NCBI GenBank assembly: GCA_964199315.1
Contig: OZ116704.1
Span: forward strand, 30,380,001 to 30,444,000
Direction of reading: 5' to 3'
Origin: Orbicella franksi
Taxonomy: Eukaryota
DNA: 64,000 nt
The notes beneath the pieces were generated by a model that searched no databases, was not told the DNA's origin, and saw only the letters and a list, made by a program, of their open reading frames with translations. The translations under genes and the position numbers were made by a program. Of the stretch, positions 1 to 64,000 are shown piece by piece. Every line of letters starts with the position of its first letter. Position 1 is the first letter of the stretch.

Positions 1-600
1 CGTGCTATTTCCCTGCATGAATGATTAACTCAAAGCGCCACTGGCAGGACTCGCATTTATTAACCTGCTTGAAAGTCGTTTCTCGGAAAGTGCCGAACGG
101 ATTAAAGCGAAAAGCATCTCTTTCGAAACGTATTTATTTAAAGCGCAGGACAGCTAAAATATTTGTTTCTCGTTTGTTAGAAAGTGCTGTGTAAAGTTAC
201 CAGGTTTGTAGGTCCGCAACGTTTTTATCAAGAGAGGTCTCTTTCGAAAGCATTTTCAAAGCGCTGGGCAGGACAATTGTCTTCTATGCGTTTATCCTAA
301 GTTTACTTCGAGAATAAGTCTTGTCATTTCTCAGCTGCATGCATGACTGATGCACGTGAGGCGGCACGGCAGCTGACAAGAATTGCATTTTAACCCTGCT
401 CTAAGACTGTTTCGCGAAAAGTACTAAAAGGACTAAAGATCTCTTTGGAGAGCTCTTTCAAAGCGCTGAACAGTTAGAATTTTCCTTCCTTTTTCCTTTC
501 GAATTGCGATTTAAATGCGGAACATAAATAAAATGAATAAAAATCGCACTCCTGATGATAATAGCTGAAAAAAATTAATAATGGAAAAGATATAAATATA

Positions 601-1080
601 TACTCGAACCTCCCGTAAGCGACCACCCCAAATGTCAACCCTAGGTGGTCGTTTACGGGAGATGGTCGCTTACGAGAGTTTAGACCATACTGGGTCAAAA
701 TCTTGCCTCATTAGCATATGGTAACTGCGGAGACTTAAAATGCTTTATTCATTGGAAAAGTTAATTTCGAGAGAAAATCCGATTCTTCCCATCAAGATAT
801 TTCCATCCCCTGTACTATCCGGATCGCGACAATGTTACAACACCTTATCATCCAGTCTCCGCTCTATTATCTGATTAGTGGTCGTCTACGGGAGGTTAAA
901 AACAAAAGAAATTTCAAGCTTTTAGCTCTAAAGTTGGTCGCGGTCGCTTACGAGAGCTGGTCGCCTACAAGAGGTTCCAAATATAGTGATTTGACTCGGA
1001 AACTTTAGGTATTTTGGAAAACTGGTCGCTGAGTAGGGGTGGTCGCTCACGAGAGGTGGTCGCAACCGGAGGTTCGACTG
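601..1080. mobile_element. Non-autonomous Tc1/mariner-type MITE (~480 bp)
   Basis: Terminal inverted repeats: tactcgaacctcccgtaagcgaccacc at 601 versus ggtggtcgcaaccggaggttcgactg ending at 1080 (reverse complement cagtcgaacctccggttgcgaccacc). TA flanks both ends (599-600, 1081-1082). Internal ggtcgc(t)tacgagag sub-repeats are present and there is no ORF. Confidence 0.8.
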
Positions 1081-1645
1081 TATTTAAAATACCTGCAGGT
1101 ATATTCTACATAACAAATTTTTCAAATTTATTACACTGCGTGCAGTCACGTGTATTTGTGTCAAAAATCTGTTGGGGACAATGGTGCAGGATTAAAAATT
1201 TCTTTTTATTGTCAAGGTCTGACCGTAAGGGAGCCATATCAATGAGTTTGTAATTTAATGTAGCTGAATATCCAATGAAAGTTCTGATGTGGATTCTATT
1301 ATCGCTAGTGATCCATTCGCCCAAGCCAATTGATTATTAATATTAACATTTTCGAATACAGCTCTCTGCCTATTGAATTCATCACTTTGCGAAAATTTTG
1401 ACAACCTGTTCACCACCTGCTTACCAATTGATTCAAATCATTTCCATTATGCAATATACTTTATGGAATTTATTTTCTACTAGAAGATTTCGGTTCTAAA
1501 ACCCAACAAAAATGTTACATAAGTCTACAGTTCAAAACTACAGTTTATATTGTGCGAGTATGATTGCTTCCTCCCTCCCTCTCTCCCAAATATATGAAAT
1601 TAAGGCTTCAATCAACGGTACTGTAAATGCAGGCATAATTAACGG

Positions 1646-1949
1646 TAAGGTAGGAAAAGGTAAAGTCTGCAAACGAGCCAAGTGACCCACCAGGCCGATG
1701 CTTATCTCCAGCATGAAGCGACCAGGAGTATTCTAGTCCACCCTGTTTGAGATACTATTCTATCGCAGGGTTACCCCACAGCATCAAATTCTCCTGTACC
1801 CATTTATACAACTGGGTGGCCGGGGAGAGGCACTGTGAGAGTAAAGTGTCTTGCCTAAGAACAAAACACAGTTTCCCCAGCCAGGACTCGAACCCAGACT
1901 GCTCGATCCAGAGCCGAAGCGCACTAACCACGAGGCCAGCGCACTTCCC
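1646..1949 (-). mobile_element. tRNA-derived SINE (resembles the Nin/Deu-domain SINE common in cnidarians)
   Basis: The minus strand starts with a tRNA-like head: A-box-like tggcctcgtggttagtgcgc and B box ggttcgagtcc (plus 1884-1894). The body includes cttaggcaagacactttactctcacagtgcctctc and gtataaatgggtac, and ends in a (ttacc/tttacc)-type tail. The family assignment is from recall, not a database search. Confidence 0.75.
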
Positions 1950-2098
1950 AATTAAGGTTAAGGAGAAGTTAAAGAATACAAAATCAATGGCGTAACATAA
2001 ATATTGAGAAAGAAAAAAAAAATCAAATCAGATGACAATAATGACACAACATGATAATGATATGACAAAGGAGGAGAAAATTTCCAGTCTTGTTTATT

Positions 2099-3103
2099 TT
2101 ACTCTATTTTTAAACAACTTAAAAGGACTTTCTTGATTTCCTTTCTGTAAGCGTCGTTCATCATCGTGTAAAACAGGGGATTCAGAGCACTGTTAGCAAA
2201 TACTACAATGTTACCAAACGACAAGAGCTCCCAGAAGTAAGAAACGTTTTTGTCAGCTCCCCCGAAGTCTAGCCACAGCCACAGGATGTTATTAGGCAAG
2301 ACACAAGCAGCAAACAGTAATGTTACGGTAGCTAACATCCTTGTGACCTTTCTGGCTTCCTTGTAGTGAACTTCGCGGATAAAACTTCTCCTTCGCGTCG
2401 AAGTTTTTCGTTTCAGGTCTAAAGCAATACTGAGATGAGCGCAAGAAATAACTGTCAGTGGGATCACATACTGAAGAAAGAACAGTGACAACGTGTAGGC
2501 CTTCCTTGACCTCTCACTCTTCCAGTTCTCTTCACAACTTAACGTCGTAGAATTCAGCTGGAGGGTGGCAATATAGGGACACACCGAAATGAAGGATGCA
2601 ACCCAGATCCAAAGAATCACCCACTTAACTCTCTCGACTTTCAGTTGTTGTCTAAGCGGATGTACGACGGCCCAGTACCTCGAAAGGCTCAATGCAACGA
2701 GAGTGTACACAGAAGCAAACAAAGTTTGAGTCTGCAAAGGATATATAACTCTGCACATGAACGCACCGTAGGGCCAATAGTAGTCCATTTCTTGCACTGG
2801 GATATCAAACGGTATGCATATACAAGTAAACACAAGGTCCGCGACTGCAAGATTCAAAATAAGATAGTTCACGACGCTCTTCATGGCTCTTCTCCTTAAT
2901 ATAATGAAGCAAACGAGACCGTTGCCCACCGCGCTTGTCGCAAATATTGTGGAATAAAGAATCAAAAGCACCATTTTCCAGTACTTGAGAAATTCACTCT
3001 TTGAAATCACATCATCAGCTGATGTGGGAAAGGTTGAGTTCCTTTGCAAAGTCAGGTGTGTTGGCGAAATTGCTCCTTGTGAATCGGAAGTTTCATTAGC
3101 CAT
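2099..3103 (-). CDS. Rhodopsin-class (class A) GPCR, neuropeptide-receptor-like (galanin/QRFP/RYamide-receptor-like grade), paralog 1, 334 aa
   Basis: Seven hydrophobic helices with GN (TM1), NLAVAD (TM2), SLSRYW (DRY position), W in TM4, YVIP (TM5), CVLP (TM6) and NSALNPLFY (TM7). Cys at the top of TM3 and in ECL2 (SCEENW); N-terminal NxS/T sequons. The coding region is intronless, with a likely 5'UTR splice acceptor at plus 3179-3180. Confidence 0.93.
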   Translation of the reverse strand: MANETSDSQGAISPTHLTLQRNSTFPTSADDVISKSEFLKYWKMVLLILYSTIFATSAVGNGLVCFIILRRRAMKSVVNYLILNLAVADLVFTCICIPFDIPVQEMDYYWPYGAFMCRVIYPLQTQTLFASVYTLVALSLSRYWAVVHPLRQQLKVERVKWVILWIWVASFISVCPYIATLQLNSTTLSCEENWKSERSRKAYTLSLFFLQYVIPLTVISCAHLSIALDLKRKTSTRRRSFIREVHYKEARKVTRMLATVTLLFAACVLPNNILWLWLDFGGADKNVSYFWELLSFGNIVVFANSALNPLFYTMMNDAYRKEIKKVLLSCLKIE

Positions 3104-6100
3104 TGGTAGATTACCCCCAAATATCCAACCAGAGGATATCGAACCTGGGGAAGATAGAACCTTTAATTACGTTTGCACCTGAAGTAGAAATAAGATTAAT
3201 CAAAAATGGTATTTCTACATTATGACAACAGAACTATGGAATTATGAAAACAGAAATGTATCTTAACATTAAAACAAGTTCCTTGCCTTCCAGGAAACGT
3301 TTCCATCCATTCAGTTATATTCTTTTACATTATTTTTGCCCCCTTACTTTTCTTAAGCCTGTTCGGTAGTACTGTTCTCCCAATCGTCCAAATTGTATTC
3401 ACGCGCACCAAACAAGAAATGTTGTTAACTCAATGCAATACTTGCTGAAAACAAACAAACAAAAAAAAGCGCTAATTGCCAATGAAATAGATTCCGAACC
3501 ATTTACCTAATTTCAACGAAAGAAAAAAATGATAGTAAATAATTTCGCAATTGACAACTGAACAATGATGTTGTACATTCTTTATTGACACAAAGCAAAT
3601 TTTTGTATTCAAGTATTGCGTATGAAAAAATAAAAGGTTAGAAAGAAATACACAGCTGAAGAAATCATTCAGCGATGACGCCAATACATCAAATTACAAT
3701 ATGGCTGTGCGGCTAGTTATTAGGCGGCATAAGGAGGCGCAGAAACTGATCTGAATAGATACACTTGAAGGAGAAAACTGGCAAATTCATTGCGTTCAAG
3801 GTTCCTCTTGAAACGTCTAATGATTGATCACGAGCTGCACGCTCACTGTCCAAAACTCGGTTTCTGATTGGTATTTTTACCTGGGAAACTGACCGCGCCC
3901 AGTTTCGAAGCAGTGTCAATTACACTTGAAAACCCAATTTCAAAGAAACATCACATTTCCCATGGCCAGCGAAAATGGTTTCGGGATCCGTAACTGCGCG
4001 GCTTATGTTAAAATATCAAATATACAGACGTACAAATAATGAAACTCTTCCCGTGCCCATTAGAATGTCTGGATTTATTTTAGAGGACATACTAATTGTT
4101 GTCTGGTATCAACTTGCTAGAGAGAAGAGGCTTCACTGGGGCTTGTAGTTCGACTAACGAACGAGAGCTAGTTATTTACTATTAAAGCAAACGAGTGCAA
4201 CAATCTAGATATTACTTCTCATGTTGCTGAGGTAACAGGGTACGGTCTGAGGTAAAACTACATTAAGTATCACTAGCTCGTTTTACCAGAAAATGGCAAA
4301 AACGAAGAAAATGCAAAAAAAAAAACGACGAAGAAAAGAGGTTGAATTAAATATAGCATGGTCAACATTTCCCTTCATTCAATTGAAGATCGATAGTGGC
4401 AAGAGACTAGATCATAGCCTCTTGATAGTGGGAGCACATTGACTTTTAAGGTCTTAAACGCAAAAAAGTCAGATTATCGTCGGCCGGTGTTAACAAGAAG
4501 GCACTGAGGTACATGTACATGTATTGAAACGGGTCCAAACCCACAATGGCCTTCTTTTAATGGCGGATTTAAATGCTCTGAATCATTCAGCAAAGCAGCC
4601 GATTGCGAAACTTGTGTTTTCTTTTGAAATTCATATTCAACGCCGGTTTTGGTAACCGGGAAAATTTCTCACAAGCTCAATGGAGGACAATGGATAGGCA
4701 AAATATACGCCGTAAACCGTAACATGGCGGCTCACACGCTCTTCGTCAATCTCAATTTCTTGAAAAAAAAAAAAAAAGGACCAAATAAGAGCCTTTTTTA
4801 TGTTTGTGTCAGCTTAGTAAATTTGTTTTAATCGTACCAAAAAATATTGTATATTAACATATTTTAAATTAGCGTGTCAGTTTCCTTGATTTGGTGACTG
4901 CTAAATTACAGATTCACTCTGACCTCATTTCTCATGACCAAATAAACCTAAAATTCAGTTTGTTCAGTGAATAAACAACGGAAAACAAATTAAACAAGAA
5001 ATCTAATGGATTTATTAAGAAAAAAAGACCTGTCATTAGTATTCATTTCATCATTTATTTGACCACTGTAATCAGTAAACCAACGTTGTAATGTAAGATG
5101 CCTCGTGTTCTACTTATTGCCGTTTCGTTCTGTGTCACATATTAGGTAATAGATTATTATTATTATTATTTTTAAAAGTTTTACCAATATTAGGTTAGGA
5201 TAAAAGGGATTAATTCCAAGATGTACGGCATACTAAGATTTTCTTCTCTTCGCCCTGTTTAATCAGCTGAGTGCGAATCGCGTTAGCGATCATCTTTGCC
5301 TAACCTTGCGGCCATCAATATTCTCAGTTGAGAAAACCTCAAAAATGATAAAATGAAGAGAGGAAACAAATTTCCCTCCAGTTCCTCCTAGTTTCAAGAT
5401 GGGCCTGAGAGTAGGCTACTCTTGTAATGAACATCATTGAACTACAAATATAGTAAATTGATTTTAAACCATTAGTGACTCACGTGTTAAAGATGTGGGT
5501 GTTTTCAGAATTGGTAGAAGTCCTCCAGCGACTCAGTTACCAGTCAACACAACACAACGGACTGGAGTAAGCCGATGTCTTCGCAATCAGCTGACTTTTC
5601 AACTCGACCTCTTAAGTTTAAAATGCTACAACATTAACGACTGGAAGCAACTTGACGTATTAAAAAATATCACGTGTCAGGTTATCTCGTATTGCCATAA
5701 ATGTTGCGCTCGAGCTAAGATAAAGCGACCATTGTCAAACTAATGGAAAAAACTCTAATAGTCTCAAAGTATATATGTAAAAAGGAAAAAAGAAAGTACA
5801 ACTCCAAGAATTGATTCCAACCTGGATAGCCAAAAAAGTAATCATGACACCATTAAATTTAATTACTTCAGTCATGCTTTTCCTCTTGTTTTGACGACCA
5901 AAGTCTTAATAAGGCAATTTCTGAATTCCTGCCTTTATATTAAAACAATATCACCTGGGCTCATCTGATAATTATGACATGGCTATTTTCAAAATACTCG
6001 AATCCCACAAAAACTCGCTGAATAATTTCATGATTGAATATTTTAACAACGTTTTTATTTCATTTTGACAGAAAAAAAAATGAAACTACATGAGCTCATT

Positions 6101-7556
6101 TCACATCTTTACAACTCATTGAAACGCTTTTCCCTGGCTATGAAACACTGGGTGATTTAGTTTTTTTTTTTGTCTTTTTAATCAAAAATCGACTGTTGTT
6201 ACTTCCAATGTGGTTTCGTGATCCTGTTAATTGTAAACAAAGAGTAATTGTCAAAATATGTCAAATCATAAAAAAAATATTACTTTATGATCCAGTCATT
6301 TAAGATAACAAATCTTTTTGTTGAAACATCCGCTTCAATATTTGCAAAAATTGTGACAATAAATATTTGCGTTTTTATCAGTCCATCTTTATACATGCAT
6401 TAGCTCTCAATGTCCGTTCCCTTTACCTCGTCTTACCACCTCTGAGATCACTTAGTATAACAACTGCGTCTTGATACACCCTCTATAATTTAGAATTAAA
6501 GAATAATTATTCAAAATATGGTTAATCACACGGTGACGAGTGAAATGAGGAAATAATTTTACGCGCGTTTTGTCAAAATTCTACTAACTTTCCTGACCAT
6601 TAGGCGAGGGAAATTATTATAATTTTTACACAACGCACGTGACATTATTTCTTAAATTCTCTATTATACCATTCGATTACCTTTTAATATTATAGGTGAT
6701 AAATTACGCTTGCAATTCTGAGTTTCTGACTTGTTTATTTACTCTGTGTTGAGAAATTTCTCGCCAAACTTTGCCATGGCAATATGATTCTATAATTTCA
6801 AATGCGAAATTATAAAAAGAAAATCGCTGAAATTTTTCTCCAAAATTAAGGAGTAATTTGTCACCCATGATGATATGACAGTAATATAACTTAGTTTGAA
6901 TTGTGCCATTTCATTCTCGCAACGAATCAATAATATGTGCCTCTACTACACCCTATTGTAATTAGTTTGGCCTTAAGTGGGGATCGCTATACTTGTCATC
7001 GCTTGTAACGTGACTTAATTTGCCCTTTCTCAGGCTGCCTTACAAAATTTCCATACCTAAATTGCTCTAACAACATCGTGACGTATGGTGAAATTTTGTC
7101 CAGTTCTGATTTTTCTGTACTGATTTTGAAATACTTCAAGCTAAAGTCAAAAGAATACTTAACTCGACCAATCGAAAGATAGAATAATAATCATTATCAG
7201 GCTCAAAAGCTAAGAGTGCCAAAATGAAAATAAATAAATAAATAAATGATAATAACCAAATGAAAAAAAAGCAATTATGTCGATAAATGAATAAAATAGT
7301 TACAATTTGCAAAAATCGATCCCTTGTGCAAGAGGCTAAATTTGAAAAGAAAAATAAAGAACTTTTAAAAAATGAAATAAATGAATAAATAGATGGAAGT
7401 TCAAGTTGGAATCTTTTCAAATTTTTAAAATAGAACCTTGCAAGAGAAGGGTCATTAACGTTTCCAACATCAAAAAAAGAAGCATGATTTGGTATACCAT
7501 GATTCGAGTTCTTGGATCACTGGAATCAATATGATCCTGATCCGGATAAAACCCAA

Positions 7557-8009
7557 ACAACAACAATAACTTTATTTACTTGTACATTTACAGTTTTTTT
7601 TTTATATATCAGTGAAATGTAAAGGCAAAGAAAAAAGTGTCTGGAGACTCATGATCAAGTAACCAAGGGTTTTCTAGTCAGCCTCCAGTTATTACGTTTC
7701 TATGGAGATTTCAGAGAAAAAGGCTATTAAGAGAATAAGATATGTACATAAAATTGGAAAAAAGGAGTTGTAGAAATATTACTTGTTTTCAGAATGTTGC
7801 TCAGACAGTAAATAAAGTTTCAGATGTTTCGAGAAGTTGAAGGTATTGAGATCTTTAAGATGAGTAGGGATATTGTTCCAGAGAATAGTCGCTGTATAAG
7901 CAATTGTTTGTTTACCAGAATTGGTACGCACTTTAGATATGTATAGTTTTTGTCTAGATGCATATCTGGTGTAGTATCCGTGTACTTCACTGGCGTATTG
8001 AAAGAAAGG
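7557..8009 (-). mobile_element. 5'-truncated LINE (L2/CR1-group) 3' fragment
   Basis: An ATG-less minus-strand frame (8009 to stop at 7779) translates PFFQYASEVHGYYTRYASRQKLYISKVRTNSGKQTIAYTATILWNNIPTHLKDLNTFNFSKHLKLYLLSEQHSENK*. This matches the H-x-Y-x-TR...RT...GK...LWN-x-P...LK...F...LK C-terminus of L2/CR1-type ORF2. A 3'UTR follows, with AATAAA (plus 7571-7576) and a (TTG)n tail. Confidence 0.8.
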
Positions 8010-9613
8010 GACTTACCCTTATAGTAGCACTCGAATAACTTGAGGTGGCCATTTCTCTTTAGTATTCACAAAAGCATTTGGAAATATCACTTAAAACAAG
8101 AATCCAAAATTACAAATGACAGAAGTCTAGACATTTATTGTTTTTGTAAGATCGCACTCTCTCAGCGGATATACTAATGTCATGTCATACCACACACGAC
8201 GGCGGCACACAAATATCGGATACGGGTTTTCCATGTACCGCGCTGAGTGTTCCAAAACTCCAAAAACGAAAGTCATTTTGACTTATTTTGAAAGACTTTA
8301 TCAAAGAGTCTCAATACGCTGTGTTGTCATAAGATAAATGCTTTCTGGCCAAGTTGATCCAAGAAAAGCTACTTGTGAATGATCGTCACGCCATCACATC
8401 CAGTGCTGCTGCGCAGATCAAGCCATACAAGTGGATGGTAAGCTATATATCTTAAAATCTGATAAGAAAACCTTTCTTTTTATGGCATATTTTGTTTTAA
8501 TGAGAACACTGACCACCTTGCAGCATACGAAAAGCGCTGAAGATAACTGTAAGTTCAAAGGCCATAACGCTTCATGGGAATACTGTACATGTGTTCAGAA
8601 GTCACAGATTGAATTTCCCCAAATTTCATTTCCCATAGGAAACTTTACGGTTTCTTTCAAATAACATTTCCACAGTGGAATCTATGTGCAGGCGTTATTT
8701 TTGTCGTGGAAAATTGCAAAAAACGAACTTTCTCGTAATGTTGATTAGGACGGTAAATTTGCATAATAACAATGGTTTGAGGGCTTCTCCAAGGGCAAAA
8801 GTTCAAATATCGCTTTAAATGAAAAAAACTCGAGATGAAGTAGATTTTGCATTTTCTAAAATAGTTTACAAGTGGCTTCCCTGTGACAAAGTTTGGGGAC
8901 TCAATTCCGTCTTACACGCCAATCCGTGGTTTGTAAGTTGTTTGTAAGTTTGTAGGCTCGTAGTTTTTGTTTTGTTTTGTTTTCTTACTGTGACTAAATA
9001 AATAAGAAAGAAGTAACAACAAAGAAATCGATGATAACCAAAAGATCACCATCTCTATAGCTTTAAAATTCTCGCCTTACAATTATGTGGAAAGATGGGC
9101 ATTTTGCTTATCAACATGCTAATTGTCAAAGGAACTTAGTCTGTCTTACTTTTCAAGCAACGAGCAGACCATTACATCCCTCTAACACGTCGATCGAGAC
9201 ATTTTAGTTTTAGTCTTATATTCGGACGTCTGTGTCTCAAGGAGCTCGTATAAATGAATTTCTGCACTAGGTACACTTGTTGAAAAGATGGTTAAAAGTA
9301 ATTTAGGATGAAAAGTTGATGGAGGATTTTCTTTCTGTACATATATCTATATGAGGACGTGCAATAGTGTTTCCCAAGTTGAAGAAAAATTGACGTATAA
9401 AACTAGGAGACAGAAAATATCAGCAAAAACCCAAAAACCTAAATACAATTCGAAATAAAAGCTATTCTTGAATTAAGTAAATCGTGCTCTAAACATGCGG
9501 GCCCTGATTGGCACAAGTTATTTTTGAGAATGTGCTTCAAATCACATATTCTTGTGGTAGTTTTCTTGATTTTGGTTACACTGTATTTTGGATTAGTCCT
9601 CGAGAGTTAAGGG

Positions 9614-10729
9614 TTATACATCGGTTTCTGGTGCGTTTTTCATCATTTTCTTTAATTCTCTTCCTTTCATCGAGCTTATTCGAGTCCATGTAGTGGTGTA
9701 ATAGCTTGCGCGTTGGGCTCTCAAAAACGAAGACCGTTCCAGTATTGATTTAAAAATATTACGGTCGCACGAGACATAATGTCGGAATTCCTCCCGAAAA
9801 TTATCGTGGCATATCGTGTAGGCTATTGGATTCGCAGCACTGTTAGCGAACAGGATAATATTGGTGACCGCGACCACGTCCCAAAAATGTTCGTATTCTT
9901 CCCCATTGCCAAAGTCTAGCCATAACCACATAATGTTATTAGGCAGAACGCAAACTGCAAAGAGAGCTGTCACAACAATTAGCATGCGTACAACTCGCTT
10001 CCTCTCGATCTGATGAGATTTGCTGAGGTCTCTGTTAATACAAGATGTCTTCCTCTTTTTAATACATTTGCGCATCTCACGTGCAATTTTCAAGTAGACC
10101 AATGTGATTACTGTCAAAGGGACCACGTACTGAACCAGGAAAAGTGACAGTGTGTACGCCTTTCTGTAATTAACATTCACAGGCCAGTGTTCTTCGCAGC
10201 TCACCGTCTCTTCGTCAAGTCGCAACACTAAGATGTAAGGAAGCGTGACCAAGGCCGATAAAAGCCATATTACAGAGATGAATCCCTTTGCATGCTTCTT
10301 TGACATTTGGTTTTGTAAAGGGTAGACAATGGCCCAATAGCGGTTTAGGCTAACGGTCATCAGGGTGAAGATTGACGCGAACATAGCCATTGTCTGAAGA
10401 GGGTAAAGAAGCTTGCAAAGAAGACTTCCATACGGCCATTTGTAGTTGTTTTCTTGAACTGGGATATCGAATGGAATGCAAATACAAGTAATGGCGAGAT
10501 CGGCTGCTGCCAGATTTAATATGAAGCAATTTGTCACGGTACGCATTCGATGCCTTCTAACTATTACAATACATACAAGAGTGTTGCCAATAATGCTGAT
10601 AAGGAATATGATTGCATAAAAGAACAGTTTGAAGATTTTAAACTCGGCACTCTCGGTTGACGATAAGTTGACTAACGTTGAGTTGTGCAAATCATTCGAA
10701 GAATTTCCTTTGAAGCTTATATTTACCAT
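9614..10729 (-). CDS. Rhodopsin-class GPCR, neuropeptide-receptor-like, paralog 2, 371 aa
   Basis: 7TM with IGN, NLAAAD, SLNRYW, YVVP, CVLP and NSAANPIAY. It shares CIPFDIPVQE..Y.WPYG and WLWLDFG blocks with paralogs 1 and 3, and has a long Ser/Thr-rich C-tail. A strong upstream splice acceptor lies at plus 10976-10977. Confidence 0.94.
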   Translation of the reverse strand: MVNISFKGNSSNDLHNSTLVNLSSTESAEFKIFKLFFYAIIFLISIIGNTLVCIVIVRRHRMRTVTNCFILNLAAADLAITCICIPFDIPVQENNYKWPYGSLLCKLLYPLQTMAMFASIFTLMTVSLNRYWAIVYPLQNQMSKKHAKGFISVIWLLSALVTLPYILVLRLDEETVSCEEHWPVNVNYRKAYTLSLFLVQYVVPLTVITLVYLKIAREMRKCIKKRKTSCINRDLSKSHQIERKRVVRMLIVVTALFAVCVLPNNIMWLWLDFGNGEEYEHFWDVVAVTNIILFANSAANPIAYTICHDNFREEFRHYVSCDRNIFKSILERSSFLRAQRASYYTTTWTRISSMKGRELKKMMKNAPETDV

Positions 10730-11011
10730 AGTGTTTGTAAATATTGCTTCCCTGTAAGGACAACTTTGACTCTGATGTGGACTTTTGTAAGGCGAACTTT
10801 TGTTGACGTTGCCTGTGATAAATTTTGACGGTGTGGACTTTTGGAAGGGGAGCTTTCGCTGACGTTGCCTGTGATAACAAATTGATATCCAGCGCTTGTT
10901 TAATTGCTAAAATGTTGGTCCAGTGATTTGCCAGTTTATGCCACTTCACCAGCTCTTTCACGAAGTATTTAACGTCTGAAACAGCAAAAAGAAAACAAGA
11001 AGTACTGTAAA

Positions 11012-11014
11012 ATA

Positions 11015-11052
<38 letters not shown>

Positions 11053-11059
11053 TAATAAT
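11012..11059. repeat. (AAT)n microsatellite
   Basis: A run of aat units with one gat interruption is seen directly. Confidence 0.9.
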
Positions 11060-12880
11060 AAAAAAAACTTGTAAGATAATAAGCACAGGCCATATTATTT
11101 CATTTCCTAGTGTTTAACTTAAAAAGACTTATTCGGAATGATCCTTTCCTTCCTTCCTTCCTTCCTTCCTTTCTTCTTTCCTTCTAGAAAGTGTAAACTT
11201 TGGGTATACTATTGCCTCGTCCAACATGATTACGCGTCGAAAACGTTTGGGAATTCCAAGATTGCACCCCAAAGGCCAAAATAATTTAAATAACCGTTTT
11301 GTATGAATTGCTTAGGGAAGACGCACTCCCTACTAACTGGATACGGACGGGACAAAGCGTAGATTTAACTGATTATTTCAAACAAGTTATCGGCAGGTAA
11401 CGTTTCAGTTATCTCGATCGGTCCACTTAAGACCGTGTATTTGATTTAACGCCATTAGATAGCAGAATTAAGATCACGCAGTCAGGGGATTAAAAACAAC
11501 TGACTGTATTCTTTGAGATCTCTCCCTGTTGCTTTTAATAGCGGCTTTAACGGTTAGCATCAGTGCCACTTACATAGAATTGCCTTGTGCAGTTTTGGCC
11601 CACTTGCTGAAGTTTCGGTAAACGTTTGCGAGCACTTTTTAAAATGACCTTCTGCTTGTAAACGTCCCTGGCACATATAACAAGTTCTTTGTTAATCCTG
11701 CAGCCCCAACGATATGTAAACGACTCCTCCCGGACTAATCAGGTTTTTTGATTGGCTGTGCATGCATCAGCTACTCCAATTTTACGATGTGGAAATTGTA
11801 TGGCAGAAGTTAAAGTTTTTCAAGCAGTGCGGCTCTGTTATAGTTAATGGCCGAATATAAGCTTATTTATCTTGTAAAATCCGTATTAAATCACTCTGAT
11901 ATCTGAGCGCGACATCTGTAACCCCGGCCTATAATGGAAACAATGCGTCCCGACTTTTCGAATTTTAAGGTCAGCTTGCAATGTTAACTTCTTGCTTAAC
12001 TGATTTGACGCCAAGGCTTGTAATGATATGCGGAAATCCTTTCTAACACTTTGCCTTTTCAATGGTATGAATAAACTTCAGACAAAGCCTTTTGAAAGAC
12101 CTGAAAATGCACATATGAAAGTGTGTTTCCTTCCTTCCTTCCTTTCTTTCTTTTATTTTTTATTTTTTATTTATTTATTTATTTTTTTTGCTATTTTGGA
12201 CTTTTGCACTATTGATACCGAATAGATTGACATGGGCGTTGCTGATGAAACCATATATTAACTCATTTCCACCTGATTAGCATCATCCTGCCTTTGCGAG
12301 TTCTATTTCTCGCCGCTTATCGGTGTTTTGGCTGTTTGTTTCTTTTAGGTTTCGGGCTGCTGCGGTTTTTTTCTTCATTTGGTTGTTATCTCCGCAGTGG
12401 CACGTTTTTGAATCAAGAGAGTAAAACGATTAAGAAATTAGGACAGATCCGAAAATACTCAACAAGGTTTAAACCGACTCAAATGAGTTGCTTGCGCCAG
12501 CCTCAAGTACTCTGTTTGTTGTGTTGGGTACAACTCTGTAAGTAAACGGTTCTTTCGCTATGAATATACTTCAGGGCTTTTAGCATCGCGAGCGGGGGGT
12601 CATGGCCCAGTTTTCATAATGCCAAGAGAACAAGACTAAAAATGGCCGAGTTCCAGCAAAATTTTATAACTCATTGCATAGAACAGAAACAGGAAACTGT
12701 TAATCGTGAAATCATGAAACGCCATTTTAAAAGCGATGAAAACCGCAATGCTGGAAGATAGGAACGAGAAAAGCAAGCAGAAAATGTTTGTCAGAAACAG
12801 TGAATCAGTTTTTCTTGTTGTTGTTGTTGTTGTTTTTTTTTTCAAAAGGGCCATGGGCCATAATGGCGGTTTTGAAATGC

Positions 12881-13020
12881 NNNNNNNNNNNNNNNNNNNN
12901 NNNNNNNNNNNNNNNNNNNNNNNNNNNNNNNNNNNNNNNNNNNNNNNNNNNNNNNNNNNNNNNNNNNNNNNNNNNNNNNNNNNNNNNNNNNNNNNNNNNN
13001 NNNNNNNNNNNNNNNNNNNN
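12881..13020. other. Assembly gap (140 N)
   Basis: Run of 140 n characters. Confidence 1.
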
Positions 13021-14563
13021 AGCGAGTTTGCTGGACTCAAATGTTATATCAGTGCCGAAAATTCGCGTTAAGACATCTTTTCTTAGCATTGCGTGATCGC
13101 GAGGAAAATCACTATGTCTGTTGGCCAAACGTACCCAAATTTACTGCGTACGAGATATCTAGAGCCATGATTAGCTTTGAAGTTTAGTTAAGTATTATCC
13201 TTCACTCGAAGGCTCAATAGGATTGCATTGATTACCCTCAGGTAAACTAATGCAAGCAGAATGTATTACTCGAGACTACTTCATATAAGCGTAAGTCTCT
13301 TAGACTGACATTGGATCAAGTGAAACCAAGCAGGGAAGGAATAACTAATCTCGATATCCATGTTACTACTTGAAACGCAATTAGTCTCTATGTTTAGTTT
13401 TCTTACTATTGTTCTACTTACCTTATTGACAGCAGATCCATTAACAGCCAAACTTCACCGTCAAGGAAACACTTTCTTTATCACAGTGACATACATCTTT
13501 GTGATTCTTCGAGAAGATAACCTGTGAGACTAATGTTTCGTGATTTACGTTAGCATTGCTGCAATCAATGACACTTGGTGATGCACATGGTATGTCGGTT
13601 GAAGGGAAACCTGGGTGTTGATTTATGTAAACAGCATGCGAGATCGAAAGGGCAACCTACAGATATAGTATTCATTTTAGTTGGTATTTGAATTTGAGCC
13701 ACTTATTAATGGGAGAAAAAAAAAAAAAAAAAAAAGAGAAGAGCAAACAAAGCCACAAACCCAATTTTTTAAAACACATTTACAGTTAATAATAAGCTGT
13801 AGTTTAACTCTTTTTTTTTTTTTTTTGCACTTCCAAAGCATTCTTGAAATGTCTTTAATTAATTTCCACTTAAGCTTAAAATAAATTACAATGCTCGCTT
13901 TTAAAACATTTTTATTTGCTGTCCTTTTCCGTTCCATACAACGAGTTCAAAACAAACCCAAAACAGAGGCTTTTTTTCCCTCTTAATCAAGAATAATCAT
14001 GACTCTAAGCTCGACAAAGTATGCGGAGTGATTTCGGGACGGAGTTTAAGTCATCTTATATGCTAAACGATTTGACGCAACGAACAGTAAACAACTGAAT
14101 TAGGGGAACGGGTGCAGCTAAAGGTTTGATAGCTGTCACAAGGCCAACAATAAAAAAAAGTAAATAAAAAAAAAAACAAAAAACAGGGAAAACAAATTGA
14201 GGGAAGAAGACGGCTTAATCAAGATCGCGACTTGGCAACATGGTTCATTAACATAGAGCTACGGATTGATGATAGAGAAGGAATGCATTTTTGATGGCTA
14301 ATTAAGGAAAGCCATAGTTTATGAGAGGGGTTATCGCTACAGTGAATGGAAAAGCTGGAGATATCTTCAGGTTTCAATTAGGATCGCTAAACAAAACAGG
14401 TAATATTTTCGTCCCGTCGCCAATGAGCCTGCGGCGCAGCATGTGAACTGGGCTTAAACGTGTTTTTCACAAAAACAACTACAACGCTGACTTTATTAGA
14501 CGAAACATTTACCGACCTAGTGAAGCTGCCGTTACGAACAGGAACCCTACACCTGTTACTACA

Positions 14564-15058
14564 GTGACTATACCTTACATTAAGGGCACTTCTGAGACCA
14601 TCTCACGGATCCTAGAGCCCTACAACATTCGTGTAGCCCACAAACCTACAACTACGTTACGACACTTACTGACCAAAGTGAAAGACAGAGACGAACCTAA
14701 CAACAGACAGGGCGCAGTTTACAAGATCAAATGCTCCGACTGCCAGGCTTCCTACATTGGTGAGACTGGCAGAAACCTCAACACGAGACTGACTGAACAC
14801 AAACGAGCCACGAGAAATGGTGATGCCAACAATCACATTGCTGTACATCATCAACTGACAAACCACAACATTGACTGGGACTTTGCTCAGTGCTTAACCT
14901 GCAGTACAAACTATTTTCAACGACTGACTCTGGAAAGCTGGTACACTAACCCAGAACAAACGCCTCTTAACAGATGTCAACAACGGCCGGCGCCTTACAG
15001 ACGACTTATCCATGACGGAAACGAAACCGACAAACGGACTTCTAACAGACCGACTTAA
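14564..15058 (+). CDS. GIY-YIG endonuclease domain of the Penelope-like element (truncated ORF, no genuine ATG start)
   Basis: ORF track 164 aa with GAVY...YIGETGR, RLTEH and LESW motifs. The frame extends ~39 codons further upstream. Confidence 0.8.
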   Translation: MTIPYIKGTSETISRILEPYNIRVAHKPTTTLRHLLTKVKDRDEPNNRQGAVYKIKCSDCQASYIGETGRNLNTRLTEHKRATRNGDANNHIAVHHQLTNHNIDWDFAQCLTCSTNYFQRLTLESWYTNPEQTPLNRCQQRPAPYRRLIHDGNETDKRTSNRPT

Positions 15059-15233
15059 CAATACACGGACCAAAAACCGACCTATTTGACTAACAATAGA
15101 CGGATCGAAGCCCATCAATGACTGATGACAAACTTTACACGAGTCTTTCAGCCAATACCATCATGGCTATACTGACCAATCATGTTCAACGAACCACACT
15201 TATAACATCATCGATTGACAAACAGTATTTACT

Positions 15234-15278
15234 TGACTCTGAAGATGACTTCCGCTCAGGTTGTCGAAACGTCAGTCA
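15234..15278 (+). ncRNA. Minimal type I hammerhead ribozyme motif in the Penelope-like element
   Basis: Sequence tgact-CTGAAGA-t-gac...gtc-GAAA-cg-TC-agtca. Helix I is tgact(15234-38)/agtca(15274-78), the core is CUGANGA (15239-45), helix II is gac/gtc, followed by GAAA (15266-69) and a palindromic ACGT stub for helix III. Predicted cleavage is after GUC at 15273. Confidence 0.7.
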
Positions 15279-18200
15279 CCAACAACAGTTCTTTTCAGAA
15301 CTACACTTACCCGGACGATCACACTATACGATATCCTGTTTGTTTCATTGATATACATACCGGATTATCCGAGAGATGTCGATAATTATTATTTTTTTGT
15401 TTTTTACCCAAGTGCACGAGTTGTCCTTTTCGAAGACATTATCGTTTGTCTTTTTTCGATCTGAGAATTACACGTATCGTCCATTGTTTTCTTCAATCAG
15501 TTTCTCACGTCTTGGCATTTTTTCCCCCCTATATTTTAAGGTTAACCGCAGCGTAAATGTAATACTTCTTTAACAAAGAACATTGACAGTGATCAACATG
15601 ACTTCGCTGTTGGACGAATATACAAATACCAAAGCTGTCTATTTATCTATAAATAGCTGACCGTGTGATTAAATCAAGTTCATCTGTAGAACTGGAAAGC
15701 TCTTTGAAGTTAAAAATAAAAACAGGGGTCATGCTATGCATAGCATGACCAAGTTACCTGTCACTATTACCCGTGGCGCATAGATAGTATCAGTTCGATT
15801 TCATTGTTCGGATTGCTAAACAACTTTTCTCTTTTGAGCGATAGGATACTCACGTTACGATATTTATGAGTCAAATTCAATCGACATCGATAATGAAAAT
15901 CACCGAAAGTCATTATAAAGCTCTTAAGTCTCATTCCTTCAGCATAAACTGCAAAGGACAGCACTTTCTTTCTTGCATATAGTTAAATCAGCTCAGTCAC
16001 TGTATTGGAATATTTTGACAACGTACAAAATTACCTTCAAATTGAAGAAAAGCTGAAAATAATAGTCTGCCAAGAGAAGAAATCCCTAAAGAGATAATAA
16101 TAAACCCTAACGAAGCAAGGATTGTAAAGGATAGAGAACATTACAAAACGGCAAACTTGAAAAATTTGGTCTAAACTTTTTAAGATGAGTAAACCGTGAC
16201 CAAAGACCGATTTTCCAAAATGTCCGAGGACACTTGAGAAAATAAGCAAGTTTCTGTTTGTAAGCCTTGTTTGCGTGCGATTTTTTATCGAGGATCCCAT
16301 CTATCGGGAAAACGGTCACGACCTCTTAATTAAATCTGACGAAGCTCTTGCCATTTTGGTAGGAAGTGTATTAGTTCTAAATTAACTGAGATACGAAAAG
16401 AAGTCAATGCCACATGCCACACAATTTTGGTGACAACCCTTCAAATTCGACTCCCCTTATGACAAGTTTTCTTACAGTGCTTATATAACAACTGGTGGAA
16501 GAAACACAACAGAAATCGACCTTCTTTGCAAAATTAAAACACATACATTCACGTTCTACTTTTTGAAAAATGTAATAAAAAATCAATCCTCGTTATGAAA
16601 ACTTCACTGTGAGATACAGTAGCTGCACTTACAATCTCTTAATACAATCTCTTTGCCTTCCGTTCTTATCTAAAGTGTTCAGCAAACCTCTGAGGAGAAA
16701 TGGTCCAGAAGGAAAAAAAAAAAAATAGTGACAGGAATTTGACTCCACTCTACGGTGCAGTGATAAGCCACTGACGGCAAATTTTGGCGCTGTTTTCGGC
16801 ATTAAATTTACACTCTCCTATCCACTTCAGTTTCCACGTGCACTCACTCATTCGAACTTACGTGTTTATGTCGTTTGACTTACAGTATCCCTACACGCAC
16901 AATTCTATAGAATTTCAGGGCAGAATTGCTTTCCCTCTTTCTAAAAGACAGGGGTTCATAATTATACTATATGTGTCCTGTTGGTCAAGTCAATTAATCT
17001 CTCCCACTGAAAGCAGTGAAAGCATCATTTGCACGAAAGTTCTTGACAGACATTTACAACTTTGCATGCATTACCTCGCGTACTATCATGCGTAACGAAA
17101 CATACAAATATAACTTGGAATAGTATGAGATATAATTGAATGAAATGGAAAACAAGGTGTAAGTTAAAAGTCACAGTGAAATGAAGCAAAATAAGATATT
17201 AACAAGTAGAAACATTATTTATACACATAAAACACAAAAAGGTTGATTTGAAACGCAATATAAACATCATTGTAAATGACATAAAATTCAATGTGGTTAC
17301 CTTTCTTTGGCGCCATCGAATTCGAAGTCAGAGTTCTCAATTTTTTTGCAGCAAATTAAACAGAGCAACTAGTGCTATTTATTTATGGAGCCGATGTGTT
17401 GAAAGAATTTCTCGTTGGTTAACATAAGTTATAAACTAGCCTGCAGGAGTGTACGTGAGAAGAGTCACTTCCTTGTTATCTGGATTCTATTCAATTCTCA
17501 CCTTATGATACCGGACACAGGACAAAGCATTAATCCGCGACAGTTAATTACCAAAGGTGTAATTGTCACGGTTAAGTTTCCATTTTTGTTCGTTATTAAA
17601 AGTGCAGTGGTTTTATGAGGTGCACGTATTTCCGTTAGGGTCAGGGGAGTGAGAAAAAAAAAAAGTTTTGTCTACACGTCCACGGTCGGTAGTGTAGAAG
17701 CTGTTTGATATGAATGAGACTTCTTGTTGTGAGGGAGCCGTTTTGTAACCTATGCATTTCATTTCGATAACGAAAATTTTTTTTTTCCACACATTTTGCG
17801 GTAAAAAGTCGATGTTCAAAACTCCAGGACTGTTTGCTAAACTAATCCATTTTTTCATGCATGCACTAGGCAAACAACAAACAAAACAAAACCAAACACG
17901 AAACAAAACAAACAATGAAGCCTGATGATTGAAAATAATATAAAATAAAATAAAACTGGAACAAAAGTAAAATGCAAACAGCAAACGATCAACAAGAAGA
18001 TAACAAAAGCAATGATAACATATCCTTGAGGCTTATTATTACTTTTTTTTTCCAGCACGAGGGAGCAAGATATCGATGCGCACATGGTTTTTCTGATAAA
18101 CGGTAATTTTAGTTACAGGTCAGGGCACAGCTATGGCTATCAGGCGCACTTTTCTTTGTCATTGAGGCTCGTACTGGCAACTAAACACATCGTTAGTTTT

Positions 18201-18660
18201 CTTTTTTTTTTTTACCCTCCTAATTATAATGGCCTTTGACAACTTTGCCGATAAATTGATGCATCTATTGTCGGCAAACGAGCATGTTAATCAAGTGAAG
18301 CAAAACTAAATTTTTCCAAGCCGCCGTCTGTAGAAATTTAACCCTGCTTAACCAAAACTGTTGACCGTCGTCACGGATTTTTAATTAACTGACTGATTTT
18401 TAATTCTTTTTTCTTCTGTTTTTATTTCTGACAACTCTGTAATGGACACTGCGTTTTTCTTGTTTGCTTTTGTTTGTTTTGTCTTTTTTTTTTTTTAACA
18501 CAGAGCACAATTTACACCACAGTTTTTCTTGTCGGCTGGTGTTACTTTAGTGTATTTAATTATTACGTAACTATTAATTCTAAACCTGATTTTTATTACT
18601 ACTACCACATAGTACGTAACTGTAAATCTTCAAAAAAACCATTGCAATTTGTCGACTTCT

Positions 18661-18703
18661 GTTCGTATAGTGTGATCGTCCGGGTGAGGGCAGCCTGAGA
18701 GAA
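18661..18703 (-). mobile_element. Short solitary remnant of the Penelope-like 3' tail
   Basis: The reverse complement ttctctcaggctgccctcacccggacgatcacactatacgaac closely matches ttcttttcagaactacacttacccggacgatcacactatacga at ~15289-15330. Confidence 0.65.
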
Positions 18704-20303
18704 TACGAAACACTTTGGTAATTCGTAGGTAGGTTTTTGTACAAACAACGTGATTCCAAAGCTATAATTCGCTCCAAGGCTTATAAAAGTGTTGCCCTTA
18801 TCAGAGTGAATCCCATTATGCAGATTATTATTGTCCTCCGATTCGGATCTCATTTCACCGCGTCATTTTTCGTTATCTCGTTGAGAGCCGAAGCCGTAAT
18901 GCTTAAAATATTTTGGAGCGGAACTGAACAAAGACAATGGTGCAAGATCGCTTTTTAGATTGTTGAGTGGCATTACGCCATTATGAACTATTCGGTGCTT
19001 TTCATGTAAATATAACCATTGAAGCTTCCGATTACAACACGTACTTTGATTTTATAAGTGCAATACCTGCCTTGCTTGTCCTTTAAGAAATCTATTATTG
19101 TGAAACTGGTTAAAGTACTCTTTTTTCGACAACTAGCTCACGTATAAGCATGATGGCAATATTGTTTAGCACACTTACTGAAATCCACTCATATATATAC
19201 CCGTCTGTTTAATAGCTGAAGCTTTGTCTGTGCATTCTTTCATGAACGGAGTGAAAACTGCAATGCGCTCAGTACGATAATTGGTTTTCAATCTCCACAA
19301 CTCTATTTTTTTCAGCAAACGTAGAGTACTGTTCATTCTATAATGCTATCATGATCTTTGAAAGCCGTCAATGTGAGTGGAAATCATTATTATGACAATA
19401 TCGATGTTTATCAAAAACTGAAGCCGAGCTTGTTATCAACGCAAACGCTTCATGATCTTAACATCCTGAAGCGTTATCAAACGAAAAGCCTTTCGGCCCG
19501 CGATACTGCGATGAGGTGAAATAATACTTTTTCCTATATTCCATAAACTGACAAATGTATAATCCGTTTATCCTTGGTGCATACAGCAGTCCCACATTTT
19601 CAAGTAATGATAAAGTTACACTCACATCGTATTGCGGACATGCCTTCTCCTTAAAAGAAGCCGCACCATTCTGAGAGTCCATGCCAGCGCCTCTTCTGTA
19701 CAAAAAGGTAATATGTGTTTATCTGCATGATGTTGAAATAGTGTTAGATGGCTTCGAATAATAATAATATTATTAACGAGAGAGACACGAAGTAGCCGCG
19801 AGAGATTACAGGAAACGGTTGCAACAGAGGCGAAGCGGAGTATTCAAATGTTAGAAAAAAATAGAGAAAAAGAAAGCAAAAGCTGCCTGAAATAAAGAAA
19901 GAAGAAGGAAGAGAAAAAAAAAAATTACCGAGTGGAAGAGGAGAAAAATGACTCAATGGGAAACTCGTCCGCCATAAGAATTTAAAAAATTCCTTATCGA
20001 TTTTCTCGGAACTGAGCCGTCAATAGATATTCTGTGTTTCCGTTACGCCTCAAGTGAACCTTACTTTTTCTTTCTGTCCTTTCTCTTTTCAAACTTTTTA
20101 TCACACTTTTATTTGCATTTTAAATGAACTGTTCAGTTGTGTCCACCTTAACAAAACTGTTGGGTATTTTGTTTATTTCTAAACCACTTAAGCCAACGAA
20201 AGAACCGAACCGAACCGCAAGGTATAAAAGTTCACTTATTTCTCCTTAAGTTTATTTTTACTAAATACGCTTGTTAGTGTCCTTACTTACGATCGAGTAA
20301 AGT

Positions 20304-20529
20304 AATAGACGGATTCGGTTAACGGGTATCTATCCTTCTTTTCCAACCAATTCAGACCACGTGATGATTCATTTGGAAGGTTACTACAGTGCAATTTGTC
20401 ACACGCAACTGATAGTATGGGAGTATATATTTAATCAGAACTTCCCAAACTTCCCAAATGAATCAGTCATCACATGATTTGAGTTGATTGGCTTCAAGGA
20501 TGTAAACACGTTAGCGAAATCCATCTATT
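20304..20529. mobile_element. Fold-back MITE with long terminal inverted repeats
   Basis: The left end aatagacggattcggttaacgggt matches the right-end reverse complement aatagatggatttcgctaacgtgt. Inner arms ccaaccaattcagaccacgtgatgattcatttggaag match the reverse complement ccaatcaactcaaatcatgtgatgactgattcatttgggaag. Confidence 0.75.
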
Positions 20530-22393
20530 CCTACTCCCAAGCTTTAGAATGAACCAGGTACATGTCGCGATGTTTGCGTTTTTTTGTTCAAAGAAAAAGT
20601 CGACTGGTTTCCATGGCAATCATGACACCGAGTTTTAATGAGTGACCCAGTGGCTCGGCACGAGCGTTGCAAATTGAAGTACATTTCTTTTCCGTCCGAT
20701 GCTAAAACAGAACGAGAACTCAAAGCATTTGTTGCTGATATTCCATTCTGCGAAACGTGCGGTCGCACTCTCTAAAACCTGCGGCTAACACGTGAATTGA
20801 TTGTTTGGTAAGTTGCATGCGAAAACCTCGTTTTGCAAATGTAGGTACTAAACATCCATTAGTTGCCCTTCTGACCCAGAGCTTCTTCGAAACAAACTCT
20901 AATCAATAACAAACGAGGAAGTTCTTTTTTTTTGACGAAGATTTTTAACGAAAGATCAAGGATTTGCAACGCTATATTGCACTGCGCATGCTCAAACGTA
21001 TTATTATCAGCATTTTTATTTTTGGGGGAAAGCACATAAACTTTTATCTTGCATGGCCGTTAATCGTTATGGTTTTTTTTTTCAATGTTCATTTAAGCTT
21101 AACTCACAGAGTATTATGTCGTCACATGAACCAGAGTCATCTGTGATGTGGGTCGCATATAGGGCCGGGGAAATATGATCATATGTAATGGTTTTGCAAA
21201 TTGACACGGAAATTGCCAATTGACTAAAACACAGAAAAAAAGCCGATTAAGTGACAATGAAGAATAAAATCCCTAAGTGACTGTTGTTTCCACGGAAACA
21301 GACGTTAATTGACCTTAAGCCAGCTGTATTGGTTTTATTGGAAATTTGTTTTTATGTTTAGTGTGACGTCTCTATTGCCAAGTTAGCGAGATCACTAAAA
21401 GCTTTATTTCCATTAGTTTAAGAACTGATCTACACTTGGCTAGAAAATAGAGACAAAAAAAAAAATGCTCAGCGATGTCCTCTTCCTTGTGAAAGTCTGT
21501 TCACATTAAAGCACGTTCAAGTCTCCCAATCGACCGGTTGACTGTGCAAATGCACTGCATTATCGAGTAGACACGATCTGTCTTTCAACTTCAACGACGA
21601 CCTCTGTAAAGTTAAACAAATTGACAGGTATCAATTTGAACGAATAAGTTAAGACAATGTTTAACAGTCTTATTTTCAGAACTAGGAGACGGAGAATCAA
21701 CACACAACGTTCGTGAGAAAGGGTGAGTTGCCACCAAATTACCCATTTAAACAACTTTTCCTATCTAGTGCACGTGGTGCTTTAAGTAAGCCATGAAGAT
21801 GGCGAAATTTTTGATATCCTTCTGTGCGTTCTTGCGTTTTTGATGTCCTCTGGTTTTTGGCGAAGGTAGAATATTAAGAAAAAACGAAGCAAAGTCAATT
21901 TTCCAATATATACATACATTACTTACATACATTATTTTATTTACCCTCAGATTTCAGAGTAGCTTATGTAGCTAATATCTCCGAGATGCGCATAGATCGC
22001 TGACAGTCAGTTTCTAAGACTCTATGAGTAAATTGCGTGTGAATTAGCTGCAAGGAAAAGTGAGAAAAAAGGGAAATGTAAGGACTAAGCTATTCAAACA
22101 CTGAAGTGATGTACATGTATTGACAAAATGGGCGTGTTGATATAAACCGTGTTTAATAGCGTTATCCTCAAATCTGACTAGAAGAAGAGGAATCAACACA
22201 CGTTGTATATTTTAAAAAAATGCGAGTTGCCACCAAATTATTCCTTTAGACAGCTCTTCTGATCTAAAGGTGCTTACAGTGAGCCATTAATTTAACTGAT
22301 GACTGGACGTTTGATTTTTTTCGTTCCTGTCTTGAATTTTTGATCTCGCCTGGTTTTTGGCGAAGGCAACAGGCTATGTTTCGCTCGAACGCC

Positions 22394-22597
22394 AATAGAC
22401 CCTTTTCGACTGGGTGACTTGTTGCCCCATTTCAGACCATGTGATGATACTCTTCAAAATTCTTCCCTTCAAATTTTCAAATAGTCGTGTGCATATCAAT
22501 AAATAATTTTAAGATGGATAAAAGAGCAATTCTCTAGAGATTATCACGTGGTTTGTAATAGGAAAACAAACCGCCCAAACAAAAAAAGGTATATTGA
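22394..22597. mobile_element. MITE related to the 20304 element
   Basis: It starts aatagacccttttc and ends aaaaaggtatatt. It shares the ttcagacca(c/t)gtgatgat block with 20304-20529. Confidence 0.55.
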
Positions 22598-25500
22598 TTT
22601 AGAAAGGAAAAGTTAATTTCGATTGCTTGGTGGTCGTTTTCTTAGAAAATAAGATTGGATAACGTGTGAATAAGTGCAAGAGAAAGAAACTAAGAGTAAA
22701 AAGAGTAATGCAGAGAAATAACTCCGTACAAATATTGAAGTGATTAACTACCAGAATTAAGGCAAATTGAGCTTTCTCAGTGATATAAACTAAAGGAAAC
22801 AGAAAAAAAAACAAAAAAAAAACACGAAGTTTTGAATGACTGACTATTACCACGTTACTGTCAGTAGCTATTAAGAAGACTTATGCACAAGGCTTTATGG
22901 TCACAACTAAAAACTGATAAAACATATGGCCACCTTACACGGAGGTTCTTCCATGTCTGATGCTGTTAAGTTAAAGTATTGACTTTGCAAATGAGACATC
23001 ATAAGTTCGTGTTGTAATTTAGCTTTTAAGCTTTTTCAGAATGACCAAATTTCAACCAGTTATCATCAATTTGCTGTCAGGGCTAAGTTACAACAGATGT
23101 TCACTGCATTACTGTCGCTCAATATACAATGTTTCGCATTTTCGTATATCCTTATAATTCCCACGAAAAAGTAAACATATTAAACGAGATTAAAAAATAA
23201 ATAAATAATAATGATACTGAATCACAGGTAAATGGTGATAGAATCAGAGGGGACTTTCCAGAGTATTCCGTCAGTTTTGTCGTTAAAAACAGGAAGTGGC
23301 GATGTCATATCCAGCCAAATAAAAGCGGAAGTGTGGCTTCAGGCGTAACCAAGGGCAACCATGGCATAACGAGAGAGTGGCAAATTAATGATAATATTTC
23401 CTCAACTGAGTAATGAAGTCGCATCTTGCCTCATTAGTATGCAATATTATAATTCGCGTCATTTAATTCTCGTCTGTAGTTGATTGCTTTCATCCCCAAT
23501 TACATCTAGAGGAATCATCAGTGAAATTTTGTTTTCCTCGAAGATGACCAGAAGTTTATAACATCAACTGTCTGATCCATTTCGGTAATGAATGCTTGGT
23601 CGACTTTCCAAAATTTCTTAGCTGTCTTTCCAATTACTACGAAAATAACGCTCCAAGATTTTCTATACCCTTAAACGGCAAAAACGGAGGTTTATTTCCT
23701 TGTTTCTCTTAGTTAATTAAAATGAGATCAAGATATTAATGAAGTCAAAACATATTAACGCCTTGATTTATGAATTTAGCGACTTCTATGTCAGTACGTC
23801 TTATTTCCATTTTTGGGGGGTTAATTAGAAGCTAAAGTTTCTCAATTGTTGATATTACATAACACACCACGCGACTCCTTGCCTTTTTATGGAAGCTAAC
23901 ATGGTCTTACTATCTATTTATGTCAGAAGAAATAAGATAGCATCAATAACCTATGGAACTCTTTCATCTCTTTCAATTGACTGTACATGTTGAAATAAGC
24001 AATTTTCCGCTTTTCATGGGAACACGGTCGCTCAATAATACTGTGTAGTCTATAGTGTTACGCCCCTGGATGTAAATAGATAATTCTAGTTAAGAACACG
24101 ATTATAGCATTTAAACTAGTCACTGGAAAAAAACTAGAAATCGCGGAGCATATCACTCTGAGGTTCACCTTTCTAAATGCTTGCTTTTCCACATGAGTTT
24201 TTCAAACATGGAGCTAACATCTGCCGAAAAAGGGGCAAATGGAACCAAATTTAATTTAAACGGCGGGCGTTTATGAAAACAGCATCATGTTCTGTCGAGC
24301 TTTGCTTGTATTAATTTAACTTCCTATTGAATTCATCTTAGCCCTGGTGCTGTGAAATTATATAATTAACATAGCGGTATTTGCTTCGCAGTGGACAAAT
24401 ACATGTGCTGTTTCCAAGTCGTAAGTTGTGTGATTCTGGCACAGAGTTAATGGACTCACATATTTTCTAATCATTGAGGTTTTTCTAGACAAAAGATGAT
24501 GAATAAACATTTTGAGTAAACGCTTCATCCTGACAAGATGACTAGCTTGCGCAGGCGGTTTTCTTTGTCACAATTGTTTAATTTCACGCTGCCAAAACTT
24601 AGGTAAACAAATTACTCCCAGTTCTGGTGGCTTAATTCCCAATATATCGTGCGCTTTCCCGACTATTCCTTCAATTTGGCAGACGCGCCTTTTCTGAAAG
24701 GACAAAGGGAAGAATATTGTGGTCGAACGACCAAAATTGTGGGAGTCCTCCTTCGAGGTAAGTCATTTTAACTGGAAATGAAGTATCACTGAGAAATATT
24801 CAGCCATGAGGTTCGGTGGTGGCCGTTAGTTTCGCAAAATAATTATATATCCGGAGGTTTTTATTTTATTAAATATCAAAAATCCCAGCTATGTGTTTCT
24901 TCAGTGAATGCCATAAATTTAACGACCTTGCGTGAAGCGAGATATTTTTAACTCAAACCAAATACATGTGTATATAAACGGTTGGGAGGCATCAGTTTCA
25001 ATTCAGGTATCTTTTTAGATTCCCTACGATTCATAATCGAAGGCCGCTGTGACTGCATTTCATAAATTAAATTTATCAAAGCGCACGTTTTTATAGAACA
25101 GAATGATACGTTTTACATTTGTATTTTGATCTGAACGTTTTACTCTCAATGTTTCGGCTTCGATTTGTGAATCAGATAAGAACTGATAAATTTACTAAAT
25201 GAGGAGCTTTTTAGCACGGGTTTTTGTTGATTTTTTGCCTTGTACTGAAGTGTCACGTGTTTTTATTTAAAGTCAAATTTAAAGTCCAACTGAATGTCTT
25301 GTGGTAACAAAAAAGAACGTGAATGAAAAAACGGCAAAAATATTGTTACCACTTCCAGTTAAAGCAAGACCGACGCCCGGCTAATTTCAACATTTAACCA
25401 CAAAAAAAGGAAGTGATGTCAAGATAGTTGTTTAGTAGTTGGGTTCAAATTTAACGGAAACTGAATAACAAACTACATGATAATCACCTCGAAATTCCAA

Positions 25501-27500
25501 GGTTTTGAGTATACTTGCCTGTAAGATTATTTCAGTAACATTTTGAAGCCAGAAAAACCAAACCACAGGTCGAATACCTAAAGGTGAAGTTGGATAGATA
25601 CATGCTTTTATTGCAGGAGGAGTTTGGCCGGCCCCGGTTAGCTAGACTAATACCAAGCACGGAAATTAAAGAGAATGGGATGATGGATTAGATCCCGGAT
25701 TACAACAACTTTTATGAAGTACTGAATGAGGCACAAATAGACCTAATTTACTTCTTAATGCGCGAAACCATACCGTCGAGGAATTTCCGTTTCTTTTAAA
25801 ATCTTTGAAAACTAGTAAACGAAACAGACAATGATTCATAAGGGGACTAAATTCATGATGATATAGAATGTAGCGTTTTCTGGTAAAAAAGTATTAAAAA
25901 CTGAAGCTTTCCTTTCCTTTTAAATTCATTTTATTTATTGCTTCACGGGTAACGGCTTGTAGTCAACTGGCTGACTTTCCGGTATAACAGCATCGGACAG
26001 TGGAATTAAATAATAAAGGTTTTATGACAGGTGGCTTGGCTAAAATGGAAGCTTATAGACAAAATTAATAAAATCAGATTCTGGTGTTTCGGGGGTAGAC
26101 AGTTTCTGCCAATTTGTCTTTCATTTTAAAAAGATTATTCAAATTTGGGTTTTTTATCTTCGTTAAATTGAGGGGGTTATGTTTTGCTCAAAATCTTGGA
26201 TAGAGACATTTAAGTGAAACTAATAACAAATGTTGCTCTTTTCTAGACTATTATACACATTTAGAACGATATTTTATTTAGGTCAAATGTACGAAAACTC
26301 AAGGTTTTCCTTTTTTCGTAAATAAAACATTCAAATAGTTGGCCATGTATGGTGCAAGTTGCGATTATCGCTCGAACGTTACATTCAGTTTTGTACCACA
26401 TTTAGTACTTTTATCTAAGTACTTTACATTAATGCGGCTTTCATTAACACTGTAATGGCCCGAAACCAAGGCCGTTTATGGCGGAGGATAAGGTGCATAC
26501 GTCGAATACATTTGATTGAAATTTTAATTTTCTTGTAGATATTTACTAGCAGGAAATTAGCACAAGCTTAAAACTAAATTTGAATACCTGCCGATGTCAA
26601 CTCTTTGCGGCTTTAACGACTTTGTTTTATATAGAAATCTATCCCGAATCGAAACGACCAAAAAATGTATATATGTTTCGGGTTGTTTTGTAGGAGCGTA
26701 AAGTTGTCTCTCTTTAAACAAAAGTGCTGGAATAAATTGCTAAATATCTTTGTACTAGCTAGGTTAACGCGAATCCCCGCGGTTGTCAATTTTCAGAAAT
26801 TATTTACAACGTTTATTTTGGCAAATTTTTAATTAGAATTAAGGACCGCTTTATTTATTTTGATTTTAAAATGACTGCCGCGATGGCGTAGCTTCTAACG
26901 TGTTTTGCTTTCAGTTAAACCTTATAAAACAGCAAGAAAATATACAGTGAATGTTCAGAGAAAAATCAGTCGATCAGTATATTAAAACTGACGGTTTTTT
27001 AATTAACGTACGCAGAAACATCTACCCTGTTTGGCGCCGGTGAAGCTTTCTGCAGCGCCGCATTTAATCATTAAAGGATTCCCATTGCATTCTTTATTTT
27101 GCAATTTGCTTCATGCGGTTAAATGCGGTGCCGTAATTATGGTGACTAATTAATTTAAGGCTTAGAAAGTGGGAAGAAATCCCCTTAAGTGCTCTGTATT
27201 TGGCCACTTTATACGACAAATTACTTGTTACTTTGAGCGGATAGAAAATGAAATTACTTTCATCGATAATCGTTAAAAATCAACTCTTGTAAATTCCAAG
27301 TCGAACGTTATCAGCGAGAGGCTTTGTTCTTTGTCAAATTTCCAAGAACATAAATAATGTTTGGTATCCTTTCATTTGCTTTTTGTTGGTGAGACCTTTA
27401 TTTACAGAAGATTTGTTGCCGTTGCAGAACCTACTGACCGCCAAATTGACAGCCTCGGGCGATTCTTCGCTGTAGTCGGCCATCGAAAATAACAAAAAAA

Positions 27501-28562
27501 ATGTCTTCTTCAACCCCGAATGACATGTTTTCGAATATTACAAGAACCACAGCTGGTAACCTCACTCAAGAATCGACAGAAAGCAACATTAAAGTCTACA
27601 TGAAGTCCTTCAAACTCGCTCTGTACGCCATCATCTTTCTCGTCAGCGCAATCGGGAACATCTTAGTTTGTGTTATCATTTTCAAGAAGAGGAGGATGAA
27701 GACCGTCACAAATTATTTCATCCTGAACCTGGCTTTCGCCGACCTAACGCTCACACTGATTTGCATCCCATTTGACATTCCCGTGCAAGAGATGAATTAC
27801 AGGTGGCCTTACGGATCTTTCATGTGCAACATCCTCTATCCACTCCAGACCATGTCGCTTTTCGCGTCGATTTTCACACTAACCGCGGTCAGCTTGACGC
27901 GTTACTGGGCGATATTGCACCCACTCCGTCGACAGCTTAGCATCACCAACGCCAAATGGGTGATTGTAATCATCTGGTTGCTCTCTATAGTACCTGTGTC
28001 CCCTTACATTAGTGTTTTGAGCCTTGACGAGCAAACGGGCTGGTGTGATGAGCACTGGAGTAACAAACACAGCAGAAAGATATACACAGTAGCCCTCTTT
28101 GTTGCGGAGTATGCCGTTCCTCTAAGCATCATCGGAGCTGCGTACATAAGCATTGGAAGAGAACTAGGAAAGAAAAAGTCAGCACAGGAAAACAAGTTTC
28201 TCCAAAACGCCCAAAATGAGGAGGCGTCGAAAGTAATTCGCATGCTTGTTGCTGTGACAATTTTGTTTGCTGTTTGTGTCCTACCGACCAACATCATGTG
28301 GATATGGTTGGACTTTGGCAATGCTAAGCAGTTTACCCATTTTTGGGAACTGGTTGCGTTTTGCAATATATTAACTTTTGCCAATAGTGCTGCTAACCCG
28401 GTGTGTTACACCATAACCAATGCGAATTACCGCAAAGAGATCATCTTCCTTTTAAAAGGGTGCGTTAAGAGGCAACGCCATCTACAATCTGATGAGATGA
28501 AGATGCTTGAAACGTCCAGAGATCTGAGCGGTCGTCGATCAACTGGATACACTTCAGTCTAG
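27501..28562 (+). CDS. Rhodopsin-class GPCR, neuropeptide-receptor-like, paralog 3, 353 aa
   Basis: 7TM with IGN, NLAFAD, SLTRYW, YAVP, CVLP and NSAANPVCY, plus ECL2 WCDEHW. It has the same CIPFDIPVQEMNYRWPYG block as the other two. The coding region is intronless, with a good start context (aaaaATGT) and a candidate 5'UTR acceptor at 27406-27407. Confidence 0.94.
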   Translation: MSSSTPNDMFSNITRTTAGNLTQESTESNIKVYMKSFKLALYAIIFLVSAIGNILVCVIIFKKRRMKTVTNYFILNLAFADLTLTLICIPFDIPVQEMNYRWPYGSFMCNILYPLQTMSLFASIFTLTAVSLTRYWAILHPLRRQLSITNAKWVIVIIWLLSIVPVSPYISVLSLDEQTGWCDEHWSNKHSRKIYTVALFVAEYAVPLSIIGAAYISIGRELGKKKSAQENKFLQNAQNEEASKVIRMLVAVTILFAVCVLPTNIMWIWLDFGNAKQFTHFWELVAFCNILTFANSAANPVCYTITNANYRKEIIFLLKGCVKRQRHLQSDEMKMLETSRDLSGRRSTGYTSV

Positions 28563-28807
28563 GAAACGACAATTTTTTGCCTGCAAAAAATGGTCGTTCA
28601 CAAATGGCATTTAAAAAAATGTGCATTACTGTTTCAGCCTTAGGTGAAATCACTCGTAGAAACCGGCCACCGTAGGTCCACATATTTACTGATAAAGAAC
28701 ACAATTAATCTGACAACCGATCTGACTACCTAGCTTACGCGTAGAAGTTCATCAGAGGAACTTCTCTTTTACAAGTGAAAACATGAAAGATCATATGTGA
28801 TGACACT

Positions 28808-28940
28808 GTTGGTAGAGGACTGCATCGGTATTGCAGAGGTCATGGCTTCCTGTACAAGCCAGAATGTCGTTTAAAGCTTTAATTTGACAACCGCTTTTAA
28901 TTTTTTTGTATATAACTGTGATGATCATTCATGTCTTCAG
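28808..28940 (+). mobile_element. Degraded tRNA-like SINE remnant
   Basis: gttggtagaggactgcatcggtattgcagaggtcatggcttc resembles a tRNA D-arm/anticodon region with an eroded B box, followed by ...tataactgtgatgatcattcatgtcttc. Recognised from memory as a common cnidarian repeat. Confidence 0.45.
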
Positions 28941-29485
28941 AACGTTTTTGTGTTATCCATTAACATTATAGCCAGCTCGCTGTTGCCTAATTCTTAATAA
29001 ATAGATCGCATCTTGGAATTGCACTAGAAGAAAGAACTGATAATAAATAATAAATCTGATAAACATATTTTCTGTTCTACCCGGATTGCCCTCTGGCAAT
29101 GACGGTTGCAATTTCCTGAAACGTGGAAATTGACAATATATTGTAAATTAGAAATAAAATCCGTGAACGCATGTGGAGACACAGGTTTTTTCATCATTAC
29201 TTTTTTTTTCTTTTTTCTTTTAATAAATTTTAAAATTATCTAAAGGGGGAATTCTGTCACCTATCCAGTGTCACTATTGCACGCTGGGTATGTGTTGCCG
29301 GATCAGAAGATTGTCTTTGATTTCGTGGTCACTTGGTTTGATCTTCTGCTTTGCAATTTTTGGGTGAGTCTCGCGTCAAGTTTCGCGTCAATTTGACAAT
29401 ATAACTACATAAGTGGATAAATAAAGTTCACTAAGGGAAGTTATACCTGCCCCTATCGGTAATAAATAAATAGCTGTAATTGGCA

Positions 29486-29646
29486 AATAGGCCAATTTTC
29501 GAACCTTCGTGCAAAACCTTTCTTATGAAAATGACCTTGATTTGCATGAAAGTGAACCTGTGAGGGGATCACATTTTCATATGAATGGTTTCGTACTTAG
29601 ATTTGTTTTGACACAGAGGCAAAAGGCAACTCGGAAATGGCCTATT
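29486..29646. mobile_element. MITE (aataggcc...ggcctatt termini)
   Basis: Inverted termini aataggccaattttcga and tcggaaatggcctatt; a related copy lies at ~61983-62170. Confidence 0.65.
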
Positions 29647-29875
29647 GATAGGTTGACGTGATATGATATGATATGATGAGTAGTTACACTTGTAATCTTC
29701 TATTTTAATAAAATCGTTTATAACATGTATTTCATCCAACCATCACCGTCAAATATGAAATAGCAACCTAGCTACAAACAAAAAAAAGATACATTGTAAA
29801 CAACATCAACCGACAAGGGACAATTAATTTCGTTAACAGTTAAATTCACTGTTCGACCGATCGAGCGACCGCTCG

Positions 29876-30062
29876 CGACTGACTGACTTGCTAGCTGACT
29901 GGCTGGCTGGCTGGCTGACTGACTGACTGACTGACTGCTGACTGACTGACTGACTGACTGAGCAACTGACTGACTGGCTGGCTGACAGACTGACTGACTG
30001 GCTGATTGACTGAAAGGCTGATTGACTGAATGGCTGATTGACTGAATGGCTGATTGCTTGAT
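29876..30062. repeat. Compound (GACT)n/(GGCT)n/(GATT)n tetranucleotide microsatellite
   Basis: Directly visible gact/ggct units grading into ggctgattgactgaat sub-repeats. Confidence 0.9.
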
Positions 30063-31751
30063 TAATCGTCTTCGTGATCGATTCCGCTTGATTCTGTTTG
30101 ATTTGTCTCCGATTAGCCGCCCTTTTTGGATCTGGTCTCTTGGATTTTACTATGTTTATAAAACGTAACGCGACAACAAAAACAACAGTGGCTGCGATAA
30201 GCTAAGAAAGAAAAAATCCAACTAAACTAAACTAAACGTTTTCTAAAGCAAAATTAAATTGGATTGTGCTAAACATAGGTTTGACAGTCTTAATTTCACT
30301 GATTGGCTTTCAGGCGTATTGACTGTCAATTAATAGAAATCTCCAGCTCTAGTTTTAATGTTAGATAAACAAGAACCCAATCTCTTACAAATTTCAGTTG
30401 GACTAACACTAACAGCCACTTCTCTACAACGACCCCTTTTTTTGGTCCCGGTGGCCACCTCTCGGCAACGGCAATGGTCGACTGACAAACGGTGTATACA
30501 ACATCCAATATATTTCCTTTGTTGTTAAAGGTCGCCAATCTAGATCTGCATTGCGCGTCGTTGGTCTCTGTTTCTATTTAGTTTCTCTCTTCTTGATATA
30601 TTTTATCGTGTTACGTATGTATTTGCTAAAATGAGCATTTTCGGGAAAAGAAAGAATTTCTCACCCAGGGGAAACAAGAAGGAAAAAGAAAGTGTCAGTT
30701 TACACCCTTACTTCCCCATAACTTCCACCTATCTACAAGGGTAACTTTCCTCCCTCCCCAACGAGGCCTTTGTGGGGAGGCTCAACTGTATTTGCCATTG
30801 ATTTTTTTTTCTCATTTTCCATTTCTATTATTGCTTGTGCGATTTCAACTAGGTATCGTAGATTTGAATGAAATAAAATAGCTTAAATACAATAGATGAC
30901 TTAGTTGCTCAGGGATATTAAGAAACTGTTGACAAAATGTCCTTGTTATTCTGGAAACAATAAACGGCACACGAAATAGGCCGACAGCGTGAAGATAAAA
31001 ATATAAAATTGCTTAAATTTAGTTAACTCTTTTCGGATCGCTCTAATTACACTCAACAACAATAACTGAACGAAATAAACATGATGACAAAATGACACAT
31101 ATTTTTGCTGTATTATTTTTGGTATATCAGTTGTTAATGTTTCTGTCTTCCAAAGCACGCTGACTCCGACAGAACCCCTACAATTCTCTACAAATCAATT
31201 AGCTAATTATTTTTACTCCAAGGAGATGTGATAATTTCGTTTGGGATTAATCACAGTGGGACGTCTCGCTGTTCTGTATACAATGATATAACCCTTGTTA
31301 GTTGGTTAACAATTAACGGAGACATCTGGTGTAGTCCTCAATTTAGAGTGAATGTTAAACATTTGTTGCATTTTCCTCTACATGTATATTTATAGTTTCC
31401 ATGTAAGCCCTGATTTTAAACTTTTATCATTCTTGGGACGGTCACTTTGATCTCCAGTTTGAGCTGAATTTGATGTTGTAGCGCAATGTAAATGCGAATG
31501 CAGGTGGTACAATTAATTGTTGAAAAAGAAAAAGGCGATTTAAATGATAATTAAAACTTTCAGTTTTCCATGGTCATTGCGTTATTATTAAACAGTTGAC
31601 CTTTAATTGCCAAAGTCTGTTTAGATTGCCATGGAAATAACCACTGTTAAACTCGTCGCACAACTGATGTAAACAACCAATACAAAGTCTTACTGGGCGG
31701 TGGACTTGACTTGACTAGAAGGATCTTGCAGCTCAACACTCTTGCAGCAAC

Positions 31752-34700
31752 ATGGATAAAGCAATTGACAGTAGAAACATCGGTGCTGACACGATTGTCA
31801 AAGACAATCCTACATCAATCAGAAGGTTGCTACGAGAATTTTGTGGCTATACAACCGCCCATGGTCTCGGTCGACTTTCAGAGAGCAAGAATATGATCAG
31901 CCTTTTGACATGGAGCTTGTTTTGCATCGGAGCGTCCACCATGTTTGTGCTGCAAGTGTACAATTTATTTCTTATATACTTAAGCCGTCCCGTTTCCACC
32001 GTGGTCAAGGTTGAACATGAAAGTGTAAGTATTTAATTCTTTACTTACCGTTCATCAGTTTAAACAAGTGCGTACGTTAGCTGAGATCTTGAGCCTACCT
32101 TCCGTCAATATCAAACCTCTTTATGAAAGAATACTGTGGCAGACCAGCTATTCAAGTCGAAGAATGAAATTGTGAGCATCCTGTAAAAAAGAACTCATGA
32201 AGACTTTACAAAAAAGAAAATGCTGCCGCGCAGAAAAAATTGCAGCTCATTAAGTATTTTTATTATTTAAAGTAGAGTTATCCACAAAAACGGATCACCT
32301 TATAAAGTATTGTTTTTAGTTAACATAATCCAATTTATTTTACATTCAGCGCGCTCAGTTTCCCGCTGTGACCATATGCAACATGAATATGCTGCGAATT
32401 GGAGAGCTTCCTGACAGTTACATAAAGGATATACTGGAAGCTTACACGCCATACGGTAATATAGTCAGACCATAGGGGAAAGTAAGAGGTGGGAAGGGGT
32501 AGATGAATACCGGCCAGTGGGGATGTTTTTCAATCTAGAAATTGAGTTGCCATGAGTCAGCAAAATGGAAAGGTTAAGAATATATGGAATATATACTTCA
32601 ACACAAGTAGAATATACACTTTAGCACAATTCAATTCAATACAATTTTAATTCAATTCATAAGGTCTATCTTTGGGAGACACCTACTTTCTAAGCTGTTA
32701 AATGTAAAAAAAATATATATTTCTGTACCCGTTCAATAATATGGCTGGTTTGTTCAAAAGTAGTTAATACTATTAAAACAAATATTTATATAATCATCAC
32801 TTGACGTATATATTTTGACAAATCGTGTGCAAGAAAAATACATCTTTGGTTCACAAACGGTCATAATGGCGACTGGTTTTTTTTTTTTTTTGGTCAATTT
32901 TAATTTTGTTTTAAGTGAATGGATCACACTGGGATGAACAAACTAGCAACACATCAGCTAATGCGAGCTTTTGGGAAGACGATTTCTCCTTTGAGTCTTC
33001 TGGAGAGGAATATATCGTCGATGACGAGGAGTCTGTCTATTTTGGAAGTTCAGCTGAGGAAGCCAAAGGGCTTGAATATCAGATTGAAGAAGCTCTACTC
33101 GCCAAGGTAGCACAAGAGAATGATTCCACGCTGTTTGCGACGGGACATCAGTTCAAAGATTTTGTGTTTGATTGCTCATACAGAGGATATGATTGCAGGT
33201 AGTTTATTCATCTCTTATTTTAAGTGCAAGGGTTTTAATGTTAGTTGTCGTACCTACGAAACGATTCCACCTTTCTTTTTCTCTCCCCCTCACCCAATTG
33301 TTTTGAGGTCCCCTCCTTCGTTCCTTGCCAACAAGAGATGATTACCAAACATAATTTTCGAAACCTAAGAGAGTTGACTTTGTCATACCGATGCTGAGTT
33401 GTATCATTGAAATAATACCAACACATGGTCTATTATACAGTTAATCATTGTTCCCGAGGAAAACAGCTAGTTATGTTTTCCCAAAAATCTCGATGCCTAC
33501 CGAGAGGAAGTCGATGGAAACATCGAGAGAGATTCAAAGGAAACCAAACTACCAGTGATTATAGCTCGAGTTTAGTGCAAATTTATAAGTATTCCTCAAA
33601 GGCACTCATGGTTGGTAAGATTGCTATGTTGCCCACCGGGCATTCGCCGAAGTCACTTAACCATAAGCCAATCAACGAGCTTGCGCGCTAGATTCAACTT
33701 AACTCTTAGCTATATAATAATTTCAGTTATTTATCCTTATAGTAACTACATAAGATACTGGCATACCTTCTGGGACTTTCGCTTTGGCAACTGTTTCACT
33801 TTTAATGGTGGAATCAACGACTTAGGTGAAAGCCAGAAAGTCTTACATTCGTTCAACACTGGACCTGCTGGAGGTAACGTGAGATCGGGGGTTTATTGAG
33901 GTTACTCCATGGAAAATGTGTATAAATTAGTTGAGCAGTATCCGAGCACGAACGATCGAGGAGCGCAGCTAACGAGTGAGTCTTCTGATACAGCTCAATG
34001 AGTGGATAGAAATCGTGTTAAGCATTTTATTTTTAAATCGTGCTTTCCCCTTACGTTAAGTTTTTCCCTTTTTGATTTAAAAATAGCTTGAGTAATAAAA
34101 CACAATGAATATTGCTGTCAACTTCAAATATATCAACAGAAAAAAGTGATCAGTTCAATTACCGCTGGAAGAAGTAAACTCTACAACATCATAGTATTTA
34201 GGGGTAAACCATTTGACTTTTGAGCGGGAAGGGTGGATAATTTTGAGCAGAAAAAAAAACAAAAACAAAAAAACATATGTTGCAAGCATACTTGTATCCA
34301 AAAAGTCATTTATAAGACCACTAGCAAATCAAAAAAGTTCACGTACGTTCAGTAGGCCAAAAGTGGCATGTTAGACGGAGGAAAAAAATATCATGCGTAC
34401 AGACGTCCCGCGAAAAACATTTCCAGCACACGGAAAGATTTAAAGAAAAATTCGTGCCTATACCCAATCACCCACATCCCTTCCCTCCTAATTTTATGGC
34501 CCGATGCCATACATAAGGAATCAGATATGTTCAGCTAAGTAAAGGTAAGCTTTTGTTTTCTTTCTTTCCTTCGTTTGTTCGTTAAACTACCTGCAGGTCT
34601 GAAGTTGCAACTGTTCATAGAACAGTCACAGTACATTTCAGAATTGTCTCACGCGGCTGGAGCAAGAGTGGTCATTCACGACCAAGGACTGATGCCATTT

Positions 34701-37606
34701 CCAGACAACGAAGGCAACGATGTTTTGCCAAGCCGTTCCACTTCATTTGCGATACGAAAGGTATCACGTGATAAACGCAACTGATCGGGAGGAACCCCAC
34801 ATCAACCTCCTCTGTTCTCTAGCCCTCTATTCCGGTCAAATTGGAATTTGAAAATGTTGCTTTTTGTGGAGGGAGGAAAAACAAAGGACCTTGAGAAAAA
34901 TGTTTGGAGCGAAGCGCGAACCAGCAACAAACTCAACCCGCATTTGGCAACGGGCCGAAATCGAACCCGGGCCAGATTGGTGGGAGGCCATCGCTCTCTC
35001 TACTGGGTCATGCCTGAGAAAGCACGTATAAATTCAAATGAGGTGGGGGAGGGAGCATTAAATTTGTATTTTGAAAAGATATCTTCTGAAGGTCAAAATT
35101 GCCAGTACAACAATTATTTGTACTTGAAGCATCTGATCTCACACAATTATATTGATACCTGTCGAATATTCTTCGTTCTAGAGTGTTATTGAGCGTGTGG
35201 ACCCCTTTGGCAATGGCAGTTGCATTTCAGGGGGTGACTTCAGAGATAATATCTACGCAAAGAAGTTCAATACCACATTCTCCAGACAGGTAAATATTTG
35301 GAATAAGGGTTATTGTAAAAACGAAGTAATTTCTTCTAAGATTGCATAACACAGTGTAAACCAAAATGTAATTAGTAATTAGTTTACGGACCTAACTTAA
35401 AATTTGAGGATAGAGAGTTTAAGCATGACGTTACGGCAGACGGCAAACGGCAAAGATTACCTCTGATTTTTTTTTCTTTTCTTGTCATAAATCACACAAA
35501 AATTGAAACACGTCTTGTACTATACACCGCAAATAAAAATATTTTCACTCTACTGAACAGACAGCTGAAGACAGACGGCAAAAGTTTCATTTTTGCCTTT
35601 TGCCGTTTGACGTAACGTCATGCTTTAAAATCTCTCTATTGGTTGAGACATTCACTTATTAAAATTTACAAGAAAGTAAATAAAGCAAAGGCAGCAAGTT
35701 CTTGTAAATGACTAATATGCATATGACTGGATTTATTTCTTTTTTTTTAATCTGTTTTTTTGTATTTATTTAATTTTCATTGACTTGAAGTTACTTACAT
35801 TTTTTTTTGTAAACACACATAGTTTATAAACAAACAGGTACATCATGGATTTACATACGTACACCTCAGTTCCTCTTAACTCTCTTCTCACCTTCAGATA
35901 CACCGCAGCAACAACACGAGACTGTCTAAATATCAATCTAATTGTTTTCGTACGTGCCCCATTTCATACTGTGAGCTTTTAATTTATTAGCTGATTTTGC
36001 GATCATTGCCTCAAGCAGGTGAATCATTTCAATTTTGGAATTAAATACTGTATTTATGAAATCCGTGTCAATACCTGCCATATGCACTTGAGGACGCCAT
36101 TTCTTCAACACTGTTCTCATACATCCAGACATATATGTGTCTTATGTTAATTATAGGGCTCACACCCTTCGCCTTAATTCTAGAAAGTATCATTAATTAA
36201 ATTAAATTAATTAATTGATTTACTAATTTATGTATGATGTATACATAAATCATGATTGCATGATTCACTTGTTTCTCTCAAATAGGCTTGTTTGAATTCA
36301 TGTCTTGCTAAGAAGCAGATTACAGAATGTGGATGTACAGAAGCTCAATTTCCAGCTGACGCAGATGTATGTGATATAAGGAACACTTCTACAGGTAATT
36401 ATAGTTAGACAGTATAATAGTATAATATTATAGTAATATAATACAATACAATATATAATATATGGGTCTTTTATAAGCTGAGCCTGTTGCTTGTCGCTGT
36501 TGATTTGAGTAGTCTGTCTAGTATAATCATGTATTTGGAAAACATGAATGTCTCAACTAGGAAACGTTGTGTTTCTGTTAGAGCTAGTTTTAGAGATATA
36601 TATCAAAAACTATGCGAAAGTATTCAAGAAGACACAACAAATAGAACAAGGCATCTTTAAGACATTAATTGATTGTGCTCGTCACAATGTCGATCAATAG
36701 AGCGTTTCAACGGCGCCGTTTTGGTGTTCCCATGCGATAGGAAATGAATAGGAGATGAATTTTCCACGAAGAGAACTTAAGCTGTTAAAGAACACCAATG
36801 TGACGCCATACCAAAATGGTCAATATTTCATAGTTGATTTAAATTTCAGAATGAATTTCGTAAAGCGTCAGTTTTCCATTTGTTGGGTCCAATAAGTTTA
36901 GATTGTTGGGGTATTCCACTTGAACCTATATCAGTATTAACTTATTCTGGATATAAGTATTAACTTATTCTGCACATTCAGAACAAAGAAGGAGTAGTTT
37001 TTGTAATCGAGAAATGTGATTACTCTCTGTTTAATTTTATGGATAATTCAAAGGGATGCATCTTTGTGTTTAAGTCTGAGGAAATACACTCTACTTCATT
37101 CTTGAAAACTTTAAAAAATAATCGCTCTGAAACTTTTGTAATGGCCCCTACAAACTTCTCTCTTAAATCTCGGGTTGTTTTAACAAGTAGAGTCTTATTC
37201 GTTTGTATCATATTCTTAATTTTCTCTTCATTCTAAACCTTCGTTACCTTCTTATATCTTATGTGGACTAATAACTTATCCTTCTCTGTCTCTCGTCTAA
37301 TTTTTCTAGCGAAGTGTTTGGATGTTTTACGGCGAGATCTATTATCAGGAGAACTGAACTGTGAAGTAACTTGTCCAACACCATGCACGTATGTTGTCTA
37401 CATGTAAATCATTAATTACCTTCACATTGTACTAAGCTCATTTATACGTTTTGCAAGACATATTTACTCTAAGATCCATTCAGCGCAGAATGCAAAGCAT
37501 GGTTTAATAGCGTGGGGCAGAAGCCTGTTGCCACAAAAGAGCAGCCGCACTGCCGTATAATGCAAATTATAAACCGAATTGAAAGCTCTTACTGTTGCAC
37601 TTTCAG

Positions 37607-37641
<35 letters not shown>

Positions 37642-38700
37642 GCGGCTGCTGCTGTGTTGAGATGTGCTTTTTTATATGTGTACCTACTGTAAAGCCTACT
37701 GTATTTTTTTTTCCAGTGAAGTCATATTCAGGACTTCGCTATCGATGGGCCAATGGCCTTCATTTGGATATGAGGTGAATAATTGGTGGTATTACGATAA
37801 TGATGATAAGCACGATGATGATGATGATGATTTAAATTAAACAGCATTGCACGTTTCCCCTCCCCCCCCCCCCCCCCACAGGAAGTAAAATGATATTACA
37901 GTTGTTTTTGCTTTCTGTGTTTGACTAGAATAAAGCGTCAATTCTGATAACACAGAAACATAAAAACAAAAAAAAAAACAAAACAGAACAAAACAAAACA
38001 AAACAAAAAAAAAACAGATGAAATTAAATGATAAGCAAATGAAAGATGGGAAGGAAGAGGGCGGATAAACTTGGGTGATATGAATTCATGGTCACTTGTT
38101 GCACGGTTACGTGTCCATAGAAATATCAAACCATCTGAGTTATTTTATTCAGGAAATTCTTGAGCAAAAAGTCCAAAACAAAGAAGTGTACACATCAGAA
38201 GGAGACTTTGGATACCACCTCAGGCAAGTTAAAACACTTGGTTATATAGAGACTAAGTAGCAGCCAAATAACGACATATTTTACTTATACTGCGAATCTT
38301 CTTTTTCAGAGAGAACTTTCTCGAAGTAAGAATATTTTTCGAGCAACTCAATTTCGAAAGAGTCGTCGAGAGAATTAGCTACAAGGTAATTTAATGACGT
38401 TCAGTATTTCAGAATTTGTAATTAACACTTCTGCTACGCTACCATGTAGCCACTTAGTTGAGCTGGTGGGGTATCTGTTTTATCGGTCTCTATAATCAGT
38501 TACAACAATCACATAGCACTAGTGTTATTTCGGTTTGGCAGGAAGTCAACCTCGTGGCAGACATTGGAGGGCAGCTGGGACTCTGGATTGGTATTTCAGT
38601 GTTGACATGCTGCGAGTTGCTGGAGCTTATTCTCCTAATTATCCAAACTGTTTTTAAAAGGATGTTCTCAACGAACATTATACACGTCAAACCTGCTTGA
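31752..38700 (+). CDS. DEG/ENaC (degenerin/amiloride-sensitive sodium channel) family subunit, paralog 1, 12 coding exons, 538 aa
   Basis: Exons 31752-32024, 32350-32455, 32916-33198, 33743-33873, 34597-34760, 35182-35289, 36286-36394, 37310-37388, 37717-37774, 38153-38223, 38310-38385 and 38542-38700 join in frame (1617 nt). Motifs: TTAHG pre-TM1, [17 protein letters not shown], Cys-rich thumb, and TM2 [23 protein letters not shown]. All introns are GT-AG except intron 10 (GC-AG). Confidence 0.93.
34830..35014 (-). mobile_element. tRNA-derived SINE (V-domain-like) in intron 5 of channel 1
   Basis: Minus strand: ggcatgacccagtagagagagcgatggcctcccaccaatctggcccGGGTTCGATTTC (B box; plus 34957-34968), then gggttgagtttgttg...tttttctcaagg...tttttcctccctccac...ttcaaattccaatttgaccgg. 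Confidence 0.65.
35410..35639. mobile_element. MITE in intron 6 of channel 1
   Basis: ~40-bp TIRs: atagagagtttaagcatgacgttacggcagacggcaaa versus the reverse complement atagagagattttaaagcatgacgttacgtcaaacggcaaa. Confidence 0.8.
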
Positions 38701-40088
38701 CAGTGATCTGACGGAGACATTTCCTGATATCTACCCCTTTTACATCGTAGCAGGCAGCTCAAGAATTGAATTTACGCCCATGCTATTTTAATTAGTCAAG
38801 TTTTCTGTACAATTTATAGTGGATTCGAGTCGACTTATGGCTCAAACTGCATGTAGAGCCTATTACCTGGCTAATGCATAAGAGTTACTTAGTAAGCTAG
38901 TGGTACCGAATTTGTGATCAGTAAGTTCCCACCAGCAGTTCCAGACACGTGCTTCTGATTTACCTCAGCTCTTGCAAAGGCGGAACAGCCGCTTTGAAGT
39001 TTCTGGAAATAAACAGTTTTAACTACATTAGCAACTAGTAACTCGTCGATGGACGGCAAAATTCCCAATAAAACGTTTTGGTCATTGGTGTATCAGATAG
39101 TCAAAGGAGGTTTACTTATTTTATTTTGTCACTTAGTTTAGGTGATCTCGAGGCGACAATTATTAAGCTGTTGCATACACGTATTGTCATGAACGATCGT
39201 CTCCAGGGTTTTCAATTTTTAACTTTGTAATTCGGGGTCAATAGGGCGATAGTTCCAACATATACAGAAAATAATCCAGTAGTATTCATTGACCAAGTGG
39301 GAAGTCTACAAAGAAAACACATATTCTTTCAAAGGTAACCGTGATATTGTGGCTTAGAATTTTTAAAGAAATGTGAAACGTCATTTTATTTGCTGTTTTG
39401 CAACTCGTTGGACACCAAATAAAATCTATTATAGCTTCTGTGTAGTTTGTCTAAACGGGCTCTCTTGGTTACGCTACTCAAACCGCGTATACTTTTCTTT
39501 TCCCTTGTGTGGTCGTGGCAGAGTTAATAGTGCTTGATGGGAATGATTATGAAGCCCAACGAAGTGCTTTGCTACATGTATATGTTCTTTATTTATCTTT
39601 TTTGTTTCTTTGTTTTTTTGTTTTCTGCAGTGCGTAAATCACAACAAGCGTTTCCTTCTGCCTGACCAACCAATAAAAGCCTTTCGGTTAGGCAACTCAC
39701 GCCTAGTGTATGAGCGCAAAACAATAGATTGTGGACCTACCAACACAAACCCTTCTTCAGATCAGTTGAAGTGTAAGGGGCTTTATAGCTATTTCCCTTT
39801 AATAATTATTGCCAGGGAATGTGAAGAGGGGAAAAACATCTCATGTACTAATATTTTAAATCAATATGATAAGAAATTCATTCTTAGATGTATGTTAACA
39901 AAGACAATTTTTGTTTGTGTTCCATCACGTTGTAGGCTACAACAATCCCAAAAAGTTGAAACTTGAGGGCTAACAAAAGGCTAAATTGCGAGAGAAGCGA
40001 TGCACCCATTTTCACAAGTCGTGTCCTTGGCACTGGCAACTTTGATTTGAAAGATGTGAACTTCGAAAACCACCTAGGCCTGGCTCGT

Positions 40089-43000
40089 CTTGGGGGTGAG
40101 AGATTCTCGCCCATATCAACTTTCTTTTCTCTCTCCACACTCACGTTTTAGGTGCAGGATTCCCAACCAATGCTTACCTAACTTTTCAAAGATGCTACTC
40201 TTAGCCCTCCCCCAAATCTACTCACGTGTATTCCACTTGTGGAAAACTATCGATTTGCACAGTGTTTAGGTTGGAGATTCTCGCCCATATCAACTTTCTT
40301 TTCTCTCGTAAGTTCTCGCGCGTTTAGATATGCGCCGCACTCGCGTTTTAGGTGCAGGAATCCCAACCAAAGCTTACTGGACTGTTTAAAGATGCTATTT
40401 TTAGCCCTTTCCCAAATCTACACACCTGTATTTCACTTGTGGAAGTCTATCGATTTGGATAGTGTTTTGTTTAGAGATTCTCGCGCATATAAACGTTCTT
40501 TTCTCTCGTAAGTTCTCGCGCGTTTGGAGATGCGCCACACTCGCGTTGTAGGCGCCAGGATCCCAAGCAATGCTTACCTAACTTTTGAAAGATGCTACTT
40601 TTGGCCCTCTCCCAAATCTACACACGTGTGTTTCACTTGTGGAAGTCTATCTATTCAGATAGTGTTTGGGTTGGAGATTCTCGCGCATATTAACTTTCTT
40701 TTCTCTCATAAGTTCTCGCGCTTATAGAGGTGCGCCGCACTGGCGTGTTAGGTGCGGGGATCCCATCCAATGCTTACCTAACTTTTGAAAGATGGTACTT
40801 TTAGCCCTCCCCCAAATCTACATACGTGTATTTTACTTGTGGAAGTCTAGCGATTTGGACAATGCTTGGGTGAGAGATTTTCGCCCATATCAACTTTCTT
40901 TTCCGTCATAAGTTCTCACGGGTTTAAAGATACGCCGCAGTCGCTTTTTAGGTGCAGGAATCCCAACCAAAGCTTACTGGACTTTTTAAAGATGCTACTT
41001 TTAGCCCTTCCCCAAATCTACACACCTGTATTTCACTTCTGGAAGCCCATGGATTTGGGTTGTGTTTGGGTAAGAGATTTTCGCCCATATCAACTTTCTT
41101 TTCTCTCCTAAGTTCTTGCCCGTTTAGGGATGCGCCACACTAGCGTTTTAGGTGCAGGGATCCCATCCAATGCTTACCTAACTTTTTAAAGATGCTACTT
41201 TTAGCTCACCCCCAAATCTACACACGTGTATTTGCCTTGTGGAAGTCTATCGATTTGGACAGTGCTTTGGTAAGAGACTCGCGCATATCAACTTTCTTTC
41301 CTCTCGTAACTTCTCGCGCGTTTAGAGATGCGCCACACTCGCGTTTTAGGTCTAGGGATCGTAACCAATGCTTACTGTACTTTTTAAAGATGCTACTTTT
41401 AGCCCTATCCCAAATGTACACACGTGTATTTTACTTGTGGAAGTCTATCGATTTGGATTGTGTTTGAGTGAGAGATTCTCGCTCATATCATTTTTTTTTT
41501 CTCTCGTAAGGTCTCGCGCGTTTGCAGATGAGCTACACTTACGCTTTAGGTGGCGGATCCCATCCGATGCTTACCTAACTTTTCAAAGATGGTACTTTTA
41601 CCCCTGCCCCAAATCTACACACGTGTATTTCACTTTTGGAATTCTATCGATTTGGACAGTGCTATGGTGAGAGATTCTCGCAGATATCAACATTTTATTC
41701 TCGTAAATTCTCGCGCGTTTAGAGATTCGCCACACTCGCGTAGTAGGTGCAGGAATTCAAAAGAATGCTTAGTGGACGTTTTAAAGATGGTAATTTTAGC
41801 CCTTTCTCAAATCTACACACCAGTATTTCACTTGTGGAAGTCTGTCGATTTGGATGGTGTTTGGGTTGGAGATTTTGGCGTATATCAACTTTCTTTTCTA
41901 TCGTAAGTTCTCGCGCGTTTAGAGATGCGCCGCACTCGCCTTTTAGGTGCCAGGATCCCAAGCAAAGCTTTCCTCACTTTTGAAAGATGCTACTTTTAGC
42001 CCTGCCCCAAATCTAAACACGTGTCTTTTACTTCTGGAAGTCTGTCGATTTGGACCATGTTTGGGTTAGAAATTCTCGCGCATTTCAACTTTCTTTTCTC
42101 TTTTAAGCTGTCGCACGTTTAGAGATGCGCCACACTCGCGTTTTAGGTGCTAAGATCCTATCCAATGCTTACCTAACTTTTGAAAGATCCTACTTTTAAC
42201 CCTTCCCCAAATCTACACATGTGTATTTCACTTCTGGAAGTCTATCGATTTGGACAGTGCTTGGGTGAGAGATTCACGCCCATAACAAATTTTTTTTCCT
42301 CGTAAGTTCTCGCCGGTTTAGAGATTCGCCACACTCACGTAGTAAGTGCAGGAGATCAAAACAATGCTTAGTGGACTTTTTAAAGATGTTACTTACTTAC
42401 TAAAGATGTTACGAAATCTACACACCTGTATTTCACTTGTGGAAGTATATCGATTTCGAAAGTGTTTTGGTTGGAGATTCTCGCGCATATCATGCGATCA
42501 ACTGTCTTTTCTCTAGTAAGTTCTCGGACGTTTAGAGATGTGCCACACTCGCGTTTTAGGTGCGAGGATCCCAAGCAATGCTTACCTAACTTTTGAAAGA
42601 TGCTACTTTTAGCCCTTCCCCAAATCTACACACGTGTGCTTCACTTCCGGAAGTCTATCGATTTGGACAGTGTTTTGGTTCAAGATTCTCGCGCATATCA
42701 ACTTTCTTTTCTGTCGTAAGTTCTCGCGCTTTTAAAAATGGGCCGAACTCGTGTTTTGGGTGCAGGAATCCCAACCAATGATTACTAGACTTTTGAAAGA
42801 TGATACTTTTATCCCTCCCCCAAATCTACACACGTGTATTTCACTTGTGGAATTCTATCGATTTGGATAGTGTTTGGGTTGGAGATCCTCGCCCATATCA
42901 ACTTTCTTATCTCACGTAACTTCTTGCGTATGTAGAGATGCGCCACACTCGCGTCTTAGGTGCGAGAATCCCAAGCAATGCTTAGCTACCTTTTAAAAGA

Positions 43001-44506
43001 TGCTACTTTTAGCCCTCCCCCAAATCTAGACACGTGTTTTTTTTTTTTTTTCCACAAGTTAAAACCTGTGGAAGCCTATCGATTTGGATTGTTTTTGGGT
43101 GAGAGATTTTCGGCCATATAAACTTTCTTTTCTGTTGTATATTCTCGCGCGTTTAGAGGTGCGCCGCAATCGCGTAGTAGGTGCAGGAATCCCAAACAAT
43201 GCTTACTGGACTTTTAAAGATGCTACTTTTTGCCCTTCCCCAAATTTACACACCTGTATTTTACTTGTGGAAGTCTATCGATTTTGATTGTGTTTGGGTT
43301 GGAGATTCTCGCGCATATTAACTTTCTTTTCTCTTGCAAGTTTTCTCTCCTAAGTTCTCGCGCGTTTAGAGATTCGCCACACTCATGTTTTAGGTGCGGG
43401 GTTTCTATCCAAGGTTTACCTAAGTTTTCAAAGATGCTACTTTTAGCACTCCCTCAAATCTACACACGTGTATTTCCCTTGTGGAAGTCTATCGATTTGG
43501 ACAGTGCTTGGGTAAGAGATTCTCGCCCATATTAACTTTCTTTTCTCTCGTAAGTTCTTGCGCGTTTAGAGATGCGCCACATCGCGCGGTTTTGGTGTTG
43601 GGATCTCAAACTATGCTTACTGGAGTTTTTAAAGTTTCTAGATTAGGCGCTTTTTTGAATCTTTACCCGTGTATTTCACTTGTGGTAGTCTGCTGCTTTA
43701 GACAATGCTTGGGTTGGAGACTCTTGCACATTTATATTTTTTTTGTCTCGCGTGTTTTCGCGCGTTTAGAAATACGCCAAACTCGCGATTCGGTGTCAGC
43801 ATCTCAAACTACGCTTACTAGACTTTTTGAAGATGCTAGATTTGGCCCTGTCTTAAATCTACACACGTGTATTTCACTTGTGGAAGTTTATCGATTTGGA
43901 CAGTGTTTAAGTTGGAGATTCTCGCCCATCTAAACTTTCTTTATCTCGTAAGTCAGTGGCGCCTGTAGAGATACACCACCCTTGCGTTTTAGCGCGGGGA
44001 TCCCAACCAATGCTTACCTAACATTTTAAAAGATATCACTTTTAGCTCCCTCCCAAATCTATACACGTGTGTTTTACTCGTGGAAGTCTATCGATTTGGA
44101 CAGTGTTTGAGTTGGAGATTCTCGCCCATATTAACTTTCTTTTCTCTAGTGAGTTCTCGCGCTTATAGAGATGCGCCACACTCGCGTTGTAGTACGGGGA
44201 TCCCAACCAATGCTTACCTAACTTTTTAAAGATGCTACCCTTAGCCCTCCCCCAAATCTACTCACGTGTGTTTCACTTGTGGAAATCTATAGATTTGGAC
44301 AGTGTTTGGGTTGGAGATTCTCGCCCATATCAATTTTTTTTTTCTCGTAAGTTTTGGCGCTTTTAGAGATGCGCCACACTCGCGTGTTAAGTGCGGGGAT
44401 CCCAACCAATGCTTACCTAACTTTTTAAAGATGCTACTTCTAGCCCTTTCCCAAATCTACACACCTGTATTTCACTTGTGGAAGTCTATCGATTTGGACT
44501 GTGCTT
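40089..44506. repeat. Tandem satellite array, ~22 copies of a ~200-bp unit
   Basis: The anchor ggaagtctatcgatttgga recurs at 40241, 40441, 40641, 40841, 41041, 41241, 41439, 41638, 41836, 42036, 42236, 42441, 42649, 42849, 43070, 43269, 43483, 43684, 43882, 44082, 44281 and 44480. Units are diverged by substitutions. Confidence 0.95.
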
Positions 44507-45310
44507 AAAGTCGCCGAGACCGGGCTACAAGCAGCGTGATTTGAACCAACTTTGGGTCTATTTGCAGTATTTTGGGCAATATTTAATTTCCGAGTCCCAG
44601 GGACTCTAACTAAATCCAGAACACTTTGGTTTTCAGTGAAATGCAAAGAGGAAAAAGTTTTGAACGCTTGGTTATGAGCAGTCTGGCCGAAATATAGCCC
44701 CGCTTTAACTTATTTAGTGACTAGAAAGTCGCCGAGACCGGATTTTGACCAACTTTGGGTCGATTTAATTTCCGAACACATGGGCGATATTTCCGAGTCC
44801 TAGGGACTCTAAACTAATTGGAGAAGGCTTTGGTTTTCAGGGAAATGCACAGAGGAAAAATATTTGAACGCTTGGTTATGAGCAGTCTGGTTCAAATATA
44901 GCCACTTGGTGACTAAAAAGTCGCCGAGAGCAGGGTAAGCGCAGTGTGATTTTGACCAACTTTGGGTCGATTTGCAAGAACTTGGGCGATATTTTCGAGT
45001 GCCAGGGACTCTAAACTAATTCGAGAAGACTTTGGTTTTCAGTGAAATGGACAGAGGAACAAATTTTCAACGCTTGGTTATGAGCAGTCTGGCTGAAATA
45101 TAGCCACTTAGTGACTAGAAAGTCGCCGAGACCGGGCTACGCGCGGCGTAATTTTGACCAACTTTAGTTCGATTTCCAGGAACTTGGGCAATGTTTACGA
45201 GTCCCAAGGACTCTAAACTAGTTCGAGAAGTTTTTGGATTTCAGTGAAATGGACAGAGGAAAAATTTTTGAACGCTTGGTTATGAGCAGTCTGGCCGAAA
45301 TATAGCCACT
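44507..45310. repeat. Second tandem array, 4 copies of an unrelated ~200-bp unit
   Basis: The anchor aaagtcgccgaga occurs at 44507, 44725, 44917 and 45119. Each unit contains ggactctaa(a)cta, ttggttttcag and aacgcttggttatgagcagtctgg. Confidence 0.9.
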
Positions 45311-47059
45311 GGCCTGTGCGCATATTTGCTCTCCCAGTAGAACGGAATGTAAATCAAATAACAAGACAGGGTAAGAAATGCAGGTGTCATCCTTGAGCAA
45401 ACCTAAAAGTTCACTTATAAGACTCGAAACTACTGTCCTTGTAGTTCTCATGTCAAAGCTCAGATAAACTGAGTACTAGATTCCAATTCTATCGCACCAA
45501 TAATTAGACCGTTCGAGACTTGTGAAGAGGGATCTTTTAAATAAATTTTTCTAGAAGAATACCTATATATCTCCCATAGTTGTTGTTGTTTTTGATTATT
45601 TTTTTTAGTTTTTTCGAAACGGAGAGAGTGAGTCTGTATCTGGGTGTCAACTGCAAAGATTTGAAACGCAGCGAGAGAGTCAGAATTACACTGGAAACGT
45701 CTGTAGTTCACTTTTTTTGTAAAAATATTAGCATTTGATGCGCGGCATGTTTTTGTTGTGGTACGCAAATTTTAATATAAAACATCACTTCATTAAAAAT
45801 GGATAGATGTAAGAGACTAGACTAACAAATTTAAATATTTTTTTTTATTTTGTTAAACTTCCAACTTCTGATGTTACCCGTCTTGCGTGGTTGCCAAAGC
45901 CTCGCGGTCCCAAGACATCAAACTTTAGAAGTTGGATACCTTAATTGTAAAAGCCATTTACCTTTGTACCTGAATTCATCGTTTTCACTCGTCAATTTTT
46001 AATGAAGTGATGCTCCACATATATATTTTTTTCTCTTTCCGTTTTGCTATTCTTTTTTAGGACATTAAATAGAGAACGTAAAAATAATTGTAAAACGTCA
46101 TTTTACTGGTTCTGCATCCGTCTGATAAAAAGCACTGACAAAGTTGACTAAATTTACTCAAAAGAACAAAATCCTCATATATTTCTTTTCTCACGCTGAG
46201 AGGTACAAGGCGATTTAATTGGTTCCTCCGTCACTTAAAAAAATCGGTTTATTATTCATCTCGTATGATTGGTTAAATTTACATGACTCTTTCATTGAAT
46301 ATCATAACGGTGAATAAACGCAGCATTTGCTAAAAGGTTCTGCAAGATGCTGGCAACATTGTTTGTGTCAAACCGCGCAAAACAGTCTGTAACCGTCTGC
46401 CTTCCATCATCTAACAAGGTACTTATCTTTTTAGCGACCTTTTACTAATCTTGACTTCTTGTGTATTAACCTGTAAAAACGACCATTGGACTAAGGTTTA
46501 AAAAAGCGTTGAATTATAACATTCTTTAAAGAGTGGCTGAACGTTGTAAATTGCTATTAATTATTGACACAAGGCAGTTGAAGGTATTTAGTTACGGAAA
46601 ACGTGCTAAACAGCGGTATCCTGGCAATACGTTTCCTTTTACTTCAGTGGATCTAACAATCTTGAAAGATTATAAAGAGGGCATAAACAAGGAATATCGA
46701 CATACCACTTAAACTTTACAACTCTCAAAATGCGTGGACCTGTTTATCTCATCTTTATTAATTTTGTTGAAGCATGCTTTGAGATGGGATACGTGCATCC
46801 AGTAACATCCATATTTCAATCATTTTGGAGATATCGTTAAAATATAATGGAGTTGTCTAAACTTAAAAGTTACGCAGTTTACGTTTAGTGTATATCTAGA
46901 ACTGTAACAACTTTTTGCATGAACAAAAAACTCCTATTTACAATTATAAAATTATGTTAGTTTTCCGAGCTGCCAGAAGCTTCAAACACCGAGTTTTCGT
47001 ATAAGAATAGCACTTATCGTTGAAACAAAAAATAACTCTATGTAATTGTAAATCGTACT

Positions 47060-47097
<38 letters not shown>

Positions 47098-47789
47098 CAG
47101 CTAGTTTACAGCCATGCCGCATCCGAACTATCGCCTGCGATAAAGAGCTGCTTAGACGCTATTCGTCCAGCTGTGAGTTAAGTTGTGTCAAGTCATGCTT
47201 GTAGAAATAACCCGCTGTTAACTACATAAGAGACTTGCTAGTAGTCTTAAATCTGTCTCGCATCAGTTTAACAGCATCCCAATTACTCTACCCTGAAAGA
47301 AGCCAAATTACATATGCGAGAAGCCTGTGTCTTTCGCAGTCAAAGCCCCATAATCACTGGCTTGTTTACCGACTTACCACTCCGAAGCATTTTGATTATG
47401 GCTCCTGGTATCCCGTGAGGGTTGTTAATGAATTACTGAAAATAAATAATATCGACGATGCTTTTAAACCATTCCTTCCCCAGGTTTTCTACCAATTTTG
47501 ATAGTTCTCGAAAATTCTTTAGCCTCATGTCCTGAAGAGGCTTGAATAAAAGAAAAAAAGAAAGAAAAAAGGAAAAAACTTATTGAAGCACCCACTATCT
47601 ACTCGAATGGATTTTTTTTGTTGTTTTCCAGTCTTCTTCAGTTTTCCAGTCTATGTTAATAGTTGTTCTCAATTATTTACTCTTGTGTCTTATAGAGGTT
47701 TGAATAAAAATAATAATAATAATAATAAAAATAAAAAACAGAAAAGAAAGAAAGAAAGCAAGAAACAACGAAAGAAACTTATCTATGCA

Positions 47790-48085
47790 TTCACTATCAT
47801 TTATTATATGGCTAGCTCTGTGATTGGCTACCCGAGCAGGCAAGATGGAGCTATCTTGCCCGCTCGGGACTACCCGCCGTGTCCCGTAGGAAAAATTTCC
47901 CCGAAAGCCATATAATAAATCCTTTATTGACCAAGCTTGTTCGGTCAAGATGGCTTCATTTGGTCTCGTTCTTTTTTTTGCGAGTTTATGGACCTCGACT
48001 CCGTCTCGGTCCATAAACGCGCAAAAAAAGAACTTGGCCAATATCCAGCCATCTTGACTGAACAAGCTTGGTCAATAACCCATAC
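47790..48085. mobile_element. Non-autonomous DNA-element-like repeat with a long internal palindrome
   Basis: ttattgaccaagcttgttcggtcaagatggct (from 47924) pairs with agccatcttgactgaacaagcttggtcaataa (to 48078). Inner arms are tttttttgcgagtttatggacc / ggtccataaacgcgcaaaaaaa, and there is a second small hairpin, gagcaggcaagatggagctatcttgcccgctc. Confidence 0.65.
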
Positions 48086-48429
48086 ATATTGAAATGTCCG
48101 TTTATCATGGATGTTAATCGCGGGATTTTAATGCACATATATTGTGCTTCCATGGACTAAGGGGGATGAATCAATGTACGTTCTTAATTTTTTTTCTTCT
48201 TTCTGATTCGCTGACGTTTATTTCGAAATGAATACAAATTATAAAGAAAACTCTAATATACCACCACCTCCACTAAATTATAAAAACAGCAAATAAAACT
48301 TGTCCCAGTTTATGTTTTGTTTAAAACATTACTTACTCAAGCAAGAGCAGACGAGGATGTTCGCCTCTAGAAAATTCTAACCAAAGGTCATTTAATTTAT
48401 TTTCCTCAGTAATAGTATCTAAAGAACAC

Positions 48430-51400
48430 ATGGCCAAACTGGCAGCCGAAAACGACAAACAAAAGGCGGTCGCTTCCAAAAAGCCTTCAGTCAAAGAAGT
48501 GATATCTACCTTCTGTGGGTACACTACCGCTCATGGTCTTGGGAGGTTGGCAGATGGTGGTGGTGTTTTTCGTCGAATAGCATGGAGTCTGTTTTGCATT
48601 GGCGCCCTTACCATGTTTGTAGTGCAGACCTACAACTTGTTTGCAATTTACTTACGCCGACCTGTGTCAACTGTAGTTACCGTCCAACACGATAGTGTAA
48701 GTATTCGACGTGTGCATTGCTGTTTTACATTCACTCATTACATAGTAAGGAATTGGGAAAAGATTCGACGATACATGATCGTCATTACAAAATAGTTTAT
48801 TTTATGTGATATTTATGAATACTAGGCGAGTCTCTTCAAAATGTTAGAACACGTTTGGTATCAAAACGAGAAAATTCCACTCAGCGTAGACAAGACAATG
48901 AACTCTTTATTGTCGGGAAAGCCTTCAAAGGAGATCTTTCCTTCAAGAGGGGAAATTGGGAAAAATGAATTTATTAACAACTGATCGAACACTTCCAAGG
49001 AGATCAGTCGTAAATGGCCTGTCAGAGGATCTTTACCTTTGTTTTGTTTTATTTTGTTTTGTTTTGTTTTGTTTTTGTTCACTTGTGTGTTTGTTTTTCG
49101 GTGACAAAAATGACACTGTAAAAAAAGAAATGAAAGTTAAAAAAAAAAAAAAAACCGTCTCGGTTGGCCATTCGGTTAGTTAACCGGCCCAGCCATTGTC
49201 ACTGGTCAGTCCACCGATATGGTTGCTTGGACACGTTTGCACCACATATATACAAAACTGAACTTACTCTGTTCAGTACCTTCATAGGTAAAAATAGTTG
49301 CCGTGACTTTTGTTCGATATCTGTAAGTTCAGGATTATGAAATATTGTGAACTTCTCCTTTATTAGCATGTCAGATTTCCAGCTGTGACCATATGCAATT
49401 TAAATATGATTCGACTTGACAAGCTTCCGGATAACTTCATAGATGAAATTTTGGAGGAACTTAAGCTAGAAGGTATGGATATCTCTTACTTAATCAATCA
49501 TGTTATGTAAATAACTATTTTTACATAAACGTGAACGTGTAAATTTAAATATTAGACCTAATTTGGATTTGGAAAGCTTTGCGGAAGGTGCTGTTTTAAT
49601 GTGTTTCCCTTTAGATGCCACATTTCTCACTGTATGATCTTTACATAATTAAAAAAAAAAATCGCGGACAACTTTTAGAGATGTACGGACAGTTTTCCAG
49701 AGAGTGGAAAAATGGCAAAAATTTGGAAAGTTGAACGTAGCAAGTTATTCTGGCAGGCGACCATCTGGACATATAGATGAGAGCTTTCTGCAATTCTCTT
49801 GCTCACCACTATCAATGGATCTTGATTTAATTTGACTGCTATCGTTGACTTCTTTGATTGGTCCTTCACTTTAGTCCTTCTATTTCATTCTTTCACTTCT
49901 GTTGCCAAAGCTTCCCCTCTTCTCTTTCCATTTCAGCACTAAAGCCAAACAATGATTCCGAAGCAGCTAACAGTACATCCGGACCTGGTGCCACTGCTCC
50001 CACCAATTCAAACTCGGCCCCTCATACACTTCCAACTGATTCGTCGACCCAAGAAACACTGCAACCTTCCTCTGATGGAAGCAACACCACAGATGTCCCC
50101 ACTGGTCCCCCCACAGATGGGACTACCTATCCTCCATATGACTACGACTATTACGACTATGACTACTTTGACTACGATTACTATGACTACGGTTACTGGG
50201 ATTACGACTACGATTATTACTTTGGTGGGCTTGGGGAGGAAACCAAAGAACAGGAATACGAAATTGAAGAAGCTATCCGTGCCGAGCTGGCACTAAAAAA
50301 CGATTCAATGATAGTCGAAATGGGGCATCAGTTTGAGGATCTCGTCTTTGAGTGCTCGTTTCGGGGATATGACTGCAGGTCAATTCATAGTACTAAAATG
50401 TTAAAGATAATGCAGGAATATTAATATTGATATAAAATTCTAATAATAAAGGGCAAATAATCCCCTACTATCAACATGAATTTGAGCGACTTTCGTTTTG
50501 TGTTAAACTTGAACTAAAATATATCCTTTGATACATGGGGTAACTTAATTGTATCATTGTATTTAATTAGCATTGCTTCAGGATTTCAAAAGTACACCTA
50601 AAGACGAAAACTTGATTTTTAATTTAAAGAAATACAATTTAGCTTCAATGAAAATACCAAATTCGCAGTAGACCATTTAAAGTAGAACACATGGTCGCTA
50701 ATTTTGAACCATTTCAACTTTTTAGGAACTATTCGCGGTATTGGCATCGTCTTTGGGACTATCGCTATGGCAACTGCTACACTTTTAATGGTGGTATAGA
50801 TGACAATGGTGAAAAACAAAGAGTTCTGTCTTCCCACGTCACTGGGCCAACGGGCGGTAATAGTTTCTGACTTGTAAATGTTGCTATCCTTGAACAGTTA
50901 GGGGACGCAAGTTTTTTGATAAAGAAAGGGTTTGACCCAGCGAAGTAAACCGACTAATATCCGGCTTTGAATGGATATAACTCTGAACTATAATTGTGTG
51001 TTTCTTACTTTGGAGCTAGATATCGAATTTCGAACTGATTCTGAACATTAGCTTGACGTCAGCTGGTTACCTGAATTAATTACTGATTAACCTACCAAAC
51101 GTTTCTTAACTTGCAATAATACTATACAAGAATGACAAGCAAATATACACGCAGTAATCGAGTCTTTGTTTAAAATTCACCCAAATAAGCCATAATCTTT
51201 AGATTTTGTGTTACTTTTTTTCAGTTCGTTGTTAACAACCCTTTGGTGCTCTCTTGTTGATAAATTTTGATACTAATTATTGTTTTCAAGTGCTGCAAAC
51301 AATAATTTCCACGTTTTCTTTTACTTCAAAGCGTACGTTATTTAATTTTTAACTGAATGCGTGTACATCGAAAGTTTTGAAATCTTTTTAATCATTATGT

Positions 51401-54400
51401 TACTTATCTTCATCTTTTATTAGGTCTTAAGTTGAATCTATTTATAGAGCAGTCGCAGTACATCCCAGAACTAAGTGATACAGCTGGGGCAAGAATTGTG
51501 GTTCATGATCAAGGGCAAATGCCATTTCCTAACAATGAAGGTTACAGTGTACTGCCAAGCCGATCCACTTCATTTGGGATAAGAAGGGTAAACCATAGAG
51601 CTGCTATATTTGGATAAAAGGCCTATTACTTACTGTAGTAGAAGTGTTTGGTTTAATCTGAAAAATTAATGGGACAGGCCGATAGAGGACTGATGATAAT
51701 GTTAGAACTTGTGATGTTGTAATTTTGGTCTGATTGTTCTTATATAAAAGGTACCATATTTTAAGTGTGTCAAATGCATCATGTTCTGAAACGGGGCAAG
51801 AAGTTAAATTTGAGTGTTTCAAGACTCATGGATTTTTGCCTTTTTTACGTCGAAGAAGAGAAGTTGTTGTACCTGACCACTTACAGCAGCAACTCAAAAA
51901 ATGTTTATATATTTTTTTGGCCCTCAAACTAACTGGGTATTATTTTTTGAGATTACTGAATTCCTTTTATTCTTCCCTATAGAGCATTATCGACAGGGTA
52001 GATCCCTTTGGTAACGGGAGCTGTGTGTCAGAGAAGGACTTAAACAGTGACAACATGTATGTCAAGAAATACGGCGCTTCTTATTCCAGACAGGTAATAC
52101 ATATTCCATGTATGATTCTGTACCACTGCCTCTAAATTTTCGAGTAATAACATGTAAGTATCGTTTCGGAGCGTATCTGGCAATTATTTTCATCTAAATT
52201 CTATTACTATAGAAATGTCAAGCCTATACACATCATAGATATTGTTTTTAAGAAGCTGACATGACCGGTAAATATTCTTGCAATAACTTTTCCCCATGAG
52301 TTTTTCTTCGTTTGTAATTTTGTTTATTTCTTTATCTGTTGGTTGTCGTTGTTGATACTACTTGTTTTGCAATATCACATTTAAACTCATCACCCATTTA
52401 CAATTAGTTGATGGGCTAATGTGGTAAAAAATATCTTCGGTAGAGACATATCTTAAACTTCTTCGCTTATTTAAATAGCCATTATTTTTATTTCTTTTAA
52501 AGACCTGCTTGAACTCGTGCCAGGCCGAAAAACAAATCTCAACCTGTGGATGTGCCGAAGGCCAGTTTCCATCTGATGCAGAAATATGTAACTTGCGAAA
52601 TTCGTCAACAGGTGAAAACGATAGAAAAGGGATAAACTGAAAACTGGACGGACCGACAAACAAACGAACATGCGACCTACTGGCTGACTGACTACTAAAG
52701 TGATCGAATAGCTTGTAATGACTGTTTTAAATACATCATACAACAGTGCCTATGCAACAGCGATTGCATATTTCAATACATTACGCAGTTCTTCAATCAA
52801 CAACGATTGTCGGAATTAACTGGGGAAAAAAATGAAGGAAAAAAAAGAAAAGGACAACAAAAACAACACCAACGACAGTCAATCAGTTACTCCCTGCGAA
52901 TTTTTCCGTAAGCTATGTATATATATTTTTATGTAACTTCATTCAACAGAATTTTGAACGCAGCTGATGGACAAACGCAAACGCAACCGAGACCAATTCT
53001 GCATTGGTCAGTGTATGTACATTTTATTTGTATTTCCCATTATTTTCGCAAGTTGCTGAGTCCACCATGTCATCCCTTTCCCAGCAAAATGTTTAGAGAA
53101 GATACAACTGAAACTAGTCACTGGAGAGCTGGACTGTGAGAAACTCTGTCCTACACCATGCAGGTAAATTGGTCTTATGCGTCATTGCGTCAAACTTCAC
53201 CACCAACCCCGGTTTGAACGAAATTTTTTCGAGCCTCTCTCACCGCGTTATTTTTACGTGGGTATTCTTTTCATCTTAGCTGCTTTGGAAATTTGTCCAT
53301 GACAAAATTTACAATTTGCATTTTCAAACTGAGGCTTGGTGGTGAAATTAGCCATTCTGTTGACAGCGTGCATCAGGGCTATTTCGCATGTGCATATGCT
53401 ATTTTTGAAGCGAACCCTACTATAATTATAACTGCCTTAATCCTTCTGTTTTGGTTCATGGTGGATTTTCCTAGTCTAGAAAAAAACGCTTATAACTCCT
53501 CGAAGAATCCATGATACTGATAAGATTGTTTTAAATAAAAATACATATCAACGGGGACAACACCACAACACCATGAGCATTAACTCCGCTGAATATTTTG
53601 TTCCCAAAGAAGTGCGAGATTTTTAATATAATATGTAACGGTTGCAAATTGATATTGTTTATGTGACATTAGTAACAAAGATATGCGTTGCTCGTTGTGT
53701 CCTGTAAACGATGTGTGTGCTTATAACAACTTAATGTTCTTTAAGAAGTAAATATCGCAAAGAAACATGTTTTGAATAGTAATAATCGATATATGTTATT
53801 ATGTGGTAAAATATAAGGCTTACTAATTGACAACCGTTTTTTTTTTCTAGAGAAGTCCAATTTGTTACCACACTGTCAATGGGAAATTGGCCTGCCTCTG
53901 GATATGAGGTATGAGAGTTTTTGTAAATCTGTTCAGGTTTGTCTGAGATATATTCTAGAGTGAAGTGATCGTGTTAATGATGTTTTATAATTTTTTTTTT
54001 CTCTTCCTCAGGCAATCCTTGAGAGCCGTGTGAAGGAAAAAACCGTCTATGCAAATGAATTGTATAGAGGATATTATCTGAGGTACATAAGCTAGTACTG
54101 AAGCACATTGAAATAATATCTATCAAATAAGACCTACAGTACCGTAGTATCTTCCCGTTGAGGCATTTAATGATATGACTATTAATTGGCACTTTGCTTT
54201 CTTCGTCTCGCAGCGAAAACTTGCTTCAGGTGAAAATATTTTACGAGCAGCTGAACTATGAGAGGGTATCTGAAAGAATAAGCTATGAGGTAAGGCATGC
54301 CAGTATATCTGTATTCCTTTGCCTTTCCTTTACGAGGCTATTATTTATACTTGTTCTTCTTAGTGGATTCCAACCACTTAGTTTTCATGGGCATTCCATT

Positions 54401-55164
54401 GCTACTTAACTACATTATCTTGAAACTTAACTATGTGATTGCAACTTACTCCTCTTAAGCCGAGCCCCATCAACTTTCAACTAGAGCAAACGCGGCACGG
54501 GGGAATTAGGTGGAGGTAAAAACCTAAAAGCCCTGTGGTTTATTGTCTTTTGCAAGTATTTTTAAATCTATTGCAAAAAAAACAAGTACTGAAAAAAGTA
54601 TTTTAATCATTGTCTGTTCAGTCCGACTTACACGATGATTGAGCGATGTGTTTCGTTGTTGTTGTTGTTGTTGTTGTTGATGATGATGATGATGATGATG
54701 TTTTTAGCTCTTTTTTTTTGTACGCAAGTGGTTTCAATTTTTTTTGTATGCTTTGAAATGAAACGAGCTTACTTATAATAGGCTTAAGTAAATCAAAGGT
54801 GAGAGTTATGCATAACCAAAGTTATATCACTCTCGTTGATAGAACGTTCGTTAACTTCTTGCAGACCAAACTGAATGAAAATGGTGGAGTAAGGTTAGGA
54901 GAGGAGAGAGAGAGGAAGGGAGGGGAGAGAGGGGAGTAGGGGGGTGTAGAGGTGTGGATAGATAGTTATGAATTAAATGTTACCAGCATTTACCTCTTGT
55001 TTTGTCAGGGCGTAAATCTTGTTGCTGATATCGGAGGCCAACTGGGACTTTGGATCGGCATCTCAGTGCTAACGTGCTGCGAGTTTGTGGAGTTAGTTGT
55101 CATGATAGTGCAAACTGCCCTTGATCGTATTTCAAGACGAAAGATAATTCATGTACAGCCCTAA
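48430..55164 (+). CDS. DEG/ENaC family subunit, paralog 2, 12 coding exons, 589 aa, with a Ser/Thr/Pro plus Asp-Tyr insertion
   Basis: Exons 48430-48696, 49367-49472, 49937-50378, 50726-50856, 51424-51587, 51983-52093, 52503-52611, 53085-53163, 53851-53908, 54012-54082, 54214-54289 and 55009-55164 join in frame (1770 nt). All introns are GT-AG with the same phases as paralog 1. Motifs: [22 protein letters not shown] and [23 protein letters not shown]. Confidence 0.93.
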
Positions 55165-55527
55165 GGTGCAGAAACAGAAAAAGAAGAAATTAAAACCAGT
55201 GTCAACTACGTGGCGTTACCGTACCCAAATTCGCAATTAGCCAATCAGAAACCCTGTCTGTCCTGATATCCTGCGATATTTGATATGACTACGATATCAT
55301 GCTCATTGGGCCGAGTTTGGGTATGATAATGCCTAATTGTACCTTTTGGTACGCTTCAGCGAAATATCAAGCTTGTTTTGTCCCACCATGGGTATTTTGG
55401 CTCGACTACTTCTCGCCAAAATACGAACCCTGGCTCGACCAAACTCGCCCGATATGTCGCCGAAGTGTACCAAAAAAGGTACGATCGGGTATAATTATAG
55501 GTGTTGTGTAGTTATTTAATAGGCAAT

Positions 55528-55805
55528 ATAGCGCTTTTCATCTGAGTGTCGGAAGTAATTTGCTTTTGCTTTGGCTTTGCATTTCAACGCTTAGCGATTG
55601 GCTTAAAAACACCTACGCCACTTAGTCATCCAATCAGAAGCAAAACCAAAACTAATCGTTACTCTCTTACCCACGTTTTTCCGCGCCTCGGGTCAGCTAC
55701 ATGTATTTCTATATGCTTCCAGTTTCGATTGGTTCACTGGATTGTCTGCGTCTTTTACGATTCGCCAAAGTAATTACTTCCGTTTTTGTTTTACGACATT
55801 CATTT
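55528..55805. mobile_element. Degraded MITE-like repeat downstream of channel 2
   Basis: It begins atagcgcttttcatctgagtgtcg and ends ...ttttacgacattcatttt (imperfect inverted ends), with internal ccaatcagaagcaaaaccaaaac. Resembles a common anthozoan repeat (from recall). Confidence 0.45.
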
Positions 55806-58576
55806 TAGGATTTTGTTCGTCTGTTTGTCTTTTCCTTTTCCTTTGTTAATCGCCCACGTTCTAATGTTTCATTATTGAACAGGCCAATAATAACCATCCA
55901 TATAAGCATATAGAAAACGATTGTTCCAAAAACGACTGTTCATATATATATTTATAAATTTCAGTTCTGAAATGTAGTTAATGTCTCCTTGTGTATCGTT
56001 ATAAATGAAAAGGTTAACATACATGTACTAGGTACCAGGGTTCTGCGAATCATTAAAGTATACAAGTAAAACAACAAAACCTTTCTGTAGTCTGTTTACT
56101 TTAAAATCGTATTCTGTCCGGAATTTATGGGATAGCGTGGCTAGAGGGAGTTATAGTAGTGATCACGATATGCAAATGAATGGTCAAATGGAGAAGAGGA
56201 GACCTATTTGACCTTAATTCCAGTCAAATTCACTGTACAAGTGCAGTGCAAATCGTATCCCTGTATGTGATCAAAATGATTGCATGCGATCTTGTTAGAC
56301 GTCTTTTGACCATTGTTGCTCATGGAAAGTCAACAGACGCGTAGCACAATCGCAGGTATATAATAAAGTGATTCGGATCAACATTCGATGGGATACTAAT
56401 CTCGTTAGAGAGTGATTCCCTCAACGTTTGATTCGTCATTACTCTTTTATACACCTGTATTTGGTTAATGATTAACTGATTTCGGCATATTTGTGAACAA
56501 ATTAAGTACAGTTATCGTGTTACCTTTACTTTTGGGCGAACATAGCTTTCTTTTTTTTTCCAGAATTTTGACAAAAGTATTCAATTTTTAGTTCCAAAGC
56601 GTCTTGTATCTGTTTCTTTATCCCTTGCACAAGTTTTGATGGGTCAACTGTTCCTCTGCGCCATTTAGCACGACCGTAGCAACCGCATTTTGACATCCAG
56701 ATACGCCTAATTTTCTGTGTCTTAATTCTTCTTATTTCCAGTTTTCTGAAGCAGCATCCTAGAATTAACACTTATTTTTATTCCATTGCCTTTTGGGATT
56801 AATTTATCATCAGTTTGAGTAATTGGTGGTATTATCACGTTCCGATAAAATGTTAGAATCCAAAATGATTGACCTTCCAAAATGGTGGAATTAACGACGT
56901 CTTATCAAATGACGTCATACCACCCCAAGACCAAAAGATAACATCACACTCAATCTCCTTCGCAGGTCTTCTCTATTCTTTGTAGAGCTGTATGATAGCT
57001 AACCATTAAACGCAAAATCACTTTGATAGCCCTATGAAAATTGCATTGGAATCAAACATGGACTGGTCTGGTCGAACCGGTTTTTTTAAATATTCGTTAT
57101 TGTTTTCCCCCAAAAGCACCTAGGCTTATCAAGGGGGGATCACAATATTGGAGCATTTACTTTTACTGTAATTTACAATTCCAGCCTTTAATGCTTTCAA
57201 AACTAAATTATTGACGAAACAACAGCATTCGACTATGTCTGTCTGCCAAAAATAAGATTCTCGGATGGCCGACTAAGTGACATAATTTCCCCGCCCTCGT
57301 GTGTTATCATAACTGACATAGAGCTCTTGTCTTACACTGCAAGTTAAAAAGCTATCTGCTACACGCCAAAAGATACTAGTGCGACTCCTTGTTCATTAAA
57401 TATTGTATTGTAGAGTTGCTTCCAAATGTTCAATGTAAGGTCTGCTCGTAGCATGTTTAACATTGCACTTTTTGTGAGCTCAATTATGCTTGAAATGGAT
57501 TCAAAACCTTCCATTTCCGTGTCATGTAGTCATAGGCATGCAGGCAGACCACAAAGAACATTATGTCGTCATCCTGGAAACAAGACATACAATGTAAACG
57601 GGAAAATGAAACAGGTAAACAAATTTGGCTTATCTCAAAGATAGGACTGCGGTCATAAATAAGTAAAATCTCATATTTCTTTAAGAACGACGCGATTGGC
57701 CCGTTATCGTAATTACGAAGAATCGCTGTGATAGCCGAAATCAATTCATTTTCAACGGGCTAGCGGTCTCATAAATGCTTGAAATTACTTTTCTCTCTTT
57801 TTCTGTAAAGGACTATTGACAGATCCCCCTTACTTACTGGTAAGTAAGTTTTATATTATATCGACTGAGCTTTCATTTTAAACTATCGTACCCTTTTGTC
57901 AAATGCATCCGTAAGATTTAGTTCTTTCGTGGGGCCAGTAATATAACAAGATTTCTTTATCACGCCAATCGTAACCCTCGCTTAAGGACGGATTGTCATT
58001 TTTTTCAACAAATATGTCAAGAGAGCATCATTTGAAGGCTTTTGCATGGTACAAGTAATAAAAACGTGTAAGATTGTACGTTCCCATTCCAAACAACTCA
58101 GTAAAGCATGGCATTACTAGGATACTTGTATTGAAACAGTCAGTATGCCTGCAGCTGATGTCATATTTATTTGTTAACATTTATTTATGTAAACGGAGAA
58201 ATGGAACTGATAATGACGATTTATTTAAACGTGGTATGTTTTAAGATCTAGATACTTATGTTCCTGGTGAAAACTGAAAGCCTAAGACTTTTTGTTCACA
58301 TGTACTTAGGCTGAGATGTATTACGCAACTTTCAGATTTAAAAGGTGTCGAAAACTTTAATGATCGCTCGATATTGCACTTGACAACAGACGACGAAAAT
58401 AGCTTTAAGGAATGCATTATTTTTTTAATTTTATATATATATAGTTTTAAGTCGAAAGAAAGCGAGAACATAAACGACTTTAGAAACCCGCACGTTTTTT
58501 TTTTTTTTTTTTTTTTTCCTCGGTTCTCTAGAACATCCGGTTTACAAGCTCTGAAACTTCGCAAAAAGCCTGCGGC

Positions 58577-61500
58577 ATGGCAGGTGACGTTTCTTATGAA
58601 GTCAAAAAAGACAACAAGGAGAGGCAAACACCTAAGGAACTGGTAAAAGATTTCTGCAGCTACACAACTACACATGGAGTTGGAAGACTGGCTGAGGCCA
58701 AAACGCTGTTCAGCCGATCGATATGGACAGTTTTTATCCTTGGAGCCTTCGCCATGTTCTTCTATCAGACGTACGGTTTGTTTACTTTATACCTAAGTCG
58801 TCCTGTATCCACGGTGGTGAAAGTCAGGCATAAAACGGTGGGTAAACACATTATGTAAAGTGGCTCATAACTTTTTTAACAGTTATTACCAGATTAATGA
58901 ATTGGCAAAGAACACATTGGAGGCAATTAGAAAGAGTTCACATGACGTCTGGGACACATATTAAACATTTATTCGTAATAAGTATACTGCATTGAAAGGT
59001 ATTGATGTTTAAAATTACCCGACCTTTACAACAATGTGACTGTCAAGTTTACTTTTCAGTCACATATTTCTATAAATCTAGCTGCGAGGCGTAAATTCAA
59101 AACAGGAGCATTAAAAGGCCCCGAAGTCAGCGACACTTTTGTTTTTGTTCACATGCGAAACTTTGGCTATTATATTTAATTCGGAACATGTCGAAACGAA
59201 GAAAACAGTCGCTGTGGAAGTCTAAAGATGATTAAACATACCTTCAGAAACACAACTTACAGTAAAGCAATAAGATCTCGCTTCACCATGTAATGTCAAT
59301 AATTTCGATGGCATTGAAAATGGGGAAGGGTGACTTGGGTCCTTTAACTTATAACTTGGCAACGAACTCGACTCGACAGTCCGAGAATAAACTCCAGAGC
59401 TGTTGAAAAATATATACTATATATACTGTCCATACTTTTCTTTATATAACTTTTTGTCTATTCGAAAATGTTGCCAATAAATGGCGACAAAACTCGTATA
59501 CGGAGTCTTGATGGGTTATTCCCCACAAACGACTTGCCCGCATCGCCAGGCCTACGGAAGGGTTATCGCGGAGTATTTTCAGCAAATAAAACATTTAAAC
59601 CAGTCTTCCTGAAATGTCCAGTTTTTGCCCTTTTTAAATTATTTCCGGATATGACTTATTTCCTCAAAGGAGGCGAGATTTTAAAGCTCGATCAGAGAAC
59701 AAAGACACTATACTGAGTAATACAAAATAATAGTCTCAAAGGTAAACCGAAAAGATAAAATATACTACCGTTTATTACTATACTACTTTTTTATACTGCG
59801 TTGTTCGTTCCAAGAGAATGATCTCAGCCATTAATTTTTTTTTCGTGATCAGATTTATAAACATAAACATTTCGTCGAATGCCCACCATAAATTGAATAT
59901 CGTGAATGAATGCAAAAGCCAATGAGCTAAGCGTTGTTTGAGCTCAAAAAAGGAAAACAGAAGAATACAAAGATAGAGCTTAGTAGGAGTCTAAGAAAAT
60001 CGGCCTTTATTGATTATCGGCCAACAACGGGCGACAAAAGCTGTCGTTTTGTTGAAATAAAACAGTAGCAGTAGTACAATGACATAGCCAGACTCACCAA
60101 AGGCATTTTTCAATGGGAGAATCGTTGCTGGCATCATTGTTTACACTTACGACTTTGCACAGAGAAGGCATCATGCTAGATGCGAATTGACTACAGAAAT
60201 CTGAAAAGCTCATGAAACTTATTAAAGGACCGGTGAAAGTTCTGGCTATTAGGGTGTAATATTCGAGAAAAAATTGGCTTTCAAATAAATGCAAAATTTC
60301 TTGGTGGCAAAAGCGATAAAGAGCTCATACACTCCTTGTAAAATTTTGAGTTTTTAAACCCGCGTCGCACAAAAATTATTCAAAACATCTGGCCAGCTTT
60401 AATTCCTTGGGACAGTTAATCGTGCTGTGCCCTTTCAATATTCACAACTAATGTTTTTGTAGCTCCATCAGAAACTATATCGCTTATGCTTATGATGCAA
60501 ATATTGTCAACAAAGATGCTCTTATTTACACGTAGGCTCTGTATGTTGTGTGAGTCCATAACGAGATACTTGACTAAGTGAGATTCCTATATTTATTCTC
60601 TACAAAAGTAGATTTTTTTTTTTTTTTTTTTTTACACCAACAGGAGGTAAAATTTCCGGCTGTTACCATTTGCAATCAGAATGCCATAAAAGACAATGAA
60701 ATACCGGACCATTACATAGACGATATATTCAAGGAAATTTATGAGGTTCTCGATCAGGAGATGAAAAGCGATGAGAAAGATGCAGGTAATGTACGACGTC
60801 ACGATTGTCTTGATGTTTTGGTCCGCTTGAAATTGTCGTTTCATGTTCAGTTCTATTCATATAGAACTTCAAATTGACCTTTTCATATATGTGTAGTTTC
60901 AGATCAATTTTGAACATTTCATTTGTAGGCGATGATGTCACACCTACTCCAGATTTTCAGAATGATATCGATGACACTGAAAACAATGGCACCGACGAAT
61001 TATTTGATCCAGAAGAGGAACTCAGAATTGATTACCTTTTTCAAGAATTTCTCCTGTCCTATTTAGCTTTGGAGAACCAAACAGCGTTGTATAAGATGGG
61101 ACACAAATATAAAGACTTTGTGTTTGACTGCAACTTCAGAGGGATTGATTGCAGGTGTGTCATAGAGTATGACTCTTACAGTCTCTTAACCCATTGACGC
61201 CTGTGCCGGCCATGACCGGCCGTGACGAGCGTTGGCCTTACAGACTAATAGTTCCTCCGTAGTAAAAAGGGTAGAGATTAGTGCACCCCTCCAAGTTGTG
61301 TTCAAATAGGAAAAAACAACATTTTTGTGTTAATAAATAGACAGTACCGGCTTTCTATACAAGATAGACTGCTTTTGACTTAAGTTGTTTCTCATCATGT
61401 CATTGAATCTGCTTCTTGGATTTTACAATATTTCTCAAGAAGTCAGAAAAAAAAAACTTAAATTGACACAAATTATTACAAAATGTTGAAAAAAGATGCT

Positions 61501-64000
61501 ACATGTGGCTAAATCAAGAATACTGTCAAAAAAAGATATTTGTATAGACGGGGGTGTGAAAATGTCGTTGCTCACCAATGTCAGATAACGTGGAGATCAC
61601 AAACAAACAAACCATCTTTCCATCGTAATGAAAATCCAAAGCATTGTTACTCAAAAATTGCTTTCTGCTATCACTGGCACACATTTAAGGCAGTTGAAGT
61701 AAACACCTTTTTTCCCACGATTCAGGAAAAATTACTCCAAATACTGGCATCACTTCTGGGATTACCGTTACGGGAGTTGTTTCACTTTTAACGGTGGGAT
61801 GGACGATGATAAGAAAAATCAAACAACCTTGGCTACTCACAGCACTGGACCCTATGGAGGTGAGAAAAAAACAAACAAACAAACAATCAAGGTGAACTCG
61901 TAATTAACAATAGATAGTAACTTAACACGTTTTAACGTTAAAAATGTCAACGTAACTTTAAGGGAAAAAAAGAAGATCATATAATAAGCTATTGCCGAGT
62001 TGCCTCTTTTTCATAACGAGTCCTGGTGCACAACTTTTTATATGGAAATGAGTTTGATTTGCAAGACAATGAACGTGCAAGAAAATCTCAAAAATTGAGA
62101 AATGAAAGGTTGTGCACTAAGACTCATTTTGAAACAGAGGTAACAGCAACCCGGCCGAAAAAGGCCTATTGTTGGGCATCCGTAAATAATACCGTGGGGT
62201 GAACGTAACTGCTTAAACCTATTTCAAGTGTACCAATCACCATTAATATATTGTGATTTTTTCCCTACATAATAAAAGGCAAATATTGTATCTAAGTGGT
62301 GACCGTATGTTTCGTTATTGTTGACACGTTTTGGTTCATATTTCGTTAGCGTTTTTGTAGTGTTATTCTTTTTATCAGCATTTTACTGCATTGGAAAGAT
62401 GCAGCGATGAAACACAATCCAAGAAAAGGAATCCAGGATGTTTGCTTTTATTATCTCATTTGATGTCAAATGGAGCAACTTACTTTCAGCATATAGCTTT
62501 GAAAAACTAAACCTAGTGGGTGTGCTCATCTCTTTGTTGTTTTTCACGTTTCTCGACATAAAATAACAACATTGTCAGTCACAACGCATAAGCCCAAAGC
62601 GCTAGAGACAAGTTGTCCACAAACCCGGTCTTCCCTCAATACACCTACCATCCCTATACATAAAGTGTTAAGTCCAAATAGGACGAGGTTCTTTAATCTT
62701 GTTTCTCCTTGTTTCGTATATTTGATTGATTTATTATTCTCTTCCCAAATCCCATAGGACTAACCTTGAACCTCTTTATCGAGACCGCTCAATATGTACC
62801 AGAGGTTAGTCAGGCTGCCGGGGCCAGGATTGTCATCCATAACCAAGGGGAGATGCCTTTTCCGGACGAAGATGGAATCAACCTCGTTCCGGGATTTTCT
62901 ACTTCTGTTGGAGTTAGAAGGGTATATATCTTAAAACTGTTACCAAAAAAAATGAAAAAATAAAAAATAAATAAATAAATGAACTCACATATTGAGTGAC
63001 CGTTCAATTGCGATCCCCAGTCTAGCCCATTTATGTACCGGTCTAGCCCAGTATGTACCAGTGCTCTTCGAAGGATTTATATTCGTGCAAGTCTAAATAC
63101 TTAAGTCTAAATACTACTATCAATACTATTTCAAAACTCTAATTACTTTCTAATACCGTTATAATTACAATATATTATACTAATAATTCAAACAAAATAA
63201 AATCAATTAAGTGAATAGAGTGAAACAAAAATGCCTGCTTTCCATGAATGCCGTGTGTTTATACTATTTGCCCGCGTTAAAAGAGACCGCTGCAGCCGGG
63301 TTTAAAACTGCTGAGAGTTTGATGAACTGAATGATGAGAACTGATGTTTTTGTAGCTCGAGCAGAAACTGGTTCGCTTATGCCAATGGGGAAAATCGCAT
63401 CGTAAACAAAGATTTCTCTTTCGAATCATATATACTAAGTCTGGTAAAGAACGGAGACTCAGATATTTTCTTTGTTCCACGCCCGTGTCATGTTGATCAG
63501 TTCACTTTTCACAATATTTTCCGCGATTTCCTCTTATACAGAAAGAAACGAAACAGTGCTAATTCAAAGGACTAATGTATGCAGTATATACTTCTGGTGT
63601 TGTTGCTGAAGATGGTGTTAATGGTGCTCTTTTGTTGTTTGTTTGTTTATTTGTTTGTTTGCTTGGCTTTCTGGCCGAGTGCTTTTGTTGTTTTTGTTGT
63701 CGTTTTCAATGCAATTTTAGTATAAATTAAACAATGTGTAATTTCAATATTTTTATCGAACAATAAGTTGTCATAGCATAGCGCCGTTTAGAGTTCGTCT
63801 GTACTATACCGATACAGATTCATTGTATGGGTGCTGTTATTTGATGGTTTCGAATACTTCTCGAACCCTAGAATTTCCATAATAATTGTATTAGGTCCGG
63901 ATTTTGTTGTGCTTTTTGTCTGCCTTAAGTTGTTTCTTTATTGTCATGTTATTCCTTTTGTTTTTAGGAAGTCATAGAGAGAGTGGATCCTTTCAATAAT
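58577..64000 (+). CDS. DEG/ENaC family subunit, paralog 3, partial (first 6 coding exons; continues beyond the window)
   Basis: Exons 58577-58837, 60644-60785, 60929-61154, 61726-61859, 62758-62921 and 63968-64000+ join in frame with the same phases as paralogs 1 and 2. Motifs: [43 protein letters not shown] and [10 protein letters not shown] 5'UTR acceptor follows the poly-T at 58530-58531. Confidence 0.9.
61983..62170. mobile_element. MITE in intron 4 of channel 3, same family as 29486-29646
   Basis: Ends are aataagctattgccgagttgcctc and gaaacagaggtaacagcaacccggccgaaaaaggcctatt. The interior gagtttgatttgca...aatgaa...ttttgaaacagagg resembles the 29486 copy. Confidence 0.55.

Follow-up and report, generated by a model that had tools for sequence, protein, structure and literature searches.

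Exon 3 of a DEG/ENaC gene of Orbicella franksi, termed channel 2 here, encodes a Ser/Thr/Pro-rich linker followed by a repetitive Asp-Tyr tract. The linker is fast-evolving yet compositionally conserved, and the Asp-Tyr tract evolves slowly and directly abuts the acidic finger helix α2. It is about an even bet (probability roughly 0.5) that this conserved insert, predicted to be disordered, is glycosylated and sulfated and serves as a tethered anionic regulatory loop.

The channel 2 gene and its third exon

Channel 2 is the middle one of three tandem paralogues in the window, i.e., the whole stretch of 64,000 nucleotides analysed. The spliced model, built with the Oculina orthologue P0067 as a guide, comprises 12 exons encoding 589 aa in an intact frame, with GT-AG borders in 11/11 introns. 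The features are as follows.

48430-55164, forward strand: channel 2, complete DEG/ENaC gene
48430-48696, 49367-49472, 49937-50378 and 50726-50856, forward strand: channel 2 exons 1-4
51424-51587, 51983-52093, 52503-52611 and 53085-53163, forward strand: channel 2 exons 5-8
53851-53908, 54012-54082, 54214-54289 and 55009-55164, forward strand: channel 2 exons 9-12, with the stop within the last
49367-49472, forward strand: exon 2, the FPAVTICN strand and finger helix α1 (…PDNFIDEILEELKLE)
49937-50378, forward strand: exon 3, the whole insert, finger helix α2 and the next strand, to …RGYDC(R)
49937-50136, forward strand: Ser/Thr/Pro-rich (mucin-like) segment, residues 125-191
50137-50220, forward strand: Asp-Tyr repeat YDYDYYDYDYFDYDYYDYGYWDYDYDYY, residues 192-219, five 15-nt units
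50221-50378, forward strand: acidic helix α2 (EETKEQEYEIEEAIRAELAL), a conserved NDS sequon and GHQFEDLVFECSFRGYDC
32918-33199, forward strand: homologous exon 3 of channel 1, with an acidic/aromatic linker of ~40 aa lacking the Asp-Tyr repeat
60925-61155, forward strand: homologous exon 3 of channel 3, with a short acidic linker lacking the repeat

The channel 3 gene extends beyond the window edge, and an assembly gap (a run of N at 12881-13020) lies elsewhere in the window.

The exon 1 product matches the Pfam family ASC (PF00858) with an E-value of 1.4e-10, further exons of channel 2 were matched by ASC in a genome scan, and the orthologues carry precomputed PF00858 annotations. The protein bears HG at 35, FPAVT at 93 and the GIS filter at 555, together with 14 extracellular Cys within residues 99-469, the columns of which are (nearly) invariant in 39 relatives. 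By sequence, the best solved relatives are human ENaC α/β/γ (E 6e-50), and the stretch left unaligned to them is the ENaC finger/GRIP stretch. Structural work was carried out on the orthologue P0067 as a stand-in for the 589-aa window protein, and its AF2 model (pTM 0.69) matches chains of ASIC1a, FaNaC and ENaC with E-values of 1e-27 to 4e-32. Profile, motifs and orthologue fold assign channel 2 to the DEG/ENaC family, and as a member it would form an amiloride-sensitive trimeric cation channel.

Exon 3 lies between an acceptor AG at 49935-49936 and a donor GT at 50379-50380, boundaries that agree with the spliced cDNA contig L007 of a related coral. The junction of exons 2 and 3 (…E followed by A-L…) is identical in the transcript contig L008 and in the RefSeq protein P0067. 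In frame 3, 49937-50378 translates as LKPNNDSEAANSTSGPGATAPTNSNSAPHTLPTDSSTQETLQPSSDGSNTTDVPTGPPTDGTTYPP, followed by YDYDYYDYDYFDYDYYDYGYWDYDYDYY and FGGLGEETKEQEYEIEE... The preliminary description had ended the insert exon at 50223, whereas the exon really extends to 50378 and adds helix α2 and a strand. The two parts of the insert which it had placed in the extracellular domain, a mucin-like segment and an Asp-Tyr repeat, were confirmed from the translated exon.

The first part, described earlier as ~65 aa with three sequons, measures 67 aa, of which 34 (51%) are Ser, Thr or Pro and a single one is basic; NDS, NST and NTT occur as sequons at N130, N136 and N174, and the composition is mucin-like (PTS, ~50% S/T/P). 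The S/T/P count is 32-60 in the orthologue inserts. No tandem repeat was detected in 49937-50136 by Tandem Repeats Finder. Tandem units are present in the inserts of the soft-coral protein P0085 and the hemichordate protein P0116.

For the second part, the earlier counts were exact: 15 Tyr and 10 Asp in 28 residues, completed by 1 Phe, 1 Gly and 1 Trp, with a mix of synonymous codons (GAC x7 and GAT x3 for Asp, TAC x10 and TAT x5 for Tyr). Tandem Repeats Finder reported a period of 15, 5.0 copies and 76% matches without indels; one of the other two frames over the repeat contains stops and the other is Thr/Ile/Met-rich. No Pfam family matched the exon 3 product at E up to 1. A pentapeptide-repeat β-helix was considered for the 5-residue unit and rejected, as there was no Pfam match and the orthologue model is disordered there.

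Position in the finger and comparison with other inserts

The AF2 model of P0067 has helices at 109-130 and 218-236; between them, residues 129-218 have a pLDDT <50, and the insert is predicted to sit, disordered, between finger helices α1 and α2. The GRIP of vertebrate ENaC lies between the same two helices (PMC6197857). Besides family membership, both share an insertion point just upstream of the gating-coupled α2 and a comparable length (~95-130 aa). However, GRIP folds into a β-sheet that contains a conserved disulfide, and its inhibitory tract is flanked by polybasic furin sites (Noreng et al. 2018, PMC6197857), whereas the coral insert has neither Cys nor a polybasic site, is polyanionic and predicted to be disordered, and displays no detectable sequence similarity to GRIP. 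Between residues 99 and 264 of channel 2 there is no Cys at all, and an R-x-K/R-R furin-type site was found in none of the exon 3 products of channels 1, 2 and 3. The identification of the insert as a GRIP domain was rejected, since disulfide, strands and furin sites are all missing in spite of the same position.

Lineage-specific finger elements make up the ligand site in FaNaC. This FMRFamide-gated channel (PDB 7YVB, 8ON7) is likewise a DEG/ENaC and is matched by the P0067 orthologue model; its insertions, unlike the coral insert, are folded and not polyanionic.

The preliminary description was aware of no such module in a DEG/ENaC. It is present in RefSeq orthologues, and a Ser/Thr/Pro stretch followed by an acidic/aromatic patch at the α1-α2 site occurs in many cnidarian, mollusc and hemichordate paralogues. 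Furin-like sites were found in other invertebrate DEG/ENaC paralogues, and the layout of a furin-like site, a mucin-like stretch, an acidic/aromatic patch and α2 is common to many of them. Judged by these sequences, an acidic/aromatic patch at this site is already common in invertebrate DEG/ENaCs, and uniqueness had been overstated.

Conservation and selection on the Asp-Tyr tract

The channel-2 orthogroup (support 100/99) has members in Oculina patagonica (P0067), Porites lobata (P0066), Stylophora pistillata (P0070), Acropora digitifera (P0069) and Montipora capricornis (P0068), and the RefSeq models of all five genera include the exon 3 insert; the layout is the same in orthologues of Oculina, Porites, Stylophora and other corals. 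In the 40 aa before α2, all channel-2-like exons except those of Acroporidae contain 9-16 Tyr, 6-19 Asp and 0-1 Lys/Arg. The Acropora tract has 4 Tyr and retains DYISDYDYDYD, and that of Montipora has 0 Tyr, is Asp/Glu/Val-rich and ends in FDFD, with acidity plus Phe kept and most Tyr lost, so that some lineages can do without the Tyr themselves. Unit number and spelling vary among orthologues (DY, NY, FY), and so does repeat length among genera: Oculina is shorter by 10 aa (two units) and the coral locus L012 lacks 14 aligned codons. On this sequence comparison, the insert is retained in channel-2 orthologues of both major stony-coral lineages, with the tract degenerate in Acroporidae.

Against the closest relative (L005), dN/dS was 0.046 for the repeat, 0.60 for the Ser/Thr/Pro part and 0.016 for the α2 part, and against L011 the values were 0.11, 0.52 and 0.08, respectively; the estimate derives from 28 codons and 6 substitutions, and for the more distant pairs dS reaches saturation and the repeat can be aligned only ambiguously. 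Nucleotide identity to L005 is 93% in the repeat, without indel, and 84% in the Ser/Thr/Pro segment. The repeat differs from that of L005 by 3-4 synonymous changes and two replacements (Tyr-to-Asn and Phe-to-Tyr). The earlier proposal of protein-level selection, as opposed to a freshly slipped microsatellite, is borne out by the low dN/dS of the repeat relative to the linker and by the in-frame tract in both lineages, and the repeat is conserved among orthologues as a Tyr/Asp-rich tract outside Acroporidae.

These data bear directly on the reading of the insert as a tolerated low-complexity expansion, in which an acidic/aromatic linker grew by 15-nt slippage in a permissive disordered loop with no specific ligand or modification, constrained only in frame, solubility, acidity and perhaps a role as a glycan-bearing spacer. 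It is in keeping with the hypervariable α1-α2 site (57-202 aa between both anchors in the family), the predicted disorder, the length differences by whole units between genera, the few or absent Tyr in Acropora and Montipora, and the short linkers with which the paralogues channel 1 and channel 3 work. D/Y-coding simple tracts also exist elsewhere: a whole-genome search for a DYDY-x-DYDY coding-DNA pattern gave 31 matches, whereas the reversed control gave 20. Outside this exon, two long D/Y tracts, located on C8 and C11, resemble simple repeats, and no second channel with the motif was found. Since (GAYTAY)n tracts occur elsewhere in the genome, the repeat DNA motif can arise by slippage. Mere tolerance is opposed by the dN/dS values within exon 3, which are 0.05-0.11 for the repeat but 0.5-0.7 for the neighbouring Ser/Thr/Pro part, by the count of only two replacements and no indel relative to L005, and by the persistence of a base-free Tyr/Asp-rich tract on both sides of the robust/complex split, and we regard this explanation as somewhat unlikely. 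If it held, the tract would be an ordinary low-complexity insert.

Predicted sulfation and the proposed regulatory role of the loop

Tyrosine sulfation had been proposed from the acidic context of the Tyr residues, and the context fits: classical sulfation rules were passed by 12/15 repeat Tyr vs 2/24 Tyr elsewhere in the protein. The rules, applied with our own script rather than Sulfinator, were Asp/Glu at -1/+1, >=3 acidic and <=1 basic residues within ±5, and neither Cys nor a sequon nearby. The insert, as part of the extracellular domain that TM1 and TM2 enclose, would be exposed to the lumenal side, and the genome encodes an orthologue of tyrosylprotein sulfotransferase (TPST), located at G000:C1:18701954-18702541, which matches human TPST2 with an E-value of 7e-79. 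We infer that many repeat Tyr are O-sulfated by the coral TPST in the Golgi.

Fibromodulin, lysyl oxidase and PSGL-1 are established cases of acidic Tyr tracts that are sulfated and have basic binding partners (PMC7310474, PMC9372746). In secreted proteins such tracts act as heparin mimics, binding basic clusters and collagen (PMC7310474, PMC9372746), and fibromodulin bears up to 9 sulfotyrosines (PMC7310474). The tracts of fibromodulin, osteoadherin and lysyl oxidase resemble the coral tract in their long, base-free Tyr runs amid Asp/Glu in secretory-pathway proteins. They extend the N- or C-terminus of soluble matrix proteins, in contrast to an internal channel loop, and the coral tract, whose sulfation is predicted, is the more regular, with a pentapeptide unit and 15 Tyr in 28 residues. 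PSGL-1 and GPIbα share with channel 2, likewise at the cell surface, a glycosylatable Ser/Thr/Pro segment that has an acidic cluster of Tyr next to it. The PSGL-1 design invoked in the preliminary description nevertheless fails in its topology: PSGL-1 carries two or three sulfotyrosines at a free distal N-terminus above the stalk, whereas in the coral insert linker, Tyr patch and α2 follow in order, the loop is fixed to the finger at either end, and its Asp-Tyr patch lies right beside α2, near the channel body, instead of crowning a stalk.

Under the favoured regulatory-loop reading, the linker would be N- and O-glycosylated in the Golgi and many Tyr sulfated, so that every subunit would bear a polyanionic loop, with a charge of up to roughly -30, atop the extracellular domain. 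The loop may concentrate or bind cationic partners next to α2, such as divalent cations, basic or amidated peptides and basic matrix proteins. Occupancy of the loop would tune gating, because α2 is in contact with the thumb and with the gating machinery; the loop itself would form neither the pore nor the primary fold. A bolder version, in which the loop is a poly-sulfotyrosine 'heparin mimic' in the gating finger that captures basic amidated neuropeptides or matrix proteins, and in which the furin-mucin-acidic finger module is ancient in the family, is doubtful.

Literature searches found no paper that treats tyrosine sulfation together with ENaC and degenerin, no useful information on cnidarian TPST, nothing on amiloride-sensitive channels in Stylophora, and no functional study of any coral member of the channel-2 clade; the NeNaC paper (PMC9822975) makes no mention of finger inserts, furin, glycosylation or mucin.

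An unsulfated Asp/Tyr patch might instead be an anchor to Ca2+, mineral or matrix, serving mechanosensing through dityrosine or Tyr cross-links or Ca2+ sensing near the calcifying surface. The tract is indeed Asp-rich and devoid of basic residues, its full repeat is seen in stony corals, the acidic Tyr-rich extensions of osteoadherin have been proposed to bind Ca2+/hydroxyapatite (PMC7310474), and some cnidarian DEG/ENaCs, e.g., NeNaC8, are gated by lowered Ca2+ (PMC9822975). However, acidic/aromatic patches of a similar kind are also found in paralogues that are non-calcifying (anemone-related, soft-coral and hemichordate), and the Tyr context suits TPST substrates better than known cross-linking motifs; such an anchor is improbable.

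Inclusion of exon 3 in mRNA was shown by three spliced transcript contigs of related corals (L007, L008 and L009) with the same exon boundaries, and L008 is a single 612-codon open frame across exons 1-12. For O. franksi itself, the contigs from two RNA-labelled runs continue through introns as well as exons and contain no splice joints; as introns are covered and joints absent, they count as DNA or pre-mRNA rather than as expression. Two poly-A raw-read runs gave 0 and 3 reads on the gene, all 3 on a repeat near 53330. That the segment is intronic, spliced out or part of a decaying gene would suit this lack of spliced reads from the species, but it is highly improbable in view of the intact 589-aa frame with 11 canonical introns, the shared cDNA boundaries, the RefSeq models of five genera and the purifying selection on the segment.

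The finger encodes much of the stimulus diversity of DEG/ENaCs, as exemplified by the protease-released GRIP of ENaC and the peptide site of FaNaC. If the regulatory-loop reading is true, up to 15 sulfotyrosines would form a selected, conserved cluster in a channel finger, and we know of no denser potential sulfotyrosine cluster in any membrane channel. The tract offers a concrete mutable handle, by deletion or Tyr-to-Phe exchange, toward the stimulus of this coral channel clade. The heparin-mimic version, if true, would represent a new mode of ligand recognition for DEG/ENaCs. The furin-mucin-acidic layout bears on the view of cleavage-regulated finger inserts as ENaC-only (PMC6197857), and, if that layout reading is true, a GRIP-like finger module regulated by proteases and charge would be ancient rather than specific to vertebrate ENaC.

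Structure of the channel 2 gene and its third exon

The ~497-Mb Orbicella franksi genome carries three tandem DEG/ENaC genes in the window, which spans G000:C7:30380001-30444000, and the insert under study lies in exon 3 of the second, channel 2. Modelling guided by the Oculina orthologue P0067 gave channel 2 12 exons, 11 GT-AG introns and an unbroken 589-aa product.

about 31797-38694, + strand: channel 1
48430-55164, + strand: channel 2
from 58619 past the window end (58619-64000 in the window), + strand: channel 3
49937-50378, + strand: exon 3 of channel 2, acceptor AG 49935-6, donor GT 50379-80
49937-50136, + strand: Ser/Thr/Pro linker
50137-50220, + strand: Asp-Tyr repeat

The channel 2 product shows the DEG/ENaC hallmarks HG at 35, FPAVTICN at 93, 14 extracellular Cys and a G-I-S filter. 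The exon 3 reading frame from 49939 encodes LKPNNDSEAANSTSGPGATAPTNSNSAPHTLPTDSSTQETLQPSSDGSNTTDVPTGPPTDGTTYPP, then YDYDYYDYDYFDYDYYDYGYWDYDYDYY, then FGGLGEETKEQEYEIEEAIRAELALKNDSMIVEMGHQFEDLVFECSFRGYDC. The linker (67 residues, 51% Ser/Thr/Pro, one basic residue) bears the N-glycosylation sequons NDS, NST and NTT and is followed by a repeat of 15 Tyr, 10 Asp, 1 Phe, 1 Gly and 1 Trp, the DNA of which comprises 5.0 copies of period 15 with 76% matches and no indels (Tandem Repeats Finder) and has mixed codon choice (Asp: seven GAC, three GAT; Tyr: ten TAC, five TAT). All elements named in the preliminary description of exon 3 are present, only the exon end being corrected to 50378.

About 350 nt upstream of the start codon lies a 76-nt inverted repeat (47924-47999 and 48003-48078, 80% complementary, 3-nt spacer), with arms within ORFs alike on both strands (…AILTEQAWSI…), pointing to a repeated element. 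Stop-free Asp/Tyr-coding tracts of GAYTAY-type units were also observed at G000:C8:10294658-10295089 (-, 208 codons) and G000:C11:11377690-11377857 (+, 84 codons), and may be non-coding microsatellites or acidic Tyr-rich proteins.

Transcription, orthology and constraint

A profile-free search of the exon 3 product against 1.8 billion proteins returned 37 matches, mostly exon-sized fragments of coral assemblies with unchanged element order; annotated full-length orthologues belong to Oculina patagonica, Porites lobata, Stylophora pistillata, Acropora digitifera and Montipora capricornis. Three spliced RNA contigs of related corals cover the gene: L008 (JGI sample 3300008016), with one 612-codon open frame from exon 1 to exon 12 containing …LIDELTKE/ALQESLL… and an NY/DY tract; L007 (JGI sample 3300008033), spliced at the window-aligned downstream junctions of exons 3-4 through 7-8, in agreement with the window gene model; and L009 (Logan SRR12053381), joining exons 2-3-4. 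Because these contigs are spliced, exon 3 including the repeat is placed in the mRNA of related corals, whereas in the window species the RNA-labelled 'metatranscriptomic poly-A' contigs of runs X16 and X17 over 48400-54390 cover introns like exons, have no splice joints and in this region look like genomic DNA or RNA that has not been spliced; two poly-A raw-read runs checked over the gene were empty. In L009 (product P0046), intron 1 is also kept and exon 4 runs straight into exon 8, so that exons 5-7 are skipped; this may reflect an alternative isoform or faulty assembly.

In the maximum-likelihood tree, channel 2 groups with Oculina, Stylophora, Porites and the Acropora-Montipora pair (support 100/99), with the channel-1 group as sister, followed by the channel-3 group and a soft-coral clade. 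As this grouping spans both major stony-coral lineages, the orthogroup is older than their split. The tandem cluster also appears conserved in stony corals, since members of the matching orthogroups lie on a common contig both in Oculina (P0067, P0071) and in Stylophora (P0070, P0074). The 40 residues before the finger helix α2 hold 9-16 Tyr, 6-19 Asp and 0-1 Lys/Arg in all channel-2-like exons recovered except those of Acropora (4 Tyr) and Montipora (0 Tyr, DIDEDDDVDVDTVGDEDNDEGFDFDG); channel-1-like exons have 0-3 Tyr there. The repeat changes length by whole units between genera, Oculina being two pentapeptides short.

The alignment with L005, the closest relative, is gap-free over linker and repeat.

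Exon 3 of the window compared with L005 (dN/dS from small substitution counts)
Ser/Thr/Pro linker: 84% nucleotide identity, dN/dS 0.60
Asp-Tyr repeat: 93% nucleotide identity, dN/dS 0.046
α2 and following strand: 92% nucleotide identity, dN/dS 0.016

Identity in the two flanking introns is 87% and 71%. The repeat differs by four synonymous changes and two non-synonymous ones (Tyr-to-Asn, Phe-to-Tyr), including three third-position changes in Asp codons. The protein-level selection previously proposed for the repeat is upheld by its dN/dS of 0.046 (L005) and 0.11 (L011) against 0.60 and 0.52 in the linker (α2 part versus L011, 0.08), ratios that come from small counts, with more distant pairs saturated or ambiguous. 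The direction is still consistent, with a linker nearly free to change save in composition and a constrained Asp-Tyr tract. That the insert is a tolerated spacer, a reading in line with the loss of Tyr in Montipora but at odds with the constraint on the tract, is unlikely.

Position in the finger and related inserts

The solved structures nearest P0067 by sequence are human ENaC α, β and γ (E 6e-50 to 5e-45), with ASIC1 (about 1e-40) and FaNaC behind, and its AlphaFold2 model (pTM 0.69) has the ASIC/ENaC/FaNaC fold. In this model helices α1 (109-130) and α2 (218-236) lie on either side of residues 129-218, which are predicted to be disordered (pLDDT below 50, no secondary structure); in the HMMER comparison with ENaC α, unaligned query 107-251 stands opposite ENaC 145-276, the finger/GRIP stretch. 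In ENaC the GRIP domain sits between α1 and α2 and covers the latter helix, which touches the thumb and other gating elements (Noreng et al., PMC6197857), and therefore the coral insert takes the GRIP position. A GRIP domain proper is nevertheless ruled out by the missing Cys, strands and polybasic site. The insert, a loop anchored at both ends with its Asp-Tyr patch beside α2, also departs from the PSGL-1 layout proposed in the preliminary description.

The stretch from the FPAVTxCN anchor to the GHQ anchor has a common order in many relatives: sequons, R-x-K/R-R, Ser/Thr/Pro stretch (tandemly repeated in some), acidic/aromatic patch and α2. Examples are the anthozoan paralogues P0090 (…DYYPTDDYGDDYDDYYY…) and P0091, soft-coral P0085, Nematostella P0080 (mucin-like run, no Tyr patch), hemichordate P0114 and P0116, and scallop P0036 (…RRKR FVDDFDNDKIDEYLDYDEDDF…). 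R-x-K/R-R precedes Ser/Thr/Pro and acidic/aromatic patches at the GRIP position in P0079-P0094, P0080, P0085, P0101, P0114, P0116 and P0036, placing furin-like α1-α2 sites in cnidarian, hemichordate and mollusc DEG/ENaCs; none was found in the window's three genes. α1-α2 inserts have been called unique to ENaC (Noreng et al., PMC6197857), and none of these layouts was described in the literature searched. The module is thus less singular than first supposed; channel 2 is its most regular and extreme form, without the polybasic site.

Possible sulfation and role

A tyrosylprotein sulfotransferase (TPST) is clearly encoded in the genome at G000:C1:18701954-18702541 (-); it matches human TPST2 and TPST1 at E 7e-79. 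The catalytic region of this TPST orthologue (locus L001, 1441-2286) lies in one 281-codon open frame that opens with a signal-anchor-like N-terminus. Classical sulfation rules (an acidic neighbour; at least three acidic and at most one basic residue within ±5; no nearby Cys or sequon) fit 12 of the 15 repeat Tyr versus 2 of 24 elsewhere in the protein. Acidic tracts that are sulfated and bind collagen and basic clusters are known from fibromodulin (as many as nine sulfotyrosines), osteoadherin and lysyl oxidase; the sulfotyrosine cluster of PSGL-1 is a further established precedent (PMC7310474, PMC9372746). Sulfation of at least some channel 2 Tyr is about as likely as not, or slightly more so.

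The linker would be glycosylated and many repeat Tyr sulfated, so that the channel would carry a tethered, polyanionic loop next to α2. Positively charged partners (divalent ions, basic amidated peptides or basic matrix proteins) might bind to this loop or be concentrated by it, which could tune gating. This regulatory or capture role is proposed tentatively. An unsulfated anchor for Ca2+, mineral or matrix is improbable. An artefact is very hard to credit beside the spliced transcripts of relatives and the low dN/dS of the repeat, and we give a probability of about 0.9 to the insert being real, selected coding sequence. The GRIP-equivalent loop of this coral DEG/ENaC carries an Asp-Tyr tract that is genuine, conserved and unusually pure.
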